Origin: a virus | Taxonomy: Duplodnaviria; Heunggongvirae; Uroviricota; Caudoviricetes | DNA: 11,220 nt | Strand: one strand, 5' to 3' | IMG/VR virus record: IMGVR_UViG_2529292832_000020 | Shown: piece by piece, positions 1 to 11,220 of the stretch | How positions within the stretch are numbered: position 1 is the first letter of the stretch | Layout of the letters: every line of letters begins with the position of its first letter | The notes under the pieces: generated by a model | What the model saw: only the letters and a program-made list of their open reading frames with translations | What the model was told of the DNA's origin: nothing | Database searches by the model: none | Program-made: the position numbers and the translations under genes

Positions 1-1254
1 ATGCTGGAACAAATGGGCATTGCCGCGAAGCAAGCCTCGTATAAATTAGCGCAACTCTCCAGCCGCGAAAAAAATCGCGTGCTGGAAAAAATCGCCGATG
101 AACTGGAAGCACAAAGCGAAATCATCCTCAACGCTAACGCCCAGGATGTTGCTGACGCGCGTGCCAATGGCCTTGGCGAAGCGATGCTTGACCGTCTGGC
201 ACTGACGCCCGCACGGCTGAAAGGCATTGCCGATGATGTGCGCCAGGTGTGTAACCTCGCCGATCCGGTGGGGCAGGTAATCGATGGCAGCGTACTGGAC
301 AGCGGCCTGCGTCTTGAGCGTCGTCGCGTACCGCTGGGGGTTATTGGCGTGATTTATGAAGCGCGCCCGAACGTGACGGTTGATGTCGCTTCGCTGTGCC
401 TGAAAACCGGTAATGCGGTGATCCTGCGCGGTGGCAAAGAAACGTGTCGCACTAACGCTGCAACGGTGGCGGTGATTCAGGACGCCCTGAAATCCTGCGG
501 CTTACCGGCGGGTGCCGTGCAGGCGATTGATAATCCTGACCGTGCGCTGGTCAGTGAAATGCTGCGTATGGATAAATACATCGACATGCTGATCCCGCGT
601 GGTGGCGCTGGTTTGCATAAACTGTGCCGTGAACAGTCGACAATCCCGGTGATCACAGGTGGTATAGGCGTATGCCATATTTACGTTGATGAAAGTGTAG
701 AGATCGCTGAAGCATTAAAAGTGATCGTCAACGCGAAAACTCAGCGTCCGAGCACATGTAATACGGTTGAAACGTTGCTGGTGAATAAAAACATCGCCGA
801 TAGCTTCCTGCCCGCATTAAGCAAACAAATGGCGGAAAGCGGCGTGACATTACACGCAGATGCAGCTGCACTGGCGCAGTTGCAGGCAGGCCCTGCGAAG
901 GTGGTTGCTGTTAAAGCCGAAGAGTATGACGATGAGTTTCTGTCATTAGATTTGAACGTCAAAATCGTCAGCGATCTTGACGATGCCATCGCCCATATTC
1001 GTGAACACGGCACACAACACTCCGATGCGATCCTGACCCGCGATATGCGCAACGCCCAGCGTTTTGTTAACGAAGTGGATTCGTCCGCTGTTTACGTTAA
1101 CGCCTCTACGCGTTTTACCGACGGCGGCCAGTTTGGTCTGGGTGCGGAAGTGGCGGTAAGCACACAAAAACTCCACGCGCGTGGCCCAATGGGGCTGGAA
1201 GCACTGACCACTTACAAGTGGATCGGCATTGGTGATTACACCATTCGTGCGTAA
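1..1254 (+). CDS. proA: gamma-glutamyl phosphate reductase (glutamate-5-semialdehyde dehydrogenase), complete
   Basis: 417-aa ORF beginning at the ATG at position 1; the translation is recognisable as full-length enterobacterial ProA; followed by thrW as in the E. coli proBA-thrW arrangement. Confidence 0.93.
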
Positions 1255-1368
1255 ATAAAACCGGGTGATGCAAAAGTAGCCATTTGATTCACAAGGCCAT
1301 TGACGCATCGCCCGGTTAGTTTTAACCTTGTCCACCGTGATTCACGTTCGTGAACATGTCCTTTCAGG

Positions 1369-1444
1369 GCCGATATAGCTCAGTTGGTAGAGCAGCGCAT
1401 TCGTAATGCGAAGGTCGTAGGTTCGACTCCTATTATCGGCACCA
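1369..1444 (+). tRNA. thrW: tRNA-Thr (anticodon CGU)
   Basis: 76-nt sequence GCCGATATAGCTCAGTTGGTAGAGCAGCGCATTCGTAATGCGAAGGTCGTAGGTTCGACTCCTATTATCGGCACCA with D-loop AGCTCAGTTGGTAGAGC, T-loop GGTTCGACTCC and 3' CCA; anticodon loop TTCGTAA gives CGT. Sits immediately 3' of proA. Confidence 0.9.
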
Positions 1445-1458
1445 TTTAAATCAATAAG

Positions 1459-2622
1459 TTACACATCATTAGTACCTTCCTTATTTTTTGACTGGGACAA
1501 ATTTGGGACCGATGGGTTTAGGATCGAGTCTATTTGCCGTGCGTGTTCGGTAAGGTGATTAGGTGCAAGGTGAGCATATCGACGAACCATTTCGATAGAC
1601 TCCCAGCCTCCCATTTCCTGTAACACTGACAACGGGACTCCGGCTTGAACCAGCCAACTTGCCCATGTGTGTCTCAAGTCGTGAAATCTGAAATCATCAA
1701 TACCAGCCCGTCTCAGCGCCGCTTTCCAGGCTGTGTTTGCGTCATACCGCATCTTCCTGACTGTTGGCGCTTTCGTTCCGTCTGGTTTGGTACAGCTTTC
1801 CTTGTACACAAATACCCAACGGTGATGATTCCCGATTTGTTTTTTCAATACGCGACATGCAGTATCATTCAGCGCAACGCCAATTGCGCGGTTTGATTTA
1901 CTCTCTTCCGGGTTTATCCATGCCACCCGGCGCTGCATATCTATTTGTTGCCATTCAAGGTTGATGATGTTCGAGCGTCTTAGGCCTGTTGCCAGTGCAA
2001 ATTCAACAACAGACTTTAATGGCTCCGGACATTCATCAATCAGCCTTTGTGCTTCATGGGGCTCCAGCCAGCGGATCCGTTTATTCTTTGGTTGGGGCAC
2101 TTTAATAATTGGTGCCTTATCCAGCATTTTCCATTCACGCTCTGCGGCTCTTAGTAGGGCCTTTATAAATGAAAGATGCGTAGCCTTCGTTGCAACGGAC
2201 GCTGGTTTTGGCGTGTATTCTGGAACAGGTTTCCCTTTTTTTCTGCATGCTTCTGCCCTGAGTTTCCAGTTTTCCTCATGACGCCGGTTCGTCATTTTCT
2301 GCATTGCTGAATAAATTTTTGATTCAGTAATGTCTCTTAGTTGCATTCCTGCGAAATGTTGAAGCCAGAATCCGATCCGGCTTTTGTCATCGTCCAGTGA
2401 TTTTTTATGTGCTTTCTCTTCAAGCCACCTGACACACGCTTCCTCGAACGTTATATCAGGTATTTCACCAAGTTTGCTGACCCGCCATGCTTCAGCCTTT
2501 AGCTTGTCATGGAGTTCTGTCGCCTGCCTTTTGTCCTTTGTTCCAAGAGACTGTTTAAATCTTTTACCGTTCGGCAATGTGAAACTGGCGTACCATATTT
2601 CACCTCTGCGGAAGAGTGACAT
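1459..2622 (-). CDS. int: tyrosine-recombinase phage integrase (P22-type Int)
   Basis: 387-aa ORF, ATG at 2620-2622 with AGGAA Shine-Dalgarno upstream. N-terminus [33 protein letters not shown] matches my memory of P22-family Int; C-terminal RHTWAS...VRRYAHL is the catalytic R/H-x-x-R/Y region. Stop codon lies 15 nt from the tRNA 3' end. Confidence 0.9.
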
Positions 2623-2849
2623 TTTCTTTCCTCTGTTATGCCATCACCCGCGCTCACCTGGACAGTATGCAGCGGAGACTGAAGAGCCGCAATGCAGGCT
2701 TGTCGTGTTGTGAGGTAAGGAGATTTATTCTTAGTGGGATCTTTGCGTGTTGCCTGAAGACGCCCTGTGCGTATCCAGTTAATGGCAGTCGGTCTGGATA
2801 TCTTGAGAAAATGACAGGCCTCATCGAGTGTGAGGCTGTATGGCTCCAT
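2499..2849 (-). CDS. xis: excisionase (P22-type Xis), about 116 aa
   Basis: Started from the internal ATG at 2847-2849 ([36 protein letters not shown]...), not the track's longer 144-aa version. This ATG shares one base with the upstream gene's stop (TAATG). The 3' end overlaps the int start. Recognised as a P22-like Xis from memory. Confidence 0.7.
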
Positions 2850-3154
2850 TATTTCACCTCTTGCTGTGACATTGTTGAAAAATGGATACCAGCTCGTTGC
2901 TGCCAGACGATCCAACCGAGAGTCATATCCCATGCCATGTATTCGTTATCGCCGTTTTTTGCTCTCCGACGATCTACTAAGTCACCGAAACGCTTTTCCA
3001 TGAATAATTCATAAGCTTCGCGTTCATCTGGTTCTACTTCCAGAGATAGGAGTGCGATTTCATAAGCACGGCGCTCAATATCGTCTCGCACGTCAAGGCT
3101 GCTGATACGCTCTTTAATTTCTTTAATCAGTTCTTTGTCGGTAAAAGTGGTCAT
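2849..3154 (-). CDS. hypothetical phage early protein (YfdT-like, 101 aa)
   Basis: ATG at 3152-3154 overlapping the upstream stop (TAATG). Length and position match my recollection of yfdT next to the excisionase in KplE1/CPS-53; no function inferable from the sequence. Confidence 0.55.
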   Translation of the reverse strand: MTTFTDKELIKEIKERISSLDVRDDIERRAYEIALLSLEVEPDEREAYELFMEKRFGDLVDRRRAKNGDNEYMAWDMTLGWIVWQQRAGIHFSTMSQQEVK

Positions 3155-3516
3155 TATGCTCCAGCCTCCGGTGCTTTTGGCATTACTGCCCAGTGAGTGA
3201 TATTGACGTTTTCAAGGTCCCCGACCTGAAATGTCCACTGCCATTCTCCGGTTTCTTTTTGTCCCCAGGTGTACCAGAGAGAACGCCAGCCAATTAGCCA
3301 GCCTTCTCCGTTAGCATCGAATAACAAAACACTTTCATTTGCTGGTGGCAGTTCAGTTGACACTGGTATTACTTTGTTTTCCTGTGCTGCACATTTAGCT
3401 TCAAGCGCATCGAATTTACGCACTAGGTATTCAGCATCTGTTTCATTTACTTTCAGATCTCGCGGTACACATCTCCCACGAAGAAACCCTTCCATTTCGA
3501 AAACATTCATGCGCAT
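3154..3516 (-). CDS. DUF551-like phage protein (YfdS-like, about 118-120 aa)
   Basis: ORF with Trp-rich core and a C-terminal ...ITHWAVMPKAPE resembling the THWMPLP signature I associate with DUF551. ATG at 3514-3516; an alternative ATG at 3508-3510 forms an ATGA overlap with the upstream stop. Confidence 0.55.
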   Translation of the reverse strand: MRMNVFEMEGFLRGRCVPRDLKVNETDAEYLVRKFDALEAKCAAQENKVIPVSTELPPANESVLLFDANGEGWLIGWRSLWYTWGQKETGEWQWTFQVGDLENVNITHWAVMPKAPEAGA

Positions 3517-4043
3517 TTGCGTAACTCCGATAACTCGTTAAAGCGTTCCATAAACATCCCGTAGGCATGGCCCGGTGCCAGTGGAATCACGTTGAACATC
3601 TCTGTTGCCGGGATACCTTCCAGTACAGGCCAGAAAGAGCCATCATCAAGCCCGAGATCGCGGCGTTCGGTTGCCAGCATGATGAGATCGGCATATTTCA
3701 CGGGCGTACTCATAACTGGGGGTAACCCGTATTTCTCACGGATTACGGCGTCTATTTTTTCTTCCATTTGTTTATAGTCAGGAAGAAGGCGTTTCAGTGG
3801 TGCGGGAATGTCCTGGCAATACGCTTCTGTTGCATCATGCATTAACGCTTCAAAAGCAAATTCCTGCGGCACCAGCTGGCTGCAAAGAACCGCATGTTGG
3901 GCGACGCTGTAGAAGTGCGAAAGATGACCGGCAAAGCGACAGATATTTGAAAGGGAAACCGCGATATCGTTAATATCGATGTCGTCTTTATTTATCTTGT
4001 CATAATAAAAATGCTTCCCGGAAAAAGTTTTAATAAATGACAT
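3507..4043 (-). CDS. HD-domain phosphohydrolase, probable 5'-deoxynucleotidase (YfdR-like, 178 aa)
   Basis: The track ORF starts at a GTG (4070); I place the start at the ATG at 4041-4043, preceded by GGAG 6 nt upstream. HD-domain residues are visible (VAQHAV..., ...LMHDATEAY). Matches the length I recall for K-12 YfdR. Confidence 0.78.
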   Translation of the reverse strand: MSFIKTFSGKHFYYDKINKDDIDINDIAVSLSNICRFAGHLSHFYSVAQHAVLCSQLVPQEFAFEALMHDATEAYCQDIPAPLKRLLPDYKQMEEKIDAVIREKYGLPPVMSTPVKYADLIMLATERRDLGLDDGSFWPVLEGIPATEMFNVIPLAPGHAYGMFMERFNELSELRKCA

Positions 4044-4170
4044 TTTGTTCTCCACGTATATGCGCTGCACCGCGCTGAATTCTGGTAAAAAGAATCCCTC
4101 ACCATCCGGCGATTATTGAGTAAATTACGTTTCCATAAATGCCCCCGCAGGGGCATTTGCAGTAATGAAA

Positions 4171-4995
4171 TCAGGCGGTGAAAGTACCAATAAAGGTTTC
4201 TACTTTGCTGTCCTTGAATTTCTCAACAAGCAGATCACGAAATTCGTTAGCCATTTCTTCCTGCACCGCCTCCAGCTGAATAATGCGCAGAACCAGTACA
4301 GGACGATCGCCAGTGATAATACTGAGGCGTAATTTAAACGGACGTTCTTTCAGACCTTCAAACGGAACGCATTTAAATTCAAATGCCACTGGCATAATGT
4401 CTTTGGTCTTCGCTTCGACAGACTCCATCAGGGAGCGTTTGCCGCTGAAGTCATTATCTTCAAAATCAGCGGTCTGGTTTGCTTCAATCGTGATTTTACG
4501 GACAGCCGCAGCCGCTTTTGTTGCCTGAATAGCGTCACCATTAGCATCAAAGCCCACAAGATAGTCGGCCCAGTCTTCAATCCATTCTGCTAGTGACTTC
4601 TGGGAGTTACGCTCGCCGTTAACAGACAACAGAGCAGAGAACGGTGCTGTCTTTTTCAGTTTGAGTGTGGCGGTGTTATCTGCGTGACCTGGTTCATCAA
4701 TAGTACCCAGGTTAAGCACACTGACGGCACGCATATTATCAGCATCGATAAAGCAGCGGGTGCCTTCATCTGCAAGATCTTTAGAATAACGGGTAAAGTC
4801 ATCGATGCTGGCAGTGGAAAGCGCACCACGGAAACGGAAGCGATTTAAATTAAATTTTTCCAGATCATGAATGCGGAAATTCTCAGGCAATGCCACAGCA
4901 TCGGCACCAATCTTACTGATAATTTCATTAACACCCTGAGCAGAAATAAGGGCATGGATTTGATTAATTGCGGTTGCGTCTAAGTTCTGAGACAT
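4171..4995 (-). CDS. DUF2303-family phage protein (YfdQ-like, 274 aa)
   Basis: 274-aa ORF, ATG at 4993-4995 with GAGGA Shine-Dalgarno. Length and sequence gestalt match K-12 YfdQ as I recall it; function unknown. Confidence 0.75.
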
Positions 4996-5060
4996 AATAA
5001 GTCCTCACTATATAAAGATATTCAGTGATGAGATAAATAATCAGTTAATTAAAAACGATA

Positions 5061-5423
5061 TTAACGACCTGCTGCGCGGAGTTTTCCGTCAGGTTCACCG
5101 GCAAGAGTCAGTAATTGTCCTTGGTCTTCCTGCAGAATAGTCAGGCGACCACCGCGATTGACATACATCGGCGTTTCGGTGGTGTCTTCTTCGGAAATTT
5201 TCCCGCGGTTAGTCGGGCGAACATATGAGAGTTTGTGTTTGATTTTCACTCGGTTCTCATCAAACGGTTCGATTTCCAGGTTGAGCGAGACCTTACCTTT
5301 GGTTTTCGTGTTCATCACACCGGAAGCGACTTCACTGAGAACTGCGCCGATTTTGGTTTCAAATACGCCGCCGTCCAGCTCCCCGATAAATGCCTGCACA
5401 TCAGTACTGCGTTCGCTAGCCAT
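5061..5423 (-). CDS. hypothetical phage early protein (YfdP-like, 120 aa)
   Basis: The track's 226-aa ORF has a Cys/Trp/Arg-rich non-protein-like N-terminal extension. I start at the internal ATG at 5421-5423 (MASERSTDVQAFIGELDGG...), which has a GAGGAG Shine-Dalgarno 7 nt upstream and gives 120 aa. Confidence 0.68.
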   Translation of the reverse strand: MASERSTDVQAFIGELDGGVFETKIGAVLSEVASGVMNTKTKGKVSLNLEIEPFDENRVKIKHKLSYVRPTNRGKISEEDTTETPMYVNRGGRLTILQEDQGQLLTLAGEPDGKLRAAGR

Positions 5424-5561
5424 TTTGCTGCTCCTCATCATATCGACCCTGCAAGGTCGGTTAGTTTCTCCACAAAACAGAGAAGAACACCTGCGGTGAC
5501 TGCCGCCCGGATGGATTGGGTTATGAGCCCGTCGTCCGGTGATGCTCTTCTCTGTTTTGTA

Positions 5562-5605
5562 AAAAGGACGGTACCAGCCGGAAGCAAGGGTACAAGCTGG
5601 TACCG
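5562..5605 (-). terminator. candidate intrinsic terminator or attenuator on the minus strand, upstream of the early-left operon
   Basis: On the minus strand, a 10-bp perfect stem (plus-strand CGGTACCAGC at 5569-5578 and GCTGGTACCG at 5596-5605) with a 17-nt loop is followed within 2 nt by UUUUU (plus-strand A-run 5561-5565). The large loop weakens the call. Confidence 0.35.
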
Positions 5606-5827
5606 CCAAGACTACACACAGCATAAAGTTGTGGTGCCGGGTGCCTCCCGGTGCCTGGCGAAGGTTGTACACCAGACGGGTGGGTATCCACAGAAGGTCG
5701 ACTGTCAGCCTCAACCTTAACCCGCGTGCGCTGAGCCGCATTCACCACAACGCTAAGGATTCTCTCTGGTTGAAAATACTTAGCTGTTATGTGCCTGCTT
5801 TTAGCCACATCAGGCGAGGTGGACCTG

Positions 5828-5866
5828 GTTATTCCCCAACAACAAGGATTCGGTATAATCTGGATA
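5828..5866 (+). promoter_or_regulatory. candidate promoter of the AT-rich insert operon (consensus -10 TATAAT, weak -35)
   Basis: Exact TATAAT at 5854-5859, about 30 nt upstream of the AGGAAGGA ribosome-binding site of micro-ORF A. No good -35 (ATTCCC/TTCCCC). Flanked by direct repeats CCCAACAACAAGG (5835-5847) and CCCAACAACAGG (5868-5879). Confidence 0.35.
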
Positions 5867-5891
5867 TCCCAACAACAGGTAGGAAGGAAAT

Positions 5892-5975
5892 ATGTACGTA
5901 GATAGCAATGAAAAATTTCATGTTCCGGTAAATCAGAGACCAGCACCGATCCCTGAGCCGAAACCTGAAATGTAA
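5892..5975 (+). CDS. micro-ORF A, 27-aa proline-rich peptide (MYVDSNEKFHVPVNQRPAPIPEPKPEM)
   Basis: ATG at 5892 preceded by AGGAAGGA; stop TAA at 5973-5975, 10 nt before the membrane-protein ATG. Paralogous to micro-ORFs B and C with synonymous codon differences. Too short for the supplied ORF track. Confidence 0.4.
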   Translation: MYVDSNEKFHVPVNQRPAPIPEPKPEM

Positions 5976-5985
5976 GGGAATAGAG

Positions 5986-6465
5986 ATGACTCGAGACGAT
6001 CTAGCATTCGATATTCATTATTCTTTCTTTCTTGAGAAAATGAATTACACCCTTTTAAATCGGATAGACAAGAGCATAACTCTTGTTCTCATTGTCTTGG
6101 GCTTTTCTGTTTTTGCGCCATATAGCAATATGTTTATTTTTGGCGCATCTGTAGCTATTTTGTCGGTGCTTCAATTGGTATACCAATTTGGGCAGGAAGC
6201 TGGCTTATCAAAGGAACAGATGCGACAGTATAAAAGGTTGATTGTTGAGTTTTCCTCCCTTTCTGATGACGAACTACGCACTCGGTTTTTAAAGGTTCAA
6301 GACGCTGATAGTAATCCATGGAGATCTTTACAAGATGCTGCGTTCAAACGGACCTGTATTGCGCTGGGACGTGTTGATGAGTCAGAAATATCATTCATGC
6401 ATAGCGTTATCGCATGGTTTGCTGGAGATTTGCCTCGGTCAAAAAGGTGTAATAATGACAAATAG
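5986..6465 (+). CDS. two-transmembrane membrane protein of unknown family (159 aa); candidate exclusion/defence effector
   Basis: ATG at 5986. Two hydrophobic helices (ITLVLIVLGFSVFAPY and MFIFGASVAILSVLQLVYQFG) separated by a 3-residue turn, then a charged soluble C-terminal region of about 95 aa. Opposite strand to all neighbouring phage genes, AT-rich, with its own -10 and terminator. Confidence 0.75.
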   Translation: MTRDDLAFDIHYSFFLEKMNYTLLNRIDKSITLVLIVLGFSVFAPYSNMFIFGASVAILSVLQLVYQFGQEAGLSKEQMRQYKRLIVEFSSLSDDELRTRFLKVQDADSNPWRSLQDAAFKRTCIALGRVDESEISFMHSVIAWFAGDLPRSKRCNNDK

Positions 6466-6571
6466 AATTCCCATAATCCCTAACCATGTACCTCCAAAGC
6501 CCAGACCACCATCACCAAAGTCACACAGGCTTTATGAGTATGAATTAATAATGGATTCTATATTGAGATGA
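6455..6571 (+). CDS. micro-ORF B, 38-aa proline-rich peptide (MTNRIPIIPNHVPPKPRPPSPKSHRLYEYELIMDSILR)
   Basis: ATG at 6455 with AAGGTG 5 nt upstream; overlaps the last 11 nt of the membrane-protein gene in another frame. Shares the HVP...PRPPSP core with A and C. Confidence 0.35.
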   Translation: MTNRIPIIPNHVPPKPRPPSPKSHRLYEYELIMDSILR

Positions 6572-6575
6572 CCAA

Positions 6576-6665
6576 ATGAATGCATTTATATATACATGGA
6601 AAGAGGATCATATACCCTTAAAACCTCGTCCTTCACCGCCAGAACCGAAGCCAAAATCCCGTTAA
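6576..6665 (+). CDS. micro-ORF C, 29-aa proline-rich peptide (MNAFIYTWKEDHIPLKPRPSPPEPKPKSR)
   Basis: ATG at 6576, 5 nt after the ORF B stop; stop TAA at 6663-6665, about 30 nt before the terminator. Core HIPLKPRPSPPEPKP aligns with A (HVPVNQRPAPIPEPKP) using different codons (R as CGT vs AGA; P, E, K synonymous changes). Confidence 0.35.
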   Translation: MNAFIYTWKEDHIPLKPRPSPPEPKPKSR

Positions 6666-6693
6666 GTGTTGGGGATCTCCAGATTGTTAAAGA

Positions 6694-6722
6694 GCGAAGC
6701 GTCCTATAGGGCGCTTTTTTGT
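6694..6722 (+). terminator. rho-independent terminator of the insert operon
   Basis: GC-rich hairpin GCGTCC-TATA-GGGCGC (6699-6714, one G-U pair) followed by TTTTTTGTT (6715-6723) on the plus strand, directly after micro-ORF C. Confidence 0.6.
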
Positions 6723-6805
6723 TGCTAACGAATCATCCTGGACTTCATATGCCCCAGGCGGCTACTTCGTGGGCGTCCTGCCTGTTCGTTGTTTCGCTTG
6801 GGTAC

Positions 6806-6833
6806 ATTATGTATCTCAAAGGTACATTGTCAA
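6806..6833 (-). promoter_or_regulatory. candidate leftward early promoter (PL-like) with an operator-like palindrome in the spacer
   Basis: Minus strand reads TTGACA (plus 6828-6833), a 16-nt spacer, then CATAAT (plus 6806-6811). The spacer contains ATGTAC-N7-ATACAT (plus 6809-6827), one mismatch from the OR palindromes. Lies immediately downstream of the repressor terminator. Confidence 0.45.
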
Positions 6834-6834
6834 G

Positions 6835-6860
6835 TATAAAAAAACCTGCCGAAGCAGGTT
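6835..6860 (-). terminator. rho-independent terminator of the repressor gene
   Basis: On the minus strand, 13 nt after the repressor stop: 7-bp stem AACCTGC/GCAGGTT (plus 6843-6849 and 6854-6860) with 4-nt loop, followed by UUUUUUUA (plus-strand A-run 6836-6842). Confidence 0.55.
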
Positions 6861-6872
6861 CATAAACATTGA

Positions 6873-7547
6873 TTAGGCTTTGATTTTGTATCTTCTTGGT
6901 TTTCCTGAGAAAATCACTGTACCAATTATAGAGCAATTACCGTTGATCTTAATGTAAGGCTCAGGCCAGTTTGGGTTTAACGCTTTGAGATAACGCTGTG
7001 TCCCATCTTCTATCAACCTTTTGAAGGTGGTTTCACCTGTATCGTGCATCAATGCAATAACGTCGTCACCGTGGCAGGCAGGTACTTCAGGATCGACAAA
7101 AATCATGTCTCCCGGGCGGTACTCATCAATCATTGAATCACCTATCACCCGCAAGATATAAGTCATTTCCCCACAGGGTACAGGGCAGGGATACGTTTCT
7201 GCTGTGCTCAAATCAACCTCAGAATATCCAACTTCTTTCCATGCTCCGGCCTGTACCCATGATATGACAGGGACTAATGTGATTTGTTTATTAGTGATTG
7301 AAACATCAGGTTTTTTTGTGATGTTCGTTGTCTGGTGTTCTTGATCGAGCCATCCGACAGGCAGGTCGAAACATTTTTCGATGTGTCGTGCCATGCTGTC
7401 ACCGATATTTTTAGTAGCACCATCTCCCATAAACCTGCTGGTCTGGGTTGGCTCGCGATCAATCATAGTGGCAAAGGAAGAATTCCCGCCAACACCATCT
7501 CTCAGTTTTCTGGCGTTAGACCGCCGGATGTCATGGATTGTTTTCAT
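6873..7547 (-). CDS. CI/C2-type prophage repressor (N-terminal DNA-binding domain plus C-terminal S24 LexA-like peptidase domain)
   Basis: 224-aa ORF, ATG at 7545-7547 with no Shine-Dalgarno (consistent with a leaderless transcript, as for lambda cI from PRM). S24 motifs are visible (ILRVIGDSM with catalytic Ser; Lys in ...TFKRLIEDG...). The C-terminal ...LNPNWPEPYIKINGNCSIIG resembles P22 C2 as I recall it. Confidence 0.88.
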   Translation of the reverse strand: MKTIHDIRRSNARKLRDGVGGNSSFATMIDREPTQTSRFMGDGATKNIGDSMARHIEKCFDLPVGWLDQEHQTTNITKKPDVSITNKQITLVPVISWVQAGAWKEVGYSEVDLSTAETYPCPVPCGEMTYILRVIGDSMIDEYRPGDMIFVDPEVPACHGDDVIALMHDTGETTFKRLIEDGTQRYLKALNPNWPEPYIKINGNCSIIGTVIFSGKPRRYKIKA

Positions 7548-7563
7548 AACGAAATTAAAACCC

Positions 7564-7582
7564 TTGTACCGTTAAGGTACAA
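7564..7582. promoter_or_regulatory. operator-like palindrome TTGTAC-N7-GTACAA (upstream OR site)
   Basis: Perfect 6-bp inverted half-sites with a 7-bp spacer in the repressor/cro intergenic region, just upstream of the PR -35. Confidence 0.5.
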
Positions 7583-7587
7583 GTATC

Positions 7588-7615
7588 TTGAAGGTTCATT
7601 TCAATCATGTAATAT
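7588..7615 (+). promoter_or_regulatory. PR-like promoter for the cro-like operon
   Basis: -35 TTGAAG (7588-7593), 16-nt spacer, -10 TAATAT (7610-7615); cro-like ATG at 7638 with GGAGGT ribosome-binding site. Confidence 0.5.
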
Positions 7616-7632
7616 GTACACCGGAGGTACAT
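7614..7632. promoter_or_regulatory. operator-like palindrome ATGTAC-N7-GTACAT (PR-proximal OR site)
   Basis: Perfect inverted half-sites (the full inverted repeat is AATATGTAC...GTACATATT, 7611-7635), overlapping the PR -10/start region and the cro ribosome-binding site. Confidence 0.5.
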
Positions 7633-7637
7633 ATTGT

Positions 7638-7838
7638 ATGAAAGCGTATTGGGACTCTTTAACCAAAGAACAGCAGGGCGAGTTAGCCGGAAAAGTTGGC
7701 TCAACACCTGGCTACTTACGGCTGGTTTTCAATGGCTATAAAAAAGCCAGTTTTGTGCTGGCTAAAAAACTTGAGCAATGCACGTCAGGTGCAATTACGA
7801 AATCTGACTTAAGACCGGATATCTATCCGAAAGATTAG
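7638..7838 (+). CDS. Cro-like helix-turn-helix regulator (66 aa)
   Basis: ATG at 7638 preceded by GGAGGT; the track's longer in-frame ORF is an antisense read-through of the repressor gene. Small basic protein divergent from the repressor, in the canonical cro position. Confidence 0.72.
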   Translation: MKAYWDSLTKEQQGELAGKVGSTPGYLRLVFNGYKKASFVLAKKLEQCTSGAITKSDLRPDIYPKD

Positions 7839-7869
7839 CAGAACACTTTCAATTTTTAACCACAGAACG

Positions 7870-8439
7870 ATGAGGCTAATCGTGGGTAAGCATCACTGGA
7901 AAATAGAAAAACAGCCTGAGTGGTACGTGAAAGCTGTCAGAAAAACTATCGCGGCGTTGCCGGGTGGTTACGCTGAAGCGGCTGACTGGCTCGATGTAAC
8001 AGAAAACGCTTTATTCAACCGCCTTCGTGCAGATGGCGATCAGATTTTCCCGCTGGGATGGGCAATGGTTTTACAGCGTGCTGGTGGCACTCACTTCATT
8101 GCTGATGCTGTGGCGCAGTCTGCAAATGGCGTCTTTGTGTCTCTTCCTGACGTCGAGGATGTGGACAACGCCGATATTAACCAGCGTCTGCTGGAAGTCA
8201 TTGAACAGATCGGCAGTTATTCAAAACAGATTCGTTCAGCAATCGAAGACGGTGTAGTGGAACCGCATGAGAAGACAGCAATTAACGACGAGCTGTATCT
8301 CTCAATTTCGAAGCTGCAGGAGCATGCAGCACTTGTCTACAAAATTTTTTGCATTTCAGAAAGTAATGACGCCCGCGAGTGTGCAGCTCCGGGCGTCGTG
8401 GCGTCGATTGCTTCTGGTTGTGGAGAAACTAACGCATGA
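7870..8439 (+). CDS. phage-186-CII-like regulatory protein (189 aa)
   Basis: Follows cro. The central segment [51 protein letters not shown] aligns in pattern with my recollection of phage 186 CII. The start could instead be GTG at 7882, which has GAGG 6 nt upstream. Confidence 0.6.
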
Positions 8440-8774
8440 ACAGTTTAACAACACACTACCGTCGCTCGCAACTGATTGCGCTTCCTGTACCGGGTGGAAA
8501 AGCGAAGGTGGAATATTGCTATGCAGTGAATGTACCAGGTGACAGGGAAATTGTAACCCACAGCTTTGCAGAGTGGGCTGTGGGTGATTTCAACCGGCAG
8601 AAGGAGACAGTCCTTTGCGACAAGTTAACCGCTGGTTCAAAGATCACTACGGAGTGCCCGTCAGAGTCATTCGTTGGGAGCCGGAAACACAACGGGTTAT
8701 CTACCTCCGCGAAGGTTATGAGCATGAATGCTTCAGTCCGCTCGAACAGTTTCGTCGTAAATTCAGGGAAATAG
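8436..8774 (+). CDS. hypothetical protein, possibly frameshifted (only the N-terminal ~60 aa look protein-like)
   Basis: ATG at 8436 overlaps the CII-like stop (ATGA) with GGAG upstream. From about 8610 onward the frame gives a Ser-rich low-complexity tail, while another frame (8615..8794) looks like real protein. Confidence 0.3.
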
Positions 8775-8794
8775 AGGTCGGTCATGAGCACTAA
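8615..8794 (+). CDS. hypothetical small protein from a TTG start (59 aa), or the C-terminal part of a frameshifted gene
   Basis: Open frame with AAGGAG 8 nt upstream of TTG at 8615; translation [59 protein letters not shown] has balanced composition. Overlaps the O-like start by 11 nt. Below the track's length threshold. Confidence 0.3.
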
Positions 8795-9740
8795 ATTAAC
8801 CGGCTATGTATGGGATGGTTGCGCTGCATCAGGCATGAAGTTATCCAGCGTGGCAATTATGGCCCGCCTGGCTGATTTCAGTAATGACGAAGGTGTGTGC
8901 TGGCCATCAATTGAAACCATTGCCCGTCAGATTGGAGCGGGGATGAGTACCGTCAGAACGGCTATCGCACGGCTGGAAGCAGAAGGCTGGTTAACGCGTA
9001 AGGCGCGTCGCCAGGGTAACCGCAATGCGTCGAATGTTTATCAGCTTAACGTTGCGAAGCTTCAGGCAGCGGCATTTTCTCAACTGTCAGATTCTGACCC
9101 GTCAAAATCTGACGCATCAAAATCTGACGCATCAAAATCTGACCCGTCAAAATTTGATGCGTCGAAATCTGGCAAAAAAGCGGGTTTTCACCCGTCAGAA
9201 TCTGGCGGGGATCCGTCAGTAAAATCAAAACATGATCCGTCAGATAAAAAACCTTCTCGTCCGGACGCTTCGCAACCGGACACGCAGACGGCTGAACAGG
9301 ATTTTTTAACTCGCCATCCTGATGCGGTTGTATTCAGCCCTAAAAAGTGCCAGTGGGGGACGCAGGATGATTTGACCTGCGCACAGTGGCTCTGGAAAAA
9401 AATCATCGCCCTGTACGAGCAGGCTGCCGAATGTGACGGCGAGGTGGTTCGTCCCAAAGAACCGAACTGGACAGCCTGGGCAAACGAAATTCGCCTGATG
9501 TGTGTACAGGATGGGCGTACTCACAAACAAATCTGCGAGATGTACAGCCGCGTCAGCCGCGATCCGTTCTGGTGCCGTAACGTGCTCAGCCCGTCGAAGT
9601 TGCGGGAAAAATGGGATGAGCTTTCCCTGCGCTTATCGCCGTCCGTCAGCACGTACACCGAAAAACGCGAAGACCCGTACTTCAAAGCCAGTTACGACAA
9701 CGTGGACTACAGCCAGATCCCGGCAGGATTCAGGGGGTGA
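8784..9740 (+). CDS. phage replication initiation protein (O-like; N-terminal helix-turn-helix domain, repeat-encoded linker, C-terminal domain)
   Basis: 318-aa ORF, ATG at 8784 with GAGG upstream. N-terminal ...SVAIMARLADFSNDEGVCWPSIETIARQIGAGMSTVRTAIARLEAEGWLT is a winged-helix replication-initiator domain; the central DPSKSDASKSDASKSDPSKFDASKS repeat is encoded by tandem DNA iterons, as in lambda O. Confidence 0.8.
   Translation: MSTKLTGYVWDGCAASGMKLSSVAIMARLADFSNDEGVCWPSIETIARQIGAGMSTVRTAIARLEAEGWLTRKARRQGNRNASNVYQLNVAKLQAAAFSQLSDSDPSKSDASKSDASKSDPSKFDASKSGKKAGFHPSESGGDPSVKSKHDPSDKKPSRPDASQPDTQTAEQDFLTRHPDAVVFSPKKCQWGTQDDLTCAQWLWKKIIALYEQAAECDGEVVRPKEPNWTAWANEIRLMCVQDGRTHKQICEMYSRVSRDPFWCRNVLSPSKLREKWDELSLRLSPSVSTYTEKREDPYFKASYDNVDYSQIPAGFRG
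9084..9255 (+). repeat. iteron array, probable replication origin embedded in the initiator gene
   Basis: Six tandem 15-bp units (consensus TCAAAATCTGACGCA) from 9088 to 9177, then a short A-rich stretch GGCAAAAAAG and further CCGTCAG-containing repeats (9191-9245). Confidence 0.6.
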
Positions 9741-9742
9741 TC

Positions 9743-10231
9743 ATGAGTCTTTTGAATGACGTTCAGAAATTCATTGAAGCCCATCCGGGCTGTACTTCCG
9801 GAGACATTGCGGATGCTTTTGCAGGTTACTCACGGCAGCGCGTACTGCAGTCAGCAAGCAAGTTACGTCAGAGTGGGCGTGTGGCTCACCGTTGTGAAGG
9901 AGATACACGCAGACATTTCCCACGCCTGACTGAGAGAGCGCAGGAGCCGGAACCACAACCAGTTCGTGAAACCAGACCTGTGCGCAATTTCTATGTCGGC
10001 ACTAACGATCCCCGGGTGATTTTGTGCCTGACCCGCCAGGCGGAAGAACTGGAGTCCAGGGGCTTATACCGTCGTGCTGCAACGGTGTGGATGGCGGCAT
10101 TCCGTGAAAGCCACTCCCAGCCAGAACGAAACAATTTTCTGGCGCGTCGTGAGCGGTGCTTACGGAAAAGCAGCAAGCGCGCTGCATCGGGTGAAGAGTG
10201 GTATCTGTCAGGGAATTACGTGGGGGCTTAA
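9743..10231 (+). CDS. ANR-family / PerC-like transcriptional regulator domain protein
   Basis: Start placed at ATG 9743 (track starts at GTG 9737) with GGGGG upstream, 2 nt after the O-like stop. The C-terminal LYRRAATVWMAAFRES...ERNNFLARRERC matches the ANR/PerC signature as I recall it. Confidence 0.5.
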   Translation: MSLLNDVQKFIEAHPGCTSGDIADAFAGYSRQRVLQSASKLRQSGRVAHRCEGDTRRHFPRLTERAQEPEPQPVRETRPVRNFYVGTNDPRVILCLTRQAEELESRGLYRRAATVWMAAFRESHSQPERNNFLARRERCLRKSSKRAASGEEWYLSGNYVGA

Positions 10232-10884
10232 TGAGTAATAAATATTGCCAGGCGCTGGTGGAGCTGCGGAACAAACCAGCCCATGAACTGAAGGAAGTGG
10301 GCGATCAGTGGCGCACGCCGGATAACATTTTCTGGGGAATTAACACCCTGTTTGGCCCGTTTGTTCTGGATCTGTTCACTGATGGTGATAACGCCAAATG
10401 TGCCGCTTATTACACTGCGGAAGACAACGCGCTGGCGCATGACTGGTCTGAACGTCTTGCGGAGCTTAAAGGTGCTGCCTTTGGTAATCCCCCGTACAGC
10501 CGCGCCAGTCAGCATGAAGGGCAATACATCACCGGCATGCGTTACATCATGAAGCATGCTAGTGCCATGCGTGATAAGGGCGGACGCTATGTTTTCCTGA
10601 TCAAAGCTGCCACCAGCGAAGTGTGGTGGCCGGAAGATGCAGATCATATTGCTTTTATTCGCGGGCGTATTGGTTTTGAACTGCCTGCCTGGTTTATCCC
10701 GAAGGACGAGAAGCAGGTGCCGACAGGCGCTTTCTTCGCTGGTGCTATTGCTGTTTTCGACAAGACCTGGAAGGGACCGGCAATCAGCTACATCGGGCGC
10801 GATGAACTTGAGGCATGTGGTGAGGCGTTTCTGGCGCAGGTTCGCCAGCAGGCAGAAAAACTGGTCAGGGAGATGGCGGCATGA
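10231..10884 (+). CDS. phage Dam-like DNA N6-adenine methyltransferase (orphan, 217 aa)
   Basis: ATG at 10231 overlapping the upstream stop (TAATG); the track starts at an upstream GTG. Catalytic NPPY motif present (AFGNPPYS); no restriction partner in the window. Confidence 0.82.
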   Translation: MSNKYCQALVELRNKPAHELKEVGDQWRTPDNIFWGINTLFGPFVLDLFTDGDNAKCAAYYTAEDNALAHDWSERLAELKGAAFGNPPYSRASQHEGQYITGMRYIMKHASAMRDKGGRYVFLIKAATSEVWWPEDADHIAFIRGRIGFELPAWFIPKDEKQVPTGAFFAGAIAVFDKTWKGPAISYIGRDELEACGEAFLAQVRQQAEKLVREMAA

Positions 10885-10944
10885 CGACGTTAACTCAATG
10901 CCAGCAGCAGGTGCTGGATATGCTGATTTCTTATCAGAAAGAAC
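10881..10944 (+). pseudogene. 5' remnant (about 21 codons) of a phage gene interrupted by IS66-family insertion
   Basis: ATG at 10881 in ATGA overlap with the dam stop; MTTLTQCQQQVLDMLISYQKE... then the reading frame runs into the IS terminal sequence starting at 10945. Confidence 0.35.
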
Positions 10945-11220
10945 GTAAGCGTCAACGGAGCACCGTATTGACGCTTATTTATTGGTGAGTACTACGTTCC
11001 ATGGCAGGAGTTCGTCAACACGGTTGGAGGGCCATTCCGGCAGTACGCTCAGAATATGGCGCAGATACGCTTCCGGATCGATACCGTTCAGTCGGCAGGT
11101 GCCGATCAGCCCGTACAGCAGTGCTCCACGCTCGCCGCCGTGATCGCTACCGAAGAACACGTAATTTTTCTTTCCGAGACAGACTGCACGAAGCGCTCTT
11201 TCCGCTGTGTTATTGTCCAC
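10945..11220 (-). mobile_element. IS66-family insertion sequence, terminal about 276 bp (element continues beyond the window)
   Basis: The plus strand begins GTAAGCGTCAACGG..., i.e. the element ends ...CGCTTAC in its own orientation, which matches the IS66-family terminus as I recall it. The transposase C-terminus is encoded 31 bp inside on the minus strand. Confidence 0.7.
10975..11220 (-). CDS. IS66-family transposase (TnpC), C-terminal fragment; 5' part lies outside the window
   Basis: Translation ...DNNTAERALRAVCLGKKNYVFFGSDHGGERGALLYGLIGTCRLNGIDPEAYLRHILSVLPEWPSNRVDELLPWNVVLTNK matches the conserved C-terminus of IS66 transposases; the frame is open to the window edge. Confidence 0.85.
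   Translation of the reverse strand: MDNNTAERALRAVCLGKKNYVFFGSDHGGERGALLYGLIGTCRLNGIDPEAYLRHILSVLPEWPSNRVDELLPWNVVLTNK

Follow-up and report, generated by a model that had tools for sequence, protein, structure and literature searches.

In phage lambda, the sib structure forms only in transcripts that have read through a terminator, in which it becomes a substrate for RNase III, and it acts from the 3' side on the gene upstream. At the dicF locus, part of the dicBF operon in the cryptic E. coli K-12 prophage Qin, the 3' end of the DicF sRNA is generated in two ways, termination giving 53 nt and RNase III cleavage of read-through RNA giving 72 nt, with the cut 19 nt past the DicF terminator (PMC5069750), and the cleavage takes place at a helix past the U-tract (PMC5069750; bioRxiv 10.1101/2023.04.14.536235). 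The STnc100/PasD family is described as comprising Hfq-associated prophage sRNAs (PMC8550237; bioRxiv 10.64898/2026.05.13.724894). The put elements of HK022, about 70 nt in length, form two stem-loops and are located upstream of the terminators that they suppress (PMC9378689).

Here we describe the leader of an early-left operon in a tailed phage genome fragment (Caudoviricetes; IMG/VR record IMGVR_UViG_2529292832_000020). The window, i.e., the whole stretch of DNA that was analysed, is 11,220 nt in length, and the region of interest spans positions 5424 to 5890. These 467 bp are non-coding and constitute the distal part of the minus-strand, leftward leader of the operon. A first-pass annotation had regarded the region as one leader. 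Structured, non-coding RNA is indeed present ahead of the yfdP operon, but it is a string of several separate RNA modules and not a single leader (Table 1). The region is as GC-rich as had been claimed (0.52 to 0.58 in 5400-5800 versus 0.36 to 0.44 in the flanks), and the whole minus-strand stretch 5900-5410 folds with a z value of -5.4. Its inverted repeat, hairpin, and U-tract are kept with covariation across enterobacterial genera.

Table 1. Features of the early-left leader and its surroundings (positions in the window)
Feature	Position	Strand	Basis or description
PL promoter TTGACA-16-CATAAT	6806..6833	-	11/12 consensus; source of leftward transcription
nut-like site in PL leader	6684..6716	-	hairpin AAGCGCCCUAUAGGACGCUU (6716-6697), then exact boxA CGCUCUUUAACAA (6696-6684)
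Plus-strand moron	5892..6465	+	27-codon ORF 5892-5975; ORF 5986-6465, phrog_6315
Conserved hairpin GCCUG-AUGUGGCUAAAAG-CAGGC	5793..5815	-	just upstream of the sRNA-like RNA
STnc100-like multi-hairpin RNA body	5606..5781	-	Rfam RF02076 match and fold
Conserved single-stranded stretch UUUAUGCUGUGUGUAGUCUUGG before the terminator	5606..5627	-	predicted unpaired
Intrinsic terminator	5559..5605	-	13-bp GC-rich stem, 15-17-nt loop, U-tract UCCUUUUUAC
Three-way-junction leader RNA, 93 nt	5472..5560	-	fold and covariation
Conserved box GGAGAAACUAAC after P1	5460..5471	-	kept in all main-class copies
Small GC hairpin before the yfdP ribosome-binding site	5444..5459	-	dG -8.5
yfdP Shine-Dalgarno GAGGAG and AUG	5421..5436	-	first gene of the early-left operon yfdP-Q-R-S-T-xis-int

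The hairpin at 5569-5605 had been described as terminator-like, and its stem was confirmed. The stem, 5569-5578/5596-5605, is a perfect 10 bp, reaching 13 pairs once folded with flanking pairs (dG -23 kcal/mol, z = -5.1), and the U-tract is next on the minus strand; a GC-rich hairpin thus stands directly before a U-tract on the transcribed strand, as in intrinsic terminators. A simple terminator scan missed the hairpin because its loop is longer than 8 nt. In each of 25 diverse homologues, a hairpin (median dG -21) stands 1-5 nt before U5-7, and the stems covary and differ in sequence. Judged by its sequence, 5627-5562, consisting of the unpaired stretch, the GC-rich hairpin, and U5, is an intrinsic terminator that resembles the DicF sRNA. 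The similarity to the DicF family (RF00039, model positions 1-52) amounts to 19.4 bits (E of 0.29), which does not reach the gathering score of 48; DicF of K-12 scores 76.7. The module and DicF both carry UUGGCGGUAYCAG...CCGCCCUUUUU, and the layout is that of DicF, with about 53 nt composed of an unpaired 5' part, a terminator hairpin, and a U-tract in the early leader, under repressor control, of a lambdoid phage. Within the unpaired stretch, a candidate seed of a DicF-like sRNA, GCUGUGUGUAGUC(U/A)UUGG is kept across genera and aligns with the 5' part of DicF. As the "seed" itself is unlike that of DicF, the targets need not be ftsZ, xylR, or pykA.

The further short stems that had been noticed at 5620-5700 belong, as its inner hairpins, to a multi-branch RNA whose closing strands are GUUGUGGUG (5751-5743) and CACCACAAC (5636-5628). 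In an Rfam scan, 5781-5558 aligned end to end with STnc100 (RF02076, model positions 1-206; E of 4e-7), with a score of 41.1 bits against a gathering score of 47; other sub-threshold matches were obtained in SfV (39.5 bits), L015 (36.9), and Qin (34.4). The architecture of STnc100, that is, the long-range helix that closes it, the inner hairpins, UGGUGAAU, the conserved hairpin CACCGGGAGGCACCCGGCACCA (5653-5632), and the 3' terminator, is present, and an independent MFE fold agrees with it. The prophage location is likewise shared with STnc100/PasD. The multi-hairpin RNA of 5781-5606 is a distant relative of these Hfq-dependent prophage sRNAs. Canonical STnc100, found in a Stx2c phage, scores 149.5 bits and is located in the late operon after stx2 with no junction behind it, whereas the RNA described here is located in an early-left leader. 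The proposal that the region might harbor a prophage small RNA is consistent with the full-length STnc100 alignment and with the block that the terminator module has in common with DicF. The hairpin just upstream may mark a promoter region or the boundary of a module; its motif is also found in L013, L022, and L032, and twice in L026, adjoining divergent genes. A sigma-70 consensus scan found no promoter at this hairpin or for the sRNA, and CATAAC at 5791-5786 is a weak candidate for a promoter of the sRNA's own.

On the other side of the terminator, the minus-strand RNA 5562-5468 folds with -47.8 kcal/mol (z = -8.2). The fold is a three-way junction with helices P1 (5560-5543/5489-5472), P2 (5539-5535/5511-5507), and P3 (5506-5503/5496-5493), P2 bearing the near-invariant apex GACGGGCUCAUAACCCAAUCC (5533-5513). 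The 18-nt inverted repeat with one mismatch that had been reported is real; our search returned arms of 25 nt (5472-5496/5536-5560) with 84% complementarity, and the single mismatch is G.U on the minus-strand RNA and C.A on the plus strand. Covariation was examined in homologues, as had been recommended, and 13 of the 32 junction pairs displayed compensatory change among 20 diverse sequences. In the alignment, 93.8% of cells were paired versus 54% or less in slid controls (n = 20). A joint MAFFT/RNAalifold treatment of long and short forms misaligned the 3' halves; for this reason the long form was treated separately, and the short form was examined by eye and with model R1. This model gave 108 bits on the sense strand versus 41 on the antisense strand. 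The junction had no match in Rfam at E values up to 10, and no description of the motif was found in the literature on yfdP and on structured RNA of lambdoid late operons. As a structured RNA it is well supported; it is assigned to no family and appears to be undescribed. The junction starts with the final U of the terminator and is therefore present only in read-through RNA. The box that follows P1 pairs with the terminator U-tract in the MFE fold, lengthening P1 by about 5 pairs, and is retained in L015, L035, and L037, all without the junction. In other genera, CGGCGGUGGCAGCCGCC takes the place of the small GC hairpin, with a different sequence and the same fold.

The covariation, and the occurrence of G.U pairs without A.C pairs, demonstrate a non-coding RNA made from the minus strand, as the first-pass annotation had proposed. 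A decayed protein-coding gene is accordingly hard to credit, even though PGAP calls a pseudogene here (the frameshifted hypothetical protein of NCBI at 5438-5748), other annotators call long ORFs, yfdP is extended to 226 aa in SfIV and Kati, and a frame through the junction (..ASPGDGLITQS..) lacks stops in many copies. Strand, frame, and start differ between annotators, and Arg, Cys, and Trp abound in the translated peptides. Homologues display indels of 1, 2, 13, and 24-27 nt inside P3 and stops in every frame, and their substitutions compensate RNA pairing. The lengths of the copies homologous to 5560-5468 (92-120 nt) do not differ by multiples of 3, and stops fall in various frames. The ORF 5521-5946 (minus strand) is open only mechanically, with no conserved frame, in line with the initial view that no credible ORF is present. 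A conserved coding gene in homologous phages, the observation named beforehand as contrary to an RNA, was looked for and was not found. For the "frameshifted hypothetical protein" of PGAP, the best explanation is that ORFs were called spuriously across the conserved RNA core, whose translation contains ...DGLITQS....

The dyad symmetry might instead function as DNA: as a palindrome bound by a protein, as a cruciform, as a linker for recombination between mosaic modules, or as a small mobile element with inverted repeats. A mosaic boundary at 5609/5610, which corresponds to the top of the terminator hairpin, would fit this, as would the shuffling of the same modules among phages. Further mosaic boundaries are found at 5823 and 5877, and the insert with the moron differs among related phages. 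We nevertheless consider such a function highly improbable. Read in the minus-strand sense, the stems contain about 19 G.U/U.G pairs but not a single A.C pair, a strand-specific pattern that places their function at the RNA level. Model scores of about 100 bits in sense versus about 40 in antisense, and an orientation that always matches that of the operon, point in the same direction.

The junction is found in more than 100 phage contigs, nearly always directly behind a terminator, with 124 of 128 copies located at most 45 nt from a T-run. The gene that follows varies, and includes yfdP, RdgC-like, YfdR-like, and holin genes. A short form, with a closing helix of only 6-7 bp, is located in late operons between Q antiterminator genes, which belong to three Pfam families, and holin genes. 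With a 1-kb query, 2869 of the 5426 complete E. coli genomes (about half) gave a match. Stx2c phages and the Shigella phages that convert the serotype also carry the leader.

Conservation within the junction is highest at the apex, while all stems covary. Its near-invariant loop corresponds to the anticodon arm of the initiator tRNA, with the 14-nt CGGGCUCAUAACCC identical to positions 28-41 of tRNA-fMet (tRNA sequence verified), and it probably binds some factor. This raises the possibility, an unlikely one in our estimation, that the junction serves as a regulatory aptamer, mimics the anticodon arm of the initiator tRNA, or is an anticodon-nuclease decoy, and that a bound protein, ribosomal subunit, or small ligand controls translation or stability of the first genes. 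Besides the tRNA identity and the high conservation of the apex over covarying stems, a three-way junction that has conserved internal loops is typical of aptamers, and the sequence of the pyrimidine-rich 3' arm of P1 includes CUUCUC, complementary to the yfdP Shine-Dalgarno GAGGAG. However, the downstream gene and the distance to the start codon (35 to more than 100 nt) are variable, and the loop is CUCAUUC in 5 of 25 representatives and yet another in L036. Neither Rfam nor ARAGORN sees a tRNA here: tRNA models gave no hit in 5350-6900 at E values up to 10, and ARAGORN identified only a tRNA-Thr at 1369-1444 in the window. A tRNA-like junction was therefore rejected, as no cloverleaf is recognised and the identity is confined to the 14-nt arm. 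A partner complementary to the invariant loop was sought elsewhere in the window, and none was found. In the host metY-rimP-nusA-infB operon, terminators are seen after the initiator tRNA gene, followed by the mRNA. An origin of the junction from the metY leader was also rejected, as the similarity ends at the anticodon arm.

Leftward transcription originates at PL, which is located directly behind the cI terminator (6861-6842) and is overlapped by operators at 6810-6826 and 6790-6806; three more copies of the operator motif TGTAY-N7-GGTACA are found between cI and cro. The region had been assumed to lie directly after PL, but PL is 1.2 kb upstream, and PL transcripts would have to cross the intervening plus-strand moron in antisense on their way to the region. 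It had also been stated that only RNA structure is found where N belongs. This is incomplete: no N-like ORF was found, but the PL transcript carries a conserved hairpin and an exact boxA. The 13-mer boxA occurs only once in the window, about 100 nt after PL, and hairpin and boxA are found in the same orientation in L014, L029, L058, and L062. An exact consensus boxA with an adjacent hairpin is shared with lambda nutL and with rrn. The hairpin precedes boxA here, which is the order of rrn and not that of lambda, with boxB downstream of boxA and an N gene. No N-like, arginine-rich gene follows; the small ORFs after boxA in this phage, SfV, Kati, L014, and L062 were considered and rejected, as they are not arginine-rich and belong to PHROGs of unknown function.

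With put, to which it had been likened, the region shares a cis-encoded, structured RNA that opens an early operon of a lambdoid phage lacking N. While put elements stand just after PL and PR, upstream of the terminators they suppress, the conserved 93-nt junction is located 1.2 kb from PL and directly behind the terminator, unlike putL or putR. Phages with a second copy have it in the late operon instead of after PR, and no copy was found after cro. There is no alignable similarity between put and the junction, an R1 search of HK022 gave no match, and the put arrangement of two stem-loops with put-specific bases in about 70 nt was not found. The PL leader shares only GUCCAGGAUGA-like bases, common to putL and putR, and was rejected as a put candidate; since the corresponding hairpin covaries with a different sequence in L029, the likeness is treated as chance. 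In a broader sense, the junction or the STnc100-like RNA might be a cis-acting processive antiterminator, the nascent RNA binding its own polymerase and rendering it resistant to terminators or Rho. The junction does head both long lytic operons, early-left and late, in the absence of a detectable N gene. It is located about 30 nt after a PL-like promoter in L119, as is putL, and L129 has two divergent copies, reminiscent of putL and putR. We still regard this as quite unlikely. Being downstream of the terminator, the junction cannot act on it, and no convincing intrinsic terminator was found further downstream in the window (1300-5700, yfdP-int). The late-operon copies adjoin Q genes, which already provide antitermination, and likeness to put is absent in both sequence and structure.

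The dicF locus of Qin is similar to this one in several respects. Both are lambdoid early operons with a cI-like repressor and a long untranslated leader, in which the 3' end of a DicF-type sRNA, here a candidate, is an intrinsic terminator and an STnc100-like multi-hairpin RNA is present. In Qin, the STnc100-like RNA begins 8 nt after DicF and is closed by a helix of about 21 bp. Common to both loci is a helix of about 20 bp that begins a few nt past the U-tract, the place at which read-through RNA of Qin is cut by RNase III. The order of modules differs, being DicF, STnc100-like RNA, and dicB in Qin and STnc100-like RNA, DicF-like terminator, junction, and yfdP here, and Qin has no three-way junction. 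A C4/IsrK antisense system, found in SfV and Stx2c phages, was considered as a partner; it is absent from the window and is thus not required. By analogy with Qin, the attenuator and RNase III site that had been listed among the options are both plausible. On balance, and based on this analogy, we favor a mechanism in which the terminator yields an sRNA and throttles yfdP-int, while the junction acts on read-through RNA as an RNase III site.

In the mechanism that we favor, PL would fire upon derepression, and the hairpin and boxA in its RNA could load Nus factors, which would spare polymerase from Rho termination while it crosses approximately 0.9 kb in which the antisense-moron RNA is untranslated. 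At the terminator most polymerases would then stop. The product would be an sRNA that is full length or has been trimmed by RNase E down to the 3' module resembling DicF, and yfdP-xis-int expression would stay low. In the read-through fraction the junction would form, and its 18-bp closing helix, or up to about 23 bp with U-tract:GGAGA pairing, would be cut by RNase III. Cleavage would separate the sRNA from the mRNA and leave a structured mRNA 5' end, as past DicF in Qin. In forming only in read-through RNA and becoming an RNase III substrate, the junction would resemble sib and the metY leader; sib differs in acting on an upstream gene. Some observations do not sit easily with this mechanism. 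The STnc100 and DicF scores are below the gathering scores, the sRNA has no consensus promoter, and the boxA has no matching N-like protein; a related Stx2c phage with the junction lacks boxA in its PL leader. The 6-7 bp helix of the short form is a poor RNase III substrate, and cleavage is therefore not a function common to all copies. RNase III processing also does not account for the invariant loop.

This leaves room for another reading, which we consider improbable, namely that the junction is a new class of cis-acting phage leader RNA with a copy of the initiator-tRNA anticodon arm, engaging the transcription or translation machinery directly. If so, an RNA of this class would head both early-left and late (Q-dependent) operons, and would be not a mere processing site but, for example, a processivity or anti-Rho element unrelated to put, or a mimic by which a tRNA-fMet-binding factor is recruited or titrated. 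The identification of this RNA corrects the annotation of part of the leader as a broken gene at NCBI and adds divergent sRNA genes of the DicF/STnc100 type below Rfam thresholds. Many N-less lambdoid phages place an intrinsic terminator between PL and int/xis. The junction follows the gate terminator immediately in two lytic operons that differ in regulation, and it adjoins three unrelated Q families, which suggests a general step, so far unrecognised, in the handling of read-through transcripts by temperate phages.

The window lies in an SfV/e14-type lambdoid prophage, inserted at tRNA-Thr beside proA, and the minus strand of its early-left leader carries an sRNA-like module, a terminator and a three-way junction RNA. 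The first-pass annotation had set the region 5424-5890 immediately after PL. Instead, a plus-strand moron separates the two, so the region makes up the distal 470 nt of the ~1.37-kb leader. Two copies of the operator TGTAY-N7-GGTACA overlap PL, and three further copies lie between cI and cro. A probable moron promoter lies in 5830-5890 (plus strand), with a perfect TATAAT at 5853-5858 ahead of the 27-codon ORF; this -10 element is flanked by direct repeats CCCAACAAC(A)AGG. In CPS-53-type prophages (L012, L019, K-12-type), tandem iteron-like repeats of the GACGG/TTTTGA type replace the leader ~230 nt upstream of yfdP. In SfV and Stx2c-type relatives (L002 7411-7599, L048, L059, L161 9494-9682), the rightward operon holds IsrK together with a C4 antisense RNA, an immunity module of the P1/P7 type that is absent from the window.

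Features of the early-left leader and its surroundings, in window coordinates
Feature	Position	Strand or direction	Remarks
int	1459-2622	leftward	
yfdT/S/R/Q	between int and yfdP	leftward	
yfdP	5061-5423	leftward	
Small covarying hairpin	5459-5444	minus	followed by yfdP ribosome-binding site
Conserved box GGAGAAACUAAC	5471-5460	minus	after P1; can pair with U-tract
P1, 18 bp	5560-5543/5489-5472	minus	begins at the terminator's last U
P2	5539-5535/5511-5507	minus	
P2 apex GACGGGCUCAUAACCCAAUCC	5533-5513	minus	
P3	5506-5503/5496-5493	minus	
DicF-like terminator module	5627-5562	minus	
STnc100-like RNA	5781-5606	minus	Rfam alignment and fold
Moron, 27-codon ORF	5892-5975	plus	strong RBS
Moron, 159-aa ORF	5986-6465	plus	
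boxA, exact consensus CGCUCUUUAACAA	6696-6684	minus	directly after hairpin
PL leader hairpin	6716-6697	minus	outside 5424-5890
PL, TTGACA-16-CATAAT	6833-6806	minus	directly after cI terminator
cI terminator	6861-6842		after cI
Repressor, ymfK-type cI	6873-7547		

The hairpin and boxA of the PL leader sit ~80-115 nt downstream of the promoter, in the order that is also that of rrn operons. The pair recurs, oriented alike, in prophages of other genera, Mangrovibacter among them, whose immunity regions are different; no arginine-rich N-like ORF was found after boxA. The related Stx2c phage differs in lacking boxA. We infer that boxA would load Nus factors, shielding the long untranslated antisense-moron leader from Rho. 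Read on the plus strand, the hairpin (6696-6717) is a moron terminator and may serve both directions. The initial ~80 nt of the PL transcript (6720-6800, minus; CGAACAGGCAGGACGCCCACGAAGUAGCCGCCUGGGGCAUAUGAAGUCCAGGAUGA...) are kept in another locus, L029, whose operator type is different, and one hairpin there covaries (CCUGG/CCAGG versus CCGGU/ACCGG); the likeness of this stretch to HK022 put is weak and probably due to chance.

The structures first noticed in 5424-5890 were confirmed. A repeat search recovered the inverted repeat as 25 nt with 84% complementarity (5472-5496/5536-5560). The single mismatch in its 18-nt core reads as G.U in the minus-strand RNA, and the folding energy of the repeat region is -47.8 kcal/mol (z -8.2). 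The 5569-5605 hairpin has a folding energy of -23 kcal/mol (z -5.1) and is followed on the minus strand by UCCUUUUUAC. At 0.52-0.58, GC content exceeds that of the flanks (0.36-0.44). Across 20 diverse sequences, 93.8% of the junction's cells are paired, versus at most 54% with slid partners, and compensatory changes occur in 13 of 32 pairs, a count reached by none of 500 shuffles. Pairs other than Watson-Crick are G.U in the minus-strand sense, with no A.C pairs, so the selected molecule is the minus-strand RNA; R1, the covariance model of the junction, scores ~100 bits sense and ~40 bits antisense. This pattern contradicts the idea that the dyad symmetry acts at the DNA level.

It also contradicts a decayed protein gene, a reading that existing annotation might suggest. 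That annotation is inconsistent: PGAP calls a frameshifted hypothetical protein at 5438-5748, the SfIV and Kati records lengthen yfdP to 226 aa, and further records place small ORFs on either strand. Among 25 diverse homologues we found no conserved gene; the equivalents of 5560-5468 range from 92 to 120 nt, with length differences that are not multiples of three, and contain stops in every frame, bearing out the non-coding status first proposed. Any ORF crossing the RNA core reads ...DGLITQS... there, a core that probably seeded the database "proteins" underlying the pseudogene call, and the PGAP feature itself probably results from spurious ORFs sharing that core. In many E. coli genomes the same PGAP/RefSeq feature is annotated over this RNA (L001 5939-6249, L003 2939-3249).

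The junction had no Rfam match at E up to 10, and no description of it was found in the searchable literature. As far as Rfam 15 and that literature show, it is an undescribed, widespread and well-supported RNA motif. Its apex hardly varies, and a 14-nt part, CGGGCUCAUAACCC, matches the initiator-tRNA anticodon arm exactly (tRNA sequence checked against all E. coli genomes); the apical loop is CUCAUUC in 5 of 25 representatives and a further variant in one. This raises the live possibility that the apex binds a factor or mimics initiator tRNA, which may coexist with processing.

Upstream of the junction, the terminator arrangement recurs in ~25 enterobacterial species and >100 viral contigs. 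It comprises an unpaired conserved stretch, GCUGUGUGUAGUC(U/A)UUGG, a GC-rich hairpin that keeps its pairing through changes of stem sequence (median dG -21), and a U5-7 tract. This module can be aligned with Qin DicF (UUUGGCGGUAYCAGUUU...CCGCCCUUUUU), and the full-length DicF model matches weakly (19.4 bits, below the Rfam threshold). Upstream of the terminator, the leader of the Stx2c phage is homologous to the Qin region giving the 190-nt DicF precursor. Sequence comparison shows the window's leader and the dicF locus to be homologous. A terminator of a "long form" is found in L013, L014, L023, L024, L029, L032, L033, L035-L037 and L045; it contains an inner hairpin, and its loop has a conserved GAAGAUAAUGUUCUG. 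In some copies GAAGAUAAUGUUCUG reads as an SD-AUG mini-ORF, e.g., MKIVF*.

In a permissive Rfam scan, the whole STnc100 model aligns to 5781-5558 (minus) with 41.1 bits (E 4e-7; gathering score, 47), taking in the terminator, UGGUGAAU, CACCGGGAGGCACCCGGCACCA and the closing helix of the STnc100-like RNA, GUUGUGGUG/CACCACAAC, at 5751-5743/5636-5628. The MFE fold independently reproduces the multi-branch shape of this RNA. SfV, a Buttiauxella prophage and the dicF-dicB intergenic region of K-12 (L163 1133-1342) give comparable matches that also fall short of the threshold, at 39.5, 36.9 and 34.4 bits, respectively, and the Stx2c phage bearing the present leader has a canonical STnc100 (149.5 bits) after stx2. 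STnc100 and its relative PasD are described as prophage sRNAs, and RIL-seq detects the PasD RNAs, which depend on Hfq (PMC8550237; bioRxiv 10.64898/2026.05.13.724894). We file 5781-5606 as a distant STnc100 relative below the Rfam membership score. The putative sRNA and its DicF-like terminator are divergent versions of known kinds, in line with the small-RNA option of the first-pass annotation. A conserved hairpin, GCCUGAUGUGGNNAAAAGNCAGGC, preceded by CCACC, lies at 5793-5815 (minus) and in L013, L022, L026 (two copies) and L032; it recurs at boundaries beside divergently transcribed genes and may be a promoter or module linker. In three loci, a tRNA or tRNA-like gene occupies the STnc100-like slot upstream of the same terminator (L025 2222-2300, L030 1186-1264, L134 1077-1203). 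The tRNA-like acceptor stem of L134, GUUGUGG/CCACAAC, equals the STnc100-like closing helix (5743-5751/5628-5636), which hints that this sRNA family may derive from tRNA.

DicF derives from the dicBp transcript, which is under repressor control, and has two possible 3' ends: an intrinsic terminator gives an RNA of 53 nt, and RNase III, cutting read-through RNA 19 nt beyond this terminator, gives one of 72 nt (PMC5069750). In Qin, a helix of ~21 bp closes the STnc100-like RNA, beginning 8 nt downstream of the DicF U-tract, and the cut site lies inside it (PMC5069750); this helix is apparently the known RNase III site. Qin and the window share the same modules in different order. From this parallel we infer that most PL transcripts would stop at 5562-5566, yielding an Hfq-type sRNA, full length or trimmed by RNase E to a DicF-like 3' module, and throttling yfdP-xis-int. 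In read-through RNA the junction would fold and RNase III would cut the long P1 (~23 bp with U-tract:GGAGA pairing), parting sRNA from an mRNA that keeps a structured 5' end. The region may be an attenuator or RNase III site, as also first suggested. Against this mechanism, both Rfam scores are below threshold, P1 of a short late-operon form is too short for RNase III, and processing by that enzyme would not account for the near-invariant apex.

That short form, with a P1 of only 6-7 bp and an unchanged apex, is placed between Q antiterminator and holin genes, the Q genes belonging to three Pfam families (PF03589, PF06530, PF06323). A tR'-like terminator precedes it in most loci and is degenerate in L142. 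Contig L129 carries both forms in divergent orientation, the long one in its early-left leader and the short one in its late leader. A terminator abuts the junction in all 25 representatives, and a T-run lies within 45 nt in 124 of the 128 copies with enough flanking sequence; in L119, the junction lies ~30 nt after a PL-like promoter with no terminator between. An antitermination RNA like HK022 put, the remaining early proposal, fits poorly: the junction has no similarity to put and sits behind the terminator, no convincing terminators lie downstream within yfdP-int, and the late copies adjoin Q genes. The gene downstream of the junction is yfdP in 97 copies, RdgC-like in 16 and YfdR-like in 8. 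Given these varied downstream genes, Q families and loci, the junction is a head-of-operon element of lytic transcripts in general, whatever their first gene or antiterminator family.

Follow-up and report, generated by a model that had tools for sequence, protein, structure and literature searches.

A two-transmembrane protein and proline-rich micro-ORFs share an accessory operon at the sieB position of a lambdoid prophage

Lysogen-expressed defence genes lie in the immunity region of lambdoid phages, as exemplified by rexAB of lambda and by bstA of BTP1, which is described in PMC8585504. The sieB genes of lambda and Rac lie downstream of the early-left promoter, PL, and antisense to the early-left operon; the layout in Rac is kilR (minus strand), the KilS sRNA (minus), sieB (plus) and racR (minus). 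In P22, SieB is accompanied by an internal product, Esc, and by the sas antisense RNA, for which the locus described here has no demonstrated counterpart. Control of P22 sieB by an antisense RNA is stated in PMC7067206. In hok/mok, a membrane toxin is translationally coupled to an upstream ORF. The SLATT two-transmembrane effectors were reportedly described by Burroughs et al. in 2015 and, to our knowledge, the signals known for such effectors so far are nucleotides or DNA. One of them is the effector of DRT10/UG17, and the work on DRT10 poses the question of how a SLATT effector is held off and triggered (bioRxiv 10.64898/2026.04.29.721553).

The window that we analysed, the whole 11,220-nucleotide stretch from IMG/VR virus record IMGVR_UViG_2529292832_000020, contains an SfV/e14/CPS-53-like prophage at thrW. 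Positions 5823-6726 hold an AT-rich, plus-strand cargo cassette, an accessory operon complete in itself that occupies the slot used by sieB in lambdoid prophages and follows the strand logic of sieB. It consists, in order, of a leader, a gene for a 27-aa peptide, the gene for a 159-aa two-transmembrane protein, genes for 38-aa and 29-aa peptides, and a terminator. We infer that the cassette is probably a phage-exclusion module of undescribed design.

The cassette and its slot

A preliminary description of this DNA had reported an AT-rich operon around one protein, possibly a presence/absence cassette. GC content is indeed lower in the cassette (40.6%) than in the left flank (5424-5829, 54.2%), the PL region (44.9%) or cI (44.7%). 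Comparison of insert boundaries showed that homology to SfV ends at 5822 and restarts at 6727, and that homology to PhiR29_1 ends at 5877 and restarts at 6667; the cargo was found in 52 of 5426 complete E. coli genomes, compared with 2895 for the flanks. While the observation itself was confirmed, the operon proved to be a four-ORF module with three proline-rich micro-ORFs that had been overlooked, and the interpretation attached to it is supported only in part. Phage cdtI has the slot with no cargo gene in it, the same cargo was also met beside a different repressor, and a scan of genome contigs returned three loci only. One carrier, labelled 'E. coli 042', is a Swiss isolate of 4.69 Mb, which we take to be distinct from the well-studied EAEC 042.

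As had been noted, the membrane-protein gene (5986-6465, plus) is on the strand opposite to its neighbours yfdP (5061-5423) and the cI/ymfK repressor (6873-7547), both on the minus strand. A strong, leftward-reading PL was located at 6833-6806 (minus; TTGACA, 16-nt spacer, CATAAT; 11/12 promoter matches), in a region with repeated operator-like GGTACATT motifs and with the cI terminator (6861-6842, minus) directly upstream. PL would read antisense through the whole cassette, and the convergence that had been predicted is borne out. The cassette had been placed between the repressor and PL, in a slot attributed to sieB and rexAB alike. It lies instead beyond PL, downstream of the promoter and on the opposite strand, with PL between it and cI. 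The sieB part of that attribution stands, given the Rac layout and the homology between the cassette leader and the promoter/leader upstream of Rac sieB, whereas the rexAB slot is the interval from cI to PL, with rexAB on the cI strand. No sequence similarity to RexAB or BstA was found (PADLOC, no match). On the PL strand the cassette is adjoined on its left by an STnc100-like RNA (5558-5781, minus; Rfam RF02076, 41.1 bits against a gathering score of 47, E = 1.6e-7), the positional counterpart of KilS in Rac. This RNA has a DicF-like 3' hairpin with a U run and a fold z-score of -2.47, and does not overlap the cassette ORFs.

The 159-aa protein and SieB are of similar size, and both have a membrane-anchored N-terminal part. 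The comparison with SieB that had been drawn holds for position but not for family identity: neither the 159-aa protein nor 145 relatives matched Pfam SieB (PF14163), for which the Rac SieB control gave 1.5e-31, and hhalign of the family profile against Rac SieB returned a probability of 0.4%. Membership of the SieB family (PF14163, phrog_6399) was ruled out. SieB also differs in lacking proline-rich micro-ORFs, the ATG of Rac sieB coming straight after the leader.

The promoter/leader of the slot (5823-5880, plus; consensus TATTCCCCAACAACAAGGATTCGGT(A)TAATCTGGATATCCC(C)AACAACA) has about 55 nt that are invariant in six genera and in PhiR29_1, despite the different cargo of the latter. The same leader precedes unrelated cargo both there and in SfIV (SfIV_36), and SfV, whose homology stops short of it, is without this leader. 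The consensus -10 that had been assigned to the cassette is present (TATAAT, 5854-5859), with TTCCCC (5832-5837, 3/6 matches, 16-nt spacer) as the best -35 by eye, but a promoter scan called no full promoter at this site. The hexamer is also allele-specific, arising by a 1-nt A insertion in an otherwise conserved leader (elsewhere GGT-TAATCTGG) and being limited to loci with this exact allele (11/58 viral contigs). That the cassette has its own promoter is plausible; the scan called no antisense promoter inside it. A plus-strand riboswitch or structured 5' leader was rejected (fold z = +0.6, no Rfam match). The intrinsic terminator, previously given as 6694-6722, was located at 6696-6722 on the plus strand as a 9-bp stem (GAAGCGTCC/GGGCGCTTT, 6696-6717) followed by a T run; it falls in the segment 6667-6725 that is common to PhiR29_1 though the cargo differs. 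In the sieB slot of lambdoid prophages, cargo is swapped while the promoter/leader and terminator stay constant.

This setting bears on whether the membrane protein has a part in the cycle of the prophage itself, such as lysis timing or induction control. Small two-transmembrane proteins include holins and antiholins, and the gene lies antisense to the early-left transcript and beside a structured RNA. Nevertheless, we regard such a role as very unlikely: about 98% of the prophages that share this backbone lack the cargo, which is therefore not a core function, the gene is far from the lysis genes, and its product has a large conserved cytosolic domain, which holins do not have.

A two-transmembrane protein family

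The 159-aa protein matches the phrog_6315 profile (E = 2.8e-51; residues 2-151 of 152 profile positions), as do distant P2-like and Mu-like homologues (1.4e-27 and 3.9e-25). This family has no assigned function in PHROGs, comprises at least 254 sequence clusters and ranges over lambdoid, P2/186-like and Mu-like temperate phages. Homologues in unrelated lambdoid prophages (Pectobacterium, Klebsiella, Salmonella, Cronobacter and Leclercia) are flanked by the early-left genes and the repressor and encoded on the strand opposite to them, and those in P2/186-like and Mu-like prophages are morons, likewise on the opposite strand. In Fels-2 the main gene is unannotated, and an ORF on the opposite strand is called in its place. 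No informative family emerged when the four ORFs and up to 113 relatives were scanned with Pfam, NCBIfam and PADLOC, the four ORFs had no match in PADLOC-DB v2 at E <= 1, and we found no literature on this protein family, including experiments on any member.

Alignment of 32 homologues showed that the start, M-[TNS]-R-D-D, is kept. Hydrophobic stretches at about residues 27-53 and 47-69, together with an all-helical AF2 model in which helices 3-43 and 49-66 form a tight hairpin, agree with the two closely spaced transmembrane helices and C-terminal region described before. The predicted layout is an N-terminal amphipathic helix that continues into TM1, a loop of five residues, TM2 and a helical cytosolic C-domain (residues 68-159), which includes a conserved W112 and terminates in an A-G-D-L-P motif.

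SLATT effectors have a two-helix membrane hairpin between N- and C-terminal helices, and the models of the 159-aa protein are compatible with that arrangement. When two independent models were searched against BFVD with Foldseek, 10 SLATT-named proteins appeared in the top 23 and in the top 24, respectively. These were giant-virus proteins and the main named matches for both models, although weak (E 1.5e-3 to 0.6, query-normalised TM-scores 0.30-0.60), and four family members are themselves named SLATT in UniRef. Profile searches were less favourable. With Pfam, the best results among 32 members were DUF4231 at 0.0095 (2/32) and SLATT_5 at 0.034 (1/32), far below gathering scores; no SLATT model matched at E <= 0.01 in 113 members, 10 distant members gave no SLATT match except DUF4231 at 0.2, and NCBIfam and PADLOC gave none. 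A solved SLATT structure for comparison was not found. The comparison with SLATT-like proteins in the preliminary description fits the predicted architecture but is not backed by curated SLATT models, none of which reached significance in more than 120 members, and the likeness consists of weak fold matches and UniRef names. The modelled fold of the 159-aa protein may be said to resemble SLATT effectors weakly. The two groups differ in their partners: characterised SLATT effectors have nucleotide- or DNA-synthesising partners, whereas the conserved partners of this family are proline-rich micropeptides, for which we know of no description alongside SLATT. About 80 loci contained no partner that could make a signal, such as SMODS, SLOG or a reverse transcriptase, and all annotated loci of the family are stand-alone prophage morons.

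Proline-rich micro-ORFs

The three small ORFs have the motif H-x-P-P-x-P-R-P-P-x-P in common. The upstream one, pep1 (5892-5975, plus; 27 aa, MYVDSNEKFHVPVNQRPAPIPEPKPEM), has a good Shine-Dalgarno sequence (AGGAAGGA) and stops 10 nt ahead of the membrane-gene ATG. Downstream, the ATG of pep2 (6455-6571, plus; 38 aa, MTNRIPIIPNHVPPKPRPPSPKSHRLYEYELIMDSILR) overlaps the final 11 nt of the membrane gene in the +1 frame, and is followed by pep3 (6576-6665, plus; 29 aa, MNAFIYTWKEDHIPLKPRPSPPEPKPKSR), which is identical in the divergent allele of E. coli AH04. Since pep1 stops so close to the next ATG and the pep2 start overlaps the membrane gene, the packing of the ORFs suits translational coupling. 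Two further arrangements were considered and set aside, namely a conserved hairpin sequestering the membrane-gene ribosome-binding site (RNAalifold predicts no pairs) and a programmed +1 frameshift at AAA-AGG (6442-6447) that would fuse pep2 to the membrane protein, a speculation whose site is not conserved.

An upstream proline-rich ORF is present in 53/58 IMG/VR viral loci and in 17/18 hand-checked loci, a count that takes in the Yersinia locus and two Serratia-type P2-like loci read by eye. Its stop usually falls within the Shine-Dalgarno sequence (GAC-TGA-GGT), 7-11 nt from the ATG in most loci, and it is retained in P2-like phages at 22-35% protein identity. At least one downstream proline-rich ORF was found in 54/58 viral loci, some of which have three, and counterparts of pep2 occur in Klebsiella, Sodalis, Salmonella, Cronobacter and Pseudescherichia. 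Among the loci examined, one Mu-like locus was without the upstream ORF and Atlantibacter without a downstream peptide. The pep1 core has a pN/pS of 0.33 (pS = 0.76), and third codon positions in the micropeptides are free while first and second positions are fixed, a pattern that points to selection on the peptide amino-acid sequence. Peptide and membrane protein form an old, conserved unit, which occurs in temperate phages of the lambdoid and P2/186-like types. The membrane protein of Pectobacterium (P0022) carries the motif as an in-frame fusion at its C-terminus, and in the AF2 model of the fusion the proline-rich tail is predicted with a pLDDT of 76, compared with 51-57 for the preceding linker. 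From this fusion and the single pLDDT trend we infer that the peptides may bind the effector.

The same ORFs could act in cis only, leaving the membrane protein alone as the exclusion or abortive-infection effector. The upstream ORF would then be a leader working by termination-reinitiation or proline-codon pausing, and the downstream ORFs would be duplicated leaders or features of the mRNA end. The near-constant 7-11 nt spacing, with the stop within or beside the Shine-Dalgarno sequence, is consistent with such a role, as are the invariable position of the proline-rich core in the last third of the upstream ORF and the PP or PPP runs of many versions (RPPAPPKP, RPEPPPKP, TPPPPS). However, the copies after the membrane gene precede no further gene, the junction offers no conserved RNA structure for a ribosome to open, and the Pectobacterium protein carries the motif as part of itself. 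The conserved His and Arg, together with P2-like versions such as HHVPHRQYDEPAIPEK, look more like a binding motif than a stall site; since many upstream peptides are, like that one, without consecutive prolines, a purely EF-P-related stalling role is disfavoured. We consider an exclusively cis-acting function possible but doubtful.

The peptides could also be active themselves, as intracellular analogues of proline-rich antimicrobial peptides that act on the ribosome exit tunnel or DnaK, with the membrane protein as regulator, immunity factor or exporter. Cores such as PKPRPPSP and PRPRPPAP presumably resemble the PRPP-type cores of apidaecin and oncocin, which we treat as a lead only, and each operon has several peptide copies. 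This resemblance would be expected by chance because the sequences are short and of low complexity. P2-like upstream peptides have no PRPP core, and constitutive translation inhibitors would be costly to the lysogen. We therefore give intrinsic peptide activity hardly any credence.

The arrangement upstream of the membrane gene recalls hok/mok in that the end of an upstream ORF covers the ribosome-binding site in most loci, and antisense transcription of the type I toxin-antitoxin kind is available from PL. It differs in several respects. The 159-aa protein is about three times larger than a hok/mok-type toxin, with a folded cytosolic domain according to the models, and the small hydrophobic toxins of type I systems have fewer than 60 aa. 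Here the upstream ORF ends before the coding region and encodes a peptide whose sequence is itself conserved, and no dedicated antisense RNA against this ORF was found. More broadly, a membrane toxin with small labile partners resembles a toxin-antitoxin layout, hok/mok is a precedent for coupling such a toxin to an upstream ORF, and no defence-system model matches the cassette. These points would suit a unit for addiction or prophage maintenance, or a membrane factor of lysogenic conversion, that does not act on other phages. Against this, the module is consistently found where Rac and lambda have sieB; its occurrence is rare and patchy and it can be swapped, and it is a moron in three types of temperate phage rather than a plasmid gene set, no plasmid match having been found. 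We judge a function confined to addiction or conversion unlikely. Since many toxin-antitoxin systems at such locations double as abortive-infection systems, the addiction and exclusion readings overlap.

A candidate exclusion mechanism

The reading that we favour, to which we assign a little less than an even chance, is that the cassette encodes a lysogen-expressed abortive-infection or exclusion effector gated by the proline-rich peptides. The lysogen would transcribe the operon from its own promoter, and on prophage induction transcription from PL would run antisense through the cassette and silence it, with the antisense control of P22 sieB as a precedent. The membrane protein would be a SLATT-like effector whose N- and C-termini both face the cytoplasm, and the peptides would serve as polyproline-type ligands of its cytosolic C-domain that keep it inactive. 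The upstream peptide may in addition set the amount of effector by termination-reinitiation coupling. Given how short the peptides are and that their synthesis keeps pace with that of the effector, a phage block of host translation or transcription, or a competing phage product, would free the effector. Once released, it would oligomerise and depolarise or permeabilise the inner membrane, and this damage would abort the growth of the superinfecting phage in the manner of SieB or Abi systems. A more specific version, a peptide-gated abortive-infection or toxin-antitoxin system in which the micropeptides close a SLATT-like pore that opens when they are displaced at phage takeover, we put forward tentatively, as perhaps a one-in-several prospect.

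With its constant promoter/leader and terminator, the sieB slot of lambdoid prophages is a place to look for more lysogen-expressed genes. The cassette also draws attention to phrog_6315, a family with no curated model and no described function, whose constant companions are proline-rich ORFs of 20-50 aa that annotation pipelines mostly skip. If the proposed mechanism is right, SLATT-type effectors would gain a protein ligand instead of nucleotide or DNA signals, and a widespread class of unannotated phage micropeptides would be revealed. Should the peptides gate the membrane protein, the cassette would be a simple model, amenable to genetics, for the way in which a SLATT-like effector is restrained and triggered.

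A four-ORF accessory operon in the sieB slot

The segment at 5823–6726 is an accessory operon of four plus-strand ORFs, a membrane gene (159 aa, 5986–6465) and three micro-ORFs, seated in a swappable slot of a prophage whose backbone is of the type of SfV, SfIV, cdtI, e14 and CPS-53. Beginning at the window start, proA (1–1254) and thrW, tRNA-Thr(CGU) (1369–1444), precede the prophage, followed by the integrase (1459–2622, −), the early-left block yfdT, yfdS, yfdR, yfdQ and yfdP (−; names from the annotation of near-identical E. coli genomes), the LexA-type repressor ymfK/cI (6873–7547, −), and cro/ymfT, ymfL and the replication genes (+). A replication-initiator-like protein (8784–9740, +) has several short, nearly identical repeats in a row (SDPSKSDASKSDASKSDPSKFDASKS), reminiscent of the internal origin iterons of lambda O-type genes. 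At the window end, there is a minus-strand ORF (10975–11220) whose product looks like a C-terminal portion of a transposase of the IS66 family, and the prophage may be interrupted there.

BLAST homology to SfV stops at 5822 and resumes at 6727, and that to PhiR29_1 stops at 5877 and resumes at 6667. Since these comparisons fix the insert, the limits of 5830–6725 proposed in the preliminary description are accurate. The higher AT content described there was also seen (40.6% GC, versus 54.2% in the left segment and ~45% in the right segments), and a scan called the intrinsic terminator at 6696–6717 (+) plus a T run. The 159-aa ORF is real, its start is kept in homologues, and the genes on both sides of the cassette are on the minus strand. 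That the segment is a presence/absence cassette was borne out: of 5426 complete E. coli genomes, 52 carry the cargo (5881–6666) with ≥99.4% identity, never on plasmids, and 2895 carry its flanks. The cargo was found together with different repressors, and one copy is disrupted by IS5. In E. coli ET479 (locus L024, 2501–3626), the IS5-like ISKpn26 sits immediately behind the upstream micro-ORF, and everything that followed in the cassette has been removed. A 67% identical allele in E. coli AH04 (locus L023, 2920–3810) retains the four-ORF order; behind this divergent cassette lies one more plus-strand gene, whose 296-aa BRCT-domain product matches the PADLOC candidate PDC-S48 (2.4e-7), and thus further cargo is stacked in the sieB slot.

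The slot had been placed between the repressor and the early-left promoter PL, as for rexAB. This was wrong, because PL lies between cI and the cassette. PL is a strong leftward promoter at 6833–6806 (−; TTGACA, 16 nt, CATAAT; 11/12 matches in the scan) that adjoins the cI terminator found by the terminator scan (6861–6842). Only ~80 nt (6726–6805) lie between it and the cassette, an interval in which no N-like antiterminator ORF was found. Lambda has rexAB between cI and PL, and sieB past PL and N on the opposite strand. The Rac order is kilR(−), KilS sRNA(−), sieB(+), ydaF, ydaG, racR(−), and that of the window is yfdP(−), STnc100-like RNA(−), cassette(+), PL, cI(−). The ~100 nt that precede the cassette's first ORF align with the sequence upstream of Rac sieB, and ~55 nt of this leader (CTATTCCCCAACAACAAGGATTCGGT-TAATCTGGATATCCCCAACAACA) are invariant in E. 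coli, Pseudescherichia, Sodalis, Atlantibacter, Pectobacterium and Klebsiella. The common leader is followed by an unrelated plus-strand 168-aa coiled-coil/zinc-ribbon protein (phrog_1244) in PhiR29_1, and by an unrelated plus-strand 144-aa protein (phrog_5286) in SfIV and Kati. The slot holds minus-strand genes in SfV and mEp460, and is without a cargo gene in cdtI. From the leader shared by unrelated cargo, and from these slot contents, it follows that the sieB slot is a site at which cargo is exchanged while the promoter/leader and terminator stay constant. The SfV slot gene is orf33 (97 aa, −).

The plus-strand leader has no unusual structure (fold z = +0.6). The TATAAT described at 5854–5859 is present, but as a consensus promoter it lacks a good −35. 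It arises from a one-base A insertion into the otherwise invariant leader (GGT-TAATCTGG) and is found in only 11 of 58 viral contigs, those with this exact 159-aa allele; the others read G[T/G/A/C]TAAT. The insertion may be a promoter-up change.

Left of the cassette, on the PL strand, lies a structured STnc100-like RNA (5558–5781, −; fold z-score −2.47) with a DicF-like 3′ hairpin and U run at 5566–5620, an sRNA-type terminator between PL and yfdP. It matches Rfam RF02076 (STnc100) at 41.1 bits (E = 1.6e-7), below the gathering score of 47, and KilS occupies the equivalent place in Rac. The RefSeq pseudogene annotated over it (5438–5748, "frameshifted hypothetical protein") is probably a misannotation. 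The flanking region that includes this RNA is in about 53% of complete E. coli genomes.

The 159-aa protein and its relation to SieB and SLATT proteins

The proposed architecture of two tightly spaced transmembrane helices and a charged C-terminal region agrees with the sequence, which has two hydrophobic stretches with a five-residue spacer (A-P-Y-S-N) and then a charged helical region, and with a helical AF2 model (mean pLDDT 79; helices 3–43, 49–66, 68–87, 94–105, 114–127 and 137–145). The protein matches phrog_6315 (2.8e-51), to which PHROGs assigns no function. A word-indexed search returned 78 relatives, all from Enterobacterales, and a full HMM search 254 clusters at 50% identity, nearly all stand-alone proteins of 150–180 aa, extending to Gilliamella, Regiella, Photobacterium and Snodgrassella. 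Invariant or near-invariant residues in the close set include Y12-S13, E17, R26, D28, G39, G53, Q63, Y66, D108, P111, W112, A119 and G147-x-x-P150. Lambdoid homologues are flanked by the early-left genes and the repressor and lie on the opposite strand, with differing early genes and repressors; P2/186-like homologues are opposite-strand morons within the early operon, and one homologue is in a Mu-like prophage. In Fels-2 (locus L019, NC_010463, 2387–2935; record ~30253–30801), one of the P2/186-like prophages, a 152-aa homologue and its upstream proline-rich ORF, on the strand opposite the early operon, are both unannotated, and the record places the opposite-strand ORF STM2733.1 over this DNA.

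The layout had been likened to those of SieB-type and SLATT-like proteins, but no match of the 159-aa protein to a defence, SLATT, SieB or any other model was found in Pfam, NCBIfam or PADLOC. SieB identity was ruled out: Pfam SieB, which scores 1.5e-31 on Rac SieB as a control, matches none of the family, and hhalign of the family against Rac SieB gave 0.4% probability. No curated SLATT model was significant (best DUF4231, 0.0095, and SLATT_5, 0.034, in 3/32 members), and none reached E ≤ 0.01 against 113 family members. When two independent AF2 models, of the window protein and of the Pectobacterium homologue (pLDDT 85), were used as Foldseek queries, the main named matches of both were SLATT-named giant-virus proteins, at weak scores (E = 0.014–0.6; query-normalised TM-scores 0.30–0.60); the best overall match (E = 1.5e-3) is an unnamed protein. 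UniRef names four relatives as SLATT. No nucleotide- or DNA-synthesising neighbour was found at any locus of the family.

Proline-rich micro-ORFs beside the membrane gene

A proline-rich motif is common to the three small plus-strand ORFs: one upstream (5892–5975, MYVDSNEKFHVPVNQRPAPIPEPKPEM), ending 10 nt ahead of the membrane gene ATG, and two downstream (6455–6571, MTNRIPIIPNHVPPKPRPPSPKSHRLYEYELIMDSILR; 6576–6665, MNAFIYTWKEDHIPLKPRPSPPEPKPKSR), the first starting 11 nt inside the membrane gene's end. When 18 loci were read one by one, 17 had the upstream ORF, among them Pectobacterium (MLKADREDGDYEERHMPIRQRPPAPPKPKDEDD), Klebsiella (MSYDYEERHMPPFKRPEPPPKPDDSD), Fels-2 (MSDSDNFHVLPRPAPAPKPEPGQDKK), a Providencia phage (...VPNHLNPKPIRPTPPPPSTPSDGGKK) and P2-like prophages whose membrane protein is only 22–26% identical (MNKCFCIDDVKHHVPHRQYDEPAIPEKSREDQDEKE), and so did 53 of 58 IMG/VR contigs. 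Across nine loci, its 13 core codons gave pS = 0.76 and pN = 0.25 (ratio 0.33), with AGA, AGG or CGA used for Arg and all four codons for Pro, so selection acts on the upstream peptide itself and not on an RNA motif rich in C. Of the 58 contigs, 54 have downstream ORFs with the core H-[VIA]-P-P-x-P-R-P-P-x-P, at ≤3 per locus; any of the four bases is found at the third codon positions of these ORFs and the first and second are nearly fixed, a test that is partly circular because the sequences were chosen by motif. These comparisons show that peptide and membrane protein form a unit that is conserved across temperate-phage types.

In most loci the upstream stop and the ATG are 7–11 nt apart, with the stop usually within the Shine-Dalgarno sequence (GAC-TGA-GGT), and no conserved RNA structure was found across the junction. 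This spacing fits translational coupling. The main rival to the ligand role proposed below for the peptides is that they act purely in cis, in translational control. Such a role is weakened by the downstream copies, by the conserved His and Arg, by peptide versions without consecutive prolines and by a natural fusion: in Pectobacterium the membrane protein carries the motif at its C-terminus as an in-frame fusion. The pLDDT values in the AF2 model of this fusion (linker 51–57; proline-rich tail 76) hint that the tail may dock on the membrane protein. In all six loci examined in which the first downstream micro-ORF overlaps the membrane gene, it uses the +1 frame, and the overlapping stretch is rich in A. 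In the window, the end of the membrane gene (6436–6465) contains AAA-AGG (6442–6447), AGG being a rare Arg codon, and ahead of the micro-ORF's ATG the +1 frame stays open over 54 codons. A +1 slip fusing residues 1–153 to the peptide is speculative, because the site is not conserved.

A possible role in the lysogen

We favour, tentatively and at a little short of even confidence, a reading in which the operon would be expressed in the lysogen and silenced on induction by antisense transcription from PL. The membrane protein would disrupt the membrane as a SLATT-like effector and so abort superinfecting phage, and the peptides, as polyproline-type ligands of its cytosolic domain, would hold it inactive. 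A toxin-antitoxin or maintenance unit, rather than defence, is a possible alternative. The peptide cores presumably resemble insect proline-rich antimicrobial peptides. A literature search returned no paper on the 159-aa protein family or the proline-rich peptides. A lysogen-expressed moron in the sieB slot that encodes a two-transmembrane effector is of an already known kind; what appears to be undescribed is the conserved partnership with proline-rich micropeptides seen here and the leader shared within the slot.

What the first reader, a model, noticed from the sequence alone, without database searches (positions are those of the whole stretch)
5892..6665. Three paralogous proline-rich micro-ORFs flank the membrane-protein gene
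ORF A (5892-5975), ORF B (6455-6571) and ORF C (6576-6665) share the core H-[VI]-P-x(2,3)-R-P-[AS]-P-x-P-E-P-K-P. A and C encode nearly the same core with different codons (R as AGA vs CGT; P as CCA vs CCT; E as GAG vs GAA; K as AAA vs AAG). That pattern is what purifying selection on a peptide looks like, not a drifting DNA repeat. A and B have credible ribosome-binding sites (AGGAAGGA, AAGGTG); C's is weak (GAGA); all are tightly packed around the 2TM gene. I do not recognise the family. Possibilities include immunity/antitoxin-like partners of the membrane protein, secreted or ribosome-targeting proline-rich peptides, or poly-Pro stalling leader peptides.
Basis: seen in the sequence. Interest (0 to 1): 0.78.

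Follow-up and report, generated by a model that had tools for sequence, protein, structure and literature searches.

The report
Proline-rich micropeptides partnering a prophage membrane protein
Three tiny unannotated genes for proline-rich peptides really do flank a small two-helix membrane protein in this E. coli prophage, and the same pairing recurs in many temperate phages, which points to an undescribed peptide-plus-membrane-protein module, probably used in conflicts between phages.

Summary
ORF A (5892-5975), B (6455-6571) and C (6576-6665) exist as described. They flank a 159-aa two-transmembrane gene (5986-6465) and end at an intrinsic terminator (6696-6717).

The core motif occurs only at these three sites in the six-frame translation of the window. 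There is no DNA repeat between the three ORFs.

I examined 64 related loci with about 36 distinct configurations. They come from E. coli, Klebsiella, Salmonella, Pectobacterium, Sodalis, Yersinia, Photorhabdus, P2-like phages and low-GC viral contigs. Membrane-protein identity falls to about 30-35%. Every locus keeps a Pro-rich micro-ORF directly upstream of the membrane gene, and most lambdoid loci keep one or two downstream.

Conserved His, Pro and Arg residues use all synonymous codons. The downstream peptides can be fused to each other, and in Pectobacterium one is fused in frame to the C-terminus of the membrane protein.

The membrane protein is SLATT-like by fold and by weak profile hits, but it is below curated thresholds.

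The peptides are absent from the protein databases searched and I found no paper describing them.

Best reading, which is inferred: micropeptide partners or regulators, antitoxin-like, of a membrane effector in a mobile prophage accessory cassette. The stalling-leader, frameshift and non-coding-repeat readings are disfavoured. A PrAMP-like activity is not excluded.

The parts
5792..5891 (+). Conserved non-coding element upstream of ORF A. It has a GCCTG-N13-CAGGC hairpin-like motif and two direct repeats, TGGAT..TCCCCAACAAC(A)AGGA. In this window it also carries a perfect TATAAT at 5854-5859. It is the probable promoter and 5' UTR of the cassette, and it belongs to the prophage backbone.
   Evidence: The alignment of 15 loci from six or more genera shows near-invariant blocks. 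The same flank occurs in about 1870 of 5426 E. coli genomes with other cargo. There is no Rfam hit. It folds no better than shuffles. The promoter scan found no full sigma-70 match on the + strand.
5892..5975 (+). Micro-ORF A, 27 aa, the upstream ('A-type') Pro-rich micropeptide. Its Shine-Dalgarno sequence AGGAAGGA is at 5881-5888. Its stop codon TAA (5973-5975) lies 10 nt before the 2TM ATG and overlaps the purine-rich ribosome-binding site of the 2TM gene.
   Evidence: Searches give the ORF. A-type orthologues are found upstream of every 2TM homologue examined. The codon alignment gives pS 0.79 against pN 0.34, with third-position differences dominant. The closest A-type relative is in Fels-2: MSDSDNFHVLPRPAPAPKPEPGQDKK.
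5986..6465 (+). 159-aa two-transmembrane (hairpin) protein, SLATT-like. It is the only gene of the cassette annotated in RefSeq, as WP_000196297.1, hypothetical protein.
   Evidence: Searches give the gene and its annotation. It matches phrog_6315, of unknown function. Pfam and PADLOC give no hit. AF2 gives pLDDT 76 and an all-helical model with a long hairpin. The top BFVD fold hits are SLATT-annotated giant-virus proteins. NCBIfam SLATT_5 and SLATT_4 hits are weak. dN/dS is about 0.09.
6455..6571 (+). Micro-ORF B, 38 aa, a downstream basic Pro-rich micropeptide. Its ATG is 11 nt before the end of the 2TM gene in the +1 frame. Its Shine-Dalgarno sequence AAGGTG is at 6444-6449.
   Evidence: Searches give the ORF. 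The start is confirmed by orthologues that begin M-[ST]-[KR]-P and have in-frame stops just upstream. The C-terminal extension SHRLYEYELIMDSILR is specific to this variant and to L002. In Pectobacterium the B core is fused in frame to the 2TM C-terminus.
6576..6665 (+). Micro-ORF C, 29 aa, the second downstream basic Pro-rich micropeptide. Its ATG is 4 nt after the stop of B.
   Evidence: Searches give the ORF. It is conserved, or fused with B into one ORF, in related loci.
6696..6727 (+). Intrinsic terminator (9-bp stem, T-run) that closes the A-2TM-B-C transcription unit.
   Evidence: One search finds it. The sequence is conserved in all lambdoid loci, where it appears as a conserved reading in the translations.

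Best explanation
ORFs A, B and C are genuine, translated micropeptide genes. Together with the SLATT-like two-transmembrane protein they form one compact, self-contained operon: its own upstream element, overlapping translation signals, and its own terminator. The operon rides in accessory ('moron') slots of temperate phages. Here the slot is between the early-left operon and the cI-like repressor.

The peptides are soluble cytoplasmic polyproline-II-type ligands with the core [H/Q]-hydrophobic-P...[R/K]-P-P-x-P. I infer that they bind the cytoplasmic face of the membrane protein and control it. The upstream A-type peptide is the universal partner. The basic B/C-type peptides are extra copies that expanded in the lambdoid lineage and can even be tethered to the C-terminus of the membrane protein.

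The most likely logic, which is inferred and not shown, is antitoxin-like. The peptides are made in step with the membrane protein through translational coupling and keep it from oligomerising into a membrane-permeabilising state. When a superinfecting phage perturbs their supply or sequesters them, the membrane protein fires and aborts the infection or excludes the invader.

Shown: the coding status, the selection on the peptides and the obligate linkage. Inferred: physical binding. Speculative: the sign of the regulation and the anti-phage output.
For: Coding status and selection:
- The frames are kept in 64 loci with about 36 configurations, down to about 30-35% identity of the membrane protein.
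- In the A-type codon alignment synonymous sites are saturated (pS 0.79) while pN is 0.34.
- The invariant His, Pro and Arg are encoded by all synonymous codons, including both CGN and AGR for Arg.
- No DNA repeat links the ORFs.

Linkage to the 2TM gene, not to the genomic slot:
- Other cargo in the same slot has no Pro-rich ORFs.
- The cassette keeps its peptides when it sits in a different slot: in Photorhabdus and 'EKP1' between the lysis genes and the antiterminator gene, and in P2-like Fels-2 inside the early region.
- In an exact-pattern scan of 2.9 million viral contigs, 41 of the motif hits lay in loci that also carry the 2TM gene. The other 54 were almost all off-frame noise in Arg/Pro-rich frames.

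Physical partnership:
- The stop of A overlaps the Shine-Dalgarno sequence of the 2TM gene (cTGAGGTnnnnnATG, gap 7-10 nt in nearly all loci), and the ATG of B lies inside the 2TM 3' end.
- A natural in-frame 2TM-B fusion occurs on six Pectobacterium contigs.
- B-C fusions and tandem double cores occur in other loci.
- None of the peptides has a signal peptide or a transmembrane segment. Both termini of the 2TM protein are predicted to be cytoplasmic, from the charge distribution and the hairpin model.

Effector nature:
- The fold and weak profile hits point to SLATT, a family of predicted pore-forming effectors used in DRT10 and other defence systems (bioRxiv 10.64898/2026.04.29.721553).

Moron-like layout:
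- The cassette is transcribed against the early lytic operon and has its own terminator.
Against: - There is no direct evidence that any of the three starts is translated, that the peptides bind the 2TM protein, that the 2TM protein is toxic, or that the cassette protects against phage.
- The 2TM protein does not reach the curated threshold of any SLATT model. It hits nothing in PADLOC.
- The AF2 model of the natural fusion gives only pLDDT 50-64 for the tethered Pro-rich tail, and contacts could not be inspected.
- In L002 the B/C peptides of the window type are combined with a 2TM and A of the 67%-identity type. So the peptides are interchangeable between diverged 2TM variants. That fits a conserved docking site, but it fits a target other than the 2TM protein equally well.
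- A-type net charge ranges from -8 to +7, so no simple electrostatic pairing rule emerges.
- Whether the peptides inhibit, activate, or are structural subunits cannot be decided from sequence.
Confidence: 0.5

Rival explanations
1. Cis-acting proline-rich leader or arrest peptides. Ribosomes would pause on the Pro-rich codons, depending on EF-P or prolyl-tRNA, and the pause would set the translation or mRNA fate of the 2TM gene. The peptides themselves would have no function in trans.
For: ORF A lies 7-10 nt upstream of the 2TM gene and its stop overlaps the 2TM Shine-Dalgarno sequence. 19 of 21 A-type and 18 of 19 B/C-type peptides contain at least one Pro-Pro. Pro-rich C-terminal stalling-like leaders that control a downstream gene are known, for example CutF (PMC9973294). 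The mgtP/mgtL leaders are further precedents, from my own knowledge.
Against: B and C lie downstream of the gene and are followed only by a terminator. No stable or conserved stem-loop covers the 2TM ribosome-binding site in six diverse loci (z-scores -0.8 to +0.5), whereas CutF-type control needs such a structure (PMC9973294). ORF A of the window has no Pro-Pro at all. The distance from the Pro-Pro to the stop varies from 3 to 8 codons. Residues irrelevant to proline stalling (His, the acidic D-Y-E-E-K block, Arg/Lys) are conserved. The B core is tolerated as a C-terminal tail of the protein itself.
Confidence: 0.1
2. The basic B/C-type peptides are themselves effectors: phage-encoded analogues of proline-rich antimicrobial peptides (PrAMPs). 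They would bind the ribosomal exit tunnel or DnaK, either inside the cell as an abortive-infection toxin or after release through the 2TM pore. The acidic-flanked A peptide and/or the 2TM protein would act as antidote or conduit.
For: B/C cores such as F-H-I-P-P-R-P-R-P-P-G-P and H-V-P-T-Q-P-R-P-P-A-P share PRPRPP with oncocin and PxPRPPxP with apidaecin (sequences quoted from PMC4797290 and PMC11549390). Type I PrAMPs are defined by Pro-Arg repeats around an aromatic/basic plus hydrophobic pair (PMC4797290), which resembles H-[VI]-P-P-[KRH]-P-R-P-P. B/C peptides are always net basic, +1 to +6. [quoted passage not shown]
Against: The similarity is limited to 6-8 low-complexity residues. The Type II pharmacophore PRPPHPRL, with its penultimate Arg and C-terminal Leu, is absent (PMC11549390). 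A-type peptides are not cationic. The peptide profiles match no PDB chain of 20 residues or more. A constitutively made ribosome inhibitor would harm the lysogen, yet 53 E. coli genomes carry an essentially identical intact cassette. There is no export signal or processing site.
Confidence: 0.1
3. The peptides are obligatory positive subunits or adaptors. They would be small cytoplasmic subunits needed for assembly, stability or target recognition of the membrane protein, for example a superinfection-exclusion complex at the inner membrane that blocks DNA entry. They would not be inhibitors.
For: The linkage, coupling and fusion evidence is the same as for the best explanation. A fused tail is at least as easy to reconcile with a structural role as with an antitoxin role. 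Small prophage proteins that act on inner-membrane proteins to block phage entry are known, for example DicB (PMC6832061).
Against: Nothing distinguishes this from the inhibitor model at the sequence level. The SLATT-like fold is associated with suicide or effector roles and not with entry blocks (bioRxiv 10.64898/2026.04.29.721553). The 2TM gene carries a frameshift in one otherwise intact cassette (L005), which fits either model.
Confidence: 0.2
4. Not genes at all: chance open frames in a C-rich stretch, or a conserved DNA/RNA element that happens to translate as prolines.
For: The ORFs are very short (27-38 aa). They are unannotated in RefSeq and absent from a 15-billion-protein collection.
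Against: The frames are conserved across 64 loci while the DNA has diverged to saturation. Conserved residues use all synonymous codons. Indels are in-frame. The peptides persist in 33%-GC genomes, where Pro codons are rare. There is no DNA repeat, and no RNA family or stable structure was found in the window or at the ORF A-2TM junction.
Confidence: 0.02

Closest known systems
SLATT-domain two-transmembrane effectors of conflict systems (for example the SLATT-5 protein of DRT10/UG17, and SLATT partners of SMODS/SLOG systems)
   Same: Small protein with an N-terminal cytoplasmic helix, a tight two-helix membrane hairpin and a helical cytoplasmic C-terminal part. It is carried on prophages and mobile elements and is tightly coupled to a partner gene, with overlapping stop and start signals as in SLATT-RT (bioRxiv 10.64898/2026.04.29.721553). 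The top fold matches are SLATT-annotated proteins.
   Different: It reaches no curated SLATT threshold. There is no nucleotide-synthesising, nucleotide-binding or reverse-transcriptase partner. The only partners are 20-50-aa Pro-rich peptides, a pairing I did not find described.
Type II-style toxin-antitoxin and abortive-infection pairs carried in prophage immunity regions (for example lambda RexAB at the equivalent map position; from my own knowledge)
   Same: It sits in an accessory slot next to the repressor. It combines a membrane-acting component with a small partner gene. The gene order is small-gene-first, with overlapping signals consistent with translational coupling.
   Different: There is no sequence or fold relation to RexA/RexB. 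The partners are micropeptides in up to three paralogous copies, not a folded antitoxin. The cassette is transcribed convergently with cI, not co-transcribed with it.
Proline-rich antimicrobial peptides (oncocin/Bac7 Type I; apidaecin Type II)
   Same: Short, unstructured Pro-rich peptides with a PRPP or PRPRPP core preceded by an aromatic/basic plus hydrophobic pair. The B/C type is cationic (PMC4797290, PMC11549390).
   Different: They are made inside a bacterium from a phage gene, with no secretory precursor. They lack the Type II C-terminal warhead. They use Lys and His as often as Arg. A-type members are acidic. The similarity is confined to 6-8 residues.
Pro-rich stalling-like leader proteins (CutF; mgtP/mgtL from my own knowledge)
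   Same: A small ORF with a C-terminal Pro-rich stretch immediately upstream of the gene it accompanies (PMC9973294).
   Different: No stem-loop is available to remodel. Paralogues also lie downstream of the gene. The peptide sequence is conserved beyond the prolines. The peptide can be fused to the protein.
Small bacterial proteins that regulate larger membrane proteins (for example the prophage protein DicB, PMC6832061)
   Same: A very small prophage-encoded protein acting with or on an inner-membrane protein, with a possible role in phage exclusion.
   Different: Those regulators are not Pro-rich, are not present as paralogous sets, and act on host proteins and not on a co-encoded partner.

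Membership tests
[quoted passage not shown] | Two closely spaced transmembrane helices forming a hairpin, with flanking cytoplasmic helices, in a small protein | tested here: met
   The AF2 model (pLDDT 76) has helices 3-41 and 49-87 separated by a 7-residue loop, then three short helices. The hydrophobic segments are about 30-47 and 49-66.
[quoted passage not shown] | Match to a curated SLATT profile (Pfam SLATT_1-6, NCBIfam SLATT_x) above its cut-off | tested here: not met
   There is no Pfam hit for the window protein even at E up to 10, apart from noise. Ten distant family members give no SLATT Pfam hit. NCBIfam SLATT_5 matches 2 of 26 members (best E 5e-4) and SLATT_4 matches 1 of 26 (E 0.06); both are weak matches and were not recovered for the other members. 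Some members are nevertheless named SLATT by UniRef.
[quoted passage not shown] | Fold similarity to recognised SLATT proteins | tested here: inconclusive
[quoted passage not shown] | Genomic association with a nucleotide-centric partner (SMODS, SLOG, reverse transcriptase) | tested here: not met
   The cassette holds only the micro-ORFs. The neighbouring genes are prophage backbone genes.
Type II PrAMPs (apidaecin-like) | Conserved C-terminal octapeptide PRPPHPRL with penultimate Arg and C-terminal Leu (PMC11549390) | tested here: not met
   Only PRPP is shared. The peptides end in -PKG, -PKK, -PGPGPK, -PKPKSR or -PRPR.
Type I PrAMPs (oncocin, Bac7, pyrrhocoricin, metalnikowin) | Core of Pro-Arg repeats around a [Tyr/Arg]-[Leu/Arg] pair (PMC4797290) | tested here: inconclusive
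   B/C-type peptides have H-[VI]-P-P-[KRH]-P-R-P-P. One variant (L004 C) contains PRPRPP exactly as oncocin does. A-type peptides do not fit. The match is low-complexity and short.
Type I PrAMPs (oncocin, Bac7, pyrrhocoricin, metalnikowin) | Binding in the ribosomal exit tunnel with inhibition of translation | not testable with these tools
   This needs in-vitro translation or toeprinting assays, or a structure.
Cis-acting Pro-rich arrest or leader peptides (CutF/SecM/MgtP type) | RNA structure sequestering the downstream ribosome-binding site (or a terminator/antiterminator) that a paused ribosome remodels (PMC9973294) | tested here: not met
   The 91-nt windows spanning the A 3' end and the 2TM start from six diverse loci fold no better than shuffles, and the predicted structures differ. 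The intergenic gap is only 7-10 nt.
Cis-acting Pro-rich arrest or leader peptides (CutF/SecM/MgtP type) | Position upstream of the regulated gene | tested here: not met
   This is true for A only. B and C lie at or after the 3' end of the gene and are followed by a terminator.
Toxin-antitoxin-like two-component modules | Small partner gene adjacent to, and translationally coupled with, the effector gene, and co-inherited with it | tested here: met
   The stop of A overlaps the 2TM Shine-Dalgarno sequence in nearly all loci, which is an arrangement consistent with coupling. The pair is co-inherited in 64 of 64 loci and moves together between prophage slots.
Toxin-antitoxin-like two-component modules | Effector toxic on its own and neutralised by the partner | not testable with these tools
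   This needs expression experiments.

The most novel reading that the evidence does not exclude
The basic B/C-type peptides are phage-encoded functional analogues of animal proline-rich antimicrobial peptides. They would be made inside the bacterium and would plug the ribosomal exit tunnel (or DnaK). They would do this either to shut down translation during an abortive response or, after release through the SLATT-like pore, to poison neighbouring cells. The A peptide and/or the membrane protein would provide control. This would be the first bacteriophage example of the PrAMP principle, and a case of convergent evolution with insect and mammalian immunity.
Probability: 0.08. Interest if true: 0.92.

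Novelty: new variant of a known kind. Interest (0 to 1): 0.7.

Why it matters
If the reading is right, a whole family of small membrane effectors works with partners that standard annotation cannot see. The family has about 250 clusters at 50% identity. It is present in about 2% of complete E. coli genomes, is frequent in public Klebsiella assemblies (one variant is indexed in 716 blocks of the collection), and occurs in Salmonella Fels-2. The partners are 20-50-residue proline-rich peptides.

That would add a new regulatory principle to SLATT-type or pore-type phage-conflict systems: micropeptide gating in place of a nucleotide or cDNA signal. How such effectors are triggered is described as an open question (bioRxiv 10.64898/2026.04.29.721553).

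It also offers a clean, experimentally tractable example of functional bacterial micropeptides under strong selection. It warns that 'single-gene' hypothetical morons may be multi-gene systems. And it supplies natural polyproline-II ligands whose target is easy to test, whether that is the membrane partner, the ribosome or a chaperone.

Tried and rejected
- **Programmed +1 frameshift joining the 2TM protein to B at AAA-AGG.** Rejected. The B frame has in-frame stops 0-12 nt upstream of its ATG in many loci.
- **DNA repeat or iteron explanation.** Rejected. No direct repeats link the ORFs, and synonymous codons are scrambled.
- **RNA element.** Rfam gathering and E-value scans found only tRNA-Thr and noise. 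The upstream conserved element and the A/2TM junction fold no better than shuffles.
- **Known-family assignment of the peptides.** There are no Pfam, PHROG, PADLOC or PDB matches. A profile search of 5.8 billion proteins found only the family's own fused members. The A-type profile was too short for that tool.
- **Motif outside the 2TM context.** An exact degenerate-DNA scan of 2.9 million viral contigs gave 54 hits in loci without the 2TM gene. Nearly all were off-frame Arg/Pro-rich readings without start codons. One was a recurrent C-terminal tail on an unrelated 450-aa protein of uncultivated-phage contigs with about 40% GC.
- **Reaching distant loci.** The genome-contig scan returned only 3 loci. 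An alignment of distant members was too diverse for the locus finder. Two single-protein scans found nothing.
- **Docking of the tethered tail.** The AF2 model of the natural 2TM-B fusion gave only modest confidence for the tail, and contacts could not be read.
- **Literature.** Seven full-text searches found no description of the cassette.
Full report
**Context.** The window is an E. coli chromosome segment. It runs from proA (1-1254) to tRNA-Thr(CGU) at 1369-1444 and then into an integrated lambdoid/CPS-53-like prophage. The prophage has its integrase at 1459-2622 on the minus strand, followed by yfdR/yfdQ/yfdP-like early-left genes on the minus strand. An S24/LexA-type repressor lies at 6873-7547 on the minus strand. 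On the plus strand come cro, a CII-like gene (ymfL) and replication genes. The finding lies on the plus strand between the early-left genes and the repressor. In phage lambda the rexAB genes occupy the equivalent position (my own knowledge).

ORF A (5892-5975, 27 aa), the 159-aa gene (5986-6465), ORF B (6455-6571, 38 aa) and ORF C (6576-6665, 29 aa) are all on the plus strand and tightly packed.
- The stop of A is 10 nt before the ATG of the large gene.
- The ATG of B is 11 nt before the end of the large gene.
- The ATG of C is 4 nt after the stop of B.
- A 9-bp-stem terminator with a T-run follows at 6696-6717.

A loose core pattern hits only these three places in all six frames of the window, against 0.04 expected from shuffles. 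No DNA repeat links the three ORFs. RefSeq annotates only the 159-aa gene, as a hypothetical protein. The three peptides are not in a 15-billion-protein collection.

**Conservation elsewhere: the decisive test.**
- The cassette occurs in 106 of 5426 complete E. coli genomes: 53 at 99% identity or more and 53 at 60-80%.
- I collected 64 loci from RefSeq E. coli, IMG/VR, species-representative genomes, public assemblies and GenBank phages.
- They span E. coli, Pseudescherichia, Atlantibacter, Cronobacter, Enterobacter, Klebsiella, Salmonella, Pectobacterium, Sodalis, Yersinia and Photorhabdus.
- They also include Providencia phage PSTNGR2lys, the P2-like phages Fels-2 and vB_YenM_42.18, a phage deposited as Elizabethkingia EKP1, and 33%-GC viral contigs.
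- Identity of the membrane protein runs from 100% down to about 30-35%.
- Every locus has a Pro-rich micro-ORF immediately upstream of the membrane gene. The lambdoid consensus is D-Y-E-E-[KR]-H-[MLV]-P-x-x-Q-[RK]-P-P-[AV]-P-P-K-P followed by an acidic tail.
- Most lambdoid loci also have one or two basic micro-ORFs downstream, with the core M-[ST]-[KR]-P-x-x-P-x-H-[VI]-P-P-[KRH]-P-R-P-P-x-P-K.

**Architectural variants.** The variants are informative.
- B and C are fused into one ORF in L044, L045, L050, P0277 and P0279.
- Two cores occur in tandem in one ORF in L027 and L151.
- Only one peptide lies downstream in L046-L048.
- There are two peptides upstream and one downstream in L160.
- In Pectobacterium the B core is fused in frame to the C-terminus of the membrane protein (P0022, six contigs).

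**Selection acts on the peptide.** In the A-type codon alignment synonymous sites are saturated (pS 0.79) while pN is 0.34, and differences by codon position are 1754, 1340 and 2585. The membrane gene has dN/dS of about 0.09. The conserved His, Pro and Arg/Lys positions use all synonymous codons, including both CGN and AGR for Arg. Length variation is always in frame. This rules out a conserved DNA or RNA element and chance.

**The link is to the membrane gene, not to the slot.** The flanks of the cassette occur in about 1870 E. coli genomes with other cargo, such as the ECs1072-family protein. Those cargoes have no Pro-dense ORFs. Conversely, the cassette keeps its peptides when it sits elsewhere. 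In Photorhabdus and 'EKP1' it lies between the lysis genes and the antiterminator gene. In Fels-2 it lies antisense inside the early operon, where the deposited annotation misses both genes. In an exact degenerate-DNA scan of 2.9 million viral contigs for H-x-P-P-x-P-R-P-P, 41 hits lay in loci that also carry the membrane gene. The other 54 were almost all off-frame readings in Arg/Pro-rich frames.

**The membrane protein.** It has no Pfam or PADLOC match. It belongs to phrog_6315, of unknown function. The family is compact. It has about 249 clusters at 50% identity in 1.84 billion representatives, and nearly all of the listed members are standalone proteins of about 150-180 aa. Ten of the more distant members have no Pfam SLATT hit either.

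I therefore call it SLATT-like. It works like a SLATT hairpin effector by fold, but membership is not established. SLATT proteins are regarded as predicted pore-forming effectors, and how they are triggered is described as open (bioRxiv 10.64898/2026.04.29.721553).

**How it most likely works.**
- Shown: one transcription unit with overlapping translation signals. The stop of A overlaps the 2TM Shine-Dalgarno sequence as cTGAGGTnnnnnATG in nearly all loci, and the ATG of B lies inside the 2TM 3' end. Peptides and membrane protein are strictly co-inherited. B is tolerated as a covalent tail of the protein.
- Inferred: the peptides are soluble cytoplasmic polyproline-II ligands that bind the cytoplasmic face of the membrane protein.
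- Speculative: they restrain it in an antitoxin-like way until infection disturbs the balance, after which the hairpin protein permeabilises the membrane. The alternative is that they are required subunits.

The layout is that of a moron. It is transcribed against the early lytic operon, it has its own terminator, and it is found in variable accessory slots. That layout and the effector-like fold make an inter-phage conflict function the most economical reading. No experiment supports it yet.

**Rivals.**
1. *Cis-acting Pro-rich stalling leaders* have precedents (CutF, PMC9973294). Here no stem-loop covers the 2TM ribosome-binding site, B and C are downstream, ORF A of the window has no Pro-Pro, and the distance from the Pro-Pro to the stop varies.
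2. *PrAMP-like effectors.* B/C cores share PRPRPP with oncocin and PxPRPPxP with apidaecin. However, the Type II warhead PRPPHPRL is absent (PMC11549390), A-type peptides are not cationic, and no PDB chain matches. This remains the most novel reading that is not excluded.
3. *Programmed frameshifting* to make a 2TM-B fusion is rejected.
4. *Non-coding or chance* is rejected by the comparative data.

**Novelty.** Seven full-text searches found no description of Pro-rich micro-ORFs partnered with a SLATT-like protein or of this cassette. The few longer relatives that gene callers picked up are 'hypothetical protein'. I rate it a new variant of a known kind: a small membrane effector of mobile-element conflict systems with a previously unseen class of partners.

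Noticed in passing
window 5792-5891: A non-coding element of about 100 nt directly upstream of ORF A is conserved across at least six genera. It has GCCTG-N13-CAGGC, then two direct repeats TGGAT..TCCCCAACAAC(A)AGGA, with three or four conserved GGA motifs including the Shine-Dalgarno sequence of A. It resembles multi-GGA CsrA-type 5' UTRs (my speculation). It has no Rfam match and no stable fold. The window carries a perfect TATAAT (5854-5859) where most loci have GGTTAATCT. The same element flanks other cargo genes in about 1870 E. coli genomes.
   Followed up: partly
L002 (E. coli AH04, NZ_CP081706.1) 2404-3198: This is a recombinant cassette. ORF A and the 2TM gene are of the 67%-identity type. 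ORF C is identical to the window's, and ORF B is a hybrid (MMTNKYNPVHGHVGHVPPKPRPPSPKSHRLYEDELIMDSILR). So the downstream peptides are exchanged between diverged membrane-protein variants.
   Followed up: partly
L051-L053 (Pectobacterium) 3001-3543: A natural in-frame fusion of the membrane protein with the B-type core (...AGDLPTEKESKMAKPPVDGHIPPRPRPPAPPKAQN, 180 aa) occurs on six Pectobacterium contigs. No separate downstream micro-ORF is present.
   Followed up: yes
L156 (phage Fels-2, NC_010463.1) about 1900-2435 of the locus: Fels-2 of Salmonella LT2 carries a 35%-identical homologue of the membrane protein. It is preceded by a 26-aa ORF, MSDSDNFHVLPRPAPAPKPEPGQDKK. Both are on the strand opposite to the deposited annotations STM2733.1 and STM2735, so the record appears to miss both genes.
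   Followed up: partly
L061, L093, L094, L119, L135, L140 (IMG/VR contigs, about 40% GC): An unrelated, recurrent 450-aa protein on uncultivated-phage contigs ends with ...GGHLPPNPRPPGR. That is the same H-x-P-P-x-P-R-P-P core at a protein C-terminus. Its significance is unknown.
   Followed up: no
L005 (E. coli S1-KEN-04-A) 1607-2082: In an otherwise 99.4%-identical cassette the membrane gene has a 4-nt deletion that truncates its N-terminus. RefSeq calls a 141-aa product from an internal Met. All three micro-ORFs stay intact.
   Followed up: no
window 9093-9171: Five copies of a 15-nt tandem repeat (TCTGACCCGTCAAAA) lie inside the replication-initiator-like gene (8784-9740). They encode a repeated SDASK/SDPSK stretch. 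This may be an iteron-type origin embedded in the O-like gene, as in lambda (my own knowledge).
   Followed up: partly
window 5061-5748, minus strand: The first early-left gene next to the cassette is annotated in RefSeq as frameshifted (locus L001 2680-2999). Only the C-terminal part, about 125 aa, of the 226-aa mechanical ORF matches phrog_204.
   Followed up: no
window 10975-11220, minus strand: The window ends in an ORF that I read, by eye, as the C-terminus of an IS66-family transposase (...LPWNVVLTNK); I ran no search on it. If so, the prophage is interrupted by an insertion sequence here. In strain GE3 an IS66-family element (ISEc23) sits at a different place in the same prophage.
   Followed up: no
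L160/L161 (IMG/VR, 33% GC) 888-2070: A distant homologue at about 30% identity in a low-GC host has two Pro-rich micro-ORFs upstream (MSDEDKYQYGVPPKKRPTPIPIPTPKK and MNRPKFNGGVPPKKRPTPKPDNTKNK) and one downstream (…EHYPPKPKPT…). Pro codons are rare in such genomes.
   Followed up: partly

What the first reader, a model, noticed from the sequence alone, without database searches (positions are those of the whole stretch)
6694..6872. Compact terminator-promoter-operator arrangement behind the repressor, convergent with the insert operon
On the minus strand the repressor stop (6873) is followed by a hairpin plus U-tract terminator (6860-6835) and then a near-consensus promoter (TTGACA, 16-nt spacer, CATAAT; 6833-6806). 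The spacer holds ATGTAC-N7-ATACAT, one mismatch from the OR palindromes, so this looks like OL/PL. Transcription from it would read antisense through the insert operon (6665 down to 5892) before reaching the early-left genes about 1.4 kb away. That arrangement could couple insert expression to the lysogenic state by transcriptional interference. The plus-strand insert terminator (6694-6722) sits face-to-face with this promoter.
Basis: partly seen in the sequence, partly recalled or inferred. Interest (0 to 1): 0.5.

Follow-up and report, generated by a model that had tools for sequence, protein, structure and literature searches.

The report
Prophage early-left promoter and leader RNA
The stretch behind the prophage repressor gene is the ordinary leftward early promoter with its repressor-binding sites, but the transcript it starts opens with a widespread, strongly conserved folded RNA that nobody has annotated, plus a host antitermination signal, which may explain how transcription crosses an oppositely oriented cargo cassette.

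Summary
On the minus strand the repressor gene (6873-7547) is followed by a hairpin+U7 terminator (6861-6835) and a TTGACA-16-CATAAT promoter (6833-6806). Its spacer holds a 9/10 match to the two perfect TGTAC-N7-GTACA palindromes between repressor and cro; a weaker second site lies 20 bp downstream. Relatives (SfV, SfIV, e14) keep hexamers and half-sites invariant while the operator centre varies. Prophages with other repressors carry their own motif at the same place, and homology resumes at about +8. So this is the PL/OL early-left control region of an SfV/e14-type lambdoid prophage. It is ordinary, and phage Ayreon's record already annotates a promoter and terminator there.

There is a 64-nt three-way-junction RNA (6790-6727) with strong covariation, present in 27% of complete E. 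coli genomes, absent from Rfam, and unlike the HK022 and HK639 put RNAs. A perfect boxA (6696-6684) abuts the hairpin, which is a good terminator only for the plus strand. The 'insert' is one allele of a polymorphic cargo slot. The architecture requires antisense read-through. Interference and antitermination remain untested.

The parts
6873..7547 (-). cI-like LexA-family repressor gene (YmfK/CohE, SfV cI type)
   Evidence: ORF. Peptidase_S24 1.5e-26. phrog_4 transcriptional repressor. Annotated cI / ymfK in relatives.
6835..6861 (-). Intrinsic terminator ending the repressor transcript. Its U/T tract sits at about -37 to -47 of PL.
   Evidence: Scan hit with 8-bp stem plus T7. -11.6 kcal/mol, z -4.9, 0/200 shuffles. 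Invariant in 21 relatives. Annotated terminator in SfV and Ayreon.
6806..6833 (-). PL: -35 TTGACA (6833-6828), 16-nt spacer, -10 CATAAT (6811-6806). Predicted start near 6799.
   Evidence: 11/12 consensus. Both hexamers invariant in 21 variants. Annotated 'promoter' at the homologous place in phage Ayreon. The start site is inferred.
6810..6826 (.). OL1 operator, TGTAT-N7-GTACA, inside the PL spacer and overlapping the -10
   Evidence: 1 mismatch to the OR palindrome. Half-sites invariant while the centre varies at 6/7 positions.
6790..6806 (.). OL2, a weaker operator TGTTT-N7-GTACA, 20 bp centre-to-centre from OL1, covering the start site
   Evidence: 2 mismatches. The promoter-proximal half-site is invariant and the distal half variable.
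6727..6790 (-). Conserved three-way-junction leader RNA, +10 to +73 of PL. P1 6790-6783 / 6735-6727; mini-hairpin 6782-6772; near-invariant strand 6771-6759; P2 6758-6754 / 6741-6737 with conserved 12-nt loop.
   Evidence: 136 distinct variants. Covariation 0.392 vs 0.114 shuffled, 0/500; 10 pairs with double changes. CM hit 95.9 bits. No Rfam family.
6696..6722 (+). Plus-strand intrinsic terminator closing the cargo slot (stem 6696-6717 plus T6). As minus-strand RNA the same hairpin is weak and has no U tract.
   Evidence: Plus strand -13.7 vs minus strand -7.2 kcal/mol. One G.U pair on the plus strand is a C.A mismatch on the minus strand (sequence). Shared by all cassette types.
6684..6696 (-). 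boxA consensus CGCTCTTTAACAA on the PL transcript (about +104), directly 3' of the hairpin
   Evidence: The only 0-mismatch match to YGCTCTTTAACAA in the window. Fits GYTCTTTAANA of PMC5725501. Present in 13/14 hairpin-bearing leaders and 1/89 others in boxA-blind samples. Core invariant while flanks vary.
6672..6685 (.). Right inverted repeat of the cargo slot (partner 5857-5870)
   Evidence: I23. Cassette-specific co-variation of left and right repeats.
5892..6665 (+). Cargo cassette: ORFs of 27, 159, 38 and 29 aa, convergent with PL
   Evidence: The 159-aa protein is phrog_6315, function unknown. GC 0.32-0.47 against 0.5-0.6 in the flanks. Replaced by other cassettes in relatives.
5854..5859 (+). 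TATAAT, candidate -10 of the cargo promoter, with a poor -35; lies in the shared left border next to the left inverted repeat 5857-5870
   Evidence: Read from the sequence. Not reported by the promoter scan. Most relatives have GTTAAT here. Status uncertain.
5558..5781 (-). STnc100/PasD-like structured RNA on the PL path, ending in a strong terminator hairpin (5607-5567 plus U5)
   Evidence: Rfam RF02076 41.1 bits, below the gathering score of 47, E 4e-7, full-length. Hairpin -23 kcal/mol, z -4.1.
5061..5423 (-). yfdP homologue, first early-left gene reached by PL
   Evidence: phrog_204. Annotated yfdP / orf32 in relatives.
7565..7631 (.). OR: two perfect TGTAC-N7-GTACA palindromes (7565-7581, 7615-7631) between the repressor gene and cro (7638-7838)
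   Evidence: SfV record annotates a 'putative operator region' here. Perfect matches expected 0.005 per window.

Best explanation
Window 6684-6872 is the early-left control region of an SfV/e14-type lambdoid prophage integrated at thrW.

Shown by sequence and comparison:
- The repressor transcript ends at an intrinsic terminator (6861-6835).
- PL (6833-6806) follows immediately. It carries one strong and one weak operator of the same class as the two OR palindromes.
- The immunity module ends about 8 nt into the transcript.
- Next comes a module that is independent of immunity type: a 64-nt three-way-junction RNA.
- In phages that have the cargo slot, a hairpin follows that terminates only plus-strand transcription, and it abuts a consensus boxA on the PL strand.

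Inferred mechanism:
- In the lysogen the repressor occupies OL1/OL2 and silences PL. The cargo cassette is transcribed rightward and stops at 6696-6722, which shields PL and the repressor gene from read-in.
- After repressor cleavage PL fires. The nascent leader RNA folds, and boxA recruits NusB/NusE and the other Nus factors.
- The polymerase then travels about 1.3 kb of untranslated RNA, mostly antisense to the cargo. It passes the STnc100-like terminator and reaches yfdP through to xis-int.
- In doing so it collides with and opposes cargo transcription.
For: Anatomy and statistics.

Conservation pattern typical of a promoter with operators: hexamers and half-sites invariant, operator centre variable.

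Module boundary at window position ~6791: strain AR62.2 has the same cargo and leader joined to a different repressor. Its own ACTAAG motif recurs both behind that repressor and in its OR. At least 5 immunity types adjoin the same leader.

The same arrangement occurs in SfV, e14, A38 and PhiR29_1. Ayreon's record annotates a terminator and promoter at the homologous place.

mEp237, ST64B and ZF40 place the leader RNA upstream of the early-left genes; in ST64B and ZF40 it lies 100-120 nt after the repressor stop.

The scan found no other minus-strand sigma-70-like promoter between 1300 and 5700, nor between 5000 and 6800.

Leader RNA covariation.

boxA. Precedent for boxA protecting long untranslated RNA from Rho: PMC7665894.

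Hairpin asymmetry.
Against: - There are no experimental data here: no start site, no repressor binding, no RNA-seq.
- OL has only one good operator, and OL2 is weak at 8/10.
- A crude scan found no enrichment of sense-strand canonical terminators in the 3 kb downstream of the leader RNA across 112 distinct contexts (0.24 per 3 kb). A general need for antitermination is therefore not demonstrated.
- boxA overlaps the hairpin by one base, so its association with the cargo slot could be linkage rather than selection.
- Phages of the same immunity type (Ayreon, cdtI, Stx2c phages) break homology inside the leader RNA at 6776 and lack it. It is thus not required for PL function as such.
- The cargo promoter is not established.
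Confidence: 0.75

Rival explanations
1. The boxA match has no Nus-factor role. The hairpin with its flanks is simply the terminator of the plus-strand cargo slot, and the A-rich TTGTTAAAGAGC stretch upstream of it is conserved as part of that terminator or of the slot border (right inverted repeat).
For: The hairpin is optimised for the plus strand. boxA overlaps the hairpin by one base and abuts the inverted repeat, so all three are inherited as one block. No N protein or boxB is present.
Against: The match is 13/13 to the rrn-type consensus, the only one in the window. In boxA-blind samples GCTCTTTAA is invariant, and the only varying base is the consensus N, while the hairpin loop, stem and inverted repeat vary. 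The motif lies on the strand and at the position where a long untranslated transcript begins, as in CRISPR leaders.
Confidence: 0.3
2. Convergent transcription has no regulatory meaning. The cassette is an insulated moron expressed in the lysogen, and PL fires only in cells already committed to lysis, so interference with cargo expression is irrelevant.
For: The cassette has low GC and a terminator, and the slot is polymorphic, which is typical of morons. Antisense-strand terminators are common in early-left regions of this family (71% of 112 contexts). This suggests opposite-strand cargo is simply tolerated there.
Against: In the converse direction, cargo transcription impeding basal PL could still stabilise lysogeny. 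The conserved orientation of all cassettes and the unidirectional terminator argue that the geometry is selected.
Confidence: 0.4
3. The promoter makes only a short non-coding RNA, with the three-way-junction element acting as a stand-alone sRNA. Early-left genes would then be transcribed from elsewhere.
For: The element is compact, conserved and lies right after a strong promoter. In two contigs a truncated second copy lies 668 nt downstream.
Against: No terminator follows it on the minus strand: the hairpin there is weak and lacks a U tract, and it is absent altogether in SfV and e14. In 55 of 89 cassette-less leaders an SD plus start codon follows within 95 nt. No alternative promoter was found for yfdP-int.
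Confidence: 0.07
4. The promoter-like and operator-like matches are chance similarities without function.
For: A single 11/12 promoter match is expected in about 16% of random windows.
Against: There are three operator matches against 0.18 expected, and 0/2000 random sequences reach 3. The functional positions are strictly conserved while neighbours vary. Several immunity types show a parallel design.
Confidence: 0.02

Closest known systems
Phage lambda cI-rexAB-t(imm)-PL/OL arrangement (established knowledge)
   Same: The repressor transcript is terminated just upstream of a leftward early promoter. That promoter's operators belong to the same class as OR. The promoter is repressed in the lysogen and drives the recombination/xis/int side.
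   Different: Two OL sites are recognisable here, one of them weak, against three in lambda. There is no N gene and no boxB. The repressor stop to PL start distance is only 74 bp. A convergent cargo slot sits between PL and the first early-left gene.
Immunity regions of Shigella phage SfV / SfIV, E. coli e14 (ymfK-ymfT) and phage Ayreon
   Same: 95-99% identical repressor, terminator, PL/OL and OR. The Ayreon record annotates 'terminator' and 'promoter' at the homologous positions. SfV annotates the terminator and the OR operator region.
   Different: Downstream of the leader these phages carry other content. SfV has orf33 on the PL strand followed by a terminator. e14 has ymfJ/I/H. Ayreon diverges inside the leader RNA at 6776. 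None of the records annotates the leader RNA or boxA.
HK022 put RNAs and the HK639 putL-like antiterminator RNA
   Same: Cis-acting structured RNA of about 70-125 nt placed just downstream of PL in lambdoid phages without N (PMC9378689; HK639 record).
   Different: No sequence or covariance-model similarity. The fold is a three-way junction closed by an outer stem, not two tandem long stem-loops. There is a single copy, with no PR-side partner. Antitermination activity is untested.
BoxA/Nus-factor antitermination of rRNA operons and CRISPR arrays (PMC5725501, PMC7665894)
   Same: A perfect GYTCTTTAANA at the start of a long untranslated transcript. In those systems the known effect is protection from Rho.
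   Different: The context is a phage PL leader without N. boxA directly follows a hairpin (rrn order boxB-boxA), and that hairpin doubles as the terminator of the opposite strand. Binding and effect are untested.
Convergent-promoter interference (coliphage 186 pR/pL) and phage morons (established knowledge)
   Same: Face-to-face transcription units in a lysis-lysogeny switch region. The cargo has its own terminator, low GC and a presence/absence polymorphism.
   Different: The promoters here are about 950 bp apart rather than 62 bp. Interference would therefore act by collision or antisense RNA, not promoter occlusion. The cargo sits in a fixed slot with conserved borders and cassette-specific inverted repeats.

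Membership tests
Lambdoid PL/OL early-left promoter-operator | Sigma-70 promoter next to the repressor gene, reading away from it toward the recombination/xis/int genes | tested here: met
   TTGACA-16-CATAAT at 6833-6806 on the minus strand. Downstream genes are yfdP-yfdT and the integrase on the same strand.
Lambdoid PL/OL early-left promoter-operator | Operators of the same sequence class as OR, overlapping the promoter | tested here: met
   9/10 and 8/10 matches at 6810-6826 and 6790-6806 against perfect OR sites. 3 hits observed vs 0.18 expected. Half-sites invariant, centre variable.
Lambdoid PL/OL early-left promoter-operator | Operators co-vary with repressor specificity (part of the immunity module) | tested here: met
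   Homology with the heteroimmune strain AR62.2 ends at ~6791. Its ACTAAG motif occurs both behind its repressor and in its OR. At least 5 immunity types adjoin one leader.
Lambdoid PL/OL early-left promoter-operator | Repressor binding, and repression in the lysogen with induction after SOS | not testable with these tools
   Needs EMSA or footprinting and RNA-seq or 5'-RACE.
Intrinsic (Rho-independent) terminator | GC-rich hairpin followed by a U tract on the transcribed strand | tested here: met
   6861-6835 on the minus strand: 8 bp plus U7, -11.6 kcal/mol. 6696-6722 on the plus strand: 9 bp plus U6, -13.7 kcal/mol. In vivo termination was not tested.
BoxA / Nus-factor antitermination site | Match to the gamma-proteobacterial consensus GYTCTTTAANA on the RNA strand | tested here: met
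   CGCTCTTTAACAA at 6696-6684 on the minus strand. Consensus taken from PMC5725501.
BoxA / Nus-factor antitermination site | NusB/NusE (SuhB) recruitment and a Rho-dependent effect on downstream transcription | not testable with these tools
   Needs ChIP, boxA point mutants and bicyclomycin.
Lambda-type nut site (boxA-boxB with N protein) | boxB hairpin (5-bp stem, GNRA-like pentaloop) a few nt 3' of boxA | tested here: not met
   The sequence after boxA is UCUGGAGAUCCCCAACAC, the right inverted repeat of the slot. No such hairpin is present.
Lambda-type nut site (boxA-boxB with N protein) | N-like arginine-rich antiterminator encoded downstream of PL | tested here: not met
   No minus-strand ORF between 6800 and 5424 other than spurious overlaps. 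First PL-strand proteins of relatives (SfV orf33, e14 YmfJ, A38 68-aa ORF) have no arginine-rich N terminus. Evidence is moderate only.
HK022 put / HK639 putL-like antiterminator RNA | Structured RNA just downstream of PL in an N-less lambdoid phage | tested here: met
   The element spans +10 to +73 of PL.
HK022 put / HK639 putL-like antiterminator RNA | Two tandem stem-loops (stem I with triplex, 14-bp stem II), and sequence or profile similarity to put | tested here: not met
   The fold is a three-way junction with a closing stem. There is no blast or CM hit in the HK022 immunity region or at the annotated HK639 putL-like RNA. The put architecture is from PMC9378689.
HK022 put / HK639 putL-like antiterminator RNA | Second copy downstream of PR (HK022) | tested here: not met
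   One hit in the window. 100 contigs gave 103 hits, with no opposite-strand partner.
HK022 put / HK639 putL-like antiterminator RNA | Factor-independent suppression of pausing and termination | not testable with these tools
   Needs in vitro transcription or terminator read-through reporters.
Moron / cargo cassette | Present or replaced among otherwise collinear phages, with deviant base composition and its own terminator | tested here: met
   At least 8 cassette types between fixed borders. GC 0.32-0.47 vs 0.5-0.6. Plus-strand terminator.
Moron / cargo cassette | Own promoter active in the lysogen | tested here: inconclusive
   TATAAT at 5854-5859 has a poor -35 and was not reported by the scan. 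Most relatives have GTTAAT at that position.
STnc100 / PasD prophage sRNA (Rfam RF02076) | Score at or above the Rfam gathering threshold | tested here: inconclusive
   41.1 bits against a threshold of 47, full-length, E 4e-7, at 5558-5781 on the minus strand.

The most novel reading that the evidence does not exclude
The 64-nt three-way-junction RNA at +10 to +73 of PL would be a new class of cis-acting elongation-control RNA, functionally analogous to HK022 put but structurally unrelated. It would modify RNA polymerase as it leaves PL. Together with a stand-alone boxA, it would give N-less lambdoid prophages (SfV, e14, ST64B, ZF40, mEp237 and about a quarter of E. coli genomes) protein-independent processive antitermination. 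This would let PL read through oppositely oriented cargo cassettes and internal terminators.
Probability: 0.3. Interest if true: 0.8.

Novelty: new variant of a known kind. Interest (0 to 1): 0.5.

Why it matters
The terminator-PL/OL arrangement is textbook lambdoid biology and matters only as correct annotation.

The leader is a different case. It is an RNA with a near-invariant core of about 25 nt and two heavily covarying stems. It sits at the very start of the early-left transcript in many temperate phages of Escherichia, Shigella, Salmonella, Klebsiella, Yersinia, Pectobacterium and others, including e14 of E. coli K-12. It is not in Rfam or in any record seen here.

How these N-less phages get their early-left transcripts past terminators, past Rho and through antisense cargo is not known. 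This element and the adjacent boxA give a concrete hypothesis that can be tested in K-12.

The fixed cargo slot, with a unidirectional terminator facing PL, is also a tidy example of how prophages host lysogen-expressed cassettes inside a lytic operon.

Tried and rejected
1. HK022 put homology. Blast of the leader against HK022 23000-31000 and a CM search found nothing. Rejected.
2. HK639 putL-like RNA. The record annotates one at 34187-34312, but the CM gives no hit there. Rejected.
3. Rfam. There is no family for 6715-6805 even at E<=10.
4. Hammerhead or other small ribozyme cores. Compared by eye with the junction sequences; the order and sequence of the junction strands do not fit. Not pursued.
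5. A PR-side second copy (putR analogue). None in the window or in 100 contigs.
6. Lambda-type nut. No boxB and no N.
7. Strand assignment of the leader RNA from G.U versus A.C counts. Uninformative, with about 9 of each. The strand was assigned from context.
8. General enrichment of sense-strand terminators downstream of the element. Not found with a strict scan. That scan also misses long-loop hairpins such as 5607-5567.
9. Function of the cargo proteins. No Pfam, PADLOC or NCBIfam hit; only phrog_6315, of unknown function.
10. Literature. The e14 analysis paper (Mehta 2004) and King 2011 are not held. No held paper contains the leader core sequence. One literature search (CohE/CroE) was wasted on word-start matches.
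11. Whole-leader MFE folding of the single sequence was not significant (z -0.5). The structure rests on covariation, not on energy.
Full report
**Context.** The window is an E. coli prophage inserted beside proA at a tRNA gene (1369-1441). It carries an integrase (1459-2622), yfdT/S/R/Q/P-like early-left genes, a LexA-family cI-like repressor (6873-7547, minus strand), a YdaS/Cro-like gene (7638-7838), a YmfL homologue and an O-like replication gene. The 5400-7700 segment is 99.9% identical over its full length to a chicken E. coli chromosome. Its repressor-cro part is 95-99% identical to Shigella phages SfV and SfIV, to e14 of K-12 (ymfK-ymfT), and to phages Ayreon, cdtI and the Stx2c phages.

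**The observation.**
- The minus-strand hairpin 6861-6842 is followed by seven T. It folds at -11.6 kcal/mol with z = -4.9. The plus-strand version has no U tail.
- TTGACA-16-CATAAT at 6833-6806 is an 11/12 match and the best promoter hit in 5000-8000.
- TGTAC-N7-GTACA is perfect at 7565-7581 and 7615-7631. It has one mismatch at 6810-6826 and two at 6790-6806.
- The plus-strand hairpin 6696-6717 is followed by six T.

An 11/12 promoter alone is expected 0.17 times per window. Three operator matches with at most one mismatch are expected 0.18 times, and 0 of 2000 random sequences reached that number.

**Is it PL/OL?** Three comparative results say yes.
1. Among 21 distinct relatives of this immunity type, the terminator, both hexamers and the half-sites ATGTAC/ATACAT never vary. 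The seven central operator bases vary at six positions, and the flanks vary too. This is the signature of a dimer-binding operator inside a promoter.
2. The immunity module ends just inside the transcript. Strain AR62.2 has the same cargo and the same leader up to window position ~6791, then a different 208-aa repressor. Its own ACTAAG motif recurs both behind that repressor, around a TTGCCA-17-TAGATT promoter, and in its repressor/cro intergenic region. In IMG/VR contigs at least five immunity types join the same leader at the same point.
3. The Ayreon GenBank record already annotates 'terminator' and 'promoter' at the homologous positions, and SfV annotates the terminator.

OL1 fills the spacer and overlaps the -10. 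OL2 lies 20 bp away (two helical turns) over the start site. No other sigma-70-like minus-strand promoter is seen between the integrase and 6800. PL, with a start near 6799, must therefore supply yfdP (ATG 5423) and the genes beyond. The identification as PL/OL is well supported but not experimentally shown. As an arrangement it is the canonical lambdoid one (lambda: cI-rex-t(imm)-PL/OL).

**The 'insert'.** Homology breakpoints show a slot rather than a one-off insertion.
- PhiR29_1 shares 5400-5877 and 6667-7700.
- SfV shares 5400-5822 and 6727-7700.
- Ayreon shares 5400-5609 and 6776-7700.

Across 109 contigs at least eight different cassettes of 553-792 nt lie between one left border (~5866-5877) and one right border (~6667-6684). 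The plus-strand terminator belongs to the shared right border, not to this cassette. The cassette here has low GC and encodes a phrog_6315 protein plus three short proline-rich ORFs of unknown function. Its promoter is uncertain. A TATAAT at 5854-5859 lies in the shared left border but has a poor -35, and most relatives have GTTAAT there. Each cassette type is flanked by imperfect inverted repeats of about 20 nt that co-vary between the two ends. I cannot explain these.

**The hairpin and boxA.** As plus-strand RNA the 6696-6717 hairpin is a good terminator (-13.7 kcal/mol, U6). As minus-strand RNA it is weak (-7.2, centroid -3.6), has a C.A mismatch where the plus strand has G.U, and lacks a U tract. 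It should stop cargo transcription but not PL. On the PL strand it is followed at once by CGCTCTTTAACAA (6696-6684). This is the only perfect match in the window to the rrn/phage boxA, and it fits the GYTCTTTAANA consensus of Baniulyte et al. (PMC5725501). In samples collected without reference to boxA, 13 of 14 distinct leaders with the hairpin have boxA, against 1 of 89 without it. GCTCTTTAA is invariant, and the only variable base is the consensus N, while the hairpin and the repeat vary. There is no boxB and no N-like protein, so this is not a lambda-type nut site. The nearest precedent is boxA alone protecting long untranslated RNA from Rho, as in rrn operons and CRISPR arrays (PMC7665894). 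That fits a PL transcript that must run about 1.3 kb untranslated. The role is inferred, and physical linkage to the hairpin is an alternative reason for the association.

**The leader RNA.** The 77 nt between PL and the hairpin are the most conserved part of the region. Searching IMG/VR with two different anchors gave 136 distinct variants. They share a nearly invariant (C)AGGCAGGACGCCCACGAAGUAGCCG. Next comes a 5-bp stem with many compensatory versions (CCUGG/CCAGG, CCGGU/ACCGG, CCCGA/UCGGG, CCAGC/GCUGG, CUACC/GGUAG, CCCCA/UGGGG, CCGAC/GUCGG) around a conserved 12-nt loop GGCRUAUGAAKR. An outer stem also covaries (GCGAA/UUCGC, CCACC/GGUGG, GUCAUC/GAUGAC, GCAAA/UUUGC).

On 45 distinct sequences 93.7% of cells pair, against 79.3% when shuffled. 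The covariation score is 0.392 against 0.114 (0/500 shuffles), and at most 0.072 when partners are slid. Ten pairs show double changes. RNAalifold adds a GGC-AGGAC-GCC mini-hairpin with one compensatory change. The result is a 64-nt three-way junction, 6790-6727 on the minus strand, from +10 to +73 of PL.

- A covariance model scores 95.9 bits here. It finds a single copy per contig and no PR-side copy.
- It does not hit the HK022 immunity region or the annotated putL-like RNA of HK639.
- Rfam 15 has nothing for it.
- No held paper contains its core sequence.
- It occurs in 1493 of 5426 complete E. coli genomes with no feature annotated under it.
- It also occurs in SfII, ST64B, phiNP, ZF40, YeP1-3, mEp237, mEp460, SPN3UB and Klebsiella and Pantoea phages. 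In ST64B and ZF40 it lies about 100-120 nt after the repressor stop, on that strand; in those two and in mEp237 it sits ahead of the early-left genes.

What follows the element differs from phage to phage: an SD and ORF in 55 of 89 cassette-less leaders, or the hairpin/boxA/cargo slot. Its function therefore seems independent of the downstream gene.

**How it most likely works.**
- Shown: the anatomy above.
- Inferred, lysogen: the repressor holds PL off. The cargo is transcribed rightward and ends at 6722, so PL and the repressor gene are shielded.
- Inferred, after induction: PL fires, the leader RNA folds, boxA loads Nus factors, and polymerase proceeds antisense through the cargo. It passes the STnc100-like element, whose 3' hairpin (5607-5567, -23 kcal/mol, U5) looks like a strong terminator. 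It also passes a second terminator-like hairpin after yfdQ (annotated in Ayreon).

My leading hypothesis for the leader RNA is put-like control of elongation, at about 0.3. Alternatives are a 5' stabiliser or processing signal, a ligand- or protein-binding aptamer, or a stand-alone sRNA.

Three points count against a general antitermination need. A strict scan found few sense-strand terminators in the 3 kb downstream across 112 contexts. Ayreon-type phages of the same immunity lack the element. Single-sequence folding energy is unremarkable.

Transcriptional interference between PL and the cargo is a reasonable consequence of the geometry, through collisions and antisense RNA over about 950 bp. 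Nothing here tests it.

**Verdict.** PL/OL is supported and ordinary. The 'insert terminator' is reinterpreted as a shared, unidirectional slot border that also carries boxA.

Noticed in passing
window 5558-5781 (minus strand): Full-length but sub-threshold match to Rfam STnc100 (41.1 vs 47 bits, E 4e-7). This prophage sRNA family was recently linked to PasD. It ends in a 13-bp hairpin plus U5 (5607-5559) that lies on the PL path before yfdP. A much weaker second hit lies at 4000-4179.
   Followed up: partly
window 5857-5870 and 6672-6685; loci L018, L057, L058, L070, L075, L080, L088: Every cargo cassette in the slot is flanked by imperfect inverted repeats of about 20 nt (AATCTGGATATCCCCAACAAC type). 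The repeats differ between cassette types but match between the two ends of one cassette. They could be a 5'-3' mRNA panhandle, the ends of a small mobile element, or recombination linkers.
   Followed up: partly
window 5892-5975, 6455-6571, 6576-6665 (plus strand): Three short ORFs (27, 38, 29 aa) with similar proline-rich stretches (RPAPIPEPKPE, PKPRPPSPKS, KPRPSPPEPKPKS) surround a 159-aa predicted membrane-like protein (phrog_6315). None has a Pfam, PADLOC or NCBIfam match.
   Followed up: partly
window 5460-5475 and 8418-8433: A perfect 16-nt inverted repeat TTGTGGAGAAACTAAC, containing GGAG. One copy lies upstream of yfdP on the minus strand. The other lies just before the ATG at 8436 on the plus strand. 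It may be a shared translational or sRNA target site in both early operons.
   Followed up: no
window 4132-4157 (minus strand): Hairpin AAAUGCCCC-UGCG-GGGGCAUUU directly after the yfdQ stop, annotated as a terminator at the homologous place in phage Ayreon. It is a second terminator-like signal inside the early-left operon.
   Followed up: partly
loci L173 (979-1037) and L246 (about 3600-3668): A second, 5'-truncated copy of the leader RNA (42.9 bits) lies 668 nt downstream of the full copy on the same strand.
   Followed up: no
window 6776; locus L002 (Ayreon), also cdtI and Stx2c phages: Phages with the same repressor, terminator and PL/OL lose homology inside the three-way-junction RNA, and they also lack the STnc100-like segment. 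They are natural 'deletion' controls for both elements.
   Followed up: partly
window 9069-9204: A cluster of overlapping direct and inverted repeats of TCAAAATCTGAC-like units lies inside the O-like replication gene (8784-9740), which there encodes a DPSKSDASKSD repeat. By analogy with lambda ori it is probably the iteron-type replication origin.
   Followed up: no
window 10975-11220 (minus strand): An ORF running off the window end resembles, from memory only, the C-terminal part of an IS66-family transposase. This suggests an insertion sequence interrupts the prophage after the 228-aa ORF at 10198-10884.
   Followed up: no
window 1369-1441 and 1459-2622: A tRNA gene (71.8 bits) lies immediately before a P22/SfV-type integrase and next to the proA-like gene at 1-1254. 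This fits the thrW attachment site used by SfV-like phages (the site name is from memory).
   Followed up: no

Follow-up and report, generated by a model that had tools for sequence, protein, structure and literature searches.

Between the CII-like regulator gene and the replication gene of a lambdoid prophage, the reading frame appears to change: an open reading frame (ORF) starting at ATG 8436 runs into a Ser-rich tail and, over that tail, a second frame is open on the same strand. Does this locus carry a single gene that has been broken or that shifts between frames, or does it carry two genes that overlap and, if there are two, what keeps the longer frame open? An earlier note on this DNA, made from the letters alone, had left both possibilities standing. 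Comparison with homologous loci points with good confidence to two real same-strand genes of an e14/SfII-type lambdoid prophage, ymfM and a gene of the DUF4222 family, which would overlap by 160 nt in different frames.

Genomic setting

The window (the whole stretch of DNA analysed, 11,220 nt) is part of an E. coli chromosome, in which proA and a threonine tRNA gene (tRNA-Thr) are followed by an e14/SfII-type prophage. Unless stated otherwise, all features described here are on the + strand. The gene preceding the overlap is ymfL (7870-8439), which encodes a CII-like regulator (Pfam Phage_CP76; NCBIfam phage_reg_YmfL) and for which PGAP places the start at 7882. The TGA stop codon of ymfL (8437-8439) shares bases with the ATG of ymfM in the form ATGA. 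On the other side lies a replication initiator gene (8784-9740) of the O-like or primosomal type (HTH_36). Its ATG at 8784 shares the frame of ymfM, follows the ymfM stop codon by 9 nt and is embedded in the His-Glu codons of DUF4222. Thus, ymfM is found between ymfL and the replication gene and 3' of the ymfK/ymfT immunity genes, which is the position that defines YmfM/SfiC.

The ymfM reading frame

The ymfM ORF (8436-8774) encodes 112 aa and matches both e14 b1148 and phrog_1170 (E-value: 7.6e-70, residues 1-112). Over its full length, 111/112 residues are identical to those of K-12 YmfM. A GGAG at 8422-8425, read from the sequence 10 nt 5' of the ATG, is its likely Shine-Dalgarno sequence. 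The earlier description of this ORF as protein-like at first and Ser-rich thereafter was accurate: the frame closes with a TAG at 8772-8774 and approximately 52 C-terminal residues (~61-112) are Ser/Thr-rich, 11 of them being Ser.

These two parts behave differently among homologues. The N-terminal domain of approximately 58-60 aa (8436-8614), which is not overlapped by another gene, is conserved and is also matched by phrog_20047. Its first ~58 residues are 60-78% identical across genera, and its pN/pS among close relatives is 0.03; the tail, in contrast, varies and is rich in Ser and Thr. In an AlphaFold (AF2) model, three strands and two helices are predicted for the N-terminal domain (pLDDT 55-73). 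Residues 68-112 are predicted to be disordered, with a pLDDT of 32-40 and no secondary structure, and the pLDDT of the model as a whole is 53. The same tail is found on at least three different types of N-terminal domain. The last ~52 codons of ymfM are no more than the DUF4222 gene read in +1. No Pfam model matched YmfM, NCBIfam has no model for either YmfM or DUF4222, and sequence searches of the PDB returned no match for either protein.

The DUF4222 gene

The DUF4222 gene (8615-8794), whose frame is -1 with respect to that of ymfM, has a TTG start codon and encodes a 59 aa protein identical to WP_001250269.1. This protein scores 67.3 bits with PF13973, for which the cut-off is 27 (E-value: 8.6e-19), residues 2-53 corresponding to positions 3-52 of the 53 in the profile. 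Upstream, the frame is closed by a TGA read from the sequence at 8585-8587; it is open from 8588 to the TAA at 8792-8794, in agreement with the extent of ~8588 to 8794 given in the earlier note. On re-reading, both the peptide quoted there for the second frame and the AAGGAG 8 nt before the TTG proved to be correct. This AAGGAG (8601-8606) is the Shine-Dalgarno sequence of the DUF4222 gene, whose TTG occupies 8615-8617.

Conservation of the start is extensive. At the position aligned with 8615, a start codon is present in all 214 of the loci retrieved using DUF4222 as the query (ATG in 125, TTG in 86 and GTG in 3), and, of 49 distinct upstream sequences, nearly all retain a purine-rich motif resembling a Shine-Dalgarno sequence at positions -14 to -7. 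Homologues in many Enterobacteriaceae are stand-alone proteins of 59-70 aa, and the N-termini of the 27 that were aligned coincide with the TTG codon. Calculated in its own frame, the pN/pS of DUF4222 is 0.01 for closely related pairs and 0.12 for those that differ at 15-25% of nucleotides. The AF2 model (pLDDT 84) predicts a small SH3-like beta-barrel, and a structure search with this model recovered generic SH3/KOW/Tudor barrels only (E-value ≥ 0.03). The best reading of these data is that initiation on DUF4222 would be independent, with the AAGGAG as its Shine-Dalgarno sequence and the TTG as its start codon.

The frame that surrounds DUF4222 is not always that of ymfM. The gene can be nested in the tail of YmfM or in the leader of an Ash-Rha antirepressor ORF (as in mEp460, ST64B and Stx phages); distant loci were gathered by tblastn on phage records. 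No account of the frequent nesting of DUF4222 in the frame of another gene was found in the literature searched.

One disrupted gene or two overlapping genes

The earlier note had offered as one explanation a single gene of roughly 118 aa carrying a frameshift through mutation, sequencing error or programmed slippage. As the TGA at 8585-8587 closes the DUF4222 frame, the two frames could be joined by a frameshift only within 8588-8615. This explanation is refuted by the homologues and by the lack of a slippery site. Disruption of a single ancestral gene, whether real (a frameshift mutation) or apparent (an error of sequencing or assembly), could be argued from four database proteins of 102-119 aa in which both halves are united in one frame. 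Such fusions are rare, however, and have four different junctions, each with 1-14 member sequences as compared to thousands for the separate forms. Furthermore, hundreds of complete genomes carry the sequence of this site unchanged, as do isolated phages, SfII and SfIV among them, and 496 E. coli records match the surrounding 601 nt with at least 99% identity. The two-frame layout is common to Escherichia, Klebsiella, Citrobacter, Enterobacter, Pantoea and other genera, and the comparison with homologous prophages that the note had suggested gave the two-frame state in 140/140 distinct sequences. A disrupted or misread gene is thus extremely unlikely.

Programmed -1 frameshifting at 8588-8615, yielding a fusion of ~118 aa between the YmfM N-terminal domain and DUF4222 as in lambda G/GT or dnaX, has slightly more to recommend it. 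The DUF4222 frame is indeed -1 relative to ymfM and open from 8588, and a small hairpin (AAGGAG:UCCUUU) is predicted at the site. Nevertheless, neither a slippery heptamer (X XXY YYZ) nor a homopolymer run of five or more bases occurs anywhere in the ymfM ORF. The hairpin sequence is not conserved in other lineages, and the predicted fold of the RNA around the DUF4222 start (8570-8670) is no better than that of shuffled sequences (z = -0.96). The same is true of the RNA around the ymfM stop codon and replication gene start (8730-8830; z = +1.52). A start codon and Shine-Dalgarno sequence are conserved at the N-terminus of DUF4222, and the YmfM N-terminal domain and DUF4222 are each found without the other in other phages. 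We consider frameshifting to be very improbable.

The second explanation in the note was a 59 aa gene, initiated at TTG, that overlaps the tail of a mis-extended upstream ORF. The overlapping gene itself was borne out. The description of the upstream ORF as mis-extended was not, as the extension is open in 140/140 distinct sequences.

An antisense ORF (8519-8791, 90 aa) was also considered. Its frame is open in only 64/140 homologues, and it was rejected as an artefact of codon-aligned antisense reading.

Selection in the overlap

The dual-coding overlap (8615-8774, 160 nt) contains DUF4222 codons 1-53 and, in the +1 frame, YmfM residues ~61-112. Among close relatives, pN/pS in the overlap is 0.01 when calculated in the DUF4222 frame and approximately 10 when calculated in the ymfM frame. 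These values mean that polymorphisms in the overlap are silent for DUF4222 and alter the YmfM tail. At the level of substitution patterns, the ratios demonstrate strong purifying selection on both the YmfM N-terminal domain and DUF4222. They likewise reveal no apparent amino acid constraint on the YmfM tail, whose sequence is not conserved; a function for the tail peptide is therefore not demonstrable. The evidence for selection differs between the two frames: for DUF4222 there is constraint on amino acids, whereas for ymfM there is none, and the signs are limited to the avoidance of stops and a conserved stop codon.

Synonymous change in DUF4222 is not slowed, with a pS of 0.084 as compared to 0.066 in the N-terminal domain. 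Codons ending in C make up 73% of DUF4222, 56% of the flanking genes and 69% of the N-terminal domains. Selection on tail composition was examined as a cause of this enrichment and set aside, the difference between 73% and the 69% of N-terminal domains being too weak.

Maintenance of the open ymfM frame

In 140/140 distinct DUF4222 coding sequences, the +1 (ymfM) frame is open, either to nt 157 (133 sequences) or to nt 163 (7 sequences). For most of these 140 sequences, a stop already closes the +2 frame at nt 5 or 11. A 53-codon open frame in one sequence proves nothing, as 16% of 53-codon windows in flanking phage genes are also open in +1. The significance of this locus comes instead from the Pfam match of DUF4222 and from the comparative data. 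When DUF4222 sequences were recoded synonymously with the codon usage of the flanking genes, the +1 frame was open in a mean of 3.5% of trials (range 0.1-18%). The product of the recoding probabilities over seven clusters (15% nucleotide divergence) is 6e-10, and a very conservative permutation of codons within the gene gave 5e-7 over 12 clusters; because the comparative sequences are related and not fully independent, both values overstate independence.

A pattern at individual codons points in the same direction. At DUF4222 codons 4, 18, 28 and 43, where a Val, Leu or Ile codon precedes an A or G, NTA and NTG codons would form a stop in the ymfM frame; these were used 0 times, as compared to approximately 69, 73, 76 and 16 expected. 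In the window, these sites are V4 (8624-8626), V18 (8666-8668), V28 (8696-8698) and L43 (8741-8743). Similarly, at codons 16 and 19, stop-forming NTA and NTG codons were used 0 times before A (approximately 23 and 5 expected), and GTA, GTG and ATA were found at these codons solely before C (Fisher p = 5e-4 and 2e-4, respectively). This apparent avoidance of stops at the codon level does not depend on the independence of the sequences. The ymfM stop codon is itself conserved. In the window, the TAG at 8772-8774 is formed by DUF4222 codon 53 (ATA) and the G of codon 54. Codon 53 is NTA followed by A or G in 133/139 sequences, being one of the rare codons ATA, TTA, GTA and CTA, while the DUF4222 residue varies between I, L and V.

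Distant stand-alone DUF4222 genes served as controls. In phages CharmingMan and EKP1, where no adjacent ORF runs into DUF4222, reading in +1 meets a stop within 19-26 codons, and GTG-ATT is used. An open +1 frame is therefore not an intrinsic property of the DUF4222 family.

Three further observations were made on these sequences. CTG is never used at Leu43 even though it would not form a stop, which hints at another constraint at this codon. At Ile29, ATA is used in 94/139 sequences, which hints at an additional constraint there. An open +1 frame across DUF4222 also occurs in Providencia phage PSTCR8lys and Yersinia phage YeP1, with no upstream gene entering it, which counts against a frame kept open on account of ymfM.

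Termination at the replication gene

In nearly all related loci, the ATG of the next gene is located 6-9 nt after the ymfM stop codon and in the ymfM frame. The 9 nt separating the two in the window fall within the distance (a stop within ~10 nt of the next start) that characterizes translational coupling. This spacing is found with at least five unrelated types of replication gene after the junction. The C-terminus of DUF4222 varies, giving proteins of 59-72 aa, because the gene reads into these differing replication genes.

Related layouts are found where DUF4222 is missing. Providencia phage PSTRCR_117lys and Hafnia phage yong2 carry the N-terminal domain as a stand-alone gene (63 aa and 59 aa, respectively) between cII and the replication gene. 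Both of these genes end in an ATGA on the replication gene start, with no DUF4222 between. Similarly, at loci of Atlantibacter and Entomohabitans from which DUF4222 has been deleted, ORFs of 75 and 78 aa end at, or 8 nt after, the ATG of the replication gene. Taken together, the geometry of all of these layouts indicates that a YmfM-type ORF always terminates at the start of the replication gene.

A possible explanation is that ribosomes starting on ymfM would cross DUF4222 and terminate beside the ribosome-binding site of the replication gene. Termination at this point could lead to coupling by termination-reinitiation, or could allow ribosomes to cover the mRNA. DUF4222 would then be an insertion that ymfM reads across, and relatives with an abutting N-domain gene of 59-63 aa would represent the counterpart layout. 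If the termination point is preserved, then the ymfM frame must stay open wherever DUF4222 intervenes. We infer, with slightly less than even confidence, that selection preserves translation through DUF4222 so that ribosomes from ymfM end at the replication gene. The stop codon of DUF4222 also overlaps the replication gene start and could provide coupling alone, which lessens the need for read-through from ymfM.

Two other explanations for the open frame accept DUF4222 as a gene and differ over the YmfM tail. The tail might be a functional disordered Ser/Thr-rich peptide (a linker, degradation signal or interaction region), with the frame kept for the sake of this peptide. Its open frame, fixed length and predicted disorder fit such a role, as does the occurrence of one tail on at least three N-domain types. 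The absence of CTG at Leu43, which would place Trp in the tail, and the modest enrichment for C-ending codons over flanking genes, which favours Ser, Thr, Ala and Pro, can be read in the same way. However, pN/pS in this frame is near 10 and synonymous change in DUF4222 proceeds no more slowly than in the N-terminal domain. Moreover, viable phages have the N-terminal domain without this tail, and loci from which DUF4222 was deleted retain just a short, unrelated one. A functional peptide is thus unlikely, if far from negligible. Alternatively, DUF4222 might be the only functional component of the overlap, with ymfM a gene of ~60 aa whose run-on is accidental and whose 112 aa call is inconsequential. 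An unconstrained, disordered tail is what such a run-on would produce, chance leaves the +1 frame open at the baseline rate per gene given above, and PGAP does not call the ymfM ORF. Chance does not readily account for a frame open in every one of the 140 sequences across 7-12 diverged clusters, for avoidance of NTA and NTG that depends on context, or for a stop codon that is conserved by means of rare codons despite changes in the DUF4222 residue. The control genes of this family with no ORF running in do have +1 stops and, in any case, ribosomes initiating at 8436 would translate to 8774. We therefore regard an accidental run-on as improbable. Returning to preserved termination at the replication gene, the 3' half of ymfM may be a translated spacer, free of stops for the sake of ribosome passage and not of its peptide; we propose this only tentatively.

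Annotation and the sfiC assignment

The main E. coli annotations of this site conflict. In K-12 e14, b1148 is annotated as "cell division inhibitor YmfM" and DUF4222 is unannotated, although the K-12 DUF4222 ORF is intact. PGAP, in contrast, calls DUF4222 (WP_001250269.1) as the sole CDS at the site and leaves 8440-8614, and with it the strongly conserved N-terminal domain of YmfM, as intergenic. PHROGs has separate families for the 112 aa ORF (phrog_1170), the 63 aa N-terminal domain (phrog_20047) and DUF4222 (phrog_1343). K-12 annotation thus has ymfM only and PGAP has DUF4222 only; the evidence presented here suggests that both are real.

This conflict bears on the published phenotype. Expression of the ymfM ORF from pBAD24 caused filamentation without Z rings, and the gene, treated as a single 112 aa gene, was equated with sfiC and proposed to encode the SOS-inducible division inhibitor SfiC (Ansari et al., bioRxiv 10.1101/2020.11.19.390815). 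Transcripts of the region were reported as induced. The insert of pBAD24-ymfM extends as far as the ymfM stop codon and thereby includes the DUF4222 Shine-Dalgarno sequence, TTG and codons 1-53, corresponding to the whole Pfam domain. Deletions of ymfM also take out the DUF4222 Shine-Dalgarno sequence, TTG start and codons 1-53, and the clones from the original screen cover both genes. As clones and deletions alike affect both genes, the division phenotype is not attributable to one product. Some or all of the SfiC/YmfM phenotype may be due to the protein encoded by the nested DUF4222 gene, a suggestion we hold as tentatively as that of the translated spacer.

Point substitutions would separate the two products. 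C8621T introduces a stop at DUF4222 codon 3 (Q3*) and is silent in YmfM (D62), while T8626A introduces a stop at YmfM codon 64 (L64*) and is silent in DUF4222 (V4). Similarly, T8615C combined with CAGAAGGAG>CAAAAAGAA would weaken the DUF4222 start codon and Shine-Dalgarno sequence and leave YmfM unchanged.

In the searchable literature, we found no report linking ymfM with DUF4222 or with an overlap. As far as we searched, both components are known from databases, while the evolutionary maintenance of two coding frames here, and what this means for the identification of sfiC, are apparently undescribed. This locus would represent a clear natural case of a long alternative frame held open by selection against stops while its amino acids drift. 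As such, it bears on the detection of overlapping genes and on how translational coupling limits the exchange of phage modules.

Comparison with known systems

The ymfM ORF of e14 (b1148) is the one found in the window, at the equivalent position, with a difference of 1/112 residues. The DUF4222 gene of the window is a full-length member of PF13973/phrog_1343 and its protein is identical to a known member.

Lambda G/GT and dnaX are genes with a programmed -1 frameshift. The window pair resembles these in its -1 offset and in having a short interval in which both frames are open. It differs in that the window lacks a slippery site, its predicted RNA structure is apparently neither significant nor conserved in other lineages, and its downstream frame has a conserved start codon of its own.

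At trpB-trpA and other ATGA junctions, translation of adjacent genes is coupled by termination-reinitiation. The likeness here is an upstream stop codon within a few nucleotides of the next start: an ATGA where DUF4222 is missing and 6-9 nt in the lineage of the window. At the window, however, ymfM must read 160 nt across another gene to reach that position, and coupling is what we infer from the arrangement.

Lambda Rz/Rz1 is an example of out-of-frame nesting on the same strand in which the embedded gene has its own start and both overlapping segments encode functional polypeptides. Like Rz and Rz1, ymfM and DUF4222 have separate starts and share a stretch of sequence (160 nt, 8615-8774) in different frames. 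The two systems differ in what is maintained: at the window, the embedded gene is conserved, while the overlapped half of the host ORF is only kept free of stops and given a fixed end.

Alternative frame of the DUF4222 gene

In phages mEp460, ST64B and Stx1_499 and in Hafnia phage yong2, DUF4222 is stop-free when read in the +1 frame, which in the window is the frame of ymfM, and this frame continues directly into an Ash domain (PF10554). These reading frames are located at 1052-2203, 1058-2215, 1175-2197 and 1202-1885, respectively (coordinates are local to each locus). A Rha antirepressor domain (PF09669) follows Ash in mEp460, ST64B and Stx1_499 and is absent from yong2. Because the +1 frame enters Ash without a stop, the annotated proteins of 227-385 aa in these phages start with a leader encoded by the alternative frame of DUF4222. 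These proteins carry names such as antirepressor, transcriptional regulator or Ash, and DUF4222 itself is without annotation in each of the records. In mEp460 and ST64B, a YmfM-like N-terminal domain is found upstream of the leader.

The +1 frame across DUF4222 is also open in Providencia phage PSTCR8lys (1172-1375, 67 codons) and Yersinia phage YeP1 (1178-1447, 89 codons), despite there being no upstream gene that enters this frame. Such openness could be due to chance, for which the baseline is approximately 16%, or could reflect an unrecognised ORF. Phytobacter sp. V91 is a natural example of the ymfM frame alone surviving: DUF4222 codon 7, a Trp position, is an in-frame TGA (at approximately 2680-2700 of that locus), while the overlapping 113-aa YmfM-type ORF is intact.

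Annotation and prophage context

The conserved YmfM N-terminal domain (window 8440-8614) is left unannotated in genomes processed with PGAP, and the intact DUF4222 ORF nested in ymfM is missing from the K-12 reference annotation (NC_000913.3, approximately 1204001-1204180). Several phage records, including those of YeP1, Pantoea AH07 and Eeyore, annotate one of the two genes, the other or neither. An antisense ORF of 90 aa (window 8519-8791) shares its codon register with DUF4222. As it is open in just 64 of the 140 distinct homologues, it is probably an artefact of the rarity of TTA, CTA and TCA codons.

The prophage is located at a threonine tRNA gene adjoining proA (window 1369-1444), with the integrase gene adjacent (1459-2577). 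In its early region, yfd genes of the CPS-53 type are found together with immunity and replication functions of the e14 type. Adjoining yfdP is a hypothetical protein gene on the minus strand (5438-5748), labelled "frameshifted" by PGAP in identical genomes.

Replication gene

The replication genes of the window (start at 8784-8788) and of related loci, representing at least five unrelated types, nearly all start with Met-Ser. The ATGAG of this start is read as CAT GAG (His-Glu) at the DUF4222 C-terminus, which places the mosaic module boundary precisely on the start codon of the replication gene. The O-like replication gene contains 5.3 copies of the 15-bp unit TCTGACCCGTCAAAA (9093-9171), which encode SDASKSD repeats. 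By analogy with the lambda O gene, the 15-bp copies may be the origin iterons.

What the first reader, a model, noticed from the sequence alone, without database searches (positions are those of the whole stretch)
9084..9255. Replication origin inside the initiator gene: in-frame 15-bp iterons encoding an SKSDA-repeat linker
Six tandem 15-bp units (TCAAAATCTGACGCA and variants, 9088-9177) are followed by a short A-rich stretch and further CCGTCAG repeats. They are read in frame as DPSKSDASKSDASKSDPSKFDASKS inside the O-like protein, mirroring ori-lambda inside gene O. Iteron copy number is likely variable between relatives and would set replicon specificity.
Basis: partly seen in the sequence, partly recalled or inferred. 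Interest (0 to 1): 0.45.

Follow-up and report, generated by a model that had tools for sequence, protein, structure and literature searches.

The report
Replication origin inside phage initiator gene
A run of 15-base repeats inside a prophage's replication-initiator gene is very probably the phage's own replication origin, laid out like the classic phage lambda origin; this is an expected arrangement, shown here by comparison for this gene family but not by experiment.

Summary
Six in-frame 15-bp units lie at 9087-9176, a seventh copy lies at 9195-9209, and two GATCCGTCAG elements follow. All sit inside gene 8784-9740 of an SfII/SfIV/CPS-53-type E. coli prophage.

The protein has three parts:
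- an HTH_36 winged-helix N-domain;
- a disordered linker, which the repeats encode;
- a C-domain homologous to that of lambda O.

Four lines of evidence say the repeats are selected as DNA:
- Synonymous codons are 81-96% identical to diverged relatives in the repeat region, against 35-56% in the N-domain.
- The conserved core is an 11-bp palindrome, TCAGAWTCTGA. It includes the four-fold degenerate third positions of the serine codons.
- One relative carries a copy in another reading frame.
- A relative with the same C-half but a different N-domain has six 23-bp-spaced repeats, in all three frames, at the same place.

Copy number runs from 2 to 10 among relatives. The position matches the lambda and phi80 iterons.

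It is a new member of a known kind.

Side note: the protein ends in the C-terminal peptide of host DnaT, and no helicase-loader gene lies next to it.

The parts
8784..9740 (+). Replication initiator gene (318 aa). It is an intact version of the gene that is 5'-truncated in E. coli K-12 yfdO (prophage CPS-53).
   Evidence: ORF. Pfam HTH_36 4e-11. PHROG 391 'replication initiation O-like' 5e-135. 96-98% identical genes in phages SfII, SfIV and Kati, annotated as replication/primosomal protein. K-12 yfdO matches nt 234-957 only.
8784..9089 (+). Codes for the N-terminal winged-helix DNA-binding domain (aa 1-102), the presumed iteron reader.
   Evidence: AlphaFold2 model with pLDDT 70-87 and a helix-turn-helix plus beta-wing. 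Foldseek's best PDB matches are MarR/ArsR-type winged-helix DNA binders. Pfam HTH_36.
9087..9176 (+). Array of six 15-bp units. The conserved core is TCA-RAA-TCT-GA, followed by a variable 3-4 nt spacer. The first unit is a perfect 6+1+6 palindrome, GTCAGA-T-TCTGAC (9086-9098). These are the proposed iterons.
   Evidence: Copy number is 2-10 in relatives.
9177..9194 (+). Spacer with an A-tract and a T-tract (AAAGCGGGTTTTCACCCG; with the preceding AAA it gives A6-N5-T4).
   Evidence: Sequence. The A-run/T-run layout is kept in relatives but the GC stem is not.
9195..9209 (+). Isolated seventh copy of the unit (TCAGAATCTGGCGGG). It lies 33 bp after unit 6 in the window, SfIV, phiNP, Eeyore, YeP2 and Stx2_KH16-043.
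9210..9253 (+). Two GATCCGTCAG elements (9210-9219 and 9234-9243) bracketing and followed by A/T-rich runs. 9220-9251 is 75% A+T. This is the best candidate for the unwinding region. It encodes the nearly invariant GGDPSV...DPS peptide.
9244..9281 (+). Block ATAAAAAACCTTCTCGTCCGGACGCTTCGCAACCGGAC. It is kept even in relatives that have a different N-domain or a different C-domain. It is either a common part of the origin or a module-exchange junction.
   Evidence: Alignments. Megablast breakpoints at gene nt 458-494.
9090..9281 (+). Region that codes for the disordered interdomain linker (aa 103-166).
   Evidence: AlphaFold2 pLDDT below 50 and no secondary structure for residues 103-166. Length is hypervariable in the protein alignment.
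9282..9647 (+). Codes for the helical C-domain (aa 167-288). Residues 171-282 are homologous to the C-domain of lambda O and phi80 gp15.
   Evidence: tblastn 39% identity, E 1e-17 to lambda O and 35% to phi80 gp15. BLASTP E 8e-26. pLDDT 72-91.
9711..9737 (+). Codes for the C-terminal peptide SQIPAGFRG, which matches the last nine residues of E. coli DnaT (SQIPPGFRG).
   Evidence: The 76 bp at the 3' end are shared at 97-99% identity with many phages that have otherwise different initiators.

Best explanation
The segment from about 9087 to about 9281 is the vegetative replication origin of this lambdoid prophage. It is embedded in the part of the initiator gene that codes for a disordered linker.

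Proposed mechanism:
1. Dimers of the N-terminal winged-helix domain of the gene's own product bind the palindromic cores (TCAGAWTCTGA) of the 15-bp units, the isolated seventh unit and probably the two GATCCGTCAG elements.
2. The resulting nucleoprotein complex destabilises the adjacent A/T-rich stretch (about 9220-9251).
3. The lambda-O-type C-domain and the DnaT-like C-terminal peptide then bring in the host helicase machinery, since the phage encodes no loader of its own.

Status of each step. Shown here: the repeat, its DNA-level conservation, its co-variation with the N-domain, its lambda-like position, its copy-number polymorphism and the domain architecture. Inferred: binding, unwinding, origin firing and the route of helicase loading.
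For: 1. The array is unique in the window and statistically extreme.

2. DNA-level selection. In seven relatives from Citrobacter, Klebsiella, Yersinia and E. coli phages, codons for conserved residues are identical in 81-96% of cases in codons 99-156, against 35-56% in the N-domain (Fisher p 2e-8 to 0.05). Nucleotide identity exceeds amino-acid identity only in that region.

3. In 55 units from 11 genes, positions 4-14 are conserved. This includes the four-fold degenerate third positions of both serine codons (TCA 51/55, TCT 51/55). The spacer codon varies.

4. The core is a palindrome, as expected for a winged-helix dimer.

5. Phage Stx2_KH16-043 has a copy, TCAGAATCTGAC, in a different reading frame.

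6. Mosaic co-variation. phiNP, Eeyore and YeP2 keep this N-domain and the 15-bp array with an unrelated C-domain (Phg_2220_C in phiNP). mEp460_4F5 keeps the C-half (97% nt identity) with a different N-domain, and there it has six GGTCAAARTGAC repeats spaced 23-24 bp apart in all three frames.

7. 15 of 17 HTH_36-type and related initiator genes examined have an array of period 15, 21, 23 or 24 directly after the DNA-binding domain.

8. Same place as proven origins. Lambda iterons lie at gene nt about 349-435. The gp15 sites annotated in phi80 lie at nt 365-441, just before the shared C-domain. Here the units lie at nt 304-393 and 412-426.

9. The linker is predicted to be disordered, so the protein tolerates the DNA constraint.

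10. For lambda and Stx phages, an origin in the middle of O, iteron number differing between phages (4 versus 6, adding 13 residues to O), and loss of replication after silent iteron mutations are all published (PMC7466680).
Against: - There is no experiment for this replicon. I found no paper that maps an origin in SfII, SfIV, SfV or CPS-53.
- The A/T-rich element is short and only 68-75% A+T. By my count on the sequence, the lambda AT-rich tract is about 40 bp and about 75-80% A+T.
- A 15-bp spacing (1.4 helical turns) is unusually tight for iterons. It puts neighbouring sites on nearly opposite faces of the helix.
- A widespread Salmonella relative keeps only two units, and some protein variants lack most of the array. 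A long array is therefore not essential.
- Units within one array are not independent, so the Fisher p values overstate significance.
- All copies in this window are in one frame. The window alone cannot separate protein-level from DNA-level repetition.
Confidence: 0.75

Rival explanations
1. The initiator does bind the repeats, but they serve control rather than initiation. Possible roles are autoregulation, titration or handcuffing of the initiator, or a roadblock to transcription. DNA opening would then occur elsewhere, for example only in the conserved block 9210-9281 or outside the gene.
For: Array length is very plastic, at 2-10 units. A two-unit version sits in an apparently intact and widespread Salmonella prophage. 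The most invariant DNA is downstream of the array, at 9189-9281. In Stx phages the distal extra iterons are bound only weakly (PMC7466680).
Against: No other repeat array or comparable motif cluster exists in the 11-kb early region. The arrangement and position match proven lambda and phi80 origins. In P27 even the weakly bound iterons were needed for replication.
Confidence: 0.12
2. It is only a coding tandem repeat: a slippage-prone, low-complexity Ser/Lys/Asp linker with no function as DNA.
For: The period is 15 bp, or 5 codons. All copies in this window are in frame. The encoded segment is predicted to be disordered. Copy number varies in steps of 15 bp, as slippage would produce.
Against: Synonymous positions are conserved far more than in the flanking domain, while the peptide itself is less conserved. 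The core is palindromic. One relative has an out-of-frame copy. Relatives with other N-domains have arrays of 23-24 bp in all three frames at the same site, with no peptide repeat.
Confidence: 0.06
3. The conserved DNA is a recombination 'linker', a homology patch kept because it mediates exchange of N- and C-domain modules among lambdoid phages. It would have no role in replication.
For: Mosaic breakpoints fall at gene nt 458-494. The block 9244-9281 is shared by genes with different N- or C-domains.
Against: This could explain the shared block but not the N-domain-specific, palindromic, tandemly repeated units upstream of it. Nor does it explain why the units differ between N-domain types.
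Confidence: 0.05

Closest known systems
ori-lambda inside gene O of phage lambda (and the six-iteron origins of Stx phages 933W and P27)
   Same: The origin lies in the middle of the initiator gene, in the part coding the linker between a DNA-binding N-domain and the C-domain. It consists of tandem sites with dyad symmetry followed by an A/T-richer stretch. Iteron number differs between relatives and changes the protein length. The C-domains are homologous (39% identity).
   Different: The N-domain is HTH_36, not Phage_rep_O. The units are 15 bp apart and all in frame. Lambda sites are about 19 bp long, spaced 20-24 bp apart and fall in different frames. The AT-rich tract is weaker. No P gene follows. 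The protein ends in a DnaT-like peptide.
phi80 gene 15 origin
   Same: Four gp15-binding sites are annotated at gene nt 365-441, with a 21-bp period, just upstream of the homologous C-domain.
   Different: phi80 has a different N-domain family and iteron sequence. It has a P-like partner, gp14.
mEp460_4F5-type initiator (same C-half, other N-domain)
   Same: It has the same C-domain, the same downstream block and the same neighbouring genes, with a repeat array at the same position.
   Different: It has six GGTCAAARTGAC sites at 23-24 bp spacing in all three frames. Its N-domain is unrelated and has no Pfam hit.
DopC and E. coli DnaT
   Same: Brezellec et al. 2017 (PMC5509034) describe DopC as an HTH_36 O-like protein with a DnaT C-terminal motif. 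The protein here ends in SQIPAGFRG, against SQIPPGFRG in DnaT.
   Different: The authors found no iterons in dopC. Here only the last 9 residues resemble DnaT (about 20 residues in relative L007), not the DnaT DNA-binding domain.
Plasmid iteron replicons (Rep_3/RepA type, e.g. pSC101, R6K, P1) - from general knowledge
   Same: They also use directly repeated initiator-binding sites next to an A/T-rich region.
   Different: Their iterons are 17-22 bp long and lie outside the rep gene. Their Rep has two winged-helix domains. No Rep_3 or other plasmid Rep family matches above Pfam's threshold here; the only weak hit is RP-C, below its cut-off.

Membership tests
Lambda-type intragenic origin (ori within the O-like initiator gene) | Several directly repeated sites inside the initiator gene, in the interdomain-linker coding region | tested here: met
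   Six units at 9087-9176 plus one at 9195. The linker aa 103-166 is disordered.
Lambda-type intragenic origin (ori within the O-like initiator gene) | Each site has internal dyad symmetry | tested here: met
   The core is TCAGAWTCTGA. The first unit is a perfect 6+1+6 palindrome.
Lambda-type intragenic origin (ori within the O-like initiator gene) | Site sequence co-varies with the initiator's N-terminal DNA-binding domain, while the C-domain can be exchanged | tested here: met
Lambda-type intragenic origin (ori within the O-like initiator gene) | Adjacent A/T-rich unwinding region (about 40 bp and clearly A/T-rich in lambda) | tested here: inconclusive
   The best stretch, 9220-9251, is 75% A+T over 32 bp and is interrupted by GATCCGTCAG. 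A 40-bp window peaks at 68%.
Lambda-type intragenic origin (ori within the O-like initiator gene) | Initiator C-domain homologous to the lambda O C-domain | tested here: met
   39% identity over aa 171-282, tblastn E 1e-17, BLASTP E 8e-26.
Lambda-type intragenic origin (ori within the O-like initiator gene) | Initiator N-domain of Pfam family Phage_rep_O (PF04492) | tested here: not met
   The N-domain is HTH_36 (PF13730), with no PF04492 hit at E <= 0.01. Lambda O and phi80 gp15 hit PF04492 at 6e-36 and 6e-25.
Lambda-type intragenic origin (ori within the O-like initiator gene) | P-like, DnaC-like or helicase partner gene immediately downstream | tested here: not met
   Downstream are a PerC-like gene (yfdN) and Dam. 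The same holds in SfIV and strain E6.
Lambda-type intragenic origin (ori within the O-like initiator gene) | Initiator binds the sites, and the fragment supports initiator-dependent replication | not testable with these tools
   This needs EMSA or footprinting and a mini-replicon assay.
Plain coding tandem repeat (no DNA-level function) | Peptide conserved while synonymous sites drift; repeats only in multiples of three; no dyad symmetry | tested here: not met
   Codon identity is 81-96% against 35-56% in the flank. Nucleotide identity exceeds amino-acid identity. There is an out-of-frame copy. Arrays of 23-24 bp occur in relatives.
Plasmid Rep_3-type iteron replicon | Rep_3 or other plasmid Rep protein with iterons outside the gene | tested here: not met
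   No plasmid Rep family reaches Pfam's cut-off. The only hit is RP-C at E 0.0048, 17.2 bits against a cut-off of 24.4. The repeats are intragenic.

The most novel reading that the evidence does not exclude
This is a 'solo' lambda-type replicon. The initiator carries a lambda-O C-domain plus the C-terminal peptide of host DnaT, and it uses that peptide in place of a phage P or DnaC-like loader. The peptide would plug the intragenic origin directly into the host helicase-loading or restart machinery (DnaB-DnaC, or PriA/PriB). Meanwhile, slippage in the in-frame 15-bp array changes iteron number and linker length together, giving a fast-evolving dial for origin strength. In the loci I looked at, the peptide was present in 9 initiators with no loader gene next door. 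It was absent from 8 initiators that do have one, and two loci were undecided.
Probability: 0.3. Interest if true: 0.55.

Novelty: new member of a known kind. Interest (0 to 1): 0.3.

Why it matters
This replication module is very common. A copy covering at least 80% of the gene is present in 1,577 of 5,426 complete E. coli genomes, and part of it survives in K-12 as yfdO. Even so, records annotate the gene only as 'helix-turn-helix protein', 'primosomal protein' or 'protein O', with no origin feature.

Placing the cis-acting origin has several uses:
- It gives a testable map for SfII/SfIV-type serotype-converting phages and their E. coli relatives.
- It explains why a coding repeat is conserved at silent sites.
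- It provides a replicon-typing marker (N-domain plus iteron type, and unit number).
- It flags a group of lambda-like replicons that lack a helicase loader.

It does not change the current understanding of phage replication.

Tried and rejected
- **Positive control for the codon test.** I tried a proven origin, phi80 gp15, against HK225 and Proteus phage Pm34. HK225 is identical to phi80 and Pm34 is too diverged, so the control was uninformative.
- **Literature.** No paper in the held library maps an origin for SfII, SfIV, SfV or CPS-53. The SfV genome paper is not held. 'Initiator-solo' modules (Weigel & Seitz 2006, recalled from memory) could not be checked.
- **RNA element.** Rfam finds only the tRNA at 1369-1441.
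- **DnaA boxes.** There are none in the window.
- **GATC.** It is not enriched overall.
- **Terminator-like hairpin.** The one on the minus strand at 9194-9181 has a stem that is not conserved in the Klebsiella relative, so I treat it as chance.
- **Solved structures.** Sequence search gives only weak MarR-type hits. Fold search identifies the N-domain as a generic winged helix and gives nothing for the C-domain.
- **Plasmid records.** Some circular, phage-sized 'plasmids' carry the module with no plasmid replicon type. This fits episomal phage DNA but says nothing about where the origin lies.
- **Function of the DnaT tail.** The 2026 preprimosome paper does not discuss the last residues of DnaT.

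Full report
**Context.** The window starts in proA (1-1254). A tRNA follows at 1369-1441, annotated tRNA-Thr in strain E6. After it come an integrase and the early region of a lambdoid prophage. E. coli strain E6 carries the same element at 99.9% identity, with the same gene order: LexA-type repressor, Cro-like, CII-like (CP76), DUF4222, the gene of interest, PerC-like yfdN, Dam, RusA, KilA-N and Q. The closest isolated phages are Kati, SfII and SfIV, at 97-98% over the gene. K-12 yfdO in cryptic prophage CPS-53 is a copy that lacks the first 233 nt.

**The observation.** Tandem Repeats Finder gives a single array in the window: 9093-9171, period 15, 5.3 copies, score 102.
- In register there are six units at 9087-9176.
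- An A6/T4 spacer follows, then a seventh copy at 9195-9209.
- Two GATCCGTCAG elements lie at 9210 and 9234.
- The core TCARAATCTGA (at most 1 mismatch) occurs seven times, all within 9087-9205. Shuffles give 0.52 +/- 0.69.

**The protein.** It has four parts.
- The N-terminus (aa 1-102) is an HTH_36 winged helix. Its structural neighbours are MarR/ArsR-type DNA binders that work as dimers.
- Residues 103-166, the part the repeats encode, are predicted to be disordered. They are hypervariable in length among homologues.
- Residues 171-282 are homologous to the C-domain of lambda O (39% identity, tblastn E 1e-17, BLASTP E 8e-26) and of phi80 gp15.
- The last nine residues, SQIPAGFRG, match the C-terminus of E. 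coli DnaT, SQIPPGFRG. This explains the 'primosomal protein I' labels in phage records.

Lambda O and phi80 gp15 have a Phage_rep_O N-domain; this protein does not. It is thus a mosaic of a non-O winged helix, an O-type C-domain and a DnaT-like tail.

**Is the repeat selected as DNA or as peptide?** Four tests point to DNA.
1. *Codon identity.* I made codon-level comparisons with seven relatives whose N-domains are 58-88% identical: phiNP, Klebsiella phage 1 LV-2017, Eeyore, YeP2, an E. coli prophage, Stx2_KH16-043 and KpnBHU6. Where the residue is the same, the codon is also the same in only 35-56% of N-domain positions but in 81-96% of positions in codons 99-156. Only in that region does nucleotide identity exceed amino-acid identity (Fisher p 2e-8 to 0.05, inflated by non-independence of the units).
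2. *Position-by-position conservation.* In 55 units from 11 genes, positions 4-14 (TCA RAA TCT GA) are conserved. This includes the four-fold degenerate third positions of both serine codons (51/55 each). The spacer codon varies at its first and third positions. The conserved core is an imperfect 11-bp palindrome, and the first unit is a perfect 6+1+6 palindrome.
3. *An out-of-frame copy.* In Stx2_KH16-043 a further copy, TCAGAATCTGAC, lies in another reading frame.
4. *Relatives with other DNA-binding domains.* They carry arrays of other periods at the same place. 15 of 17 genes examined have one directly after the DNA-binding domain, with period 15, 21, 23 or 24. mEp460_4F5 shares the C-half and downstream genes at 97% identity but has an unrelated N-domain. 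It has six GGTCAAARTGAC sites spaced 23-24 bp apart in all three frames and no peptide repeat.

Conversely, phiNP, Eeyore and YeP2 keep this N-domain and the 15-bp array but have a different C-domain (Phg_2220_C in phiNP). The repeats therefore travel with the DNA-binding domain, as iterons do.

**Position.**
- Lambda's four iterons lie at gene nt about 349-435, and its AT-rich tract follows.
- The phi80 record annotates four gp15 binding sites at gene nt 365-441.
- In both, the homologous C-domain starts at about nt 510-520.
- Here the units lie at nt 304-393 and 412-426, and the C-domain homology starts at nt 511.
- Published work on lambda and Stx phages establishes this architecture. It also shows that iteron number differs between phages (4 versus 6, adding 13 residues to O) and that silent iteron mutations abolish replication (PMC7466680).

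**Copy number.**

| Units | Where found |
|---|---|
| 5 (942-bp gene) | 71 of 75 IMG/VR loci with this N-domain |
| 6 (as in this window) | 3 of those 75 loci |
| 7 | 1 of those 75 loci; E. coli 10034292-3 |
| 3 | E. coli MS 69-1 |
| 2 | a widespread Salmonella prophage with an apparently intact early region |
| 10 | a Klebsiella prophage |

Its further claim that copy number sets specificity is not what the data suggest. Specificity follows the unit sequence and the N-domain. For example, the relative L007 has STVKSAI instead of STVRTAI in the recognition helix and GTCAA-N3-TTGAC units.

**Weak points.**
- The A/T-rich element is modest: 68% in the best 40-bp window, and 75% over 9220-9251.
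- The 15-bp spacing is tight.
- No DnaA box is present.
- Nothing here shows binding or initiation, and I found no paper that maps this origin.
- The most invariant DNA is the block 9189-9281, downstream of the array. The array may therefore be an accessory, expandable part of the origin. The rival reading, in which the sites serve control rather than opening, cannot be excluded.

**Helicase recruitment.** No P-like, DnaC-like or helicase gene is next to the initiator.
- Among the loci examined, nine initiators end in (I/L/V)P-x-GFR(G/S/T). None of them has such a neighbour.
- Eight initiators lack the peptide: lambda, phi80, Pm34, phi24B, SI5, S1249, RothC and Stx2_KH16-043. All eight have a loader or helicase gene next door.
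- Two cases are undecided.
- Brezellec et al. noted a DnaT C-terminal motif in the O-derived DopC (PMC5509034).
- The papers I could read do not say what the last residues of DnaT do.
- That the peptide links the origin complex to host loading machinery is therefore an inference.

**Verdict.** It is a new, comparatively well-supported member of the lambda-type 'origin inside the initiator gene' class, not a new kind of system. Interest is moderate to low. The loader-less, DnaT-tailed architecture is the part most worth following up.

Noticed in passing
window 9711-9737 (and L002, L003, L007, L088, L089, L092, L095, L096 gene ends): The initiator ends in SQIPAGFRG, the C-terminal peptide of host DnaT. 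In the loci examined this peptide occurs only in initiators that have no P-like, DnaC-like or helicase gene next door (9 with the peptide and no loader; 8 without it and with a loader; 2 undecided).
   Followed up: partly
window 9210-9243: Two GATC sites lie 24 bp apart, both within GATCCGTCAG. They are conserved in relatives, and the phage encodes a Dam methylase 1 kb downstream (10198-10884). Methylation-sensitive origin control is conceivable.
   Followed up: no
window 9244-9281: The block ATAAAAAACCTTCTCGTCCGGACGCTTCGCAACCGGAC is shared by initiator genes with different N-domains or different C-domains. Mosaic breakpoints fall here.
   Followed up: partly
E. coli K-12 NC_000913.3 2472878-2473586 (hit H60): K-12 yfdO (cryptic prophage CPS-53) is a 5'-truncated copy. 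It keeps the repeat array and C-domain but lacks most of the winged-helix domain: an orphan origin without its reader.
   Followed up: no
window 9181-9194, minus strand: A terminator-like hairpin (CGGGTGAAAACCCG followed by a T-run) lies between units 6 and 7. The stem is not conserved in the Klebsiella relative, so it is probably chance.
   Followed up: partly
plasmid records NZ_CP081716.1, CP085522.1, NZ_CP081704.1 (L107, L108): Circular, phage-sized (37-44 kb) records deposited as plasmids carry this replication module and have no plasmid replicon type. They are probably episomal phage DNA.
   Followed up: partly
window 9737-10231: The gene that overlaps the initiator's stop codon (yfdN) has a PerC-like C-half and an N-half of unknown function. 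It follows the initiator in SfIV, SfV-like phages, mEp460 and ST64B, but not in phiNP or the Klebsiella phages.
   Followed up: no
L100 739-825 versus window 9087-9209: Lambda iterons (TCCCTCAAAACGAGGGA) and the units here share a central TCAAAA. BLASTP aligns lambda iteron 4 (CYPSKQGD) with the seventh unit here (FHPSESGG). This could be shared ancestry or convergence on a bent A-tract.
   Followed up: no

What the first reader, a model, noticed from the sequence alone, without database searches (positions are those of the whole stretch)
10881..11220. IS66-family element inserted into the gene after dam
The gene starting at 10881 (ATGA-coupled to dam) runs only about 21 codons before the sequence GTAAGCGTCAACGG... 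at 10945, which matches the IS66-family terminus as I recall it. A 10-bp perfect inverted repeat (TAAGCGTCAA / TTGACGCTTA, 12-nt spacer) sits inside the terminus. The transposase C-terminus is encoded 31 bp inside on the minus strand. The prophage is therefore interrupted and may be replication- or lysis-defective downstream.
Basis: partly seen in the sequence, partly recalled or inferred. Interest (0 to 1): 0.45.

Follow-up and report, generated by a model that had tools for sequence, protein, structure and literature searches.

The report
Known IS66-family element interrupting a prophage gene
The last 276 bases of the window are the end of a well-known E. coli insertion sequence (ISEc47, IS66 family) that has landed in a small prophage regulator gene just after dam; this is an ordinary event, and the far side cannot be seen because the draft contig ends inside the element.

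Summary
The ORF at 10881 overlaps the dam stop codon by ATGA. It matches a 108-aa LexA-DNA-binding-domain prophage gene through 10946, then diverges. That gene is full length in 2223 of 5426 complete E. coli genomes. From 10945 to 11220 the sequence is 276/276 identical to the transposase-proximal end of the 2541-bp IS66-family element ISEc47. In four complete copies this element starts with GTAAGCG, ends with CGCTTAC and carries exact 8-bp target duplications. The 10-bp inverted repeat (10946-10955 / 10968-10977) is real. It is specific to the ISEc47/ISEc23 lineage and is not an IS66-family feature. The transposase stop codon lies at 10975-10977 on the minus strand. The window stops where the draft contig AQDZ01000006.1 stops, so the other IS end, the predicted duplication GAAAGAAC and the rest of the gene could not be found. 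The junction is absent from all the other collections searched. The gene is certainly knocked out. A polar effect on rusA through Q is only inferred. A replication defect is not supported, because the replication initiator gene lies upstream. Verdict: a known element at a new, strain-specific site; low interest.

The parts
10231..10884 (+). Phage N-6-adenine methyltransferase (dam), intact. Its stop codon overlaps the start of the next gene (ATGA).
   Evidence: PF05869 Dam, E = 9.7e-46. Annotated as phage N-6-adenine-methyltransferase in the 99.8% identical prophage.
10881..10944 (+). The native 5' part (21 codons plus 1 base) of a 108-aa prophage protein that consists only of a LexA DNA-binding domain. 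It is truncated by the IS.
   Evidence: Identical to L001 4682-4745. The full gene is 327 bp: PF01726 over residues 1-65 (E = 2.9e-19) and phrog_362 over residues 1-108. It is full length in 2223 of 5426 complete E. coli genomes.
10881..10988 (+). Fusion ORF of 35 aa: 21 native residues plus 14 residues read from the IS end, with the stop codon TGA at 10986-10988. It cannot contain the helix-turn-helix region.
   Evidence: This exact protein forms a one-member cluster seen on one contig, which occurs in three samples.
10937..10944 (.). Predicted 8-bp target site, GAAAGAAC. It should be repeated at the unseen far end of the IS.
   Evidence: Inferred from exact 8-bp duplications in 4 of 4 complete ISEc47 copies. 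Not observed here.
10945..11220 (-). The transposase-proximal (right) end of ISEc47, an IS66-family element: the first 276 of 2541 bp. The IS genes are read on the minus strand, towards dam.
   Evidence: 276/276 identical to L002 4001-4276. The terminus GTAAGCG lies at 10945-10951.
10945..10978 (.). Terminal hairpin: 10 pairs, a 2-nt bulge, then 4 pairs. It spans the terminal inverted repeat and the transposase stop codon.
   Evidence: It occurs only in ISEc47/ISEc23 among the 9 IS66-family right ends compared. The conserved sequence blocks are IS bases 1-7 (GTAAGCG) and 19-29 (CCGTATTGACG).
10975..11220 (-). The C-terminal 81 codons plus stop codon of the IS66-family DDE transposase (TnpC). 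It is cut off by the end of the contig.
   Evidence: PF13817 E = 2.5e-17; PF03050 E = 7e-8; NF033517 E = 7e-20, matching model positions 328-385 of 387.

Best explanation
A copy of the 2541-bp IS66-family insertion sequence ISEc47 transposed into codon 22 of a small lambdoid-prophage gene. The gene encodes a 108-aa protein made only of a LexA-type DNA-binding domain. It lies between dam and rusA in a prophage integrated at the tRNA-Thr(CGU) gene next to proA.

The IS is oriented with tnpA-tnpB-tnpC on the minus strand, so its transposase-proximal end faces dam. Transposition by the DDE transposase should have duplicated the 8-bp target GAAAGAAC (10937-10944). The 3' part of the gene should resume after the far end of the IS.

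Shown: the gene is destroyed. Only 21 native residues remain, fused to 14 IS-encoded residues.

Inferred: 2.5 kb of oppositely transcribed DNA now separates the early-right genes from rusA, KilA-N, DUF968/HNH and the Q antiterminator. The IS also begins with a stable hairpin followed by a T-rich stretch on the + strand. Together these may reduce read-through into Q and so reduce late-gene expression.

The assembler could not bridge the multi-copy IS, which is why the contig and the window stop 276 bp inside it.
For: - Identity to the uninterrupted prophage is 99.8% up to base 10946 and stops there.
- Bases 10945-11220 are 276/276 identical to ISEc47.
- Four complete copies in four strains are all 2541 bp and mutually identical. 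They start with GTAAGCG, end with CGCTTAC and are flanked by exact 8-bp duplications.
- Those copies carry the three IS66-family ORFs: HTH_Tnp_1, TnpB_IS66, and a transposase with LZ, zinc-finger, DDE_Tnp_IS66 and IS66_C domains.
- The break falls at the exact IS terminus. This is what transposition predicts. A misassembly or a natural mosaic junction would not be expected to fall there.
- The contig ends at window position 11220.
- The full-length gene is common and sits between dam (or PerC) and rusA.
Against: - The far end of the IS, the target duplication and the 3' part of the gene were never seen.
- The 75-aa C-terminal remnant ORF is on record in the contig collection. None of the 10 places shown, out of 24 contigs read, came from the source assembly, so a long partner contig was not found.
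- ORFs predicted to cross the far junction are not in the protein collection.
- Genomes with identical copies of this IS carry several to a dozen copies, so recombination between copies is possible.
- No data bear on the polar effect or on prophage viability.
Confidence: 0.75

Rival explanations
1. The IS end is real, but the locus is not a simple insertion. After insertion, recombination between ISEc47 copies, or an IS-mediated adjacent deletion or inversion, joined this end to unrelated DNA. Alternatively, only a partial IS remnant sits here. In either case the rest of the prophage (rusA to Q and the late genes) would be elsewhere or lost.
For: - The far side was never seen; the contig ends in the IS.
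- No long contig from the source assembly carrying the 3' remnant ORF was among those read.
- Strains with identical IS copies hold 4-7 places on the chromosome and about 6 on a plasmid.
- This gene is rearrangement-prone. Another strain has a deletion from about nt 71 of the gene into Q.
Against: - All four complete copies inspected are simple insertions with target duplications.
- Failure to find the partner contig is weak evidence. Only 24 of 89 index blocks were read, and most contigs carrying this region are under 2 kb because lambdoid modules are repeated.
Confidence: 0.2
2. The junction is an assembly artefact: a chimeric contig end made by joining prophage reads to reads from an IS located elsewhere.
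For: The source is a draft short-read assembly, the junction lies 276 bp from a contig end, and it is found in no other collection.
Against: - The break lies at the exact first base of the IS, within the 2-bp GT overlap. A random chimera would hit that position with a probability of about 1 in 2541.
- The same contig is reported in 3 samples.
Confidence: 0.03
3. The ORF at 10881 is naturally short and the sequence after it is native prophage sequence that merely resembles an IS end.
For: None found.
Against: - The gene is 327 bp in 2223 complete genomes.
- The downstream 276 bp are 100% identical to a mobile element found at unrelated chromosomal and plasmid sites.
Confidence: 0.01

Closest known systems
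ISEc47 (IS66 family, classic three-ORF type), as annotated by NCBI PGAP in ETEC and other E. coli genomes
   Same: - 276/276 nt identity over the visible end.
- The same terminus (GTAAGCGTCAACGG...), the same transposase C-terminus and the same terminal hairpin.
- Complete copies are 2541 bp with tnpA (144 aa), tnpB (116 aa), tnpC (537 aa) and 8-bp duplications.
   Different: Nothing in the visible sequence differs. Only the insertion site is new: it is absent from 5426 complete E. coli genomes. Only 11% of the element is visible.
ISEc23, ISKox1, ISEc8, ISEc22 and ISKpn24 (other enterobacterial IS66-family elements)
   Same: - The terminus GTAAGCG.
- The conserved subterminal block CCGTATTGACG at bases 19-29.
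- A transposase C-terminal domain 70-96% identical to the one here.
   Different: Only ISEc23 shares the 14-pair terminal hairpin. The other elements fold at -4 to -10 kcal/mol, against -17.4 kcal/mol for the same 40-nt stretch here, and show no compensatory changes.
IS679 / IS66 as characterised by Han et al. 2001 (J Bacteriol 183:4296) and surveyed by Gourbeyre et al. 2010 (Res Microbiol 161:136). I cite both from memory; neither is held in the library.
   Same: Three ORFs, a DDE transposase as the third ORF, 8-bp target duplication, and inverted repeats that begin with GTAAGCG. PMC12888890 independently describes the three-ORF layout and a GTAAGCG... inverted repeat for Pseudomonas IS66 members.
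   Different: These are different family members. No experiment has been done on ISEc47 itself, as far as the one paper found that mentions it shows.

Membership tests
IS66 family of insertion sequences | DDE transposase of the IS66 type (Pfam DDE_Tnp_IS66 plus IS66_C; NCBIfam NF033517). | tested here: met
   The 81-aa fragment in the window matches PF13817 (63 bits, cut-off 30), PF03050 (32.6 bits, cut-off 23.1) and the NF033517 C-terminus (E = 7e-20). Its NF033517 score is below the whole-protein cut-off because it is a fragment. The full 537-aa protein of identical copies matches PF03050 at E = 2.8e-97 and NF033517 at 451 bits.
IS66 family of insertion sequences | Terminal inverted repeats that begin with 5'-GTAAGCG. 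| tested here: met
   GTAAGCG lies at 10945-10951, exactly where homology to the uninterrupted prophage ends. Both ends of the complete copies are GTAAGCGT...ACGCTTAC. The same terminus is found in 8 other IS66-family elements.
IS66 family of insertion sequences | Three-ORF organisation: tnpA, tnpB, then tnpC. | not testable with these tools
   Only 276 bp of this copy are in the contig. Copies identical over those 276 bp have HTH_Tnp_1 (144 aa), TnpB_IS66 (116 aa) and the 537-aa transposase, in that order.
IS66 family of insertion sequences | 8-bp target-site duplication. | not testable with these tools
   The far end lies outside the contig. The predicted far junction was not found in genome, metagenome or viral collections. 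Four of four complete ISEc47 copies elsewhere have exact 8-bp duplications.
ISEc47 (the specific element) | Near-identity of nucleotide sequence over the element. | tested here: met
   276/276 over the visible part, matching copies that PGAP names ISEc47. The remaining 2265 bp are unseen. ISfinder itself could not be queried.
LexA_DNA_bind (PF01726) prophage proteins, phrog_362 | A complete winged-helix LexA DNA-binding domain of about 65 aa. | tested here: not met
   The window keeps only residues 1-21 of the domain. The uninterrupted homologue matches PF01726 over residues 1-65 and phrog_362 over residues 1-108. The window's copy is a disrupted gene.

The most novel reading that the evidence does not exclude
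The 14-pair hairpin at the transposase-proximal terminus of ISEc47/ISEc23 might be a functional, lineage-specific device rather than a by-product. It pairs the cleavage-site bases GTAAGCGTCAA with the conserved subterminal block CCGTATTGACG, and it contains the transposase stop codon. It could act as a terminator-like block to transcription entering from outside, which would strengthen the polarity on the prophage Q gene. It could also be a single-strand structure that modulates how the transposase uses this end.
Probability: 0.1. Interest if true: 0.3.

Novelty: already known. Interest (0 to 1): 0.08.

Why it matters
It matters little beyond annotation. It tells an annotator three things:
- The 35-aa ORF after dam is a disrupted gene, not a real small protein.
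- The contig ends because of a multi-copy IS.
- This strain's thrW-site prophage carries a strain-specific IS insertion between its early genes and the Q antiterminator.

If the polar effect were real, the prophage might be less inducible. This is a common route of prophage decay. The insertion site could serve as a strain marker.

Tried and rejected
Searches for the far side of the IS all came back empty:
- An exact search for the observed junction in GTDB representative genomes, JGI metagenomes and IMG/VR found nothing.
- An exact search for the predicted far junction (ACGCTTAC GAAAGAAC GTGGCTTCC) in the same three collections found nothing.
- A megablast of 10200-11220 against 5426 complete E. 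coli genomes found no record spanning the junction.
- Look-up of the 35-aa fusion ORF found only the source contig, which ends at the window's end.
- The 75-aa remnant was reached through its cluster id. The 10 places shown (24 contigs were read, from 24 of the 89 index blocks) were unrelated contigs, either uninterrupted or starting inside the gene. None came from GCA_000354875.1.
- Three predicted ORFs that would cross the far junction are not in the protein collection.

Ideas considered and rejected:
- The hairpin as a family-wide feature. Seven of nine IS66-family ends lack it and show no compensatory changes.
- The 10881 ORF as naturally short.
- A replication defect, because the initiator gene is upstream.

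Other dead ends:
- The simple terminator scan did not flag the IS-end hairpin. Its 12-nt outer loop or bulge falls outside the scan's rules, so the terminator reading remains an inference.
- Han et al. 2001 could not be read.

Full report
**What is in the sequence**

The window runs from proA (1-1254) through tRNA-Thr(CGU) (1369-1444) into a prophage. The prophage carries, in order:
- an integrase and yfdP-T-like genes;
- a ymfK-type S24 repressor with ymfT and ymfL;
- an O-like replication initiator (8784-9740);
- a PerC-family gene (9737-10231);
- a phage Dam methylase (10231-10884).

The whole stretch 1-10946 is 99.8% identical to E. coli strain E6 (NZ_CP104539) and similar in 209 other complete genomes. 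In every case the match stops at 10946.

**Checking the observation**

The ORF at 10881 starts inside the dam stop codon (ATGA). In strain E6 the same ORF is 327 bp, or 108 aa. It is annotated 'LexA family protein', covers the whole LexA_DNA_bind domain (PF01726 residues 1-65, E = 2.9e-19) and matches phrog_362 'transcriptional repressor' end to end. It is full length in 2223 of 5426 complete E. coli genomes, flanked by dam or PerC on one side and rusA on the other. It is therefore not naturally short.

The window copy is identical to that gene through 10946 and unrelated from 10947 onward. It reads on for 14 foreign codons to a stop codon at 10986-10988.

The foreign sequence 10945-11220 is 276/276 identical to copies of an element that NCBI annotates as 'IS66-like element ISEc47'.

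**Where the IS starts**

The target and the IS share the dinucleotide GT, so the comparison alone leaves a 2-bp ambiguity. I resolved it with four complete ISEc47 copies from four strains: inside an amino-acid permease gene, next to a DUF932 gene, inside an ISAs1 transposase gene, and in the nin region of another lambdoid prophage. All four are 2541 bp and mutually identical. All begin with GTAAGCG, end with CGCTTAC, and are flanked directly by exact 8-bp duplications: ATATTACG, GATATTAA, GAAGTTTT and AATGCTTT.

**Family membership**

The 81-aa minus-strand fragment in the window matches the last 30 positions of PF03050 and all of PF13817. It also matches the C-terminus of NCBIfam NF033517.

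The complete copies encode a 144-aa HTH protein (TnpA type), a 116-aa TnpB_IS66 protein, and a 537-aa transposase with leucine-zipper, zinc-finger, DDE and IS66_C domains. This is the classic three-ORF IS66 layout, also described in PMC12888890. Two defining features, the three ORFs and the target duplication, cannot be tested on this particular copy.

**Why the far side is missing**

The 35-aa fusion protein is on record on a single contig, AQDZ01000006.1 of draft assembly GCA_000354875.1. That contig is 33,091 bp long, and its last base is the window's last base. A contig that ends a few hundred bases inside a multi-copy IS is the usual outcome of short-read assembly.

I searched for the observed junction and the predicted far junction in every collection available, and for the predicted remnant ORFs. 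Nothing turned up. The insertion appears specific to this strain or lineage; the contig is reported in 3 samples. Its completeness is an inference from how all the inspected copies behave.

**The hairpin**

The 10-bp arms extend to 14 pairs with a 2-nt bulge. The fold energy is -17.9 kcal/mol, z = -4.35. I compared the same end in eight other enterobacterial IS66-family elements: ISEc23, ISKox1, ISKpn24, ISEc8, ISEc22 and three unnamed ones.

All of them keep GTAAGCG at bases 1-7 and CCGTATTGACG at bases 19-29. Only ISEc23 keeps the pairing. The rest fold at -4.4 to -10.4 kcal/mol with no compensatory substitutions.

The conserved elements are thus sequence blocks, presumably the cleavage end and a transposase-binding site (inference). 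The hairpin is a lineage-specific consequence of bases 8-11 being TCAA. On the + strand it is followed by TTATTTATTGG, which is the reverse complement of the last transposase codons. It therefore looks somewhat like an intrinsic terminator for transcription entering from dam. The consensus scan did not flag it, and I treat this reading as speculative.

**Consequences**

Shown: the LexA-domain gene is destroyed, with only 21 of 108 residues left and the helix-turn-helix region lost.

Inferred: in the uninterrupted prophage the next genes on the same strand are rusA, a KilA-N gene, a DUF968/HNH gene and the Q antiterminator. An oppositely oriented 2.5-kb IS upstream of them could lower Q expression and hence late-gene expression, including lysis.

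Not supported: a replication defect. The O-like initiator gene, with its internal 15-bp repeats (9093-9171), lies upstream and is intact.

**Rivals**

- A post-insertion rearrangement or a truncated IS cannot be excluded (about 0.2).
- An assembly chimera is unlikely, because the break is at the exact IS terminus (about 0.03).
- A naturally short ORF is refuted.

**Verdict**

This is a known insertion sequence at a previously unrecorded site in a common prophage. It has routine annotation value and is of low interest.

Noticed in passing
window 9093-9171 (within ORF 8784-9740): There are 5.3 tandem copies of a 15-bp unit (TCTGACCCGTCAAAA), with overlapping imperfect inverted repeats. They lie inside the O-like replication initiator gene (phrog_391) and encode SKSDA-type peptide repeats. 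The arrangement resembles the ori iterons inside lambda O.
   Followed up: partly
window 1369-1444: A tRNA-Thr(CGU) gene lies between proA and the prophage integrase. It is evidently the prophage attachment site (the thrW locus).
   Followed up: partly
L026 2501-2571 (NZ_CM143725.1); L007-L013 contig starts: In another strain the same LexA-domain gene is cut at about nt 71 and joined to the inside of the Q gene, deleting rusA through the start of Q, with no IS present. Seven draft or metagenome contigs also begin at about nt 68-100 of this gene. A recombination or mosaic boundary seems to lie a few bases from the IS target at nt 57-64.
   Followed up: partly
L024 2701-5241 (NZ_CP025862.1): Another identical ISEc47 copy sits in the nin region of a different lambdoid prophage, between a small hypothetical gene and ybcN/ninE. 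The five target sites seen (four duplications plus the one predicted here) are all A+T-rich.
   Followed up: no
window 10963-10973 (IS bases 19-29); L014-L021: The block CCGTATTGACG is invariant at bases 19-29 of the transposase-proximal end in all nine IS66-family elements compared, while the bases between it and the GTAAGCG terminus vary. It is probably a transposase recognition block.
   Followed up: partly
window 5986-6465 (= L003 5106-5585, + strand): A 159-aa ORF with no Pfam hit sits alone on the + strand between the leftward yfdP-type genes and the leftward ymfK repressor. It is annotated 'hypothetical protein' in strain E6 and could be a moron-like cargo gene.
   Followed up: no
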